Assembly (NCBI GenBank): GCA_964234715.1
Contig: OZ174281.1
Origin: Podarcis melisellensis
Lineage: Eukaryota
Length of the DNA: 64,000 nt
Strand: one strand, 5' to 3'
In this document: positions 1 to 64,000 of the stretch, in pieces
Layout: each line of letters starts with the position of its first letter
Position numbering within the stretch: the stretch's first letter is position 1
Position numbers and translations under genes: made by a program
Notes under the pieces: model-generated
Database searches by the model: none
What the model was told of the DNA's origin: nothing
Seen by the model: only the letters and a program-made list of their open reading frames with translations

Positions 1-303
1 TATCACAAAATAACAGGGTAAGGGGGATAAGCAAAGAGAGTGAAAGTTTTCTCCACAGTGTGAGTAAAAGCAGTTTACTCCATCATTCATCCTCTTACTT
101 TTCCAAATGAGATGCTGAAGTAAGTTTACAAAGAACAGATAAAAGCAACTCTCAACTCACCTGAGCTAGAAACTAGCTCACATATCACTTCTGTTATAAA
201 TTTAGCAGGTGACGTTAAATAAACCACTGTCTCTCAAACTCACACTTTGCCCTCAACAGGGGGATAATGATGATATGCTTTACAGGGTTGCTGAAAGATA
301 ATA

Positions 304-545
304 CAGTGGTACCTCGGGTTAAGTACTTAATTCGTTCTGGAGGTCCATTCTTAATGTGAAACTGTTCTTAACCTGAAGCACCACTTTAGCTAATGGGGCC
401 TCCCACTGCTGGCGCGCCGCCGGAACATGATTTCTGTTCTCATCCTGAAGCAAAGTTCTTAACCTGAAGCACTATTTCTGGGTTAGCAGAGATTGTAATC
501 TGAAGCGTATGTAACCTGAGGCGTATGTAACCCGAGGTATCACTG
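304..545 (+). mobile_element. Tc1/mariner-type MITE, 242 bp (copy 1)
   Basis: TIRs CAGTGGTACCTCGGGTTA...TAACCCGAGGTATCACTG flanked by TA on both sides. Confidence 0.85.
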
Positions 546-624
546 TAATTATAAAATTACAAGAGAGGGTACAGGAAGTTCTTTGAACACTCAAAAGCAC
601 TATACAAATCCTTTTGCATACAAG

Positions 625-835
625 AAGCGCAGTTCAGTGGTAGAACCCATTTTCTTCATCTGCAAAAAGTTCCAGATTCACTCTCTGACATCTCCAGGCA
701 AGACCGGTCAAAATTTGCTTTTTTAAAAAATATTTCTCAAAACCGTCAAGAACCTCTGTCAGTCAGTCAGTCAGCGAAGCCCATTGTGATCTTGTAGTGA
801 CTCGGTAAAAAGCAAAACCCGCATATGCCTATACC
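625..835 (+). mobile_element. Squam3-like tRNA-derived SINE (degraded)
   Basis: Head CAGTTCAGTGGTAGAAC...AAGTTCCAGATTCA...GACATCTCCAGG and tail TGACTCGGTAAAAAGCA resemble the recalled squamate SINE consensus. Confidence 0.55.
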
Positions 836-949
836 GAGTATCCTTGATTCAGGCTAGCAAAGGTGAGATGCTAAGCATTTCTCACCGTCACCATTACGGT
901 GCTGAAACAGCCACGACACAAGCCGGTTCTCTCTTTTAACCTTCGGGGG

Positions 950-1460
950 GATACGAAACGTCAGCTGCCAAGTGACTCCACGGGGACGGGACCCCCTCGT
1001 GGCGGCGGCGGCGGTTCCGGTCCACCTCCGGCAGGCGCTGCCCCATTCCCCTTGCGCCCTGCCCTTGCCTGACACGCACGTGACTCACCAATCTCAGGTA
1101 GCGCGAAGGCGCGGCGGGGCCTCGGCCCCAAAGCAGCCGCTGGGCGGCCCCGGGGATCCCGCCGGGGGAACGCCGGCAGCAGCCCCGCGACAGCCACAGG
1201 CAGCGGTGAGCCATAGTCGCCGAAACAGGTCCGGCGGCCCCAAAGCACCGCTCTCTTCACTCACTCAGTTACACAAACAGGCGAGCGGGTGGTTGGGGGA
1301 CCTTGGCCACGCCTCCGGCGCCGCGCGTGACGCCATCACGGCGCCCCATGACCCCTCCTGCGCGTGCGCGCAGCCTTCACCATGCTCCGCCTTTTTTGTA
1401 AGCCCCGCCTCTTTTTGGAGGCGTTGCGCTTGTTGCTCTCCGCCAGCCTGGTGCAAGAAC
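950..1460. promoter_or_regulatory. CpG island / AFG3L2 promoter and exon 1
   Basis: GC- and CpG-rich relative to the flanks. NRF1-like TGCGCGTGCGCGCA at 1359-1372; GC box CCCGCC near 1404. Confidence 0.75.
1089..1214 (-). CDS. AFG3L2: AFG3L2 (m-AAA protease subunit) coding exon 1, mitochondrial presequence region
   Basis: ATG at 1214 gives MAHRCLWLSRGCCRRSPGGIPGAAQRLLWGRGPAAPSRYLRL (42 codons), then a GTGAGT donor at 1088-1083 in phase 0. The MAHRCL start and Arg-rich, acid-free presequence match vertebrate AFG3L2. It lies in a CpG island, syntenic with PRELID3A and SPIRE1. The rest of the gene is left of the window. Confidence 0.9.
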
Positions 1461-1515
1461 GAGACGATCCTATTGAAGACTTGCATGCTACCTAAAAGAC
1501 GACTCCTGCTTGGTA

Positions 1516-1757
1516 CAGTGGTACCTCGGGTTACATACGCTTCAGGTTACATACGCTTCAGGTTACAGACTCCGCTAACCCAGAAATAGGGCTTCAGGTT
1601 AAGAACTTTGCTTCAGGATGAGAACAGAAATCGTGCTCTGGCGGCGCGGCAGCAGCGGGAGGCCCCATTAGCTAAAGTGGTGTTTCAGGTTAAGAACAGT
1701 TTCAGGTTAAGTACGGACCTCCGGAACGAATTCAGTACTTAACCCGAGGTACCACTG
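1516..1757 (-). mobile_element. Tc1/mariner-type MITE, 242 bp (copy 2, inverted relative to copy 1)
   Basis: Perfect TIRs CAGTGGTACCTCGGGTTA / TAACCCGAGGTACCACTG, TA target duplication; interior is the reverse complement of 304-545. Confidence 0.88.
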
Positions 1758-2799
1758 TATTTGGTCTACAGGTTTTGCGTGCTGAGGCAGGTTGGCACCA
1801 GTGGATCAGGAGTCCGTGAGCGCCGAAATCACATGGCGTCTAGGTCGCTTACGTAGGCTCCGACGGCATTACTTAGTTACATATATGTGGAAGGGGAAAG
1901 AGTGATGCCTTTGAATTTTATTTGCAAGGTCAGTCGGACGGAGACACGTGGCTCCGGTATAACCTTGACCCAGGAAAATGGAAGAGAGTTCACCAATGAA
2001 AGGTGCCGGGAGCTGCAATTATCTGAAGTATTTCAATCCTTTTTGATTTTAAATTGTCCCAATCCCACGGTCGCTGCCCACTGATTTCGGATTGCATCTC
2101 TCATTACATTACCCGCGCAGAAACTCTGTGATGAGACAGTTCGGTGTAAATTGCAAGCCTAAGCACATTTACTGGGGAGTAGAAACTGAACAGAGTTACA
2201 TAAAGTTACGTAATCCTATGTTCGGTATTTTCGAGGACTCTGTTTTGATTACTGACAAGTAGTTGGGCTTAAATCGCATAGAATACAGTAACATTTTCTC
2301 CCCAATTATGTATATGTAAGAACTGACATCGGTAGATGTTAACTCTGATAATCCAGAGGAGAGTCCCCGCCCCCCCCCGCTCTGCTTTGTATTCTAGCGA
2401 TGGTCCTAGAAATCAAGGCCAGTCATGAAACCAGTTTGCTTAATTTTCTCTAATGTAACATGTCTGCCTTAAGTCAACTTGAATTTATTTTTGTTGTAAG
2501 AATGGTTTTACAATGCGTTTGCAAGCGGCTTTGTACAATCTCATGTATATACAATGAAAATCATTCATTCTAAGTATGCGTGCATAAGACCGAACCTTTC
2601 CCCCTTTAATAAATACGCGCTGCAGAAAACGTGGAAGATTTTATTCCGTGAAAATGTGTGACCTGACTTAATTCGCACCCTAAACCCAGTGAGGCTGAAG
2701 TCAGTAAGAGTCAGAGGCCACGACGACACAAGATGCCACTCTTCTGCTTTCTGTTCGGGCAAAAATCAAAACACACCCTGTGCCAAGGGCAGCCTTAGA

Positions 2800-3330
2800 A
2801 TCCCACGCTCGGCTCACGCCTGATGCAGCCGGCGCAGAGGCGCTACGGATCTGCAAACCCGCGAGGCAAAGCGAGTAGATCCACCGAGGAGTCAGGCAAT
2901 TGGGAAGAAACGGCGCGTTTCCAGAGCCGAAGCCCTGACGTCACTGGCGAGGAATGTGAGCTGGGCGTCCCCTGTTCAAGGACTCGACGCGTCCTTTCCC
3001 CGGGCATCGAAGGGTGCAGGGAGGCGGGAGCGAGCCGGGTGTCTTTCCAGCGGACAGGAGCGGCGATTGGCTGGCGCGGGAAAGAAGGGCGGGTGGGAGG
3101 CGGCTGACGTCATCGCCCATCCTTCTCGGGGGAAAAGCACCGCCCTTTCCTTTGGGCAGAGAAGCCGGTTCTTTCCATTGAGCCGCCATTAACGCCGCTG
3201 CTTTTACAGACAGGATGAAGATCTGGAGCTCGGAGCACGAGTTTCGGTAAGGCGAGGACGGGAGTGGCGCGCGTTCCGTCCTTGACAGCAGCAGCCCGCG
3301 CTGGCGGAGGGACAGAAAAACCGCTGGTTC
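2800..3330 (+). promoter_or_regulatory. CpG island / PRELID3A promoter
   Basis: CpG-rich. Palindromic CRE TGACGTCA at 2936-2943 and 3105-3112; inverted CCAAT (ATTGG 3066-3070); E2F-type GGCGCGGGAAA 3073-3083; GC box GGGCGG ~3087; YY1-like GCCGCCATT 3182-3190. Confidence 0.75.
3215..3246 (+). CDS. PRELID3A: PRELID3A coding exon 1 (MKIWSSEHEF)
   Basis: ATGAAGATCTGGAGCTCGGAGCACGAGTTTCG|GTAAGG; matches the PRELID3 N-terminus MKIWSSEH. Confidence 0.95.
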
Positions 3331-3453
3331 TTCCGAGCTCAGTGTTGCCTACACTGGCTGGCAGCGGCTCTCCAGGGGTCTCTCTCCGTCCCATCGGGAG
3401 ATGCTGGGGTTGAGCCTGTGCAAAGGAGCTGCTTTGGGCAGTGAGCTACAGCC
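3325..3453 (-). mobile_element. Squam3-like SINE (degraded) just inside PRELID3A intron 1
   Basis: AGCTCAGTGTTGCCTACACTGGCTGGCAGCGGCTCTCCAGGG...TGAGCTACAGCCC is the reverse complement of the SINE body and head. Confidence 0.6.
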
Positions 3454-5567
3454 CTTCTCTAGCTGAGCTATGGAGCTTCCTATGGAAGGGAAAACGAATA
3501 AAATGCCCCTCTTCCCTTCTTCGTTTCCGCTTGGTATACAACTCGTGGTTTTTGGTCACCGGGCGAGGACGTCGGTAGCATCCTGTCCCGGCGCGCTTGC
3601 TCCCTCACCAAGGGCTTTAAAGGCTTTCAACATGATCTGTCATGATCTGATCTCCCAAATGCCTGCCTTATGAAAGACCTTTAAAAATGTTGTTTTAGCT
3701 GCCCTTTAAGGTTGTTGTGTGACTCACATCTTCCTTGACCATGGGCTGAGGACTGTTGGGTTGATGCAGTTTGAAACAAATGGTGGTCTCCAGGTTGGGG
3801 ACGGCTGGCCCGTGCGCTCTGTTGCTGTCTTTTTATTAGAGTTTCTCCATGCACTGAGCTGCCGTGCAAATGCCTGTGATATCTGGGGCAAAGGTGACAA
3901 CTTCCTTTCATCAAGGTCGTGTCATGGTAATACGCCTTTGCTGCATAAACTGCTGAGTAGAACTGGTTTCTAAAAATACCTCAGTGTAACTAAAGTATGT
4001 TGCTATTGCCATGGATGTTGCAGAAGAAACTTGGTAGGCCTTTGCCACTCTCATCTCCTTCAAGGGTTAGAACTGCTACCCAGAAAATGTTACTCTTGAG
4101 ACTTCAGTTCTGCTTTCCATCATTTTAATGGGGATGGGGCTTGGAATATTTTTTAGTGTCAGAGGCCCTCAGACTTTTTGGCTGGCCATGGTTACCAAAG
4201 CTAAGTTGGTGATTGCCAGGACTCTTTGCTTCCCTTTAGGATTAGGATTGGGCTGCTGGTCCCTGACCTTCCCCTGCATCTGTGCGCAAGGACATCAGCA
4301 ATCCCCTGTGTGGTTACAGTCCCTATTACAGTGCTTACAATAATAACAGTAATTGCAGTGGTTACAGTGCTGAAGTTCAGAAGACCTCATCTGTGTGGAC
4401 AATCTGTTTTCTGATTACTTGGGACATTAATGCTGCCAGTGGCTCAAATGGCCCTACTCTGGAGCTAGAGAGAATGGCTGGGTTTTTGTTTTTTTTAAGG
4501 TGCCTGAAGAGACCTGAGCACCAAAATGGGAAGCCCCAATCTTTCTTTTCAGCTTGGAGCTGAGATGAGGGCATGGGATCTTCCTCTTTGATTTATTATT
4601 CCCTCTGAAACTCAGTTGACCTCTGGTTAATGATCTCTGACTCCTCATCTAGAAGCTGGAGCAGAAGGATGGGACTTTTCTTGTCACTCTTTCCAGGAAT
4701 GATGGAATACTAGTGGGGTGCATAATTGTGGACCGCTGTGAACTGTACCTTTTTGTTCTTCTAAGAAATTGAGCTGTAGGACATGAGGGACATGGAGGCA
4801 ATGGTGCAATTGTTCTGTCTAGCAATTTAAGAGGGAATTTTCTTTAGTACTCCAGGAAAGGGTGGTTGAAAATGGGAGGAGAGGTTGCCACATCTTGCCT
4901 CTGTACAGATGTGTAGGAAATAACATCATGACAGTGGCTTCCTGGAATTTTGCAATAAAACAAGCTGAGACACTACCTGTAATAGCTTGTAATTAAATGG
5001 GTGGGAAGTAGGTTATGATGTGTTCAGTGGGTTCTGTTTTTTGCATTGCCATAAAAAAGGCATATTCTTCTTCCAAAGAAAGAGGGGTTGAGACCCTATG
5101 GCATGAGTATACTGAATTAGCAGTATGGCTTTGAAGGGCTCCTGAGACTATCTAGCAGTTAAGTGCAATGCCAGATCACTGATGATGTTGTTGGCATAAG
5201 CTACGTACTTGCAAATAGCCAAAGTGTCATAAAACACTTTCCCAGTAATGAAGGAAATGCTTAAATTGCAACACCACACTCTTATTTTTTTTTTTAAACT
5301 AATGCAAAAGTGTGTTTCTCAAAAGTGTGAGATAGCAGTGGAGCTATGCAGGCTGATACTGAATAAGTGTGATAATCTCTGAATTTAAGCATAACTCTCT
5401 CTCCCTCCCCCAGTCTTTATCTTTGTGAACAAGGACAGCCCAATGTTAACTTCCTTTACTTAGTCACTGGGTTTCATAAGTTCTTATTAACTTACTGAAA
5501 ATATTTCACCACCGAGTTAATGTTACTTAAGCAATGAATGTTTTCTGGAAATGAAAGATATATGCTA

Positions 5568-5750
5568 CACAGGAACATGGAATGTAGAAAGCTGGTGTAT
5601 ACCAAGCTAGACCATTTGTCCATCTAGCTCAGCTTTTTCAACACTGAATGACAGTGGCTCTCCAACATTTCAGATGGGAGTCTTTCCCCGTGCTTCTTGA
5701 ACCTTGGAGCATTTTCATGCAAAGCATGTTCTATAAATTTAACCTACAAT
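5568..5750 (-). mobile_element. Squam3-like SINE (degraded)
   Basis: GACCATTTGTCCATCTAGCTCAG...ACACTGAATGACAGTGGCTCTCCA...CATGCAAAGCATG; similar to 3325-3453. Confidence 0.6.
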
Positions 5751-6007
5751 TCTTTCTCTTATTTTGTTATTGTGCATAATACTTATACTCTAAGCATGCT
5801 TGAGAGTGTCCTATTGAAATCAGTGGGACCCAGTTCTGAGTAAGCATGGCTAGGATCCAGCTGTAAGAATTGATTTCCTATTGCTGTGTCAAATGCTTCC
5901 TCTCCAGAGGAGAACTTGTGCTAAATAAGTGCTGAAAATTGAAAGTGGTGTTTCTTACCTTTAATATCTGTCACTCTGCTGTGCCTAGAAAGAGCTGCCA
6001 TCTAAAC

Positions 6008-6150
6008 TAGAAGTAGTCAACATTGTTCTCTCCAGATATTGTTGGACTGTCACTCCCACCTTCCCTGACCATTGGCCAAAATGGTTGGGACTGGTGGGGG
6101 TTTCAGGACAACAGCCTTTGAAGAGGACTAGATCGGCAAATCTCTGATCT
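6008..6150. mobile_element. Short palindromic hAT-type MITE (degraded)
   Basis: CTCCAGATATTGTTGGACTGTCACTCCCACC...GGTGGGGGTTTCAGGACAACAGCCTTTGAAG is an imperfect inverted repeat typical of lizard MITEs. Confidence 0.5.
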
Positions 6151-6627
6151 GACCAAAATTTATATAGCACTATATTCTGAAACTTACTAATTGTGCTGGT
6201 CATTTGGGGGTGTCACTTAAACTCTAGGTGCTTGAAGGGTTTGTGAACTGTCCTGAGATCTTTGGCTAAGTATATAAATTTAATAAATTATTATTATTAC
6301 TATTATTATTATGATTCAAAGGTCTTGCTCGCCAGATGTCGGCACTGGAGGATTTCCCAACTCTCTGGAGTAGATTTTAAGGATGGAGGGTTGCTGCAGG
6401 GGGACGAAGGGGAAGTCTCATTTTTGCAAGCAGAAATCTGTTCTGCTCTTGCAATTTCAGTATTGGATACCACCTTATACGTATACTACCCTTATGCCAA
6501 TGTGCTTACAGTAGTTAACAACCTAATAGACCAGATATGAAGAAAGTGACAGGGGAGGAAGAGAAAAATAAGCACATTCAGGTACCAACTCTTACATGAT
6601 ATTAAATACTGTGTTTCGGAATGTATG

Positions 6628-7064
6628 TGTCAGGGAACTGCCATCGGAGCCAAGAGTGGAGGTAAGGCTCCCTAGCAATGCAGGAGAAGGGCCCAGCCGG
6701 GAGAGAGGGAACATTTCCTCGGAGGAAGGAAATCAGCGTGACACCAGGAAGAAGAGGGAGCCGGGAAGGACTTCGGAGAGATGGCTCCAAGACTCTTCCA
6801 CAGAGACCAGTGGGGAGAGCCCAGAACCTCCGCTGGCCACACCCACTCTGCGCAGAAAACTTCCGCGCAGGGAAGCTAGGTGGCGACTTGGTGTCAAAGA
6901 GCTTTTATGCTGGAAGAAGTTCAGGAAACAGCCACTGACGGATTATGCCAGTGACTGACACAGCCACGGAGAAAGTGCTGTTCAGCCAGGGAAAAGTTTA
7001 GCCAGACAACGTTGCCTAGAGCAGCGGCCACTTACGCACAAGCGCAACCCCAATTCCCTTTACA
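6628..7064. mobile_element. Solo LTR-like element in PRELID3A intron 1
   Basis: 437 bp, TG...CA ends with short inverted termini (TGTCAGGGAA / TTCCCTTTACA), flanked by a 5-bp direct repeat GTATG (6623-6627, 7065-7069); GC-richer than the flanks. Confidence 0.75.
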
Positions 7065-7110
7065 GTATGCTTTGTATACCATAAATGCAAACCAAAATGT
7101 TCAGTTTTAA

Positions 7111-7359
<249 letters not shown>

Positions 7360-7593
7360 TAACCACGGTGGCTAGTGGTAGGCTGAATCTTCTTATGAAA
7401 TAAAAACACATGTTCTATTCTTGACTACATTGCACATAATGACTCTCATAGTAAATGCTCAGGCTAAATTTCCTTAAGAGTTGCAACACACCTAGAGAAC
7501 CTGGCTCAATGAGACTCTTTGTTCGGACAGCGGCTGTCACTGCATGCTTTACAGAAATACATTTATCACCAACCTTTTCGATACTTTGCTTGA

Positions 7594-7818
<225 letters not shown>

Positions 7819-7906
7819 TGAGGCAATCCTTGCTTATGTTGGGAAAACGTTGCTGTAAGGGCATAGCAGGAACCAAGACTAGCATTCTCTGTGTATGCTA
7901 GATAAC

Positions 7907-7916
7907 TTTATTTATT

Positions 7917-7956
<40 letters not shown>
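7907..7956. repeat. (TTTA)n(TTA)n microsatellite
   Basis: Directly visible. Confidence 0.95.
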
Positions 7957-7957
<1 letters not shown>

Positions 7958-8727
7958 ATTTTTTAAAGAAACAGGCAGAAGATATAGAAGCATGATTAGT
8001 CACACCAACAGGGTAAAGAACAGCTTCTATCCGTGGGCTAGATAACAACAGGGCAACTGACTTTTGGGTTTGGTGGGTGTGCGTCAGTAAACAAGGGGAA
8101 TTAAGACTAAGAGAGCTGAGTGGGGGGTGCTCGTGTAATCTCACTGTATACAAGTTGTACAAGTGACAATAAAGTATTCCAATCTCAATTTCAATTGCTA
8201 GCTTTACTTTCCCTGATGAAATTATTTCTAGAGGATCCGAAAGTTCTTTATGGGCAGAATCCAACTTTGCACGAGTAGACTTGCAGTGGGACTTCACCAT
8301 CTCCTCCTCCTCCCTTTGTGCAGTCCCAAAGTCTGCTTCAGTGGGCCCCCAACTCTCTGGAGCAGAATTTGAGGGTGGGAGGGCTGCTGGGGGGAGAGCA
8401 GGGAAAGGCGAGTCCCTCCCACACACAAGCAGCTTTGGCTATGTGTGTGTAATTTGACTGGCTATACGCTACTTGAGGCTTGTAGTACAAGGCCAGGCAA
8501 TTGAAGCAGGCCAACAGGCCAAAACCATATATCCCGTACTCCCCATATGTCAATTCTGGCAGCTGGGTGGGGCTGCCCACCAGTCAATCACCTGGCACCA
8601 TCCTCATCATCATGTCATCAGGTGAGGGCTTCAAAGGAGTTCCCTCTCAGCACTGATCAACTGATGGGTGCTGAGAGAGCCCCTTTGAAGTCTGGTTTCA
8701 GCTGTGGTATGGATTCAGGCATAATCA

Positions 8728-8728
8728 T

Positions 8729-8779
<51 letters not shown>

Positions 8780-9057
8780 TTATTATTTTATTATTAGTTT
8801 CCTCAGCCACTCTGGGCGACTTCCAATCAAGTGTTAAAACCAATACAGCATTAAATATTAAAAACTTCCCTAAACAGGGCTGCCTTCAGATGTCTTTTAA
8901 AGAGAAGATAGCTGCTTATTTCCTTCACATCTGAAGGGAGGGCGTTCCACAGGGTGGGTGTCACTCCCGAGAAGGCCCTGTCTGGTTCCCTGTAACCTCA
9001 CTTCTCGCAATGAGGGAACCACCAGAAGCCCCTCGGTGCTGGATCTCAGTGTCCATG
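8728..9057 (-). mobile_element. L2-clade LINE 3' fragment with (AAC)n tail
   Basis: Minus strand encodes TLRSSTEGLLVVPSLREVRLQGTRQ, nearly the same as 28505-29000; microsatellite tail 8730-8777. Confidence 0.8.
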
Positions 9058-9533
9058 GCATGCTTTGTATCCAAACTACAGCTGCAACCAAACTTCAAAG
9101 CAGCTTTCTCTCAATGTTCCTCAGTTTATGAGTCTGGAGATTGGAACTTCAAGGGGTCTTGCTCTCTCTGCCCATCAGCTGATTGGGGCTGACAGTGAGC
9201 TATACCCAACTGCACATCGAGTTCACTGGTGGGGCGCTCCCTAGGGTAGCCAATGCCAGCCACATATTTATCTGTCCCAAACCTGGCATCACACATGTGG
9301 GGGAGTGGGTATGGTTTGTGACCTAACTAGGCCTATGGGCCTGAAATTCCTTACTCCTGCTTTAAAATGTGACTTTAATTCCTAGAAAGTTTGCTTAGGA
9401 TACAGCCTTAGTTGTTTTTAAAAACACAGTCTATCATTTTCTTTAAGTAAAGTAGACAATATTTTTTATTATGTATTATGCTAGATAATACTAAGATTAG
9501 TTAAACTAATCTTTGCTTCTTTTTCCCTTTAAG

Positions 9534-9604
9534 ATAACACTTACAAATCTTATATCAGTTGATGAAAGGTTGGTATATACGCCACACCCTGAGAACCCGG
9601 AAAA
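9534..9604 (+). CDS. PRELID3A: PRELID3A exon 4 ([23 protein letters not shown])
   Basis: tttaag acceptor, gtaagt donor; 71 nt. Confidence 0.96.
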
Positions 9605-9634
9605 GTAAGTTGGAATGTCTTTGACTTTCAGTAA

Positions 9635-9853
<219 letters not shown>

Positions 9854-11925
9854 TAAAACCTAAAACTAAAATCTTTAAGTGCATTATGCTAGCATTGGTG
9901 TCCCACAAGCCCAGGGTGCTCTCAATTATACACAGTTCACTGTAAGTCTTCAGATTGGATACTTTTCTTGTATTTGTGATGGTCTGTAGAGCCAGTTGTG
10001 TATTCTCAATCCGTATGTAGTTCCTTTTAAGATTCAAAACCATGTATGGTATGAAGTCAGGAAAAGTGATTGTTGCCTCTCACTGAGACAACAGCAGCTT
10101 AGAGCTAGAATGGGGGTAGGGCTGATAGTGTCTGGTTGTGTGATCAGGTTAGTCTTTCTTTCAGCTTGCAGTTCACAGAATCTCTTCTCAGGTTAGCTAT
10201 TGGCTTCCGCAGTGGGTTGCTTGAGCCAAATAGGTTTATATGGGAAGCAGGCAAATTGCCTCCTTACCCTTTTCAGTGCTGAAAGCAGAGGAGAGAACTA
10301 AGGAGATGTCATATATGAACTTTCCCTCATAACCCAGACACTTACTATGTACAGATTTCTCTTGCTTTCTACTGTGTACAAAATGGTGGGTGTGAGCACA
10401 TGTTCTAGTTGTCCTATTTGTAGTGTTGGAAAGGGAACTTATTCCACTTCCGATGGACAATAAACCAAATGCATACATAGGCTGTTAGTAGCAGAATAGG
10501 GGATAGATGAAAAGGAACTGTTCCCCTAAATGCTATGGGTGAAGAAGTTCTGCTATTACAGACTTCTGGCTGTGCAGTGGAACTTTCCATTCCTTTCCCT
10601 GTGTGCCCTCAAATTAAATTTGTATACTGTTCTTCATGCATAGATCTCAGGGCGGTTCACAGCATTAACCTGTTCTGGGAATTCCCTCAACCCTCCAGAG
10701 CATACTTTATATGCAAGCACTCCATGCATTAAAAGATACAGGAAGCTGAACTCCTGACCTCTTTCTCTGGCCCTCACCTCCCTCCTTGCCTTTCCTGCAG
10801 CTAGAAAACAACTATCTTGTTCGAGTAAAGATTATTTTCCCCCTTGCCTAAATGCAGCTGGGATGGGGATGGTCAATCCTGCCTCCACATGTGTTGTTTC
10901 ATCCTCATGCTCTAAAGCACCCTCCCCATGCTGCGGTGAGGTTTGTAAAAAGGTTCCTAGTTACTCTGACCTAATCGTGGCAGGCAAGGGGAGTGCTGTG
11001 TGTGGTGTGAGAGAGAGCATGGCATGGCCATGGCCACTGCTGACACAGGGCCCTCAGAAATGGGCTATAAGAGAACGGGACAGGCCCATCCCTGTTCTCA
11101 GCCTGCAACAATTCAGCATACTACACAATAAACCCTTTATTAAGTTCCATGGGACTTCCGTGGGTACATGGTTGGGATTTGACTATAAAACAGCAAATTA
11201 ATAGCTCAATCTTATAAAGAGTATTATTAAGGGGGAAATGAGCATTTCAAGTATTGTAATCCTAAACAAATATTTCTGTTCTCAGTCCTCCATGACTTCT
11301 GCACTTGTACAACAATAGATTACCATTACATTACAGGTCTCATTCGGGTGCTTTATTGTTTCTTCTTCGTTCTCTTTTAATGCTGTATAATGCAGCCTGT
11401 TTTAACTAAGTTTCCTTACAGGTGATCCCTCTCTCTTTACCTTTTCAACTTAGGGCCACTTCACACTGGCGTACTACCAGATTTCTAGGCAGAAGTTGCT
11501 CTATAGGGATCTGGTAGCACGTCAAGAGATTCCAAGTCTAGGATGAGATGCATCTGTCAGAAGTATGCATGCTCAGCTTGCTTTTACCTAACTTATTCTA
11601 CTGGGATGCCTATTGACGGAAATCCACTCCCACAGCCTATTTGTGTGTCTTCAGCATCCTGCTTTGGCACTCAGTTAAACATTTACATGGTATAATTGCT
11701 TGTTACCAATATTTGATAAGCATGGTGCTCAACTAAGTCAAACTCAAGATAAGCTTAGTCATAACAGTTACATCCATTCACTTTCAGTAGGTTTACTTGG
11801 ACTTAGTTGGATATCACTCTCAGTTTACAATGCTTGATTTTCCTGTAGGCTCTTGAGATTTACAAGACTGTGATGGTGGAATAACTTTTTGTCATAAGCT
11901 GTACATCTTTTCTGTGTTACTCCAG

Positions 11926-11979
11926 GGGTGGGATGCTATTGAGTGGACAATTCAACATTCTGACAGTGTTCTAAGATAG
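11926..11979 (+). CDS. PRELID3A: PRELID3A last coding exon, form A (GWDAIEWTIQHSDSVLR*)
   Basis: actccag acceptor, phase 0, TAG stop. Resembles the mammalian PRELID3A C-terminus (GWAAIEWII..., recalled) and gives a 172-aa protein. Confidence 0.9.
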   Translation, partial: GWDAIEWTIQHSDSVLR

Positions 11980-12810
11980 CAGTCTCTTTCTACAGCTGCA
12001 TTTTTTACTAATTAGTGGTAATACCAGCATTTGTTACCTTGGTACAGCATTTCAGCTTCTAGCAAATCTGTGCATGTTGATGTCATGTTACTTGAAAGCC
12101 TGCATGCCTCGTATATATACACACATTGCATATAGAGGAACAGCACCCTTATTCTTTAACTCTGGAATTTGGAGGCGTCTATACTGTCTAATGCTTTGAC
12201 GCAGGAAAAGGTTCTTAAGAACCTGCATGTGTGGGCCACTAATGAGGCCCACCTTCTGTTCTTTGGTAAATCTCTTTTGAGTAAGTGGAATACTGTTAGA
12301 AGAACTGTTGCATCTTGGCCCCAGAGTTTTTTTGGAAGTAGGTGAAGCTCTGAACAACCAGTCCTCCAGTATGGCAGTTCTTGCCTATCAGTGTAGAAAT
12401 ACAGTCCCATCACTGCTTGGACAGAAGGGTTCTTGTTTAAAAGAAAGCAGTTTATGAAGTCACAATTAGAACATTTGCGCCTGTTTCCTTGGTCCTTGTT
12501 GGTTTTTGCTTTTGAGGCAGCTTAAAATCCGTGCAAAAAGAATGCAAAAAGAAGAAACTGGTTTTCAAAAGTGCCAGCTATTAAGCTTTATTGTCGCTCA
12601 GCGCATTTTGGAACTGTCATTCCTCCCTCTTGGTGCCTGAGAGGCAGCTGCATTTATGTAAGTTGCTTCAGAAACTCCAAGATTGATCCTGAAGAAGGAA
12701 CTTCTGTTCTGAAACACGTTGTACTATCATAAACTTCAGCAGTTGGCACTTGTGAGAATTGGGTTCTACTTTTTCTCTTCTTTGCATTATTTCTAGTGTC
12801 TGGGCCTCCC

Positions 12811-12883
12811 TTTGTTTAGTCGTTTAGTCATGCCCAACTCTTCGTGACCCCATGGACCAGAGCATGCCAGGCACTCCTGTCTT
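12811..12883 (-). mobile_element. RTE/BovB LINE extreme 3' fragment
   Basis: TTGTTTAGTCGTTTAGTCATGCCCAACTCTTCGTGACCCCATGGACCAGAGCA matches the recalled BovB 3' terminus in reverse orientation. Confidence 0.7.
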
Positions 12884-14801
12884 ACTTTATTTTAATAAGG
12901 CAGGAATCATGCAAAACCTTTTGGCTGCACATTTTTGTTATGAGCACGAGCCTCACTCTCCTCTCCCTGCATTTTGTGAGGGGAGGTTAGAAGTGTTCAC
13001 TTGCAGTTTTGCCCCAACATGGCCAACTGTGGTTTACTTGTTTGCAAAACCAGGATTGGATCCTGGATGTGGGGGAACATGAATTGCACATATCAGTTTG
13101 TTTTCTGATCCTGTTATGGCAAACTACAATTTGTTGCAGACTAGAAGTTGAAATAGCTTCTCTTCCTTCACATGTAAATGGGGAACACGGGGAAATATAT
13201 GAACAACAAACCATGATTCATTTTTTCACATCTAAAATCCAGGCTTTTATCTAAACATACACTAATATATAAATAATTTTGCTATAACAAAGCAGATGTT
13301 TTTGTCTAAATGCATTGTTTTAAGAGGCATTGCTAGCATCTGTTTGACTTGCGAGGAACCTCAGTGACCACCTTTTTCGTTCCTTGAGCTTGACTGCCAA
13401 GCTTGGAAACCCTCAATTTTCATTTGCGGAATACAGTTACCAAACATGCCTTAGTGTTGTATAATACTTAACTACTCCCAATTTTGGAGTGTGTGTATAT
13501 ATTACAAAAAAAAAAAAAATAGTAAACTCTCACTGTATGTTTTCAGTTTTACCATTAAGCCTGTGAAATGTTTCAGAGTTTAAAATTTTATGCTCTCAAT
13601 CGTTTGTTAAGTAGTAACCACTGAAATTATGTCCAGTTCTTAACTCTCATTCTGTATGTTCAGTGTGCTACCACCATGTACGTAAATATATTAAAAGGTG
13701 CATGCTTTAATTGGAAATATGCTTGCTCAAGTCATATACTAATATGCTGTTTTATTGTACAACAGAAACTCAGTAAACCAATCCTCTGTCAGATTGTTTT
13801 TGCTAGTTCCGTGCATGTTAAAAAGAACCCCGGTCTTTTTGGTCCAACATTTTGTTTTTAAAGGCTTGCCAGATGTCTATGGGAAGCAAATAAGTAAGTC
13901 ATCAGCCCAATAGACCACTCTAACTAAGGTCATTTCAAACTCAACAAAATCGTGCAATGTGCTCAGTTACTATATAAACGAATGACTAGTCCTCCCAAGG
14001 AACGCTGGCCAGACTGGATCAAACTTGACATCTGCTCAATTATGTCACATGCAGCTGTATATATTGTTGTTCCTGAAATAATTACTGGCATGGCGGAGTC
14101 TGATGGGGACTTTTCCCATTCAGATCATGGTGAGTGGGTGGAAAGATAAGCCTCCTCTCCCTACTGGTTGCCTTCCCAGTAAGAATCTGTCTCCCTGTGA
14201 ATGTAATATTTGAGATGCATACTACATATTAGGCAAATGTCTAGTTTGTTCCTAAAAAACCCACAGAGTTCCACCCTCTCCTTTAAAGAAGCTGCAACCT
14301 AGTTCACCCCACCAATGTGCTTAGAATCTACTCAAACCAAGCTGCCATTTCATTTCTTAGAATATGTTAAGATGTATGTGTGCTATACTTTAAGCCCCAA
14401 CACGTGTATTTAGTGTTATAGCATGGAGGTTTGTCGATCAAAAGCACTTGGTGCAATAATTCCTGTTAGTTCCTATCTCCCATAGCAATCCTGTGAATTT
14501 CTTCATTTGACATGTCATATGTCTGTTATTAGTGGGGCCCTTTTTATTCTTATCTAATGCTTTGATTTTTAAATCCAACTTGTGCAGTTTCTAATGCTCA
14601 GAACTTCATTCAGTTGAAGGATTGGGTTAAAGGTGGTTAGTTCTGACCCGAGGCCAGGAATGGAAAACACTTCAAACTGAATGGTGTTTTCAAAAGTAAC
14701 AAATAATTGAAGAAATTAAAATAATTCTGGCCAAGTGCTTTGGGTCATTTGCACACTACAGTCTTTTCTGCAGGAAATCATCCAGTAACAATTACTATAT
14801 A

Positions 14802-14994
14802 GTCCAGTAGCACCTTAGAGACCAACTAAGTTTGTTCTTGGTATGAGCTTTCTTGTGCATGCACATGAAAGCTCATACCAAGAACAAATTTAGTTGGTCT
14901 CTAAGGTGCTACTGGACAATTTTTTAATTTTTTTTTAATTTTTTATATATATTTCTACTGCGTCAGACCAACATGGCTACCTACCTGAATCTAG
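14802..14994 (+). mobile_element. Penelope-like retroelement remnant with inverted terminal repeat (116-bp palindrome)
   Basis: 14802-14917 is self-complementary. The right arm and tail (GAAAGCTCATAC...TTAGTTGGTCTCTAAGGTGCTACTGG...CAGACCAACA.GGCTACCTACCTG) match 20816-20919. Possible 8-bp target duplication AATTACTA (14790-14797, 14995-15002). Confidence 0.75.
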
Positions 14995-16582
14995 AATTAC
15001 TAGAATTGTTTGGAGAAAAACATGGTTGTGATATTCTTAGAAGCCCAGTATAAGATTACAGTGTAGATAAGCCCAAAGGCTGTTTCTTCAATCTATTGGT
15101 TCATTACACTTTTTATTTCAAAACTAAGGATGACTTCCAGTTAACTTGTTCCATCAGCACAAGGATTTTCACTTGCAGAAGGAAACCTCCCCCCTCTTCT
15201 TTCACTGTGCGTGCCCCATGCCCTCCCCAAATCTGCTTTATAGGGTTGGGGGTACAGCAGAACAGACTTAGGGGGGTGCCAGGGAAAGGAGAGGGGGTTA
15301 GTTCTGTTGTGCATATGGAAATCTGCACACTGACAGAGCAAGCTAGTTGCTTTGTCACAGTTTGTATATTTATGTTTCAAAGAAATTAGCTATAGTCCAG
15401 GTAATAAGAGGAGAGGCGGTTCTTGAACAAAGGTATCTTTTGATCACATGCTAAGTGGCCTTTTGCATCTGGCCAAGTGATTAGGCTCCTAGCCTGAAAA
15501 CTTATGGAGGCTCTCACTTTTTTGTTGAGTTTCTCTACTTGAGCTTACTGAGGTTTTCTCCTCAGTTCCACTAGTGCAAGCAATTTTAACTATGCATAAG
15601 AACTTACCCTACCTGCACACCCTCTAAATCTGCCCTGAAGGGTTGAGGGCAAACTCAAAAAATATTTAGAGGGTGTGAAGGTTGAAGCAGTTCCATTGTG
15701 CAGCCAGGAGTGCTTGCACTGGTGCAACTATTGAGTTGAATACTTCCCAGCATGTGTTTCAAGCTCTTCTTATTTAGGTTTGCCTTCTGTCGCTGGGGTG
15801 TAGCTGGTCTTTAGGCCCAGTTAAACTGAATTCTTGCAAAAGCGGTGCTCTTGCTTCCCACGTGGCTCTGTACTGAGCATCAGTGATGGTAACTTAGTGT
15901 TTCATGATAGAGAGTAAACAGGATGGGAAAGAAACCGTAAACTATAAGTTCATTAATAACGTTCATTAGGACTTGTAACAACTTTTCCATTGCTAGGATG
16001 AAGCGGAAGAAATTGAAGGGGGGGAAATATTATTGGTGGGAGAAGGGCTAGTATTAGGCCTCATGTCTGTTCTGTTGCAATCTTACCATGGTAATGGAGG
16101 AAGCCACAGAAATGTGATAGAAAAAATTTCAGGTTGTTCAGAGGCATGCTAGGGATAAGAAGCAAATGATGCTTTGCACTTTGGAAAAAGTGAGTAGTCA
16201 AAACTCTCTCTAGCACTGATCCAAGTGCAACAGTCTCTTGTAATTGTGCCTTGCTAGACAGATCTAGCATTTGTACTCTGCAAAAGAGCTAGCTTGTAGT
16301 CTTGTAACTTTGTTGGCCTATTATTACTAAGAAAAATGTATTGTCTAAGCAGATCACCCTTCAATTTAAGGTCTTCTTGTTACAGAAGCAAAGGTGGATT
16401 AGAATGAAATAATCTCGTCGTACAAATTCAGTGGCACAATTCATTATGATACATTCATAATTCAGAAGACAACAAAGCAGTTTGCTTTGGAAGATCTTTT
16501 GGTGTCTGACAGAGGAAAGATTTAGAAGTTTAACATCAATGTATCTGGTCAATCCACTTAGCTCTTGTGCCTTCTTTAACAG

Positions 16583-16675
16583 GGTCGAGAAGCCTTGGAA
16601 TGGGTGATTGGCGAACTAACTTCGACGCGAGAGAGCATGAAGTCCGCAATGGCAGCAGCTTCAGCGGAGGACTGA
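16583..16675 (+). CDS. PRELID3A: PRELID3A alternative last coding exon, form B (GREALEWVIGELTSTRESMKSAMAAASAED*)
   Basis: cttctttaacag acceptor, phase 0, TGA stop. Resembles the PRELID3B/SLMO2-type C-terminus (GREAMEWVI...MAAA, recalled). Would give a 185-aa protein. CpGs are retained in a CpG-poor background. Confidence 0.8.
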   Translation, partial: GREALEWVIGELTSTRESMKSAMAAASAED

Positions 16676-19600
16676 TGGAACTGTGACAGAACTTTATTTT
16701 TCCATTATATTTTCTCCTTGCCAGGATGGATATTCCATTGTTTTTTATTTAGAAATATATATGTTTATATAATGAAATTTTACAGGTCAGAAGCAATCCC
16801 CCCTCCCCCCCCGCACCAATTTTTAAGCCTTTGTAGGGCCCTCTATTTGTCCACAGTGTAAGTTAACAGGTTTTTTGTTTTTTTTTTGGCTTTCCCGTGG
16901 CCTCTAGTTACAAGTGCCCAAATTTGATAGAGTATAGTGACCTTAAATCCTACTGAGGTTAAATGGATGTGGAACTGGCAGAGCAGATTGAAGATCGACA
17001 TCTACATAAGTACCAAACTGTGCCTTGATCAGAGCTGAGAGAATAGACTTCCCATCTTATATAACCATTTTCTTGTACTTGAAATTTATTTATTTATTTC
17101 TTTAAAAGTGCAGCTGCCGTTCTTATTCTGTAAACGACAAATAGGTACAGAAAGCACTGGGGATCTCTCTCTCTCTCTCTACAGGCTAGATAAGTATAGT
17201 GAGGAGGTGAAATGTGATGGCACAGGAGGTTGACTGACACCTGATGTGATCGTCTATGTGGTTCTGCAACACAACCTTCCTTTTACTTAGTGGAGCCTGA
17301 AAGAAGATCTGAACAACCTTCCCTAAAATGAAGGTTGGTGTGCAACAAAGTTCCATGGTGGATTGTGCCCTTTGTTGGAGGCTGGAGATCTCCTCCTGAG
17401 ACTTTGGATTTGTGGATATTAATTCTTCTTTGCACTGTTCAAATGCAGATTCTGAACAAGGTGTTCTAGCATGTTACCTCCTAGTATTTATACTGAAACC
17501 ACTGAGAGCAGCCATTTTGTTGTGGTAAAAATGGCTTGTCAATTTTTGTTTTTATTTTTCAGTAGCTAGTTTATTTCCATATATGTGAATATACCCTCTT
17601 CACTTATTATGTGAAGACAATTGATACCTCAGTGGGAAGTACTAGGAAACTTATTTTCTATATGTAATGGGCATATGTTTGGAGTACTTAGCTGTGTAAT
17701 TCATTTCTTTTAGCAATGGATACAAGACCATAAAGAATATTTATGGCCCACCCCCACATTTCACACCCATCTTCTGGCACTCTGTTTAGCAGTTCCAGGG
17801 AGGAGACTGTTTCATAGTGGTAGGGGGAATGTGATGTTGTGAAGCACAACCACCTCTCCCACCAAGCCAACAGCTTTCATCATTGAGCCAGTTCAAACTC
17901 CATTTCTGACCTCTGATTTCAATGGAATTTTCTTCTGTACAACATCTAGAAGTAATTCTATTGAAGCCGATACGGAGAGAGCACTTGCTTAAAACTAGGT
18001 TATGATGGTAGTAGCCCTAGATGTTCCACATAGAAGATTAGAGAAAAAAGAAGAGTGAATAGCAAGCTTTTCAATGGAATTATTTTGAATTGTTACTGGA
18101 GCCTTTTTTGCTCCCTGCCTGCCTGTCCCCCCTGCCCTCACCAGCCTGAATAACCCACGCATTAACAGTTTTTAAGCCCTGGCAGAAAAAGAGCTTTTTT
18201 TAATATGACCAAAGCATTTTTCTTCCGTTTCAATATACTTTGTACAAAGAATAGTTGGATTACAAAGAGCCTGCCTTCTGTGAAGGGTATCAGGCCCGTC
18301 ATGGGAGAGGTGGTGTGGCTGAGGCAGAGAAGTTCAGCATTCTAGCCCATATGTGTGTTCATTTCAAGAAGTGGACCAGTTAACCAAAGTCACCAGCTTT
18401 CATATGGAATCCTTCACCCCACTTCCTTTATTTTGTGTGAAGGTAAACTTGTCCGTGCTTATTCATGTGCACTTCTTTCTTCTGTCTTCTATAGAATCGT
18501 GGTTGTTTCCTTTAATAGTCCTACTCCTGTCTCCTAAAGGCGATTAGCCACACTGTTTCTTACCTTTGCTCTTTCTTGTTCCTTCCACGGATCTTGGCTG
18601 ATGGAACTCTCATATGACTGCAGCTCCACAGACTGTCACTTGGTGTCTTGCTTGGTGCGATGTTGTCTCTTAAGGCTGTTCTCTTAGTTCCCTAGTGGAT
18701 CTTGGAGCCCACAAACCTCCGGGCAGGCAAGCTTGGCACTATTGCTTTTATATTGTTTGCTTACCAAATAATGACCACAGTCTTACATTTTCCTGGCTAA
18801 CACATATTTATTAGATATTTAACATGGCACAGGAATATGGGCTCCTTTGGGAGGAAGAGCAGGCTAGAATCTAATAATAAAATCATGGAAAATAAAAATA
18901 CGTTGCATTTTCACTCCTTAGCATGTGAAAATAGAGCATGTGCTCTTTCGATCATGGCTGCCACTACCCTTGCTTCTTGCCCCTTCACATCTTCAGTTAA
19001 AGCACTCCATGCTTTTCCTTTGTCCTTGAAGGCCCCAGCATTCTCTGTTCTAGGTGACTGGAAATCAAACCTTTTTATATCTAGTAGCTTATCTACCTTC
19101 CTGAAACTTACCAAAACCTCACCTGTAGGGTTTTTTCCTTTTGTTCTCTCTTGCTGTACCATCTTCTGCCCCTGAACATTCCAAATAACCCACCCTTGAA
19201 GCTTTATAAAATCAAAAATACATAAGCTGAGAGAATCTGCATCGCTTCCCACACAAGTATTGGCTGAGTGGGACAGTACACAAAGGGATGGGGGGGGGCA
19301 ACGTTTAGGACTTTGCCCATTCAGCCTTTTCCTTCACCCTGCAAGGTCAGGATTTGCTTCACTTTAGGAAGAAGCTATTCTTCCAGTGACAGCACCTTTC
19401 TGAATAGGACTCTGAAGAGAGCATTTTAAAACTTGTTTCCAGGCTCTGTCTCACAACTGTTACATTCAGTGAGAAAATTGCCATGCATGCCATGTGTCAT
19501 TCCAGGGTAAGGAGAGTCTCTAGCTACTAAATCTCTTCCTGTCTCGTGGTTATTTGAAGGAAAGACAGTAGTTTTCAACAGATAGCAGTAGCCTTAACTG

Positions 19601-20790
19601 ATACCTAAAGTTCTGTTGGCCAGTTTCACTAACAAATACTGATATTTGTCTGGAGAACTGGGTGTTAGACAGTACACTGTCTCCTGCTGCACTTTTTGTT
19701 TCTATGTGCAAATAAAGGCAAAGCTTCTGTACTTCTAAGAATTATGTAGCACAGGGAGCTGAAGCATGTCAAGCACAGACGAGGAGAAAACTGCAATTGT
19801 TGAAACGGTATAGTGGTCCTGTCTTTCTTGGCATTTGGTCACAATTCTTTGTTTAATCCGAACTACCTTGATAATTCAAAAACCACTGCTTTTCATTATG
19901 TAAACAACCTTGATTAACACTGCTTTCATGCAGGTGCCATTCATGTGAAGGTGTGCTTGTGGGGAGGGGAGCGAATGCTTAATCAGCTGTGACTTGAAGG
20001 ATAATTGCATGCAGAAATGTTTCTCTTCCTGTATCTCTTGCCTTTTTCCACCTGCGTTTAGACTGTAAGCTCTTCCGAGCAGAGCATCTCTCTATCTGAA
20101 ATGTTAAATGCTATGGACATCTGGGGCTATATATAACATGACCTACTTAAAAATAGCAAACTGTCTTTTCTTTTTTTATATACAGTAAAACAAAAGACTG
20201 CTTTTGTGTTAACTGCCAAATGGGATGATCATGCAGTACACAACTGAGTCACAAACACTAAAAATAGCACAAGGGAGGCCTGTAGGTGCCGCCCTGGAAT
20301 TAACCAGCCCATCATCGCAGTTAAGAGGTTTTGGGAGAGTACCTTGGCAGTCATTAATTGTGGCTGAACTATTAATACAATGCTTTTATGTTATTGCCAC
20401 AGCTAGGGCACACAGAAAATTTAACCTCCTTTGTTACATTGGTACTGCTAAGATGTACCCTTTTAAAAAACAAAAGCTCAGCCTTCACTTCCTTTTCTCC
20501 CAGAATCCTACTAAATACAAGAGGTATTATTTTGCATAAACATGCAAAGGATTGTACTATGTATCTATTGAGAAAGCGGAGCTTGTACATTAGCTTCCTT
20601 AAAGAGTTATTGGGGATGGAGACATCAAATAACTGGAAGTACGATTTAGCAAAATAAGATGAGGGACCCGTCTTAATTGTGCAGCCATCAAGGTGGTGAT
20701 TGTAAATCTTGTGAAATCAATCAGTGAAACTTAATTCTAACCTTTGGGGGAAGTCCCATTCTCATGTGTTTACATAAATAGCGGAAAAGT

Positions 20791-20919
20791 CCTCTGAAGA
20801 AGTGTGCATGCACACGAAAGCTCATACGAATAACAAACTTAGTTGGTCTCTAAGGTGCTACTGGAAGGATTTTTTTTATTTTGTTTCGACTACGGCAGAC
20901 CAACACGGCTACCTACCTG
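20791..20919 (+). mobile_element. 5'-truncated Penelope-like element end with hammerhead ribozyme core
   Basis: Flanked by a 12-bp direct repeat TAGCGGAAAAGT (20779-20790, 20920-20931); contains CTGAAGA-A-GTGTGCATGCACAC-GAAAGCTC. Confidence 0.78.
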
Positions 20920-22058
20920 TAGCGGAAAAGTATGCAGTGGTACACACAATTTTATTTCTGCAATATTGAAAAACGTATTGATCTGATGAAGCAATGAAGA
21001 CATCAGCACAACTTTTAGAATAGGTTTTGTTTGTTTTTTAATTTGTAATGCATAAACTGCATATCAGTATTACATAACAGGAAAACAAGCAAATGGCTAC
21101 CCTGGTGCATCAGAAGCCATATAAAAACATGCACAGTGACATCACATAGGAGGAATTGAAGAACTAACTTTATCTTGTGCTTCTAGTTGTTTTTCTTAAA
21201 GGTATGCTGTTCCTCAACCCTGCAACTATACATAATTAAGAGGATTTTGATGGATGCAAATTTGACTGAGAATTTTGCTTTCTAATATATAAGGTTACAC
21301 AACTGAGATTTGAAACTTATGCCTAAAGGAAGTCATAAAATGGGATTTAAAGGATATTGAGTTTTCTTAGCCTAGTATGCTGATAGAATTTAGTTATTAA
21401 ACGAAGCAATAAGATGAGCACGTTTTTTAGAGAATCTGTAAGTTATTTCTCCTGCCAAATATATTTCAGCTTAGTTTTACCTTTCACTATTTTTACTCCC
21501 ACTCTTCTCTCAAGGAGCTCAAGCTGGCAGGGCTGGGTGGCTTAATTTATCCTGATGACAGCCCTGTAAGCAGGTAAGACTTTTTAAAAGACTGGTGTAC
21601 CCAGGGTCACACATTATGACGGAGAAGGAATTTGAACATGCATCTCCGAATGGTTGGTGGGTAGCTTGTAAGTTGCTTTGGGTTGCCTTGGGCAAGATAA
21701 AGTGACTGACGAATTTAATTCATTAATAATAATATCCATTCACATGATGTTTGTAAATTAATTTACCCGCATACACACCACAAAAATGAACACGTGTTGC
21801 TTGTTGATTTAGAGGCCATATAGTAGACCTTCTTTTGCCACCCCTGCTTCTTACCATAAACTCACAAGTGCAGAGCTCTATCCTTAGTTCTCTGCTTGCT
21901 TTCTAAAGCCAGCTAACTAGGAGTTGGCAACATAGCTGAAGACAGGTGTGGGAATTGAAAGCAGCATTCCGCTTCCTTCCCTGGGGCAATTGGTCCTTAA
22001 CAAGGGAGACCTAGGTTTAACTACTGCTTTCACACTTGCAGTGCAGGATCGGTAAAAA

Positions 22059-22087
22059 CAACCAACCAACCAACCAACCAACCAACC
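22059..22087. repeat. (AACC)n microsatellite
   Basis: Directly visible. Confidence 0.95.
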
Positions 22088-23127
22088 ACTAACTGTTGAG
22101 GTAGTATGTTTTTTATGTTTATCTCTTTATACTACTTGGCTTTTTGTTGTCTGTGGTTTCTTTTTGTCTGCTGCTTAGATTTTTAAATCAGCAGTTTTAA
22201 ATAAATTTAAAAGTACCGATTATAGCAGCCACCACCAACTTTATTGTATAAACTTTGTTCTGTAGGTACTCCGTTGATGGATAGTGCTGTCTAAAAAAAG
22301 CCTGTCAAGACATTTGATATTACTTTAGCAGAGATACTTCACATATCTTTAATATGTACCCTTCTATGGACACACTTTGTTAGCAAGTGCAGTTCTCTAC
22401 ATGCGCGTTTTCCATTAATTCCGTGTCTCTTAGTATAGAATGATGATCTCTGATACTAGTTTAGAAACAGAAATCCAACCAATAGGGGAAAAGTCATAGC
22501 ACAGGAATACTGCAATACTAAATTCTGTCAGCCATAGCAACTTATTGCTACAGAGCCTTTCTACCAAGAAGCATTCAGCATTTTAAGTCTTTGTAAGTGC
22601 AAATCTAGCTGGAATTCCACAAGGGTGCTTGTATAGTCATTATACTCTTAGTGGCTTTTGAACAATATTTATTTATTTAGTCTTTTTAATAGCAAAAAGA
22701 TAAATGGGTTCTCTATATTATAATTCAGAAAGATGTCATTTAAAAACAGTAAACTAAACTGCCAGGTATGTTCTTCTTTGGCACACATCAGATTGTAGCA
22801 ATATTAATTACAAGCTACTTTTGCCTGCATGATAAATTTTATATCCAATTTTGTAAGACCTACCGATCAATTGTATTCTAAAAACTGAAAAGTACTTAAG
22901 CTGGTGCTTTTAGAATCGGTGGTGTGGAGGACCTCACCTCCTGCCCAAGTGATGGCTAGATTTGCATGCAAGTTGTAACACCTTATAATGGGTATTTTCC
23001 CCCTGCTTAGAATTTTCCTTAGCATGGCATTACATCATGCTCATTCCAGAATATCACTTTGTGTTAGCTTAAGCCAAGATACACTTTTTAAATGGGTACT
23101 ATAAATCAGGTGATCAACCCCCCCCCA

Positions 23128-23192
23128 ACCAACCAACCAAATAAATAAATAAATACATACATACATACATACATACATACATACATACATAC
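23128..23192. repeat. Compound (AACC)n(AAAT)n(ACAT)n microsatellite
   Basis: Directly visible. Confidence 0.95.
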
Positions 23193-24339
23193 CAGCAATG
23201 TAAAATTAGTTACATGGTCCTTTGGGTCCAAGTGTGGTCAATGCCATCTTGGGGGGAAAACATCCACCATGTACGAAACAATATGCAAATTCAATCCTTC
23301 AGGAGTCAAATTGGGTGTCACAGATAAAAATTTCTTCAAAAATTACGCAATACAAATACCAGGTAATTTGGAGTAGAGTTACATATATATTGCAAATGAC
23401 AGAATGTCGTTTGAATTTGCTAACATCATGTAACCTTCAAATTACTAAAACAAAACAAAACAAAAAAACCCAACCACCAAGTATTTGAACGTGAACTAAA
23501 GTTATTTTTTGGAAGTAATCCTGAATGCATAAATAATATGCAACAGTATTCTTGATTATCTCATAAACAAAAGATTAAGAGTGCAATCGTAAGCATGAGA
23601 GAATAAACACAGTAGGATGCACCATGTGAATATGCAGAAGATTGTGCTGTGCAGTTTGCATCTAGAGTATTTAAAATTTCTTATTCTATAAGCCACAGTA
23701 GCTTCTGCTTTTCCACAGCAACGGACACAGTCAATAAGTTGCCTGATATTCTAAAAATCTTGCATTTGGTTTCCAGTGCAACTGCAATCTTTTAACTGGT
23801 GAGGGGAGGGGGGAGAGCACTTGTTCTTACTCTTCAAGGCAGAGAAAGAGTTGTGGAAATTGCGGAGGTGAGGGAGGGAAAGATGGTTTACAATTAAAAT
23901 ACTTGTGCTCTTAGAATTCCAAAATTGTGCTAACAAGTACCCACACGTGATGCCATCGCTTGCCGAATACCTGCTTGGTGTGTCAGCATTTCACAAATGA
24001 AAATGTGAAACCATGCGTTATTAAAAGGGAACCTCGTTTGACTCGCTTCGCGTGCAGTAATCACAGAACTTTTTATTAATAGGGATAGGCAGAACAAAAG
24101 GGGGTGGGGAAGAGGGGTGATAAGTTTGAATTAATTTGTTATTGAATATGCTTCCTTTGGTAGAAAGGCCAAATTAATTTATTTTCTGACAGAATTTACA
24201 CAATTAATGTAAATGTAGTAGTTGCAGAGACTAAGGATTCAGCACAAATGACATGTAATTAGAAATGCAGCTTGAGGTACAGAAATGTTTTTGGGAAAGT
24301 TTTTTAAACTTCGGTTTGTGAATCTTGTGCCAATTAAAT

Positions 24340-27300
24340 GCTTAAAAAAAATAGCCCATTAAAATTGCTTTATTGCTGTTCTTCAGATACATCTGACAGA
24401 TTTTCTTCCTTTCATGCAGCCCAAGCAAGTACTAAAATATTCATTTCAAATATTGTACAGACTTATAACAAATTATTAACACAGACAAAAGCTATGACAG
24501 AAAGGTGTTTTTATTTTCCTCATATTTCATATTTAAATAAAGGATTTCAACCAAAATAATAATAGAGTAACATTGTCACCAGGGATGCATAAAAGTTCTG
24601 TCTGCACACCAAGGCATTGCAAAGGCTTTGTCGCCACCTTCTCCAGAGCGGAGCTAGCTTGGAATTTCCCACAAAATATTTTCATGTACAAAACACACAA
24701 TCATTTTACTGGATGCAGGTTTTCTACAATACACTTGGGGTACTTCCTAGATTTATTAGTAATTAGAAAAATAAATGCTTTAAAGTTCTTATGGTGCCAA
24801 GTTTGCTGTTCTAGATAGCCTTTCTCCTCTTTAAAACTCATTTAAACATTGGTAGGATTTCTGATAACACAGAAGTTGGCTCATTTAGCTTATTTTAAAT
24901 TTCCTCTTCACTCTTCATGAGAAGGTTGAAGTTAATATATTTTACACATATTTACAAGTTGATATGACTATGTTGAAACAGAGTAGGGCACCAAAAAGCT
25001 TCACGTTACAGGCAGCTTCCTGTGATATGGAGAAACAGAGTGAATATCCTTATTACTTGGACCACAGTTGGAATATTAATGGCAAGGTGACAAGAATGTT
25101 ATGTCACATAACACAACACTCAAGGAACCAAATTTCTCCTCAGGCTTCAAACAACAACTTTGTGGAACTTCCTCCCCCAAATTAAAGGCCGGCATATTTC
25201 CTTCATCCTGAGAGAAGGAGTCAAAGAGGAAATGAGAAAGGCAAAGGGCACTTGGAAAGTGGTGACTGAAAAATATCGAGCTTGCTAGTGGCAGTTTCTA
25301 TTAAGATCGAATGCTGCATGTGGCTGTAAGTGCATTGTCAAAGGGAAAGAAAGAAGGAATTGTGTTGTCTGTGTGCAGGGATAAAATTATTGAGACAAGT
25401 AAGCGGCCTCCGCTTATATCACTGGCATTCAAAGTGACTCACACTGTCAGCACTTCAACCTCAAACCCCTCACCTTAGAATTTGAGGGGCCCTCTACCAG
25501 AAAGATCCCCACTTCACTCCCTGTAATTTGACTGGACCCGTAGGAGCACCAAAGTTCATTTGTGCAATACTAATAAAGAGCCTAGAAAATCTAAAGAATA
25601 TTTAATAGAACAAGGCGACGACATGAGTCCCAGCCACATTTCACAAGGAGAATTCAGGCATTTGTCTGAACACGTGAACTCTGTATCTGTAGGCAGGAGA
25701 TAGCACATGCAAGCCCTGCCCCACACATTTGTTCCAAAACTTCTCCACGTTGAGCAGGATAGGTCTATAAGGGCATAGTACTTGCATTCCCTTAAATGTG
25801 AGTAGAACATCATGCATGATTGGGTACTCTGCTCAACCTGGGGAAGGCTGGAGACTGAGTGTGTGAGCTGATATAGATGGGGTTGTTGGGAGTAGGCTTT
25901 CCATCCATAGATGCATTTGTGTGTCCAGGCACATATCAGAATACACCTTATTTCTCTAGAAAAGTGGCTAGACAACCGGTTCTTAATAAAGACCCCAGAT
26001 TGAGGAAATAGAGCAGGTTAGCTGCATGGAAGGAGAAGAGATGACATAGAAAACCTGGAAGGGTGAGAATCTCCTAGCTGATGCCTCACCTTACTGGGAG
26101 CCATTGCTGATGCCTTTGTGAGGTGACCCCTTTGCTTCCATAAAATTTGTGGCATTTATTAATAAACTGTAGCAAAATATAAAAGGAACAGGTGCTCTCA
26201 GTCAATTTTTTCCAAGCTGATTAATGGAAAAAAGACTATAGTCTAACAATACTTCTCGGTCTGATGTCATCACAATGCAATTTTATCATGTCAATTAACA
26301 AAGTGAAATTTAACTTCTGCTGTTATTGACCATGGGTTATGTCCATTGGTGGAACTCTTGTGGCTTTCCCTGTAGGAGTGTTTTATTTTGCCAGTGAGAA
26401 TTCCTCAATTGTGCCAACAGTGCCAGTTTTGTCTGTAGTGTAGACACGACCTACATTTGTTTATCCAATGAAAATAGAGTAGTCCCACTGTCTTGGCTGA
26501 GTTGCTTAAGAATAATTGGACCAGAGACCCCATTGCATCCTAAGACCCCAAACATTAGTGCTTGTGCAGTTAGTTAAATTTCAGATATTAGAGCAGCAAT
26601 ATCAGGCGTTAAGTCTTTACATAGTAGCTCTATTTATTGGCCTCTAATGTTTTGGTTTTCTTGGAAGATAAGATTCATTTCTCAGCGTATTTTCATTTAA
26701 AAAATGTCTGGATAGAGGTTGCATTAAAGCAGATTCTGCTTATTTTGGAAGTGAACTGAGATGTATCTCATCAACCTAAAATGTGAAAATGAAAATTCAA
26801 ATATTTGAATCCTTCCTATCATATACTGAATGCTGATATTAAAAACGTGAAAGGATTATTGTTCCTGTCCACTGGATGATTTGCAAATATTTATAACTGT
26901 GCTGTTATAAATATAAAAACAACCTAGCTGCACACTCTACACTAAGCCCCAGTTTGTTTACATTTAAAAATCAGAATATAAAAGAGTGCAAAAATGTAAT
27001 GTTTGGTAATATTCCTGGAACTTCAAAACAGCTAGACAGTGTTTCTCCAAACCTTAAAAAAAACCTACCTCTCAATCTGAGACACTCCTGCCTCAAATTT
27101 TTGCAGGGTATAAAATTTCTTTACAGCCAAGATACAAACCCCTATAAAAATGGGGCTTATAATGGATATGCTTCCAGACCCTTAATTATAGCAGTACTTA
27201 GGTGTTCTACTATAATACAAATATACATATGATCTATTTTCTCAGGATTGTCACCCAGAGAATGTTCTTAATTTTACAAAAAACTCATTAATATTAAAAA

Positions 27301-28074
27301 GTTGCACTTATCTTGCATCCCCTCCATAGAGAGTATTTTGCTTATGTCTAAAAGCTACAACTAACAACTACTGCAACTAACATTCAGAATACATTCAAGA
27401 TAGGGAAGAAACTGCTATTACTTTAGACATAACACACTTATCATTATACTGGAACAAGTAGCAGCTGCAGGAAATAGTTACCCAATCCAGGCTTCTTAGC
27501 TTATTCAATATTTTATTCTAGAACCCAGACAGTATAAACTATCTAGTTTGGATTGATCGACCATGCTGAGCACATCCTTTAAAGCTTTGTGCTATACCAT
27601 AAGGCATTAAGAGCCATGGCCCCCGTCAGGTTTCTGTACAAGCATGGGCTTGTACAAAGACTGAAATGTAAATGTTAGTTGGTAGTAAATGCCAGCATAG
27701 TTCGATAATTACAACTGTGCTAACACCATTGTGTAGTTCCGTAACTATATTTTGACTCTTTTCTTGAAAATTATCGAAGGAATGAAGACTAGAAAAAATA
27801 ATGCAAGTAAAGGCGCTCTTTGTACACTGTGCCACATACAAAAAGGCAACAATTTCAAACGGACATTTTCTTCCTGTGCAAACAGTTTTATCTACTGACC
27901 TGCTGCATAGCCCATTTTCTTACTTTCTCTCTGTGTATAAATTATGGAGAGGCAAAACCAGTGATCTAATGCAAATGTAAGCTGTCAGGTGGAACAAAGG
28001 AAAAAAAGACATTCTGGTTTCACTGAGTTCTCTCAAGACTTCATGAATACAAAGCAAAGAGAAAGGCACACAGC
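24340..28074 (-). other. SPIRE1: Probable long SPIRE1 3' UTR; candidate AATAAA at 24369-24374 (minus strand)
   Basis: AT-rich, repeat-poor sequence downstream of the stop codon. The end point is a guess among several AATAAA hexamers. Confidence 0.35.
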
Positions 28075-28333
28075 TCAGATCTCATTGATAGTCCTCTCAG
28101 AAGGGCAATACTCCGAGGTGCCTGGGGAGGACATGTAGAATGACTGGGTTTTCCTTTTTAATCTGGCTCGCTTGTTAGCCAGGGAGAGGCTGCGGCGGCT
28201 TGAATTGATGATTTCCGAAATGAACTTTTTGCAGTCCACACATACTTCCATGGTGCTCCAGTCCTCCATTAGCTCTTTTGGAAATAGTGCTTCTTCATCT
28301 GATTTATCTACAGACTTGGACTTTGAGGATAAC
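28075..28333 (-). CDS. SPIRE1: SPIRE1 last coding exon ([42 protein letters not shown]...PSERTINEI*)
   Basis: tttcag acceptor; TGA stop at 28075-28077; conserved SPIRE1 C-terminus. Confidence 0.97.
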
Positions 28334-28504
28334 CTGAAAACAAAGCAACAATTCTATTCTTATTAGGGTTATTTAGTTTTCCAATTGTACTAGAGAGGTG
28401 AACTCTGTGCACTCTAAAATAACAAATCTGTCTCTCACATGTCTTTTTGCTTCCTAACATACTGTGTCAGGGGAGAGAGGTGTTTCTTGTGGCCAGATAT
28501 GATT

Positions 28505-28968
28505 ATTATGACTGGGAGTGGCAGCCAGGACCACATAACACCGGTTCTGAGAGATCTGCATTGGCTCCCAGTACATTTCCGAGCACAATTCAAAGTGTTG
28601 GTGCTGACCTTTAAAACCCTAAATGGCCTCGGTCCTGTATACCTGAAGGAGCGTCTCCACCCCCATCGTTCAGCCCAGACACTGAGATCCAGTGCCGAGG
28701 GCCTTCTGGTGGTTCCCTCATTGCGAGAAGCAAGGTTACAGGGAACCAGACAGAGGGCCTTCTCGGTAGTGGCACCCACTCTGTGGAACACCCTCCCTTC
28801 AGATGTGAAGGAAATAAGTAGCTATCATATCTTTACAAGACATCTGAAGGCAGCCTTGTTCAGGGAAGTTTTTAATATTTAACGCTGTATTGTTTTTAAT
28901 ACTTGAATGGGAGCCACCCAGAGGGGCTCGGGAAACTCAGCCAGATGGGCGGGGTATAAATAATAAAT

Positions 28969-29000
<32 letters not shown>
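28505..29000 (+). mobile_element. L2-clade LINE 3' fragment (ORF2 C-terminus, 3' UTR, (TTG)n tail) in SPIRE1 last intron
   Basis: HITPVLRDLHWLPVHFRAQFKVLVLTFK is the characteristic L2 ORF2 C-terminal motif; ORF stops at 28882; AATAAA and (TTG)n follow. Confidence 0.88.
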
Positions 29001-29518
29001 AACCACATCAACTGTTAATGAACAGCCAGGTTAATGCATTATGTCAGATTTAAAGAGAAAAGCCAAAGATAAGATAAATTTGCCACAAATTGGCAGCCAT
29101 TTATGGACTCAAACAAAGCTCTATGGTTGAGCAAAATATATTGTTGTTTTATACTGATTTGAAGTCAGGTTTGGCAAGGATGGTTAAATTACTATTTAAT
29201 CCATTTTATATAGATTCTTGCCTATTTTCCCACTTTTAACTTTGGTTATTTTCTTTTGAAATAGAATACAATTTTGTGTTTAATTTTGCAAATGTCACCT
29301 AATTCTGCAGTGTTTTATTTAAATTTTCACAGCTCCCCCCATTTAACTGTATTTTTTTTAAACAAAGAGAGAATAATAGTAAGCATCTGCAAGAGCATCT
29401 TAGAAATAAATATATGTAACAATTCACTGCCCACAAATAAAATGAACTATGGAATATAGTTCATGAAAGTAGCTGGTAGTAGATAAGCAGTCTAATCTTA
29501 ATCAGAAGTATCACTTAC

Positions 29519-29655
29519 CTTGGCATGCCCCTAAGGGACCGGTGATGGCTAGTGGAAGGTTTATCTGGCCTCATAAAACTCTCTCCTTTCTGTAAAGCCG
29601 AAGGTCCCAGAGAAAAGATGGGAAGTGTAGAATATGGCTTTGATGGCAGGCGCAT
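29519..29655 (-). CDS. SPIRE1: SPIRE1 exon 17 ([45 protein letters not shown])
   Basis: taacag / gtaagt; 137 nt. Confidence 0.95.
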
Positions 29656-30076
29656 CTGTTACAAAGGAAAGAGAATAACAATTATAGATTGAGCTATCTA
29701 GAGACAGTGCCATTATGTGGGCTTGTACAACTTTCGCAAGCATATTCCCAGTGGCAATGACTTAGAATTTGTGAACTATAGAGATACAAAGCAATACATT
29801 CCCTGCAGACTTCTACAGGAGTCCCATTTTAAAAAATGTTGCAAATACGTATATTGCAAATGTTGTAAGAAAAGAAATATGAGTGCATGAACACTACTGT
29901 GTATATATGGCAAGTATATACAAAGCAGGGGATGAGGTAAACTGATTTTTTGGGGGGTTCTGCTGAAATTTTTTCCTGTTGTACTTTGTAGTTTTGGATG
30001 AAGATAGTAAAGCAGCTGTTCCTGATGAATCACACCACAGATATTAAGAAGATAAAGGAGAGGTTTCTGAACTTAC

Positions 30077-30104
30077 CTTCTTGCAACACTGTGAGCATAC
30101 AGGC
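30077..30104 (-). CDS. SPIRE1: SPIRE1 exon 16 (PVCSQCCKK), 28 nt
   Basis: ttatag / gtaagt; completes Cys pairs of the modified FYVE domain. Confidence 0.94.
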
Positions 30105-31123
30105 CTATAAAAGAAAAAGAAAATATGTGACTTACTCAGTTAAATGTGGTAATACTTTTGCAGGACAGCACTGGACACATCTCTTCAAAAGTTGTATTGT
30201 TCTTTCCTAGTAAAAATGTTTTACGAGCTATGAACTATTTTTGAATTTCACTGGCTTTAGCTTAAATACCAGAACTCAGGAGGAGGCAAAAAATAAAAAC
30301 AAAGGATTGTCATCCAAAGAATCTTGAGCGCATGGCCTGGGTCTTGCCCATCTTCATGTTTCAACTGCAGTCCTGAGCTACAAAAGTGTTGCCTAATGTT
30401 AGGGCATACTGTAGCTTAGATGAGAGGTTTAGGGACCTCACAAGCCGCAATTGGCATGTTTCCATAGGCAGTCCTATAGATCTTAACCATTATCAGGAAA
30501 TTAGGAATGGAATGTGTGAAAAACCCAAGAGCCCCATTCAGACGTGACATCAGCACTCTTCTTTTAATTTAATCACATCCTATAAGATTAGATGGCAATT
30601 TTTAAATGATTCTTACGGGAAACTCGCAGGAACATTAAACTTGAGTGGCAATGTTTTCTTATAATTTCATGCAAGCAGTTTGTATTAGTGAGCATGTATG
30701 TGCAGACCAAGGGGACTAAATATCATTCATCCATTTCCTGCTCTTAAGATATTGATTCTGAGAAACTTGCACAACCATGGCATTTGAGATACGTTGTTGC
30801 AGCATCTACTCCCTTCTTTGGCAACTTGTTCTTTTTATGTCATTCTACCAACTTTAAATATTAACACTAAATCTGAAAGTGCTTTTATTCTGTCTTATGT
30901 CCTATCCCGTAATGAACATTTGATAATCATCCCTAATCATTATCTAGGAAAACACAAAAACTTCCTGTTCAAATTCTCCTTTACTCCTAAATACAGTACA
31001 AATATCACCTTTTCTCCTTCAATTACATACTAAATGTAACACAAAAAGTTAAAAATAAAACAAACAAAATTCTGCTCCAGTGCCTTCACTAGTTATTGGT
31101 TACTATGAAAACCAAAGGCTTAC

Positions 31124-31194
31124 CTTTTACAAAACTGACAGGTATAGGACCAGGTGAAGAAAGAAAACCTCCTTGTTCGGCAACAAAAACAGAG
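31124..31194 (-). CDS. SPIRE1: SPIRE1 exon 15 (FYVE-type: LCFCCRTRRFSFFTWSYTCQFCK)
   Basis: atatag / gtaagc; 71 nt. Confidence 0.96.
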
Positions 31195-32191
31195 CTATAT
31201 AAATTGAGAAGAGCCCATAGCATTAGTAGGTCTTTCTAGAAAATCAATTTACTAACATCTAATAAATATCAGTAAAGATCAAGGGTAGAAATTGATGTCG
31301 CACTATTACGAATGTTCTGTCTGCACAAGTATATCAGCTTGGCAAATGGAACAATCCCTGACCCCGCAGAGTCTATTTCAGGGAGGATGCAGTGGGGGAA
31401 ACCCAACTGCACAAGCAGAAGCCCTTGCACAGGACTTATGGAGTTTATGAAGAGCAGCACAACTCCCTCCACTTTTTATCTCCCTTGCAACCAGCTGTTC
31501 AACCTCAAAATGTGCTTTAGAGAGTTGGGAAAGATTCTGGAACAGATCTGGGTGTCAGGCAAGGAGAAGAAGAAGTTTGCAGCCCAATACAGCCAAAGTG
31601 TAAAGTTAAGTTAACCAGCCACCTTATAGATTAAATCAGTGCAATTAAATTTGTGAAATGTTTTCATAGTCCTTTACTTAATCTAGAAGAAAGCACTCAA
31701 TCAGTACTCTGACAACACAATCCTAAAAGCATTCTTACTCAGAAAGAAGTTCCAAAGAGTTCAGTAAGAACTGATTCATGCATTTCCACCATTCTCAAAT
31801 GACTAGAATTACATGCAACTCAACAACTCAAAGAAATGTATGGTTTTATGGTGCTATTCTTGACTTTATCCAATATAGCACTAAGTAAGTGTACTGTCAG
31901 CTCAAAAACATACACTTATGTAATGGGACTTTCCTTCCTTCCCAAATCTGCTTTGGAGGGTTGGGGGGAAACTCATAACATATTTAGGGGCTGTGCAAGG
32001 GAAAAAGAAGGTGAGAAAATCCTATTGCAAAAGAATAAATCCTTGAGCTGAGGGTGGGGGAAGATTACTTAACATGACATTGGATGCAGGCCTTAATTTG
32101 TTAATTTCAGGAGCTCTAATAACATTTAGCTGAATTTCTTCTTCATCATTCACTCCCAGTTCTCTGGGAAAATCAGCATAAGCATCCTTAC

Positions 32192-32329
32192 CTTTCCTTT
32201 CTTGAGGGCAGTATAGACATCTTTATACTGCTGGTACTTCTCTAGCTCGGCCTTCACTAGCACTTGACGGATGTGCATTACTTCTTCCACTGTAAGAGCC
32301 AGGCATTCCACTGGGTAACAAAACTCCTC
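32192..32329 (-). CDS. SPIRE1: SPIRE1 exon 14 (Spir-box: [46 protein letters not shown])
   Basis: tttcag / gtaagg; 138 nt. Confidence 0.97.
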
Positions 32330-35300
32330 CTGAAAGCCAAAAGGTTCTATTTTAAATATGTATCTCACAGAATTTCATAGCCAGCAGCCTAGAGAGCCAG
32401 TCACCTGGTTAGTAATTTGAGGAGAGAAAAGATTTAATCACCCAAACCAGAAGTGTATATCTGGTCCAGAGGCATCACATGTTTCCAGAAGGCTAAGAGT
32501 TTAGAATTTGCAACCAAAGGGGTCTAATGCTCACTAAAAACATATTGTCATTTATTAAGCCAATCACTGTATCATGAACCTCACATTATAGATGTGTGTT
32601 CTGATGCAGAAAAATGCAAAATAATGTTGCCTGCCACTGAAAACACAGGTGCATATTTTCACTGAAATGTCTGACACTCTGTGATGCCTAGAGCAGACCG
32701 AGAAATGGTTAGTAGCCCAATCCCAAAGAAAACTTTATTCTGTGGTATCATATGTAGGTAACATAGTATTCTAAATATCCAGTACAGTTAACATTACACG
32801 CAGGTTATATTGTTCCCGTATAATGTTACACAATCAGTTTAAACTTCATACAGTTACATACAGTGATATTTGTGACGCAAATATAGTATTGCTTTCTGAC
32901 ACTAAAACTCCCTAGCAAATTGATGCTAAGCTGAATACACATTCAGCACTGATGGTACCACAGGATAAAACACCAATTCCCAATTATTTGTAATTGATTA
33001 AATAAATCTAGCTAAAAGACAGAAATTATTTGCACATCCCACTATGTTGTGCTTTCTAACAGGGCACAGTAAGTCTTGCAACATGGCATGTTGACCCTAC
33101 TGGTTTGTACAAGGGCCACCAGTCGTCTATGGTGTGGAGCTAGGACTTTAGCCTAGTTCCAAGTCCAACATTATCAGCTGTCAGAAACAATGGCAGGAAA
33201 TTTCCATAAGCATAGAAGCATAATACTGCACATTTGGAAATCCAATTTGCAAACCAAATATGCAATTAAGATCAGCTGCAAGTTATTTAATTTTACAGTC
33301 TAAAGATTTTCTGTCTTTTAGGAAGAAAAAAATCAATTATGATGTGTACCAGATAAAAATGTGCATTTAGGAGCCACCATATATATATTTTAAAAACTGC
33401 AGTCTTACCAATCTAGAAATGGAATACACACAGAAACTTCGTCTTGCTTAAGGTGCCCACAAAGTTCTATAAACTGAGTGAAATTTGCCTTTGTAATCAT
33501 TACTTTCATGGTATTGTTGAAGATGCCATTTTTCTGAAGAGCCAAAATTTAATACAGCTTGCTTTGAAGGATACTTTGCTTCAAAGCAAGGCCAAATGTG
33601 TTTCATAACCAACACATTTCAGAAAACAATTATGCTTTCTAATGTGTTTCCAATGCCAGGTAAAGACCTTTTATTTCCCAAGCTTTTTAAATAAAAAAAC
33701 CCCTTTTATTGATCTGTTTTATTTTGGATACTGTTTTTAAAGAGTTTCTGTTTCTAGATTTAAATGCATTAGTCATTTATGGCTTTTAATATTTTATTAT
33801 AAGGTCTTGGGTTGGATCTTGAGTTGCTTTCAGCGAATAGAAAGACTCCTCCGATTCATAGAATGGATTGCAATCCAAAAAGAGCAAGCAAGAATAGGTG
33901 GCTTTTGCCTGTTTCCCCTTCCAATCCCTTACCACACTGCCTTTGAGGCCTTCAACCCCCCAGGAGGGATGTAGGGCTAAGGGAGAATAAACAAAAAATA
34001 CTTATTTCCATTTCTTCAAGTGAGTGGAGTTCTGTTCTTCAGAACTCTGGATCAAAGCCATTGTATCTGATTGGCAGGGAATCTATCAAAATAAATAGTG
34101 ATGGAGGATGACCCAAGGCCTCGCTTCATGTTCCAACACCAGGAGACACACATTTTGTTGCAATTGTGACAGGGCTTTTCAGTTGGGGTACCGGATTGTG
34201 CAGCTGCCTCCTCCCAAAAAGATTTGATTAGCCTATTCAGCGATGATTGTTAGGTGGGTGGTTAAGATTTACTTTATTTTGGAAGGCTTTTGATTAGTTT
34301 TTAATTCATTCCTGCCTGTGGATTTGTTCTGTTAACTTGTTTTAAGACTCTTGGCTTTCATAACATTGTCTAACTGGTATCAATGTTGTAAATTGCCTTG
34401 ACTGAACCTTTCAGGACTGAAATCTATAGTGTATCCAGTTGTGTCTCCCTGCTGACAGAAGTGACAGAAGGCACTTTGATCCAGCAAAGGCTTCATTAGC
34501 TGAACAGTAGGCAATCTGCAGCCCCCTCCAAATCTGATCAAGAGGGTTTGGAGACCTTTTGGCAGATGAGTGTATGGACCAGCAGGAGAAAGGGAGAATT
34601 TGCCAAAACCACCTCCCCACCTTTCATCAGCAGAGAGGCACAACTGTATACAATTCATAAAATATCAAGTAGAGGAAAGTGGTTCAGTTTTTAATGCAAA
34701 AGGGATGCATGTGTGGCGGTACTAAACCCCCTCCCACCTGTGGTTGACCTCCATGCAGTAGTTATGTCCCCTACCCCCAAGAACATTTCTTCTGAGCATA
34801 TCTATCTCCCTCCTTTTAACAGCAGACTAACACCATATCAATATACTGACTATACCCCAATGTTTCAAGAGCAGTCCATGATGCCGCATTGGGATGAGGA
34901 ACACAAAGCCAAAATCTAATTGGACGTGCAGAACTGAACCATTACTCTGAGCTGGATGGCTTTTGAAAGCCAATCCACCATATTCAATGAGAATTTCTAT
35001 GCTATATCATCATTATTATATTTATCTCTGCCATCCCCTCGCACACTTTATCATCACAAGGCAGCTTAGGCTGAGAGCATGTGTCCGCTCCAAGGATAGC
35101 CAGTGAGTGTCAGGGTTAAGTGGACTTTTGTCCAAGTCTCCTAGTTTACTACTATTAGCACAACACTATTTATTGTGCTAGAATTTCTTCCATTTAAGTA
35201 TACTTAGGATTACACCAAAGTGATACACATACCATTTCAGAGAATGAAAGAGAAAAATTCCAGTTTGGAAATGTGTGCACCATACAGACACACTCACTAG

Positions 35301-38300
35301 AAAGCCAGTATAGACCACAACCTCAACCTTTTCTGCTTTGTGGCATAGCCTTTTAAAAGATTTCAGTTCTAATAGTATTTGCTTAAATTCTTCTCTTAGC
35401 TATCTTTACTGACTGCAACCAATTAAAATAGCACTTAGGACCCATTACTACCAGCTACACTGGAGTTCTGTAATAGCTTTATTTGTACAACTAATAAGTG
35501 AAAATGTGAACTATGCTATGTCTCTTAAGGATTTTTTTCTTTAATATGCTCTATTGTTCTCCACTACAGAAGATAAAGAAAATATTTTTCCATTAAAAAA
35601 AAATCTATTTACAACTACATAAATGAGCAAAAAAATAATAATTTTGGTCTAAATGCTTTTTTTGTATTTTCAAGAAGTTAAAAAAAAGGACAACCAAACT
35701 GCAATGCAACATTAAAACAAATGACAGAGATACTGAGTTCTTATGGGAATATATTTTGAGATGCTGCAATGAGATTACGTATCAGCTAATATCCTTTTAA
35801 TGAAAGCAAGTCATTGAGCAGTCCAATTGAAGTTTATTGAAAGAGGCATTTGGCGTTTCCAGTTCCATACAAAATCCATTCCACTATCATGAGTACATGT
35901 AAATGAGTGTACAACATTGTCTAATATCTTTTTATTTCTAAGATTTTAAAAATGAAAATAATGAAAATCCACTATTTGCTGGATTTGAACACATGTTAAT
36001 ATTGAATAAACTTGATATAGCAGAAGCACAAGCAATCATGAGTTCAAAATGACAAGCATGTCTGACTGCATTCCCAGAACCTGGGAACCAGAAGGTCAGT
36101 TATGTAAATTCTGATGTTTATCTGAAAAGGACCACAAAGTCTTTAGTGCTTGAAGGAGGTTTTTCATCATGTGAGTCTCAGTATGTCTTGACTGTATCAC
36201 TCTGCGTGTCTCTAATAATATTGGCCAGGATCCAAACAACAAGGGAATTACTCCCATGATCTCAAAAACTCTACTGGACTTGTGTCCCCGCCCCAACAGT
36301 TGCCCCCCCCTTTTTGTATGGCAAACTGTTTTTGAAACTGAAAGGAGCTTCAAAATCATGATAGGACATGGGAGGTCAGATATGGGGGTGGGGCAGGGAA
36401 TGATGGACAAAAGATCTATTTAGATCCAAGCAATTTAATTTCCATCTTATGTTAATTGTACCCAACAGGCTGTAAAACGTGACTGTGATTCATCACCATG
36501 TATTTAAAATAGCTGCTAAAATATACTTGTAATGCCTTTTCCGCAATCCTCATTAAAATGCATGGGAGACGCACTGAGCATTGTTATGCCTTTTCATTTT
36601 TCCTAAGGAGAAATTTCTCTGGTTTGTGCCTAGCAACTTCCCCACAAATAATTAAATATCTATAATACTGTTGTTTTTATGAGAGTTTAACTTTCGTTTC
36701 TAAATATGTACTGAATCCATTTTTTATTGAACATGACAAACAGTTTGAGTATGGAATAGTTTAAGAATGCTTCCAACTGGGCTTAGCGTTGTAAATGAGT
36801 CATTCAGATTTCACATATGGCTTCACTGGCAATGGGTGTTTTTTAAAAATTAATTTATTGGATTTTCTGTGGAGAGGGTCTAATTACATGGCAAAAACAA
36901 AGGCTGGTGTTTTGATGCTAATGACACTGTGTGATCACTGCAGAAAAAACTTGCAGTCTCCTAATAAACACCCATCTGGAAGCACCTTTTATGATCAGGG
37001 ATTTTTTTAGGGGTGGGTAGCTCATAAATCAGCCTCATGGAGCTGTTGCTAGAAGTATCTCAGAATCCAAAGTGAGGGAAATCCATTCAGTTCCACTCTA
37101 TATTCTAATTTGGGGTGCGTTCATACTACCTCTTACTCTGCATCCAGTGCGCCCACACTGCTAATTTTTGAAATCACATTCACATGTTGTTAGCCACAAT
37201 CCTTACCAATCCTGTGGTTTCTTGATAAGTATTGCTGAGGTTTCATGAGGCTTTTCCCTCCTCAAACCAGATTCAATCTGATTAGAAAACTGGATGCTGA
37301 GTAGGCAGGAACATGAACACAGCCTAACAGTGGTTGTTCAGGTGCAGATGACAGCTTCATGAACAAGGGTTCCAGGGGGGTTGCAGGGGAAGGAGACCAA
37401 AAATGCCATGTGCATCAGTTGAAGACATCCCTGGCCCCTCACTAATGTGGAAAACTCTGTGCAAATAAGACTTGAAACACAGCAGAGAAAAATGAACTTG
37501 CTGTGTTTCAAGCCACTAATATGAGTGAACCCACAGGCTGCTGCTAGTCTCGCTTCCACTTGGCTGAGACAGAAGGCCAGGGTACTTGCTGATGCAATTC
37601 TGTTTATAGTTCTTCCTGCACTAGAAACAATTTAACTAGCTTTGGGGTTTTACTAGTAGGATGGAGCCTTGAAGCTAATAGCACTGCTTTCATGGTGGAA
37701 ATGGCTCATTCGACTGGACTGAAGGTGTCCCATATATATCTTGCGCTCTTATATTGCTACTTATCAAAAACTAATAAAGGAGTAACTTTAATCATGTAAA
37801 ATATAGATAGATTGGTAGAGAAAGAAAACCTATATTGTATATATTCTGCAATTCAATGTTTTTGTAACAAATATATTAAAATTTCCCTCAGATGTCCTTA
37901 CACAAATCCTCAGAATCCAATATGCTTCTTAAACCTACTTGATTTATAAACACTGGTTTGTGATTATATTTGCTTGCTGAGTTGGCACACACAAAGAGAG
38001 AAATAATGTATAAATATCAGAATTTGGGCAAAACTGGACATCTGTGTTTTAAGATAAGTGGTTTTAAAATAATTTTTTAATTCTTCTGAACTGGCTTTCC
38101 ACTGCTTTCTATTTTTATTTTTTAAAATTCTACTGATTTAAGATTATGACAATTCCTTCCCTAATAATCTTGTGATGTTGCATTTTTAGTTTGCTGTCCT
38201 TTCATAAGTGATTTCTGTTCCCCAGCAAATTGATTAGAGAATCTACACATGCACAGAAAAGACTACAGATGTTGAAATCAACTTGAATCAGAATCCAGTG

Positions 38301-38404
38301 ACAATCTAGGCTGTTAATTCTTGCCATAGCTTTGAAAGCTCTCCCCTTTTTGAGGGGAGAAAAAGATGGCTAAGAAAGTATATAGGCAGCAGTGCAAGGC
38401 AAAC

Positions 38405-38578
38405 CTTTGAGAGTGTCCACTTGTTGTTAAAAGCTCTCTCACAAAAATAATATATAGTCCTTGCCACCCCAAATAAGGCTGCTTCAAAGGGATGGGAGCT
38501 AAGCTGAGAGGCTGTATGTATGGCTGGGAAAAGTGTTTTGAGCGTCATCCTTGGAAATAAACCTGTTATCCTGGGAAC
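38405..38578 (-). CDS. SPIRE1: SPIRE1 cassette exon 13 / exon C (mitochondria-targeting, 58 aa) VPRITGLFPRMTLKTLFPAIHTASQLSSHPFEAALFGVARTIYYFCERAFNNKWTLSK
   Basis: ttgttcag acceptor, gtttgc donor; exactly 174 nt, phase 0-0, between the SSRSL and EEFCY exons; strong similarity to recalled mammalian Spire1C exon C. Confidence 0.88.
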
Positions 38579-41500
38579 CTGAACAACAGACAGGAAGGAG
38601 AAAAGGGAATGCTGAACACAAGCAACAATTTTACCCGTGCTTCTGATTATGTAACTCTAGCTCAAGTATTAATTTCCTTAGCATACTAGCAAGCCAGTTT
38701 AATGAAAGTGTAGCTAGTATGCGAAACAGGACGAGTGCCCTTCTAATCCTGCTGAAAAAACAGGCAATTTTCTGTTCACTGGAAATGATGGGGTTTCTTT
38801 CACCTTGGGAGACCAACTGCCATCATTGGAGCAGAAGATAAGCCATGAAATTTCATCAATCCTGGGGGAAGGGATGAAGAAGTTTGCCATTAAATTTAAA
38901 GTAGGTAACATCTTGAGCTTACTTATGTCACTTCCTTCATATTTTGAGCCTGTCCAGTAATGGAATTGCATCCCTAAAGCCATATGTTAGAACTAGGCAA
39001 GGAAGTCTAACAGTTAGGGAAGGAAGTCTAACACTGAAAGTCATCAATGATAATTTGAAGTAGCTGCTTAAATTTCTACAGTTTTTTAATTGAAAAAATG
39101 GTTATGAAATGTCAGGTATCACCCCTAGGAGGCACTATTACACAATACAAATACATTTATCACGAACAAAACACCATAATAATATCTCTTTTCTCACATC
39201 ATCTTTTAAAATAGCATGGCTGGGCCACATTTGCTCACAAAAATGTATGAAGTGTGCATAAGGCTACAAGTATGAACACAGAACTATATTTCATTGCCAA
39301 TATATGTGCTGCTTTCTCATACTACAGAAATTATTGCAGCCATCCTTATGTTATGTTAGGCATATTAAATGGACATGAACTTTCAAATTCTCTCTCAGCA
39401 AAATGATGAACCAAGGAGAAAACTATTCTATGGCATGAATAAACCTTATAACATTTGTGGTAACTACTTCAAATCCAGTTCCATCAAGGAATTTCTTTGA
39501 CATTTCTTCTTTGGTTTGATTAAGTAAACTATATATTTTCTGGACTAGTTAATGGTTGAAACACTGGGATGCAGATGCACCAGAGACATACACTCGGCAA
39601 ATCTAAAGGAACTGCCTTCTCTGTATGTATCACTTCCATGCACTCTTTTCAATATCTGTGCCACACAAACATTTCCTCAGAACAGAGTGCTTTCTGTTGT
39701 GGCACACTGTGAAACGTTCTCTTTTAAGAAATTCTATCAAGCCAAGAACTTAAATGGGTAAAGGCCACTCTAAATAAGATTCTGAGCTAAACTGAAATTT
39801 GGATTTTTATTTTGTTTTCTTTGATTTGGCCAATTGCTATCGATTTATACTTTTTATTGATAATTTTGTGGGGGGTTTTTTTTTGCTTCGGCTACTTTGG
39901 CTTTTTCATTTTATTTTGCTGTGTTGTTGTTTTAATGATATGTTGTAGCCGCCTTTAGTTGTTTTACAAGTAAGGCGGAATACAAAATTTTAAAAGAAAA
40001 AAAAATGATGAATACTTACAAGAAGCCTTCTTATTCTCATAAGGCCAAACAAGAACAGAAATAGGGGGTGCTCCTTTTGATAGTACAAGATATAAAATAT
40101 TAGATTGTTATTCAGAAATATTTGTAGATGCAAAGTTCTCCATCTAAATTTTGTTTTTCGTATCTGCTGTAATTTTATCAACAGATATTATATTCACAGT
40201 TCTTGCTCCCATCTTACCTTAGATCTCAAGAACTAAACACAGCTGCCAAAGAACATCTTTCTTCCACAGATAGAGCTCTAAAAGTGAAACCCAGCTAGTA
40301 CCTGATATCAGCTGACAGTAATGTAAAAAGGCAATAAATTTGATTCTTTTGTGCATTTTTATTTAAAAAAGAGAGCATAAAAGGTCCCTATAAATGAATA
40401 GTAAAAATACTTAAAGAAGACAATCAATAAAGCTTTCAGATTATTTTATAAAAGGATGGATGAGCTGGGAAGTGTTTCAAAAGCACAAAAAAGAAACTCC
40501 AATTTTGTACAGGATCAGAATAATGTTAATCAGAAACGGCAATCAATTAAATACTCCTAAACAATTCCCCCTCCCCCCGTGTAGATATGTGGCTGTGATA
40601 GGCCTCAGTGGAAACAAACATTTTTGTACCACATAAAAAAGCCAGATTTTCTGTATGTTGATTACTTCCCTCAGTCATACTTCAAACAAACTCTCTCTTA
40701 TGTCTAAAACAATTACTCTCTTTAGCTAACTCTTCAAAAAATAATACTTTTTGTGTTGTACTCTGCATGCTGCACTAACAAATAAGCTTAAGGTTACTGA
40801 AATTCCATTTACCTAGGATCATAAGATGCACTCAAGTTAGAATCATATGACAACAAACTGTTTGATTTCTTCTTGGGGAATAGACTGTGCCCTCTACATT
40901 AGTGAAGTATATTATTTAATACAAGTTAACCTCAGCACCTTGAAGAGTTGGCATCCAAATCATGGCCTCTTGAGCCAAGGAGGAATAAGAAGGGCTCTCT
41001 TCAAGTTAAGCAATGCAAATAAATTTACTTGAAGAGCTTGCAAGTGCCCCCTGTTCTCTCAAAAACTTCTTTCAGTCTTCCTCAGTTCTAAGGGACACTC
41101 TTGGGCCCTTCTGGCAAGGAACAAGAGACTAAAAAGTGAACTTGGAACTCTCATATGAAATCCAAGTTATTTAAGGCACAGTGCCAGCCCCAAAGCAGGC
41201 GTTTTGTTCCTCCATCACACTTACGTGCTGTCGGAAAACTGCTTTCAATTAAAGCCAATTGGCTAATCTGTTGTACTTTGTTTTCAAGAAAAAATTAAAA
41301 AATTGTCCTCAATGGATTCTTATATTGCCATGCGATCACATCTGCTCTGGACTTTTAAAATCAAACTAACGTGAGAGAGGGGAAAATATCAACCTTCTTG
41401 TTATTTAGAAACATAATAATTTTGTCAGTGTATTTAAATAAAAATGTCATCAACGCTTAAGCACAACATTCAAAACTTGAATCAGAAAGTTCGGAGTTTT

Positions 41501-41683
41501 CTCCTGGAGTTTCCAATCAATTTACAGTGGATGAAGCTCAAGTGCTGATTCAAATTCTCACACAGTTCAAGGTAGTATTACATCTGGGTTTCAACACAGC
41601 ATTTCATTATCCTCTCATTGTTGTGGAGCTGTTGTGTCTTTACCCATCAACCAGTGTCGAAAATTATCTACCACGCTACTTAC

Positions 41684-41826
41684 AAGTGATCTGGAGCTCT
41701 GCTTTGTAGGTGGCAGGAACTGTCGAACATTGGTTGGTGTTTCCTTTTCAATGGAATGTCGCCTCTGAGGTGGCTGTCTCCTCTCTGGCTGTGGTGTGGA
41801 TGATATTGGCAAGAATTTCGGAGGCA
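41684..41826 (-). CDS. SPIRE1: SPIRE1 exon 12 ([48 protein letters not shown])
   Basis: tttatag / gtaagt; 143 nt. Confidence 0.96.
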
Positions 41827-43210
41827 CTATAAATTCAATTAGCATCAATTAGTTCTAAGTAACAGTTTACTTTGCTAATAATCAGACATTTTCTTTTAAG
41901 AACAGGACCGATGACATCAAAGGAACCCAATCCTATTGTTCTACTCAGACTGTGGTGATGCTTTAATAAGTGGAACTGCATCAAGTGTTGAACACAATTT
42001 TCAGTGTATTTATTATGGTGGTAAATTTATAAAAATGATTCCAAGTCAGCTTCCAAGCCAAAATCTAATAAAATTCTTCTATATTTATTTTAACACCTTC
42101 ATGGGAAGATAACAAAAATGTGAGCTAAGGTTTCTTTATAAACCACATACCTTTGTGTGAAATCAACCCAGAGTGAGGCTAAACTATTTCCCCAACAATT
42201 CAGGAGGTTAGTTGACCTAATGATTTAACTCCCTTACTCAATCCACATCTAAACCACTACATTGCAACATTTCTTCACTACATCGGTGGTTGCTATAAAG
42301 ATACAGCCTCAAATAATTAACATATGTACAATTGTACAGACTGTTAGCTGTATTTTCTAATATGGCTAAAATGATTTCTTGCTTCATTATACCCCATCCC
42401 TACAGATTCACATGACTACCAGTGGATTTTGCTACAGCAGGATTCTACAACTAATGAGTAGAAATATTTGGCATTGCTCCCTAGTAATCACAACCTCATC
42501 TGAAAGTGTGAAGAGCTTTTTTTAAAAACGACCATGGAATTACAAAAGCATAATCCTCCCCTCTCCGCAGGCATCACTCTTAATGTTTTGACCTCAAAAG
42601 AGCACATTTGTAGCTACCCCATAAATGAAAGAGGGCATATGCCAACACAGCTGTTTTGATAGAGGTGATACACAAGTGTGTTGCTCAAACACTCCTCATA
42701 TGGCCAGTACAAATCTATAGAATCACAGGAGGCCATGAGGATTTCAGATGTTCAAGACTTAAAGGTTGATGCAAAGGTTGTCAAGTCAAATCAAGTAACC
42801 TTTGTTGGCATCACATAAGAACATTCAGAATACATTCAGAATAGATAGGCCAGTATGATCTCGTCGCCACCCCAACGGCACAGCAAAGGTTGTCAATAGA
42901 TCCTGAAGTATCACACCTGTATTTTCCTTTAGACTGTTCCAGATCAGACTCCCTGGACACCAGGACTTTCCTTTTTTGCCAATTATTGTTATTTATTTTA
43001 CAAATTATTACAAATCATTACCAAATTAATTCAACTTAAAATAATTTTCTACAACTGGTTTCCTGCTCTCCTTATGAGATATGTCTAAGATAGGCCCATG
43101 TTGCTGTGTAAGTTTCCTTTAACTTAGTGAATTGGGTGTCCCTTCCTGGAGTCATCTGCTCCTAGAAGTTCCTACTGTACTGCACACTTTTTCAAAGGTT
43201 GGATTCTTAC

Positions 43211-43301
43211 CCTTTTTCCCAGATATGGTCTCTGGAAATGTATCTTCCATTTGGGAGGGAGAAATACTACTGCTGCTGGGTGATTTCTGTACATACTCCT
43301 C
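43211..43301 (-). CDS. SPIRE1: SPIRE1 exon 11 (EEYVQKSPSSSSISPSQMEDTFPETISGKK)
   Basis: cttctag / gtaaga; 91 nt; phase 0-1 fits both neighbours. Confidence 0.88.
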
Positions 43302-45785
43302 CTAGAAGAAAGAAAATAGGTCATTTAGATATTCTTGTTGATCAATTGCTTCCACTTTAAAAAGCAGACAACATCTGCAATACTTTATTTAACAAGTTCC
43401 AATTAAAAGAAATGCTTTAGCATTTCTACATTCTAGTTATTAGCAAACTTTTCATGTGCCATGATCAGAGTTTTTATCAACACAAGGTACTGAAAAACAC
43501 TAGTATATATAAACATTGGATCACATTAATAAAAAATATTGCTAGAAGACAACAGATTACAAAATCTTGTGGTTGTCCCCCCCCCCAACACCTTTGCTCA
43601 TGTACCTCTTTGCTCTGTTTCCATAAATTTTCTTATGTATATACTCAACAAATATTACTTTTATTCATTTGAATTTAGAATAGAGTTTGCAGCTTACATA
43701 CTTATAAAGTATAACATGATTACTTAGCTGGTATTTCTACTCAATATAGCATTTTTCCTATTTCTTTAAATTGTATTGGTAATTTACTTTCAATTTATTA
43801 TAACATGAAATTCAACCTAAGGTCGTATTTACATTATATACAATCCAAGCTGTATTCTCCTGGCTATAAGCATTGAATAAATCACTGTCCCCGGCCAGTA
43901 ACAGGAGCTTCACATTTTTCTTTTATGGCATCTTCTTTCAAAAATGGAATTTCAAGTTAAATAAGCTGTAGCTCAGAAATTACACTCAAGCCCTTTCACT
44001 GATTGCTGCTATTGTTTAAGTACTTTATCACCAAATCATGACATGGCATGGTGGAAATTTGCACGTCCATATTCCAAAGCAAACTCACTTGATACACAAA
44101 AATTTCTGTGCAGGTCATAACGTGGTTCTCTTTGGAATCCAGATCCACAACAAATACTACAAGGTGGTTCAAGAGCTTCATTTTTAACTTTTTTTAAAAA
44201 GGTACAAGCCATTCTGAGCAGCTACAAAGTACAGCTCCTGTTGCATGGATTAAAAATGGAGCTGCAAAGGCCCCCGGAACAATAGTTTGTGATTATGTGG
44301 CATCACTGAAGAAAATTATATGGCAGGGGGTGGGGATGGCATGATTGTCCCTATGGGTTGAAACACATTTTTTTTTAAAAAAAGTGAAATCGGCATAAAC
44401 CAAATTTGAACTATCTATCCATCTGTAATCAAGACTTCTATGTCAGGACTTTAGAGAAGAGAGCTGTAATTAATTCAGTTTCTGTTTAAGTTAAATAAGA
44501 GTTAACTTTAACTGAGACACTTCTTGTTAGCATTATATATAAACAGCGTTAAAACCTTGATGATTTTATCATAATGCATTTTGTAATAAAAATATTCTGG
44601 TACTGTAAGTTTGCCTGTTCCAACTCCTCAGTAGCTGAGGGTGGGGTGAGAAAGAGGTGAATGCTTCTGTGACAAGCATGCCTGACCTGGAAATTTTTAT
44701 AGGCATCAGGAATGCTACCTGGCTGACTGGTGCATGGAAGTTTACCTGCTTGATGGCGTGTCTCCTTGCAATTGCCTTGTTAGCCAAACAAACTGAATCC
44801 CCATAGAACATCCCTTAAGTCGCCTGTTCAAGTATTGCTTTGACCTTGAGTCCTAGCAAAGGTTCACGGAAACCTACTTAGGTTTTGTTCACCAAATTTT
44901 AGAACTGGGTTGTTAATCTTAAAAGGAAATGTGGAAAACCTCACATTTTGTCAAGACTGATTCATTACTTGTTTTATTTAGGGGAGGGGATACAGCATTA
45001 TAACCCAACTGTAAGGTATCACTGAATACAGACAAGAGCAAAAAGAAGGTTGAACTCTGATAGACTTGTGACAGATAGAAACTGTTACTCTACAAGAAAT
45101 GCTATGTGCTGTTATTCAGCCTGAGCTTCCAGAATTTGGAAGGGCCATAAAGTTCCCTGGGACTAGAACAATCAGACAAAACCATGCCAGCACTCCCAAA
45201 GAAACCAAACATGGACAGGCAAATACTGCAGTGCCTCCTCTTCACTCAAGAGTTTAAAGAATGTGCAGTGCTGGGCACAGGAATCACATGCAACTTATTG
45301 AAAGATCTTGCACAGCCCAAAGTCTCTCTCGTCTCCACTCTAGTTCCTGAGCCACCAACCTTCAAGGGATGCAGGGCCACCAGCTTTGCTGAGAAGCCAG
45401 ACACCTCCATATGATCATCATCTGACAGCGGCCATTCCACAAGGCAGAAGGGAAGAGAAGGGATATAGACCAGTTCATTGGCAGAACTGAGAGACCAATA
45501 ACTTTGGCTACACCTGTTCTTGAACTTCTTCTACCCCCCCCCCCAATGATTATTAGAGTAACTTGTAACTTAAACCTAAGTTTGCTTATTTCCTTCTCCC
45601 TTAGTCCTTTTCCTTTTTGTGTCATGTCTCTTTAGATTTTAAGCCTGGGGGCAGGAACTTGCTTGTATTGATCTCTAATTGCTCTGCAAAATATAATACC
45701 TTGAACAAAAAAAGTCTGACAAAATAGAAATTAATCAACAAAAATGTAAATCCAGAAAAGAGGTTCAGACCAGCCAGCACCTTAC

Positions 45786-45952
45786 CTCTGAATCTGAGCT
45801 ATCCAGTTCAGCCAAAGTGGGAGCTTTCAAAAGTCTCTTCCGTTGTACTGTCAACTTAGTAGCACCAATGCCATTCACCTTTGCTTCTGATGAAAAGCTG
45901 CCATTCTGACAGCTTTCTGAAAGATTTTTGGAGGCCTCTGGTGTTGATACAT
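45786..45952 (-). CDS. SPIRE1: SPIRE1 exon 10 ([10 protein letters not shown]...[20 protein letters not shown]; myosin V binding GTBM region)
   Basis: ccctag / gtaagg; 167 nt; conserved [16 protein letters not shown]. Confidence 0.95.
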
Positions 45953-46351
45953 CTAGGGGGGGAAAGAGAAAAATTATTGTGGTGGCACAGTAGAAAAGTG
46001 TACTCCACTTATACTGTACTTGTTTCTCACAGCGCAATTAATACTGAAGTTTCACAACTGTGAAATTTATCTCTTTTTTCTATAAAATTACAGACACTGG
46101 AGTGCAATGTGGATGTGATGCAACAGAAAAGCATTAGTGGATCTGAGGAGGAAGGGAAGCATGTGACGTTCACAAATGTACTTTCAAAAACCTGATCTCA
46201 TTCAAATTATAAACTTATTTGTGTTTCTAGCAGATAACCCTTTGCTCAAAGTTCAATAAAACCAATAAAATGTTAAAACATGGGGGGCACTTTTGCCCAT
46301 GTGAACCCTCCTGTACCTCTACTAGACTTCAGTTGTGCTGAAAGGTACCTA

Positions 46352-46480
46352 TGTCAGTAGAGCCCGAGACTCTTAATTCCAGGGTTGTGGGTTCCAGCCC
46401 AATGTTGGACAAAAGATTCCTGTGCAGGGGGTTGGATTATATGACCCTCATGGTCCTGTCCAATTCTATGATTCTATGAC
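46352..46480 (+). mobile_element. tRNA-Lys-derived SINE, second copy
   Basis: AGTAGAGCCCGAGACTCTTAATTCCAGGGTTGTGGGTTCCAGCCC...TTCTATGATTCTATGA. Confidence 0.7.
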
Positions 46481-46517
46481 CTATTTTTCACTCTCTGCCC
46501 AAATGCATATTCTGAAT

Positions 46518-46520
<3 letters not shown>

Positions 46521-46567
<47 letters not shown>
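46521..46567. repeat. (CA)n microsatellite
   Basis: Directly visible. Confidence 0.97.
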
Positions 46568-46569
<2 letters not shown>

Positions 46570-47227
46570 CCCTTCATGGGGTGAAGCAAGTGCCTACTGT
46601 CAGATCCACATGGCCGGAGGGCAACAGGGAAGCAAACAAGGCTACTAGGTTGGGAAACCACCCCTGATACTTCTGCCCCCTGCCCAAGAATCCTTGAAAA
46701 TCAAAAGACTTTGAGCTCCAGCAACTGCTCTGCAATTATAAACTAAAAAACTGAAGGTCTCCGACCTGATGCACATGGGCACCAAGGAAGGCTTGGGAGG
46801 GAGTCAGGTTCATGATTTCTGCTTACGGAATATCCCAGGCCCTGATTGGATGGGTGTTGTAAATAATCTATTCCAATTATATAAATCTGTGCTTCTATTT
46901 TTAGAGGCAAATCTACTTTGATTTTGTGAAACTGTGGATAAACAAATCATCCATCCAATATTGCTAAAAATAGTTTTAGCATATCAGCAGCCAGCTACTT
47001 ACACCTTGCAGAACCCAAAGGAAATTCACAAGGAAACATACACGCAAAGAGAAAATATAACAAAAAGAAAAGAATAAAGCTCAAGGATAGCTTGAAATGC
47101 ATTTTACCAGACTATTTTTTGGTCACATTTGTAAGTATTTTGCAACTGATATGTAGTTGGGAAAAAACATTTGTTTTTTACCGTTAAATAATTCTATTAC
47201 CACTTAAGATATAGATTTTAAAAAAAC

Positions 47228-47735
47228 AGGAGTCTTGTGGCACCTAACACATTTTTGTGGACAACAGCCAACAGATGCACGAAGGGAGCTAAGGGAGGAG
47301 GATTCTAAACAGTGAAGTGCAAGGAAAATGATATGCAGGTAAGTGCAGACTGTGATAGTTATGCTATTTCCACCATCCTTTGCTTTCCTTCGACTTCACG
47401 CTTTACATTCCTCTTCCCTGCCAAATGTGTGTATGTACCGTATATGTGCACATGCATGTGTATGTGTGTGTGTATAGATAAACATACAGACACAACTGCA
47501 GGTAACATTTGATGAAGAGGACTAGTCTATGGAAGTTTATGGGGGATTGCTATGGGTTTCTTATGTTCTTGTTCTTGTTTTTATTATGTGTTTTGTGTTT
47601 TTATTTTGTATTTTGTATTTTAATGCGGTGAACTGTCCAGAGAGCTTCTGACAAAGAGCATCAAACAAACAAACATAAAAATGAATTTGTTAGGTATTTA
47701 AGGTCCCACAAAACACTCTATTGTTTTTGCTGCAA
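47228..47735. mobile_element. Old Penelope-like remnant with inverted ends
   Basis: GAGTCTTGTGGCACCT near 47230 is roughly inverted to TAAGGTCCCACAAAACACTC near 47700; decayed hammerhead-like TGATGAAGAGGACTAGTCTATGGAAGTTTA at ~47510-47540. Confidence 0.4.
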
Positions 47736-49173
47736 GACACTTGTATCCCTCTGTCATATGATATATATCCCTACCGTTTCCCAGCTTTTAGTTATCTCAA
47801 GAGAATCAAGGCCACAATGTCTTCAGACCAGTAAAAAATAGAATAAAATATTGGAAGCAACTGCTTATAACCAATTTTCAGACTGAAAATAATTCAAACA
47901 GACGGTAAAGGGCAACTAACTTAAATTTACAGCAAAAAATACAGCTAGCTATTTGATCTCTCACACACCACAAAATTACTGTAAATACAGGGCTTTTAAA
48001 GGCTGTTTTTTGTCAGTATAAACTCTGAAATGATAATTAATTAATTCAATGCAGATTAATTTAGTCAGACAAATGGGAAGCAATAGCAGTTACTTCCAGT
48101 GTCAGGCAGCAATTCCAAGACAAACAGTAGCCTGGCTGCAGAATATACATTTCTCATCTTGCCAAGATGGAAAAATAGCTATCAAATATCACAGGCTGCA
48201 ATCTTTTTTGGAAAACTGCTAAGTTGGATCTCTTTATAGTGCAATCCTATACATGTCTACTCAGAAGTAATCCATTTGTTTTCACTGGGGCTTATTCCTA
48301 GATAGGTATGCATAAGAGCCTTAATGCTATGACATTTTGTATCAGTTTCTACTACTAATGTGTAAAGAAAGATAATACAAAACCAAAATGGAATTCACCT
48401 TTTCTTTCTAGGTACAGATTACTGTGCTTACCAAATGAATCAAAGAGAACATAAATTATATATGAACATGAGCAATCATGTACCCATATGCTGTTTGTGT
48501 TCAAGAGCAGCTTTCATTGGAAAAGGCAATTAGAACAGATGCTTAGGATTTTTAATATGCTGTTTTCCTAGATATGGGTACAATCTGGAGATGACAGGAA
48601 AATAAAAATAAGTCACAAGGTGATTTAGGGATTATCCAGACTTCCTCTTCCAGGCACAACTCTGGACTTTAAAGCGCTCTGTGTGCAGAAAACCTATTGT
48701 TGTTTGCCCCGATTCAGTGGTAAAATGCAGGTTTGGACACAGAGCTTTAAAGTGCTGACCTGTGCCTAGAAATGTGGCACAAAAGGAATTGTGGACGAGC
48801 CCTTAGATAAGAATGATTGTGTGGCTAGTCCATACTTAAACATGTTGCTAGTTATAACTTGAAAAAGACAACTTCAAAGCTAGGGTTATGAATTTGACTT
48901 GTTTCAATAAACCATGATTTACGATTAACCACGTCAATGTAACCCCAGATGCTGCTAATCAAAATCAAAATTAAAAACAACTGATGTCCTCTGTGTGGCT
49001 ATGCTGGAGTAGCAGTAGGGTGGCTGGGTGGAAAAGAGGACAGGGCACCAGCACTTCTAGAAGAGAGAATTTCATTATAGCTAAACCTGCTGGAATTCCT
49101 TCTTCTTGAAAAGGAAAATGTTATGGATAGTTGTAGCCCAGAGCTTCTACACCTTACCAAATTAATCTGTGGA

Positions 49174-49399
49174 GGACGGAAGCCTATTAGAGAAGAAAAG
49201 GAATTGGGATTCAAGAATAGGGTGACATAAATCTGTATATAAGAACATACGGATTTATGGTTGCATGTATGCTTTTTGTATGGTTTTTTCATTTTTTTCC
49301 TTTTTTCCTTGATGTTGTCATTTTATTATTTTGGTTATTTTATTGTCTGTGTTTGTTCATCAAGTAAGAAAACAAATAAAAAGCAAAATAAAAAACACA
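49174..49399 (+). mobile_element. 5'-truncated L1/Tx1-type retroposed 3' end
   Basis: Exact 16-bp direct repeat CAAATTAATCTGTGGA at 49158-49173 and 49400-49415; T-rich body, AATAAA and an A-rich tail. Confidence 0.75.
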
Positions 49400-51432
49400 C
49401 AAATTAATCTGTGGAAATGATGTTTGTCTCCCTAGGCATAACTATGTTCACAATCCTAGTCATGAAAACCTTTGTCCTGGTTTCTTCTGTCATTCTCCTT
49501 GATGACCAAGTAATTGATTATCAAGGAAATTAGAAGTCTCCTCTTTCAATAAACTGCACTAGATGGTGAGTAGGCAGAAGTAGGGAGGACCATCTATTTC
49601 TTAGTTAACATTATGTCTTTGATCAAATCTTAGGAGAAATCCTAGTTCAGGCCTTTTCATTTAAAGATAAAATTCCTGATTCAATTAAGTAGCTGAATAC
49701 CAGGAATTGTGCACTGATATTAAAGAATCTGTTCCTAATTTTCTTAATTTCCATAAACGGCTTCCTCTGTAACCTCCCTGTTAGTAGACAGTGGGTTCAG
49801 AGAATAAGAGTTATCGTTTCCTCTGAAAATAGTTCCCTGGTGGGATCTTTGTTAAATTATTAATTACTGAATCCTCTTTGCACAGCTGGTCGAAACATCA
49901 AGTAATTTATTTGAACCATTTCAAGATCAATTGAATAACTGCTTCAGCTTCAGACTTAAAAAGTATTTAATTTACAAGCTCTATGGAAGTGGATTTCCAG
50001 TTACATTTTGGGGGATCGGATAATCAAAGAATAGCTGGGTTAGGGGAACAATCCATCTCTCCCTCAGCTCTTCTATCTTCTAGTTAGAACTGAATTCAAA
50101 CCAAAATAAAATGGGCAGCACTTCACATACATAAATAAAATTGCATATAATATGAAATACATTCCCTGTCACCCTCTTTTACATAAAACCACTGAAAGCA
50201 GCGCTTTTAAGCTAAAAACAGAAACAAACAAAAAACCTTCCTCTCCCAACACTTCTGTCTAGCCAGCTGCTAAAACTGACCAGAAATATCAATTAGAAGG
50301 AATGTCTAGATTTAAGAGGTGAGGAAAATGTGAACAGCAAGCATGACCAATGTAGTAACATATTATGATTAAAGTTATTATGATTAAAGTCAGTGGCTCC
50401 ATAGGCATCCCTATGTTCCTCTAACACACATTGGCACACACCAAGAGATGGAACAGGTCTTCTGGAGGAAACCAAGTATGGCAGCAAAGGCTTAAAGCAA
50501 CACCTTCCTGGAGGGTAAATGTCAGAAACCTGAGGGAACTGTAGTGGTTACAGGGTGGGAGATAACTCTCAGATGGGAGAACTGGATGGACTCACTTTCC
50601 TTCCTGTTGCACCCACTCACTAGTTCACACAAATTCAATAAAAGGTGGCTAGCGTGCACCGCCTCCCCTTTCTGGTGGCAAAGGCAGCCTCATGGAACAG
50701 GCTTCTACTGGAAGGTTTGATGGGCCATGAGATTTGACTCCCTATCCATAGTGCTTCCTCCCCCAAAAACATTCCAATTTATACAAGGGAGATTTCATAA
50801 TAAAAATCAGTATAACCAGTATAACCAGGCTGTGAAGTATAATCCAGGCTGTGAAAATTACACAGCCACATATGTTTTTGGCTAGTGGCTTGTCCACTGT
50901 TGAAGGACTAATGTAGAGTTGTGGTTCTGTGGCAACCTGTTGGAAGTATAAATAAAACAGGGGCCTTTTAAAACCAATGGTCCTTGTTCCATCTGCATGT
51001 GCAGACTAATCTTCATGCCCTTGATCTTCCCAAGAGTCTATCTGATAGTTGACACACTTTGGTGTCACCTTCAACAACAGGATTATGAAGAGCAGCTGCA
51101 ACTCTTTTCAGCTCTTGATAGAGATGAGACCTTCCATTACTTACAGCCTCCTTATTTACTCAGTCCTCTTTACTCAAAACATTGACCTCTACTGCTGCTC
51201 AGACCATCTCAAAATGCTTCTTCATCCACATGTCCACTCTGACTTTAAGCCCTTGTTTCCTGTTACAACCCTTCCTCCAGTTCTACCAATCTTCTGCACT
51301 TTATTTCCTTCCCTTCCTTTCTTGCCCCCTACTCTCAGTTTTAAGACAGTAAGTTCCTTGTAGGTAGAGACTTGGCTGTTCTTTACAAATGAAACTCTAA
51401 GGTGTCACGTATAGCAATGGTACTGCATAAAC

Positions 51433-51935
51433 CAGAGGTGTGCAACCTTTTTGGGTCCATGGCTCTTTGACCAACTACATTCTTTCTGTGGCACCCCTGT
51501 ATGGCTCAGGAGCCCAGTTATATCACCCCTTGCCTGCAAAGCTGGCAGCCACTCACCACATTTTGAACACCCCCCTAGTGGAGTGTTCATCAGCCTCCTC
51601 TCTTCCCCCGTCTCCTTGGGAGTCCTCTGGGCAGCTGCAGCTACCATCACTGGTCTCTGAGCTGCTCCTCCTGCCCCAAAGAGAGATGCCTCCTCTCACT
51701 GCCCCACAGGGGCCTGAGAAGCACCCCCGGCCAGCCCCAGAGGCACCATTTGCCTGGAGAGATTGTAGCCAGGGCTGCTGCAACAAACAGCTGTGCAAGC
51801 CTTTGGGAGGCAGAAACATGAGAGGGCATCAGAGGTAGGAGGGAGGGAAAGAAGAACAGAGACCAGTGTTGCCCATGGCACCCCTGATTATCATTCAAGG
51901 CACCCCAGGTTGCCATGGCACACAGGTTGAAATAA
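51433..51935. mobile_element. Possible hAT-type non-autonomous DNA transposon
   Basis: GC-rich 0.5-kb island starting CAGAGGTGTGCAACCT and ending CACAGGTTGAAA (degenerate inverted termini). Confidence 0.4.
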
Positions 51936-52753
51936 TTATAGTGATAGTGATGAAAATAACAGAGCCTAATTCACAAACAAAAACTATACTTAAACTATTT
52001 GGACAAACATTGTAAAAATAATACAAATAAGACTACTGCTCTCCTTTTTGAGGGATTCCCTATTTGTAAACATCAAATCATCAGACAAAACAAGCAGGGA
52101 AGTTGATTATGATGAAAGCACCAATTAACATGGAAGCAAATGGAAATATTCATTTTTAAACAATTGAATAAAACACACACATACAGCAACACAGTTAAAG
52201 AAAACTCCTGAATACAGCCTATTCTTCCTTAATCCAAAATCATCATAACTGAAGCTTGTGCTGATCATGTGCTAGCCCACTTCTATCCACAAACTCCTCA
52301 ATTTGCTCCCCAAAAGCACAACTCAGAGGAAGGTTCAGAATTCAGATGATAAAGTACCAACATCACATTTCTGTGTGATGCACATGCCTGCCTGTATAAA
52401 ACTTTTTAAACAGAAACAGAAAAGCAAAAGCTCTTTAGATAATATTCAAATCCAAAGCATGGTTAAAATCTGTAACATGTTAAATAGTAAATCTACAGCA
52501 TATTAATGTATTAGTGTGAAAGGTTATGGGTCAGATCCAACATATTACAAGTGGGTGTCCATTTGTGCAACAGGATTTCACCTCCCTTTCCTCCCCACAG
52601 CAGCCCCTCTGGAGCAGATTTTGGGGGCATGCAGGGGGGCTGAAATGGGGAGAAGAGAAACACAAAGCATTGTTGTGCAAGCAGGCAGATATCACTGGAT
52701 GTCACCCTGTTTAATGTAGCACATATAATTTTAGTAATAGAAAAAAGAGAGTA

Positions 52754-52964
52754 CAGTGGTACCTCTGGTTACGAACTTAATTCATTCTGGAGGTCCGTTC
52801 TTAACCTGTGGTACCACTTTAGCTAATGGGGCCTCCTGCTACTGCTGCTGCTCCGTCAGTGCACAATTCTGTTCTCATCCTGAGGTAAAGTTCTTAACCC
52901 GAGGTACTACCTCCGGATTAGTGGAGTCTGTAACCCGAAGTGTTTGTAACTCAAGGTACCACTG
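52754..52964 (+). mobile_element. Tc1/mariner-type MITE (copy 3, internally deleted, 211 bp)
   Basis: Same TIRs and TA flanks; shares CACTTTAGCTAATGGGGCCTCC with copy 1. Confidence 0.85.
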
Positions 52965-53883
52965 TATCTATTGAAACAACCTCATAAGGTTATGAGTTCA
53001 AGAAAGAACAGTAAGTTCTCATTTTATCACCCTTCCTCCTCCCCTATTCCATGTGAATTCTCTCTCTCTTAGATTTTCAGAACTAGCCATGGCTAATGTT
53101 ATGCCTGCACGAGAATCTTTGCTAGCCCTGCTTAGCTCTCCCCAGAGTTCTGAAAGTTACTTTTAATGATAGTTGCAAACTCTTATTTGGTGCTTACCAT
53201 AGTTAGATGAAATACTAGTACACATGTGCTATTACACTACATCATGGTTCAGGCCCACTGTGAGCACCTGCAATGGTCAGGTAAATGCTGGGACTCATAG
53301 GCCCCAGGAAGGCCATTCAGGGCTAATGCTAGACTCTGAAATAACTTTTCACTGTCTTTGTTAATTTTTTATTTTTTTTACCAAAGTGGTGTCCATGCTG
53401 CAAAGTGGCTGCCAAGGCTGCATCCACCCACCATCTGCTTTTCCTCAGAATGCTTCTGGAACCTGATGCCAAGAGGTATTCTGGGAAATGAAAATGGCAG
53501 GTGGCAATAGCCTCAGAAAGTGCTTCACTTTGCAGTGTACCTGCCACATTGAGAAAACATGTTAAGAAGTGACAAAGCTACTTGTTGAGCTTACTTGATG
53601 CAAAGACCAGGGTGATATGGGAGGTCCTAGGAGGGGATTTTCTCCTGTACTCCTTCAAACCTAGCTCTGATCTTGCCATATGAAAATAAAAGGGAAGGAA
53701 AATTCACATGTGGAAGTGGAGGAAAATTGCATGAGCCTAGAGGCCACTGCTAATCATGGTTAGATCATGCCTGTCATTGGCTCATGTATGAAGGGAGTTC
53801 TGGACCAACACTGTTGTGGAGCATTGCACTGGTACAGTGAACCAACAGAACCAATCTTCTATAAACGGTTTGTGAATAAATTT

Positions 53884-54412
53884 ATAAGAACCCAAGAAGA
53901 GTCTACTAGATCAGGCCAATGGCCCATATAGTCCAGCACCCCATTATCACAGTGGCCAACCAGATGCTTGTGGTAAATCCGCAAGAAGGATTTGAGCACA
54001 AGATGATTCTCCCACCCTGTTTTTCCAGCAACTGGTATCCAGAAGCATTATTGCCTCCAACTGTGGAGGCAGATAAGAGCCATCATTTGATAGCCCTTTC
54101 CTCCGTGACTGTATCTAATCCTATTTTAAAGCTGTCTAAGCTAGCGGCCATCACTGCCTGCCATGGGTGCGAGTTCCATATAACTTTGTGCTGCATGAAA
54201 AAGTACTTTCTTTTACCTGTCCCGAATCTTTCAAGATTCAGCTTCATGGAATGTCCACATGTACTAGTGTTATTAGAGAGGCAGAAAAACTTTTCTGAAA
54301 AACTTATTCCACGCCATGCATAATTTTATCCTTGTCTATCATGTCACCGCTTACTCACTTGTTCTCTAAACTAAAAGTCCCAAATGCCACAACCTTTCTT
54401 CATAGAGGAATT
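53884..54412 (-). mobile_element. CR1-type LINE 3' fragment
   Basis: ATAAGAAC..AAGAAGAG...GATCAGGCCAATGGCCCAT.TAGTCCAGCA terminus followed by reverse ORF2-end-like sequence; matches the recalled squamate CR1 3' end. Confidence 0.7.
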
Positions 54413-54699
54413 ACTCCTTCCCTTTGGGTGCCCAGTCAGAGTAATGGGTATTTACTCAAATATATTATACTAGCTCTGCACTCTTCTATAACTACAGTAT
54501 TTTTTAAAATAAATGTTTACACAAATGCTAATGATTTTAGTGTGTATCTCAGATGATATTTAAATTAATCTTAAAAACTGCAGACTAGGATTTGGAAAAA
54601 CATCCTTCAGATGTTTTTCTTACGTTAAACAAAGAAATGGAATGGAACACGATTTACAGTTATCACAATAACCACGTCAGGTGCTGTAGCACTTTTTAC

Positions 54700-54741
54700 C
54701 TGACAAGTCAAAACTGTAAGACATGCTAAGAGGCCGGATTG
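54700..54741 (-). CDS. SPIRE1: SPIRE1 cassette exon 9 (AIRPLSMSYSFDLS), 42 nt
   Basis: Long pyrimidine tract plus ccag acceptor, gtaaaa donor; phase 1-1, frame-preserving; matches the mammalian alternative segment AMRPLSMSYSFDLS (recalled). Confidence 0.9.
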
Positions 54742-57437
54742 CTGGAAAAAGAAAAGAAAAGAAATCAAAATGACAAAAGAAAAACAATCTGTTTTTAAGG
54801 GAACACAAAGAAAACAGAAGGTTAGTTTAAATGAGAGACATTTCAAATTGTATTATACAGGCCAATCTAAATCTGAAATGAGTCAGACACTTTTTCTTTA
54901 CAGCAGTAAAGGTGTAAGTGTAAACACTGCAACAGCATCATGGGAGGTTGGAAATACATTAACACCTGGATCCTAAACATGTATTTCCCTGGAAGGGCCA
55001 GTTTAGCTAATATTAACTCCACATGCAGAGCACAGTGAGTATGATATTTAAAAGATCTTTACTGCATTTGCAGCCCCCAATATGCGCGTCTATAATATAC
55101 CTATCATTGTTGCACATTCTCATCAGGGATGATGCTGGTGTACAGATACTCTGCATAACTGGGCTGCACATGTGGTGATAATCTTTTAAACATTACACTG
55201 CCTTCACATTACATAGCCATAAGTAAAGGCTTTCCTGAAGCCTGCATGCAGGATTAATACCTTCTAATTTGGCCCGAAGTCACATTGATTTCAGTAAGGG
55301 CCACTTGACACATGACAAATTACTTAAATGAGTGTAGAAAATTGCATATAAATCTTTGTGTACACTGTTGCAAACAAAAAATACACATTTTTGTTGCTTC
55401 ACATGTTTAATTGCAAGGAAGTTCTGACTGCTAGCAGGTTTCTGTGGCATATACACATGGAAAAACAGATCTGCAATTTTTCAGCTTTGATTTTGTAAAT
55501 TCTATTTTATATTTCAAAATTATTCTGGTATAGGGAATTTGTCATGTTAGAAATGGCTATGAATGTACTTAGGATCACTGGTAAAGTAAAAAAAAAAAAG
55601 AATCCTGTCACAAAGATGCTGCTGAAAAGGTTATTCTGTAATAGAAATACATGCATAAATACATAAGGAGGGTGAGGGAGGGTGGCAAACATTATGGCAC
55701 TACATTTCAAGGAGGTAGGCACATGCAATTGCAGAGGTACTCAAAATAGTTTGGTCAATTAATCTCAGTACTGGCATAAAATCCCTGACTCTACTCCCAA
55801 CTGTAAATTGCCAAATGCACAAAATAACTATTCTTCAAAGATATCTATCATTTTTTTTATGAGAATAAGGTCATCTTGGCGGTAAAAAGAGCAGTTATTG
55901 GTGATTATAGTGTTTTCTCCAAATGCTTAAAGTGCTTCACATACTTCACTCAGTAATCCTTACAACAACCATGGAATGTAGGCCTGTATTATCCACAAAT
56001 TACAGACATGGAATTAAGATTGAAAAATGGTGGTCTGCCTAAAGCTGCCCAATATGCTAAAATTTGAACTAAAATTGGTTTACAACTCATGCTTTTAACC
56101 ACTTGACTATGCTCACATGAAAACTGAAAATAGGCAACTGCTGATAATCAGAGTATGCACTGCTGGTGCATAATTATATACTGTAAAGCTGGATGTGTAA
56201 ATAGATAACTTGAATTGCAATAGTATTCACACTGAATATTCTGACACTATAATTTAGGGGTTGCTAAACTCCACTTTGGAAGAAAAGATCCATCCTCCCT
56301 AAGCAAATTTTTCTGCCTTCTAGTAGCAGCAGTGAAAACAACAAAAATTAAAGAAACATTGTGCTGGTATAGGTGGAGCCTAGCGCCCTGATGGGGACGA
56401 AGATGGTTCCCTCCCCATTTATAGGCATTTCCTTCTTTATTGCCTGTGACATTAATAGTAGATACACAAGTCCTCTCATGTTGGTGCTGTTTTATGACTT
56501 TTAAATAAAAGTTTTAATATGTGAGAGTTTCAGCATTTATTTATTTTTAAGTGTCAGACAACAAATATCTCTTTCCAGTTGCATCAATGCCCTATAATTT
56601 CATTGACTTGTTTTTATTTAGTTTTTGAGAGGATGTGTGTTCTTGTGTCCAATGCTGCAGCATATATCTACCTTGATTTTTATTAATGTAGAAAGTGGTA
56701 TGGGTATCACTCTTCTCCAAGTTACGTGTGGACTAGATATCACACTATTGCATTTAAATCTTGTAGGACTACTGTGCAGAAATTGGAAGAGAAGTTAAAA
56801 ACACACACCCCATACACCAAAAGAATAAGTGACATGTTGCTTTGTACAAAAGGAAAGCAACCACTGCTACTTGTCAATAAATTAGTTGAAAACTACTCCA
56901 TGTGTCCAGCAAAGATCACTGTGGCAATTATTATTTTCCTAGACCAACATAAGAAAAACTGAAAATTGAAATAGCTGGTCTAAATCACTGATCATTATTA
57001 TTACTTTAATAAACACAGAGCCCGTGTGCCTTTTATCAGAGCTCCTGAGCTTGCAGACATTCCATTTCACTTTAATGACTATTCTTATGAAGAGAGCTCA
57101 GTGAACATACTGGTTTTTTCACTCCTGCAAGAATCAAGCAACTTAGGTACAATCACCACCTATCAAAATCAGCAGGTGGGTTTTGTTTAGCAATTTCCTT
57201 CCCTCTTTAGCCCCTTATTCCCCACACCCCCAAATCAGCACAAAAGTGTGCAGGTATGTGGGGAATCACTGGAGAATATCTCATTCCCTGTTCTCGTGAT
57301 AGAAGGCTCTGCTTCATCAATGAGCCTTCAGTAAGCGGAATGATACCAGTTGGATACAAGCCATTAGCAATATGCAATAATTTCATCAGCAGAGTACCAC
57401 CCAGGACTAATATAATCAAAAATCAAAATCAAAGTAC

Positions 57438-57567
57438 CTAGCCTGCTGCGCCTGATCTCATCAGGAGAGACGGGTCTCAGTTTTCTTTCAGACTTGATTT
57501 CTTCCAGTATTCTTTCATGGAGGCTACGTGGTCTTGGTGGGGTTGGTTTTAGTTTTCTTGCAGAGGC
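57438..57567 (-). CDS. SPIRE1: SPIRE1 exon 8 (WH2-D: [43 protein letters not shown])
   Basis: cacaag / gtactt; 130 nt; ends in phase 1. Confidence 0.96.
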
Positions 57568-58627
57568 CTTGTGAACATTAATACAAAAGTAGAGAATTGA
57601 TGCCAAACACTTCACAAGAGATGTGTACAGCAAATTATTATCATGGTGAAGTCTTTCATAAACTAAAACACACAGAGGGTTATGGGATGGATTCAGGCAT
57701 TGATCCAGACAGGCTTATATAATAAACCTTACTGGTTCTGAACTAGATCAAATTCAAGATAGCAGGTCTGATAGACTTTGTTTCTTCATGTTGTTTCTCC
57801 TCAGTGCTCAATGCAAAGGCAGCTAATTTTTTGGTAGTAATTGTACTTGCCCCATTTAGAAATTAAAGTATTCCCCCACCCCTTTTCAAATAAAAAGGAT
57901 ATATTCATCAGGAACTGGGGGTGATGGGGGGGAAACAACAACTAGGAGGCTACAAGTTAAATGGGAAATATGATTTATAGTGAATTAAAGCCTCTCCCTC
58001 CTTGAATCAAGAAATACGGGTGTAAATAAAAATTGATATTGGAAATTGTGTGGACAGAGTCAGGAATGAAAAAACCCAGAAAGCAAACAACAAGGCTAGC
58101 TGAAATAGGTTTGTAAGGAATGCGTATTATTTCAACAGTGAGTCTGGCAGCAATAAAGTTAGTGCTTGTCTGAATCCTGTATATGTTAAATATCAAGGGG
58201 GAAAGATAGCATGACCAACAGGAGGAAGTGCATTTGGGCATACCTGTCCCTGGTTAAATGGCCCAACGAGTGTGTGAGGAATTAAGAGAGGCAATGTCTG
58301 GGCAGGAATTGGCCACAGAAGGGAGGAAGAGTACAAGACTCAAGGTGAGAAAACCTACTGAGAGCAATATACTGTGAGCAGGGAGAAGGAAAGTGAAAAT
58401 ACCAGAGAGTTTTATTTTAAAAGAATTCCTGTTACTTGTTTTAACTTTCTATGCAAGCATTATAAAGCTGAAAGGGGATAGATTATATGGAAAATGTTTG
58501 TGTTTTCTATTCTACAGCATTTTTCAGGTGAGAAGTGGTAGAAGCATCAATAAAAATAATTATTGCAAACAAAATATATTTAAAAGCTACATCTTAACTG
58601 GGAAAAGGCACATATCAGATTACATAC

Positions 58628-58714
58628 TGGATTTAATGGAGGTCGAGATCGGATAAAGTCCAAGATAATATCATGAGCACTCTTTTTTAATCGTGGAGGG
58701 ATATCCCCATTGAC
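58628..58714 (-). CDS. SPIRE1: SPIRE1 exon 7 (WH2-C: [29 protein letters not shown])
   Basis: tttcag / gtatgt; 87 nt. Confidence 0.96.
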
Positions 58715-59231
58715 CTGAAAGAGAGAAAACTAATGTTTTATATGCACATCTGTATCATCTGGTAATTTGAAAATGGAAACAGGGCAATGCATCCTAAAAC
58801 CATCATAATCACTGAAATGCATCAACAGTCTTCAATCAGCTAAGGGGTGCTGAAGATAATAACATGTTGTTTGACATTAAGAATTATCTTTGATGAATCA
58901 GACCAAAAATCCAGAACTATCACAACAGCCAAAAGGAAGCAAGGCACAATGGGAAGAATTCTGCTTGCTGCAGCCATTGGCAACCTCCACCTACATATTG
59001 CCTCAATTTCACCCACCCACCCAAATTGCCAAAATGATCATAACAGCAGCTGCTGGTCCAGCATTTTATTCTTACATAGGCCTGAAGGCCACAAACAGAA
59101 TATGAGTGCAAGAGCACTTTCCTCACTTGTGATTCCCAGCAACAAAGATGTTATATGCCCTATAAGGCTTTTTCCGCCTGGGCTCTCTCTCTGTGTCTCC
59201 CACTGTCTGTTTCCTTCTCTCTTTTACTTAC

Positions 59232-59233
<2 letters not shown>

Positions 59234-59277
<44 letters not shown>
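59234..59277. repeat. (CA)n microsatellite
   Basis: Directly visible. Confidence 0.97.
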
Positions 59278-59279
<2 letters not shown>

Positions 59280-59660
59280 CTCTCCCCCTCTCTGGGCTAT
59301 CAAATTTCAGCGGTGCCCCATGCAATGCTAAAATTCAGCACCCCCTGCCTCTCGTGCTCTGTTCTACACCATTGTTGAAGCATCCCTTGTGGCACCAGGA
59401 CCCAGTGCGGACAAACCAGTCGCACCGCCTTTAAAACTGCCTCTGCACACACCATGGAAGAGGAAGCAATTTCCAGAGGAGTGGTCTACAGAACAAGAGC
59501 GGGCCTGCAATGTCCAGAGGTCTGCATAATGCCATCTATACAACCTGCAGGGTTTCCACCACTATTCTATGGATATGTGTGGAATCATAAACCTGACTTT
59601 CACCAAAAGACACAGTGAAAGGTGGTCATTTCTTTTTAAACTTGTGTTGTCACAGCTTAC

Positions 59661-59825
59661 CATAACTTTCCTTAAAGTATAGCGTTTGGATCGAATATCA
59701 TCCATCAGCATCTCATACGGAGTGAGCTGATACTCTATGGGAAGAGGATTGAACTGACGTTCTTTAACTTTCTTCAGTTTCACACCATCTCGCAAGTCTC
59801 GCATGACCTGCACCCAAAACTGAGC
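59661..59825 (-). CDS. SPIRE1: SPIRE1 exon 6 (WH2-A/B: [20 protein letters not shown]...[19 protein letters not shown])
   Basis: ttcag / gtaagc; 165 nt; LKKV and LRKV WH2 motifs. Confidence 0.97.
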
Positions 59826-60208
59826 CTGAAGAATCAAGAACATTAATATTTTTCAGAATCCATAATCAAATGTTAGCCCACTAAGAAAAATAACTAAGCT
59901 GATCCAAAACATAATGATCACTAGTTTAAATTAACTTTTATAACTTTTCTTAGTTGTGGTTTTAAATATAAAATTTTATAAGCTTTTATAGGTATTATAT
60001 AAATTGTATAGATAATGTTTATAAATTTATGATATTCTGATGTTTTTATTGTACACTACCACAATATGTTTTAAGAGTTGGAGGTTTGGAAATATGCTTA
60101 TCAATAAATAAAAACACATGAACAGTAAAACAAAAACAAAAAACACTCCACAATCGTACACAATATTTGGCCACAATATTTAGTGTATTATTTACAAGGC
60201 AGTATTAC

Positions 60209-60292
60209 CCAATCAGCAGTTTTTAAATCATCAAGATCAGCGCTGGAGTCATCAGTTCCTTCTCTGTCCATTTCCTGCATCTTCTTCAAATT
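60209..60292 (-). CDS. SPIRE1: SPIRE1 exon 5 (NLKKMQEMDREGTDDSSADLDDLKTADW)
   Basis: cttcag / gtaata boundaries; 84 nt. Confidence 0.93.
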
Positions 60293-60711
60293 CTGAAGGT
60301 TAAAATAGAAGGTAGATATGTTGCAATGAAACAGCAGCAGTATGGTCAGAATAGATCAGAACCAGCCCTTTCATAACCAAAAGAGGCTGTACACTAGCGG
60401 AACGGCATCTTTGAATCTCAGCCAATATATTTGCAATGTGGGCAACAGATGGTGAATAGAGTGGGGATGAAGTGGGGTCCAGAATCAAAATGGTAGAGAC
60501 AGAGAAAGGAGGGGCACAGGCAAGAAAACAACACAAGGTTAATGAAAGGGATTTCAGTTCTTCCTGCAACCCTTGTTAGTCTGGGTTTGATGTCAACGCA
60601 GGACTTCAAGAATGGACTCTGGCTTATCAGTGTTGGATCAGTGGTTGCTTAAAAAAGTTGTTATCCATGACTTGATTCAGAATGTCACTGCTGACCTGAG
60701 ATCTAATAATA

Positions 60712-60820
60712 CCTGGGATAGCTCAGTTGGTAGAGCATGAGACTCTTAATCTCAAGGTTGTGGGTTCGAGCTCCATGGTGGGCAAATGACACCCATAGTC
60801 CCTTCCAAAATTCTATGATT
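60712..60820 (+). mobile_element. tRNA-Lys(CTT)-derived SINE (not a functional tRNA)
   Basis: TAGCTCAGTTGGTAGAGCATGAGACTCTTAATCTCAAGGTTGTGGGTTCGAG is near-identical to tRNA-Lys(CTT), but the acceptor and T stems are mutated and a CR1-type tail (GTCCCTTCCAA...TTCTATGATT) follows. Confidence 0.75.
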
Positions 60821-63470
60821 GATCTAAGAGGGTGGTATCAGCCTTGAAGCTAGGCATTTAGATTTGCAGATTATTACCTTTAGAAGGTCTATATGGTCTA
60901 ACACTGGGGGCCCATTAATATCTGTGAGTGGATGCATTGGTTTCTGTTTCCCCCAAAAGTGAAGTCTATAGGTTGAGAAGGAGGTCCTCTTTGGTGGGGT
61001 ACCCATATACCTAATATGAAATGTATTTGAACATCCTGCCCTATCTCCAAGCTATTCACCGTACTACCACCACCACCACTAATAATGATAATAAATAGCT
61101 GACATTTGTATAACATTTTCAGGTGTTAAAAGCACTTCACATACATTAACTAGTTGTAATATTTACAACAACCTTATAATCAACCTTATAAACCTGTAAT
61201 ATAAGGAATGGAATCTGTTCATCTGTTGTTTAAATTGGTTTATTGCTAGATTTCTAGACCTGACCTTTTTAAAGGTACTTTACTTAACTTGATGTAATAG
61301 TGTCATATTTGTCACAGTTTGTGTCAGATGAAGCCATGCGTATATGTTTCCCTTCTATTGTTTTCTTATTATTTCCTGCATCTGTATATAAATCTTTCCA
61401 CCAAGGAGATTTGATTATACACTGCTCTGCTTAACACTAGAAATCTCTGCACCACTGCCAATTGAAAGTTTTGTATAAATAATGTGACACATTCCATTAT
61501 AATTTCACCTAACTGAAACCTGAATTTCACTCATTGTTGTTTCAGGTAAATAAACTAACTTTTTGCTAAGAACATGTTGTAAAAAGCTGCTGAAAATTTA
61601 ATGATCCCAGAAAAGGTTGACATCTGTTGGGAAAGATAATACAGGGAAATCTCCCCTGAGAGATCATTTGAAAGCTTGAGCCATTGAGAGAGATTGCATT
61701 TCCTTCTTTATTTTAAATAACAAGTGTTACTGCTTTCTATACAAAAGGGCAGGTAATAGACAGTTTGGATGCTTGATGTGTAAACTCTATTGAATAAGCA
61801 TATTGTTGTTGTTTGTATTATAGAATTGTAAAACCAATTCACCCTGACTGCTGTATTACGATGAAAAACTAATGAAAATGAACATTAGGGCACTAAGTTT
61901 CATGGCAAGAGGTTTAATGACATCACTACTTCCAGCAAATTAGTCATGTGCACAGTCAGCTTCTGCAAAAATTATGCAGAACAAGTTTCTACTGAACTCA
62001 ATCTGGGGGAAAGGCTGTAATTCTGAACAAAATGCAATGAGTGCACTTCCACAGCAGGCTCACCACACAAATTATATACATCTGTACACATTCTAGTTTT
62101 ATCATATAAGCATGAAAAAATAGACCCTGTGGATGACATTGAACATAAGTCGAATCCTCAAATGAGATTTGTTGAATTGACAGGAAATGGCTCATTCTTT
62201 ATTGAACCAAAGGTCACTGCAGCATTAAATCAGAGTGCACAGTCTAAACCTCTCCAGAGAGCAGTTATTTTAAGAGCTTTCTGGTCACCACAAATTTAAG
62301 TCTATCAATGTTTTTAATATACCACCTAAATGCTAAAAGCTGCAATATTAACTTCATTTACCTGGAAGTAAGCCCCACTGAATTCAGTAGGACTGTACTT
62401 CTGAGTAAAGAAGGTTAGGATTGTACTGCAAGTCACTGTCTGTCAAATCTCTGTCGTCAAAAGGAATTGTTAATACGTACTAAAAGGCTAAAGTTGCCAA
62501 AACCAGGTTGCCATTTTAATATCAAACTTTCATTCAAAATTTGCAAATGTGTGAAAGCTCAGCATCTGTCTCATATTTAAGTATGTGCAGCATTACATTT
62601 GATCCCTTTACATTTTTTATTAACTCTTAGGGCTGGCTCCCCTAGTGGAAGCCAGCACAAGGATTCCTGCTAGTGCAATGAGGCTTTCCCCTCTTCCCCA
62701 AAAAACCCTGAACAGCACACAGTGAGATGAGAGGGGAGATAATTCTGCTGGGCAAGCAGAAATGCTTGTAATGATTGAACAATCTATTTAGTGTTGTATT
62801 TCATCCTTAAATATTTAATTTTATCACAATGCCTGCATAATTAATTTGTGTTATAGAGTAAATCTGATGAAATTAATGAACCTAAGTTATTAACTTCAAT
62901 GAATTAACTCTGAGTAGAACTAGCACTGAATACCACCCTTTATTTTTATTTAGCTGGGAGTTTATTATATGCAGCACCATACTGAACAAACTTGAAACTG
63001 TAAGAGTATGAAATGAAAAGAAACAGACAAGAGAAGAAATCTGTTGAAACTGAAGAACAGAAATATTGTTGAAGAGGAATAACAAAAAAGAAATAGGACC
63101 ATTCTGAACGAGCCACTGGGGAACCAGCTCCAGTTGCGCCTCTCCCCCTGCCTCTCAGGAGGAGACAGAGGAAAAGGGAGGGCAAAACCACACACAAACT
63201 GCTCAGACTGGGACACACAAATGTTGTACTGTATAAGAATCTTTCATATCACTAGAAAGGTTCAAATATAGGAATATTTCAAGAGAGAGTAAAAGCCATA
63301 GGCAGGCTAGGTCTGGAAGAGGATGAGGAAAGGCTCTAAAAATCCTACCTAACAAGTCCAGTGGGAAGCATCATCCTTACAACAGAATGTCCTCCAACCT
63401 ATTCTGGCAAAAATTACCTTTTTTGACATAGTATGTGTACATATTAGTGTACAGAACGAAACAAGTCTCA

Positions 63471-63638
<168 letters not shown>

Positions 63639-63684
63639 CTAGGGGGAAACAAATGTTTTAATGATATAAGCATCATTGTTCTTG

Positions 63685-63686
<2 letters not shown>

Positions 63687-63731
<45 letters not shown>

Positions 63732-64000
63732 TTGTATACTGCCCTTCATCTAAAGATCACAAAGTTCTAAAAATACATAACAAAGCAAAAAACAAAAACA
63801 AACCAATAATGCCCTTCCTACAAACACATTTAAGGGCTATACAATGTTCAATCAGCCAAAGGCATAAATACTGAGAAATGTTTTTGCCGGGGCGTCTGAA
63901 GATATATAAGGAAGGAGCCAGGCAACCCTCCCTGGGGGGAGCATTTCACAAATAGGGAACCACCACAGAAAAGGCTTATTCTTGTGTTGTTGACCTCTGG
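63687..64000 (-). mobile_element. Diverged L2-like LINE 3' end with (TAT)n tail
   Basis: (TAT)n then TTTGTATACTGCCC...GGGGGAGCATTTCACAAATAGGGAACCACCACAGAAAAGGC, paralleling the reverse complement of the L2 3' end at 28.7-28.9 kb. Confidence 0.55.

Follow-up and report, generated by a model that had tools for sequence, protein, structure and literature searches.

Two homologous alternative endings of PRELID3A in Podarcis melisellensis, both already represented in public annotation

Results

PRELID3A carries two homologous exons behind one donor

The PRELID3A gene of Podarcis melisellensis carries two homologous exons, A and B, each of which is in phase with the donor of exon 5 and each of which ends the protein with its own stop. 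We analysed one stretch of DNA of 64,000 nucleotides (64 kb), referred to throughout as the window. In our preferred reading, to which we assign a probability of roughly three in four, the PRELID3A message is finished by either of these two exons, which compete for the donor at 9796. The two endings are real but already known, as both isoforms are present in public annotation. What is new is small: an 8-codon deletion in exon B, the finding that the block around exon A is the best-conserved part of the gene, and a donor-like site with a pair of TGCATG motifs after the A stop.

The exons and the elements around them are listed in Table 1. Exon 5 ends in AGA AAG followed by gtaggt, and A and B are both phase 0 with this donor, so that the two phase-0, stop-terminated exons described in the initial annotation are indeed present in the sequence. 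The protein lengths given there, 172 and 185 residues, were likewise recovered by summing exon coordinates, which is arithmetic only: exons 1–5 contribute 155 codons, and the total is 172 with A and 185 with B.

Table 1. Positions of PRELID3A exons, flanking genes and conserved elements in the window.
Feature	Position	Strand	Basis
AFG3L2 first-exon region, upstream divergent gene	1133..1214	-	Aligns to the end of the FtsH/AAA/Peptidase_M41-domain gene in gecko locus L001
Exon 1, coding part (ATG 3215, donor GT 3247)	3215..3246	+	Read from sequence; conserved with gecko locus
Exon 2	7179..7347	+	Pfam PRELI 1-52, E 5e-17; PDB PRELID3A and PRELID3B, E 1e-27
Exon 3	7648..7737	+	Pfam PRELI 58-82
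Exon 4	9534..9604	+	Pfam PRELI 83-105
Exon 5, shared donor exon, ends AAG, phase 0	9694..9796	+	Pfam PRELI 107-142
Conserved block around exon A (~55 nt of intron, exon, ~140 nt past stop)	11871..12119	+	Alignment to gecko and pigeon
Exon A, coding part, proximal short 3A-type ending, 17 codons + TAG	11926..11979	+	After ccag; PDB match to human PRELID3A end
Donor-like element GTG/GTAAT (GT at 12018-12019)	12012..12023	+	38 nt after A stop; conservation
Two TGCATG motifs, Rbfox-type (12071-12076 and 12101-12106)	12071..12106	+	Conserved positions
Distal conserved island in the A-to-B interval (ATTAAA 13690, TGCATG 13699 and 13812)	13640..13840	+	Conservation
Exon B, coding part, distal long 3B-type ending, 30 codons + TGA	16583..16675	+	After acag; PDB match to human PRELID3B
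B-form 3'UTR, end inferred	16676..18900	+	High-depth contigs; AATAAA at 18876 and 18891
SPIRE1 exon, downstream convergent gene	28069..28296	-	tblastx against Xenopus locus L002, 82% identity over 76 residues

We asked how the two endings are related. The motif G-x-x-A-[IL]-E-W-x-I has two matches in the six frames of the window, in exons A and B only, and this confinement makes a chance origin negligible. The family-invariant residues G156, A159, E161, W162 and I164 are present in both exons, and in tblastn searches across species each peptide picks up the other exon weakly. A and B are homologous, same-phase, adjacent exons, as a tandem exon duplication would leave them, and they have the shared upstream donor, shared phase and separate stops of alternative last exons. 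The unique shared motif bears out the earlier proposal that they are homologous alternative endings. Its assignment of A to the 3A type and of B to the 3B type agrees with the PDB searches, although both matches are weak, the peptides being short: the best match of A was the C-terminus of human PRELID3A (4xzv, 8ag0; E 0.06) and that of B was human PRELID3B (6i4y; E 0.5).

Neighbouring genes and domain identify the gene as PRELID3A

The gene was identified as the PRELID3A (SLMO1) orthologue by its neighbours, AFG3L2 upstream and SPIRE1 downstream; the order AFG3L2 - PRELID3A - SPIRE1 is that of the gecko, pigeon and Xenopus PRELID3A loci. In the Xenopus locus the SPIRE1 match lies immediately ahead of where the KIND-domain gene that follows PRELID3A is called to start. 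Via exon 2 we reached the Passer PRELID3A protein (95% identical there), whose nearest relatives are named PRELID3A, PLD3A or slowmo homolog 1, the exceptions being an unnamed entry and a Chelonia protein mislabelled 'slowmo like protein 2'. Exon 2 alone scored 62.6 bits against Pfam PRELI (PF04707; cut-off 27), and exons 2–5 together cover profile positions 1–142 of 157, so that the last exon supplies the final ~15 positions. The PDB search matched PRELID3A, PRELID3B, Ups1 and PRELID1. The product is predicted from its sequence to be a PRELI/Ups-type lipid-transfer protein of the mitochondrial intermembrane space.

Both endings are widespread in vertebrates

The layout exon 5 > A > B, with AG acceptors and open frames, is intact in the gecko, pigeon and green turtle loci. 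In the gecko, A lies ~2.1 kb past exon 5 and B ~4.6 kb further, with order and spacing as in the window. The pair is thus not special to this lizard: the layout is shared with these species and both endings are annotated isoforms. The B-type end is the standard annotated PRELID3A end in >100 birds, turtles, a crocodile, tuatara, geckos, a newt and coelacanth, and is found in NCBI predicted isoforms of Paroedura picta (X2) and Eublepharis macularius (X2). The A-type end is annotated in ostrich, softshell turtle, a gecko, a snake, frogs, teleosts, elephant shark and mammals, and among NCBI predicted isoforms it occurs in Heteronotia binoei (X2), Thamnophis elegans (X3), Pelodiscus sinensis (X2) and Struthio camelus (X5). 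Prior annotation of both endings, which the initial annotation had allowed for, thus exists; it removes the novelty and leaves the observation standing. We found no paper on these endings in the literature on PRELID3A/SLMO1 isoforms, alternative last exons or Rbfox.

Exon A is intact behind an AG in the gecko, pigeon, turtle, marmot, Xenopus and medaka loci, and the examined loci of mammal, frog and teleost yielded no other form. Marmot was the one mammal whose locus was covered, and no B-type exon was found there within 10 kb downstream. Among the best 120 matches of the gecko B tail, which were mostly birds and PRELID3B, there was no mammalian PRELID3A and no non-gecko squamate. The cluster members of the odd family representatives were isoforms with additional exons from birds, crocodilians and turtles; lizards were absent.

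These distributions bear on the order in which the endings arose. GR-x-A-M-E-W followed by a long tail is also present in the divergent family members P0096, P0112, P0115 and P0129, which argues that the B-type is the ancestral, SLMO-type ending. Exon A in turn is at least as old as jawed vertebrates and not a mammalian novelty. The initial annotation had held B to be ancestral and A to be a late duplicate that became the mammalian ending; the first part stands with the divergent members, but the second is contradicted by A in elephant shark, teleosts and frogs, and A-type ends are also found in turtle, gecko, snake and ostrich annotation.

Exon B is used in close relatives

Transcript evidence was drawn from four runs (X1, X5, X6 and X13) of four studies, representing three related organisms 2–5% unlike the window. 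All four are assembled, unstranded Logan contigs, whose RNA status was guessed from their behaviour. In 4/4 of these RNA-like runs, a contig at 34–124x starts at 16581, and an intron contig before B at 6–16x ends at 16610; the resulting depth step at the B acceptor is 8- to 20-fold. The 30-nt overlap (16581 to 16610) is expected at a branch in the assembly graph, and the 2-nt offset between 16581 and 16583 is what a preceding exon with AG as its last two bases would give; exon 5 is such an exon. The high-depth B contigs are unbroken to 17849 and continue 740–2640 nt beyond. In addition, three bird proteins from 2.2–2.6 kb Logan transcript contigs read directly from exon 5 into B. We conclude that exon B is used; the contig start in the relatives points to exon 5 as its partner.

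Could the signal at 16581 be the end of some other transcript, for example a long minus-strand SPIRE1 3'UTR? The contigs are unstranded, and that of run X1 extends to about 20.5 kb, towards SPIRE1. However, the start matches the AG acceptor to the base in 4/4 runs, there is no minus-strand AATAAA within 10–30 nt (the nearest are at 16693 and 16744), and B is open, conserved and in phase, being the annotated PRELID3A end in many species and present in the bird transcript contigs. We consider this origin highly improbable, and a minus-strand transcript end was rejected as the cause of the depth step since no minus-strand poly(A) signal is placed for it.

Of the two exons that the initial annotation proposed to be joined to exon 5, only B is visibly used in the relatives' RNA contigs; A had only intron-level depth. 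No exon 5–A joint was detected in the four runs, where contigs pass unbroken through 11926 at intron-level depth, and there was neither exon-level depth nor a graph break at the A acceptor. This pattern would also be seen if A were silent in this lizard lineage, a conserved relic or a regulatory sequence, with the B form alone being made. The changes in A relative to gecko are of the kind that such silence would allow, as 3 of the last six residues differ and there is only one synonymous change in these codons. One of the three changes (A to V) is common to snake, so it is not private decay, and annotation of a gecko and of a snake includes A-type isoforms. Moreover, the contigs drop rare variants, the tissues of the runs are not given, and A keeps its frame, stop and acceptor. 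Its block is 88% identical to gecko and 84% to pigeon (11888–12088), above every other exon of the gene. We therefore regard a silent exon A as unlikely.

Conserved elements downstream of exon A

We then considered how exon A might be joined to the rest of the message. Between A and B the window contains no AATAAA and only two ATTAAA, at 13690 and 14715; without the canonical signal, it is uncertain that A is a true last exon. The donor-like GTG/GTAAT after the A stop is conserved in lizard, gecko, pigeon, turtle and Xenopus. Beyond it lies the TGCATG pair, at +145 and +175 relative to the A acceptor in the window; gecko, pigeon and turtle have the pair at corresponding positions, and marmot and medaka carry one TGCATG each.

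These elements raise the possibility that A is a 92-nt stop-carrying cassette exon (11926–12017) that is spliced on to B, which would then serve as 3'UTR. In reptiles and birds A would in that case not be a last exon. Rbfox-type factors bound at the two downstream TGCATG would drive its inclusion, and the switch would be one of inclusion instead of a choice of last exon and poly(A) site; the proteins would still be 172 or 185 residues long. Besides the missing AATAAA, this arrangement would account for the preservation of the donor-like site in the five lineages named above and its degradation in marmot, a species in which B was not found; at this position medaka reads CTG/GTAAGC. The two TGCATG lie ~55 and ~85 nt downstream of the donor-like site at conserved positions, and conservation ends ~100 nt beyond that site, as is usual for regulated cassette exons. 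Under the usual 50-nt rule, nonsense-mediated decay would spare a message whose stop, like that of A, lies just 38 nt ahead of the junction. On the other side, no 12017>16583 joint was found in the four runs, though A is without exon-level depth there. In mammals, A is the last coding exon of PRELID3A, which also speaks against a cassette.

The distal island between A and B bears on the same question. A stretch of ~20 nt within it does not vary between lizard, gecko and pigeon, and pigeon has AATAAA at the place matching the window ATTAAA at 13690. The island could be the end of an A 3'UTR, against splicing of A on to B, or an intronic regulator. A teleost transcript (L008) aligned to the medaka locus up to the donor-like site, but with 3'UTRs this diverged the end of the alignment may reflect either splicing or divergence. 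Taken together, we consider a cassette exon possible but rather doubtful. Equally tentative is the wider proposal that A is a deeply conserved 92-nt cassette under Rbfox-type control and that B disappeared in mammals, leaving A fixed as the last exon; the ancestral PRELID3A would have been two-tailed, with its SLMO2-like form still the main one in reptiles and birds.

Discussion

We favour a model in which A and B compete as last exons for the donor of exon 5. Each of them supplies the final turns of helix alpha-3, with the five family-invariant residues (G, A, E, W, I) retained. The distal exon, B, is the ancestral SLMO-type end, which prolongs the helix and adds an Ala-rich tail. In a structure model of the tuatara B-type PRELID3A (pLDDT 85), helix 138–191 is continuous and confident to about residue 170. 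The B form is the one seen in the relatives' RNA, and annotation of birds, turtles, crocodilians, tuatara and geckos has it as the default. Exon A, an old vertebrate duplicate, stops eight residues past the shared motif. In reptiles and birds it is under strong nucleotide-level constraint together with its flanking motifs, which points to regulated, probably tissue-restricted use. We infer that A is used in this lizard, that the choice is regulated, and that lipid transfer or localisation may differ between the two proteins.

Both ends coexisted in the sauropsid common ancestor, and probably also in the ancestor of lobe-finned fish and tetrapods. Of the PRELI proteins, human SLMO1/PRELID3A is the one least understood, and its end is of the short A-type. 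In reptiles and birds, the main product of this gene has a long, SLMO2-like end. A and B thus form a natural isoform pair with which to ask what the C-terminal extension does for lipid preference, localisation and stability. With the isoforms already in public annotation, we see this as a useful pointer for the field and not as a discovery.

The annotated reptile and bird isoforms have the same two endings after the same SSNARK junction as the window. They differ in detail: the last residues of A are not the same, and B in this lineage has 30 residues instead of the 37–38 of the comparators, an 8-codon in-frame deletion that removes about eight residues of the helix extension. In human PRELID3A/SLMO1 (4xzv, 8ag0; 172 residues), which window exon 2 matches at E 3e-27, the C-terminus at the end of helix alpha-3 corresponds to exon A. 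Exon B matches the GREAMEW... helix extension of human PRELID3B/SLMO2 (6i4y; 194 residues), a phosphatidylserine carrier; PRELID3B is nevertheless a paralogue, and the protein body and neighbouring genes in the window are those of 3A. The long alpha-3 helix of human PRELID3B spans 34 residues, and yeast Ups2 has a poorly conserved C-terminal extension after alpha-3 (PMC6408443). Truncations of this extension were common in the Ups2 variants that had acquired phosphatidic-acid transfer (PMC6408443). Ups2 is thus a precedent for a tail that modulates lipid preference, but the changes in yeast are mutational and do not arise by alternative splicing. For the animal proteins, one study found that SLMO2 could rescue fly slmo and went to the mitochondria of HeLa cells, and that human SLMO1 did neither (PMC11649117).

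Two alternative C-terminal exons follow exon 5 of PRELID3A

Exon 5 of the lizard PRELID3A is followed by two phase-0 acceptors, each opening a reading frame terminated by a stop codon, exactly as the initial annotation had described. Exon A encodes a short, human PRELID3A (SLMO1)-like C-terminus (A-type), exon B a long, PRELID3B (SLMO2)-like one (B-type). When the whole window was searched in six frames, the motif G-x-x-A-[IL]-E-W-x-I matched in these two exons only. Exons 1-5 contribute 155 codons, which by arithmetic alone gives 172 residues with A or 185 with B, the same totals as previously proposed.

Exons of PRELID3A in the window and positions of exons 5, A and B at PRELID3A loci of other species (each in its own coordinates)
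Feature	Position	Strand	Remarks
Exon 1, coding part	3215-3246	+	read from sequence
Exon 2	7179-7347	+	read from sequence
Exon 3	7648-7737	+	read from sequence
Exon 4	9534-9604	+	read from sequence
Exon 5	9694-9796	+	3' end AGA AAG, then gtaggt
Exon A	starts 11926	+	after ccag; 17 codons, then TAG; phase 0
Exon B	16583-16675	+	after acag; 30 codons, then TGA; phase 0
Gecko Paroedura (L001)	exon 5 13231; exon A 15404; exon B 19967
Pigeon (L005)	exon 5 9347; exon A 11257; exon B 15064
Green turtle (L007)	exon 5 4800; exon A 6741; exon B 11950
Xenopus laevis (L002)			exon 5 and exon A present; exon B not found within 10 kb
Marmot (L004)			exon 5 and exon A present; exon B not found within 10 kb
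Medaka (L006)			exon 5 and exon A present; exon B not found within 10 kb

Of the 157 positions in the Pfam PRELI profile, exons 2-5 account for 1-142, so the end of the domain is supplied by whichever last exon is used. Because exon 2 is about equally similar to the solved human structures of PRELID3B (E 1e-27) and PRELID3A (E 3e-27), orthology rests on neighbouring genes and full-length relatives. The stretch 1133-1214 aligns with the start of an AFG3L2-type gene that adjoins gecko PRELID3A, and 28069-28296 on the minus strand has 82% protein identity to the stretch preceding the called start of the Xenopus KIND-domain gene (SPIRE1), which adjoins Xenopus PRELID3A. With two exceptions, the relatives reached via exon 2 are named PRELID3A or slowmo homolog 1. 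In a PDB search, the top match of the exon A peptide was the human PRELID3A C-terminus (4xzv, 8ag0; E 0.06) and that of the exon B peptide human PRELID3B (6i4y; E 0.5), E-values that are weak because the peptides are short; this agrees with the earlier assignment of 3A-type and 3B-type ends.

At the exon 1/2 junction (3215-3246, 7179) the protein has ...SEHEF-R-HPW in place of the ...SEHVF-G-HPW of nearly all relatives, two lineage-specific substitutions. Simple trinucleotide and pyrimidine-rich microsatellites in introns 1 and 3 and before exon 4 (8731-8790, ~6280-6310 and 7900-7960) translate to Q, N, Y or L runs and are non-coding.

Both endings are old and widespread

A word search from a bird PRELID3A, itself reached via exon 2, found a B-type tail in 112 of the best 120 relatives: more than 100 birds (~192 residues), turtles, Crocodylus, tuatara (193), the gecko Paroedura and the newt Lissotriton, with a B-like tail in the coelacanth as well. 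In three bird entries, derived from Logan transcript contigs (2.2-2.6 kb), exon 5 runs directly into exon B. When only the tail of ostrich isoform X5 served as query, A-type matches were listed for ostrich, the softshell turtle Pelodiscus, the gecko Heteronotia (172 residues), the snake Thamnophis, many frogs, elephant shark and every mammal listed; the teleosts among these matches carry an A-type tail plus a few extra residues. Both endings thus already exist in public records as numbered isoforms (X1, X2, etc.), squamates included. In gecko, pigeon and green turtle, exons A and B are each open and each preceded by AG.

Representatives more distant within the family have GR-x-A-M-E-W-[VI]-I followed by a long tail, so the B-type is the ancestral state, the direction of duplication first proposed. 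Exon A is a shortened duplicate older than the radiation of jawed vertebrates; its presence in elephant shark, teleosts, frogs, a turtle, a gecko, a snake and ostrich contradicts the accompanying suggestion of a late duplicate that became the mammalian ending.

Some annotated isoforms differ upstream of B. In those of hoatzin (P0258/P0264), a hummingbird (P0260) and Gekko kuhli (P0350), exon 5 and B are separated by 15-25 additional residues, which may reflect a further small exon or an acceptor lying before B. The predicted isoforms Gavialis X3 (P0003) and Chrysemys X3 (P0004) use other exons and reach B in a shifted frame, so B is a common terminal exon of several transcript models.

Exon A lies in the best-conserved stretch of the gene

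The stretch 11871-12119, which is not a constitutive exon, is the best conserved of the whole gene (88% identity to gecko and 84% to pigeon, compared with 85% and 80% for exon 2) and comprises 55 nt of upstream intron, exon A and 140 nt past the stop. Downstream of the stop, a conserved donor-like element ends in GTG|GTAAT (GT at 12018). Lizard, gecko, pigeon, turtle and Xenopus all have it, marmot has a weakened form, and medaka has a strong donor-like site at the matching position. Two TGCATG motifs lie +145 and +175 from the exon A acceptor, at matching positions in four sauropsids, and the last intron holds seven on the plus strand, where ~1.6 would be expected from base composition or ~3 from the average density of the window. 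A second conserved island ~1.7 kb after exon A (13640-13840) contains ATTAAA, two more TGCATG (13699, 13812) and an invariant stretch of ~20 nt (around 13775-13795) common to gecko and pigeon. Such a combination of conservation, donor-like site and TGCATG motifs is typical of a regulated alternative exon. Two architectures are possible: exon A may end the transcript as a genuine proximal last exon, or it may be a stop-carrying cassette exon of 92 nt that is spliced on to B.

Exon B predominates in RNA from relatives

We compared assembled (Logan) contigs from four runs, representing four studies and three coded organisms, over 11850-17849. The contigs differ from the window by ~2-5%, so the runs come from relatives and not from the source animal; none is on record as RNA, and they were taken as RNA from their behaviour. 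In all four, a contig of depth 34-124 starts at 16581, 2 nt before the exon B acceptor, and continues past 17849, while the contig of the intron directly upstream (depth 6-16) ends at 16610. The resulting 30-nt overlap and depth step (~2- to 20-fold, varying by run) are the k=31 assembly-graph signature of a splice acceptor, and in this the runs behave as RNA. The position of the branch, 16581 and not 16583, is consistent with an upstream exon whose final AG has a differing preceding base: exon 5 (AAAG, against ACAG at the intron end) fits, and an upstream exon ending in GTG does not. That the contig start instead marks the end of a minus-strand transcript is unlikely, since the nearest minus-strand AATAAA is >110 nt away. 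Exon B is the dominant ending in these four samples.

At the exon A acceptor, the contigs of the same runs are continuous at intron-level depth (0-8) with no break at 11926, and no depth excess follows the stop (11980-13700); as contigs drop rare forms, this does not count as evidence that A is never used. Between A and B, 12650-13049 and 14650-15049 reach contig depths of thousands to tens of thousands in 4/4 runs, with numerous loose contig ends at 12812/12883 and 14803/14865, and look like high-copy interspersed repeats.

In X1, one of the four runs, the contig begun at exon B extends ~2.6 kb past 17849, to about 20500, passing AATAAA at 18876, 18891 and 19711. Blocks conserved with gecko between 20 and 25 kb lie at 20050-20179, 21091-21150 and 24361-24979. 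PRELID3A and SPIRE1, which converge here, may have adjoining or overlapping 3'UTRs.

Exon B is shortened in this lizard lineage

Relative to its counterparts in gecko, tuatara, turtle and pigeon, exon B of the window lacks ~8 residues (24 nt, in frame) of the helix extension, directly after the shared motif between codons 10 and 13; its first ten codons are nucleotide-identical to gecko. In the RNA contigs from the three related organisms exon B has no listed indel, so these organisms probably share the gap. One of them has a synonymous GGC>GGT at 16612, the sole difference shown within exon B, while the 3'UTR beyond has many substitutions and indels. In exon A, three of the last six residues differ from gecko, one of these changes being common to Thamnophis, and there is one synonymous change.

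The conserved pair of alternative C-terminal exons is confirmed and already publicly annotated; the initial observation stands, and its interpretation in part. We found no paper discussing this pair of PRELID3A endings. What is new is small: B carries an 8-codon deletion, it dominates in lizard RNA, and A is followed by a conserved module with a donor-like site and TGCATG motifs.

Both endings should complete the fold

In a structure model of the tuatara B-type protein (mean pLDDT 85), residues 138 to 191 form a single helix, with confidence of ~85 to roughly residue 170 that then drops to ~50 at the end. The exon junction falls at 155|156. The family-invariant G156, A159, E161, W162 and I164 are all present in both A and B, so either ending should complete the predicted fold. 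After the shared motif, A has 8 residues, the B of the window 21 and that of other sauropsids 29; the lineage deletion maps where the modelled helix exits the confident core.

Alpha-3 has been described as one jaw of the lipid entrance, and truncations of the C-terminal region were reported to be frequent among Ups2 variants that gained phosphatidic-acid transfer (PMC6408443). In one study human SLMO1, unlike SLMO2, neither rescued fly slmo nor localised to mitochondria (PMC11649117). By analogy with these results, a functional difference between the A and B isoforms is plausible, the ending of human SLMO1 being of the A-type.
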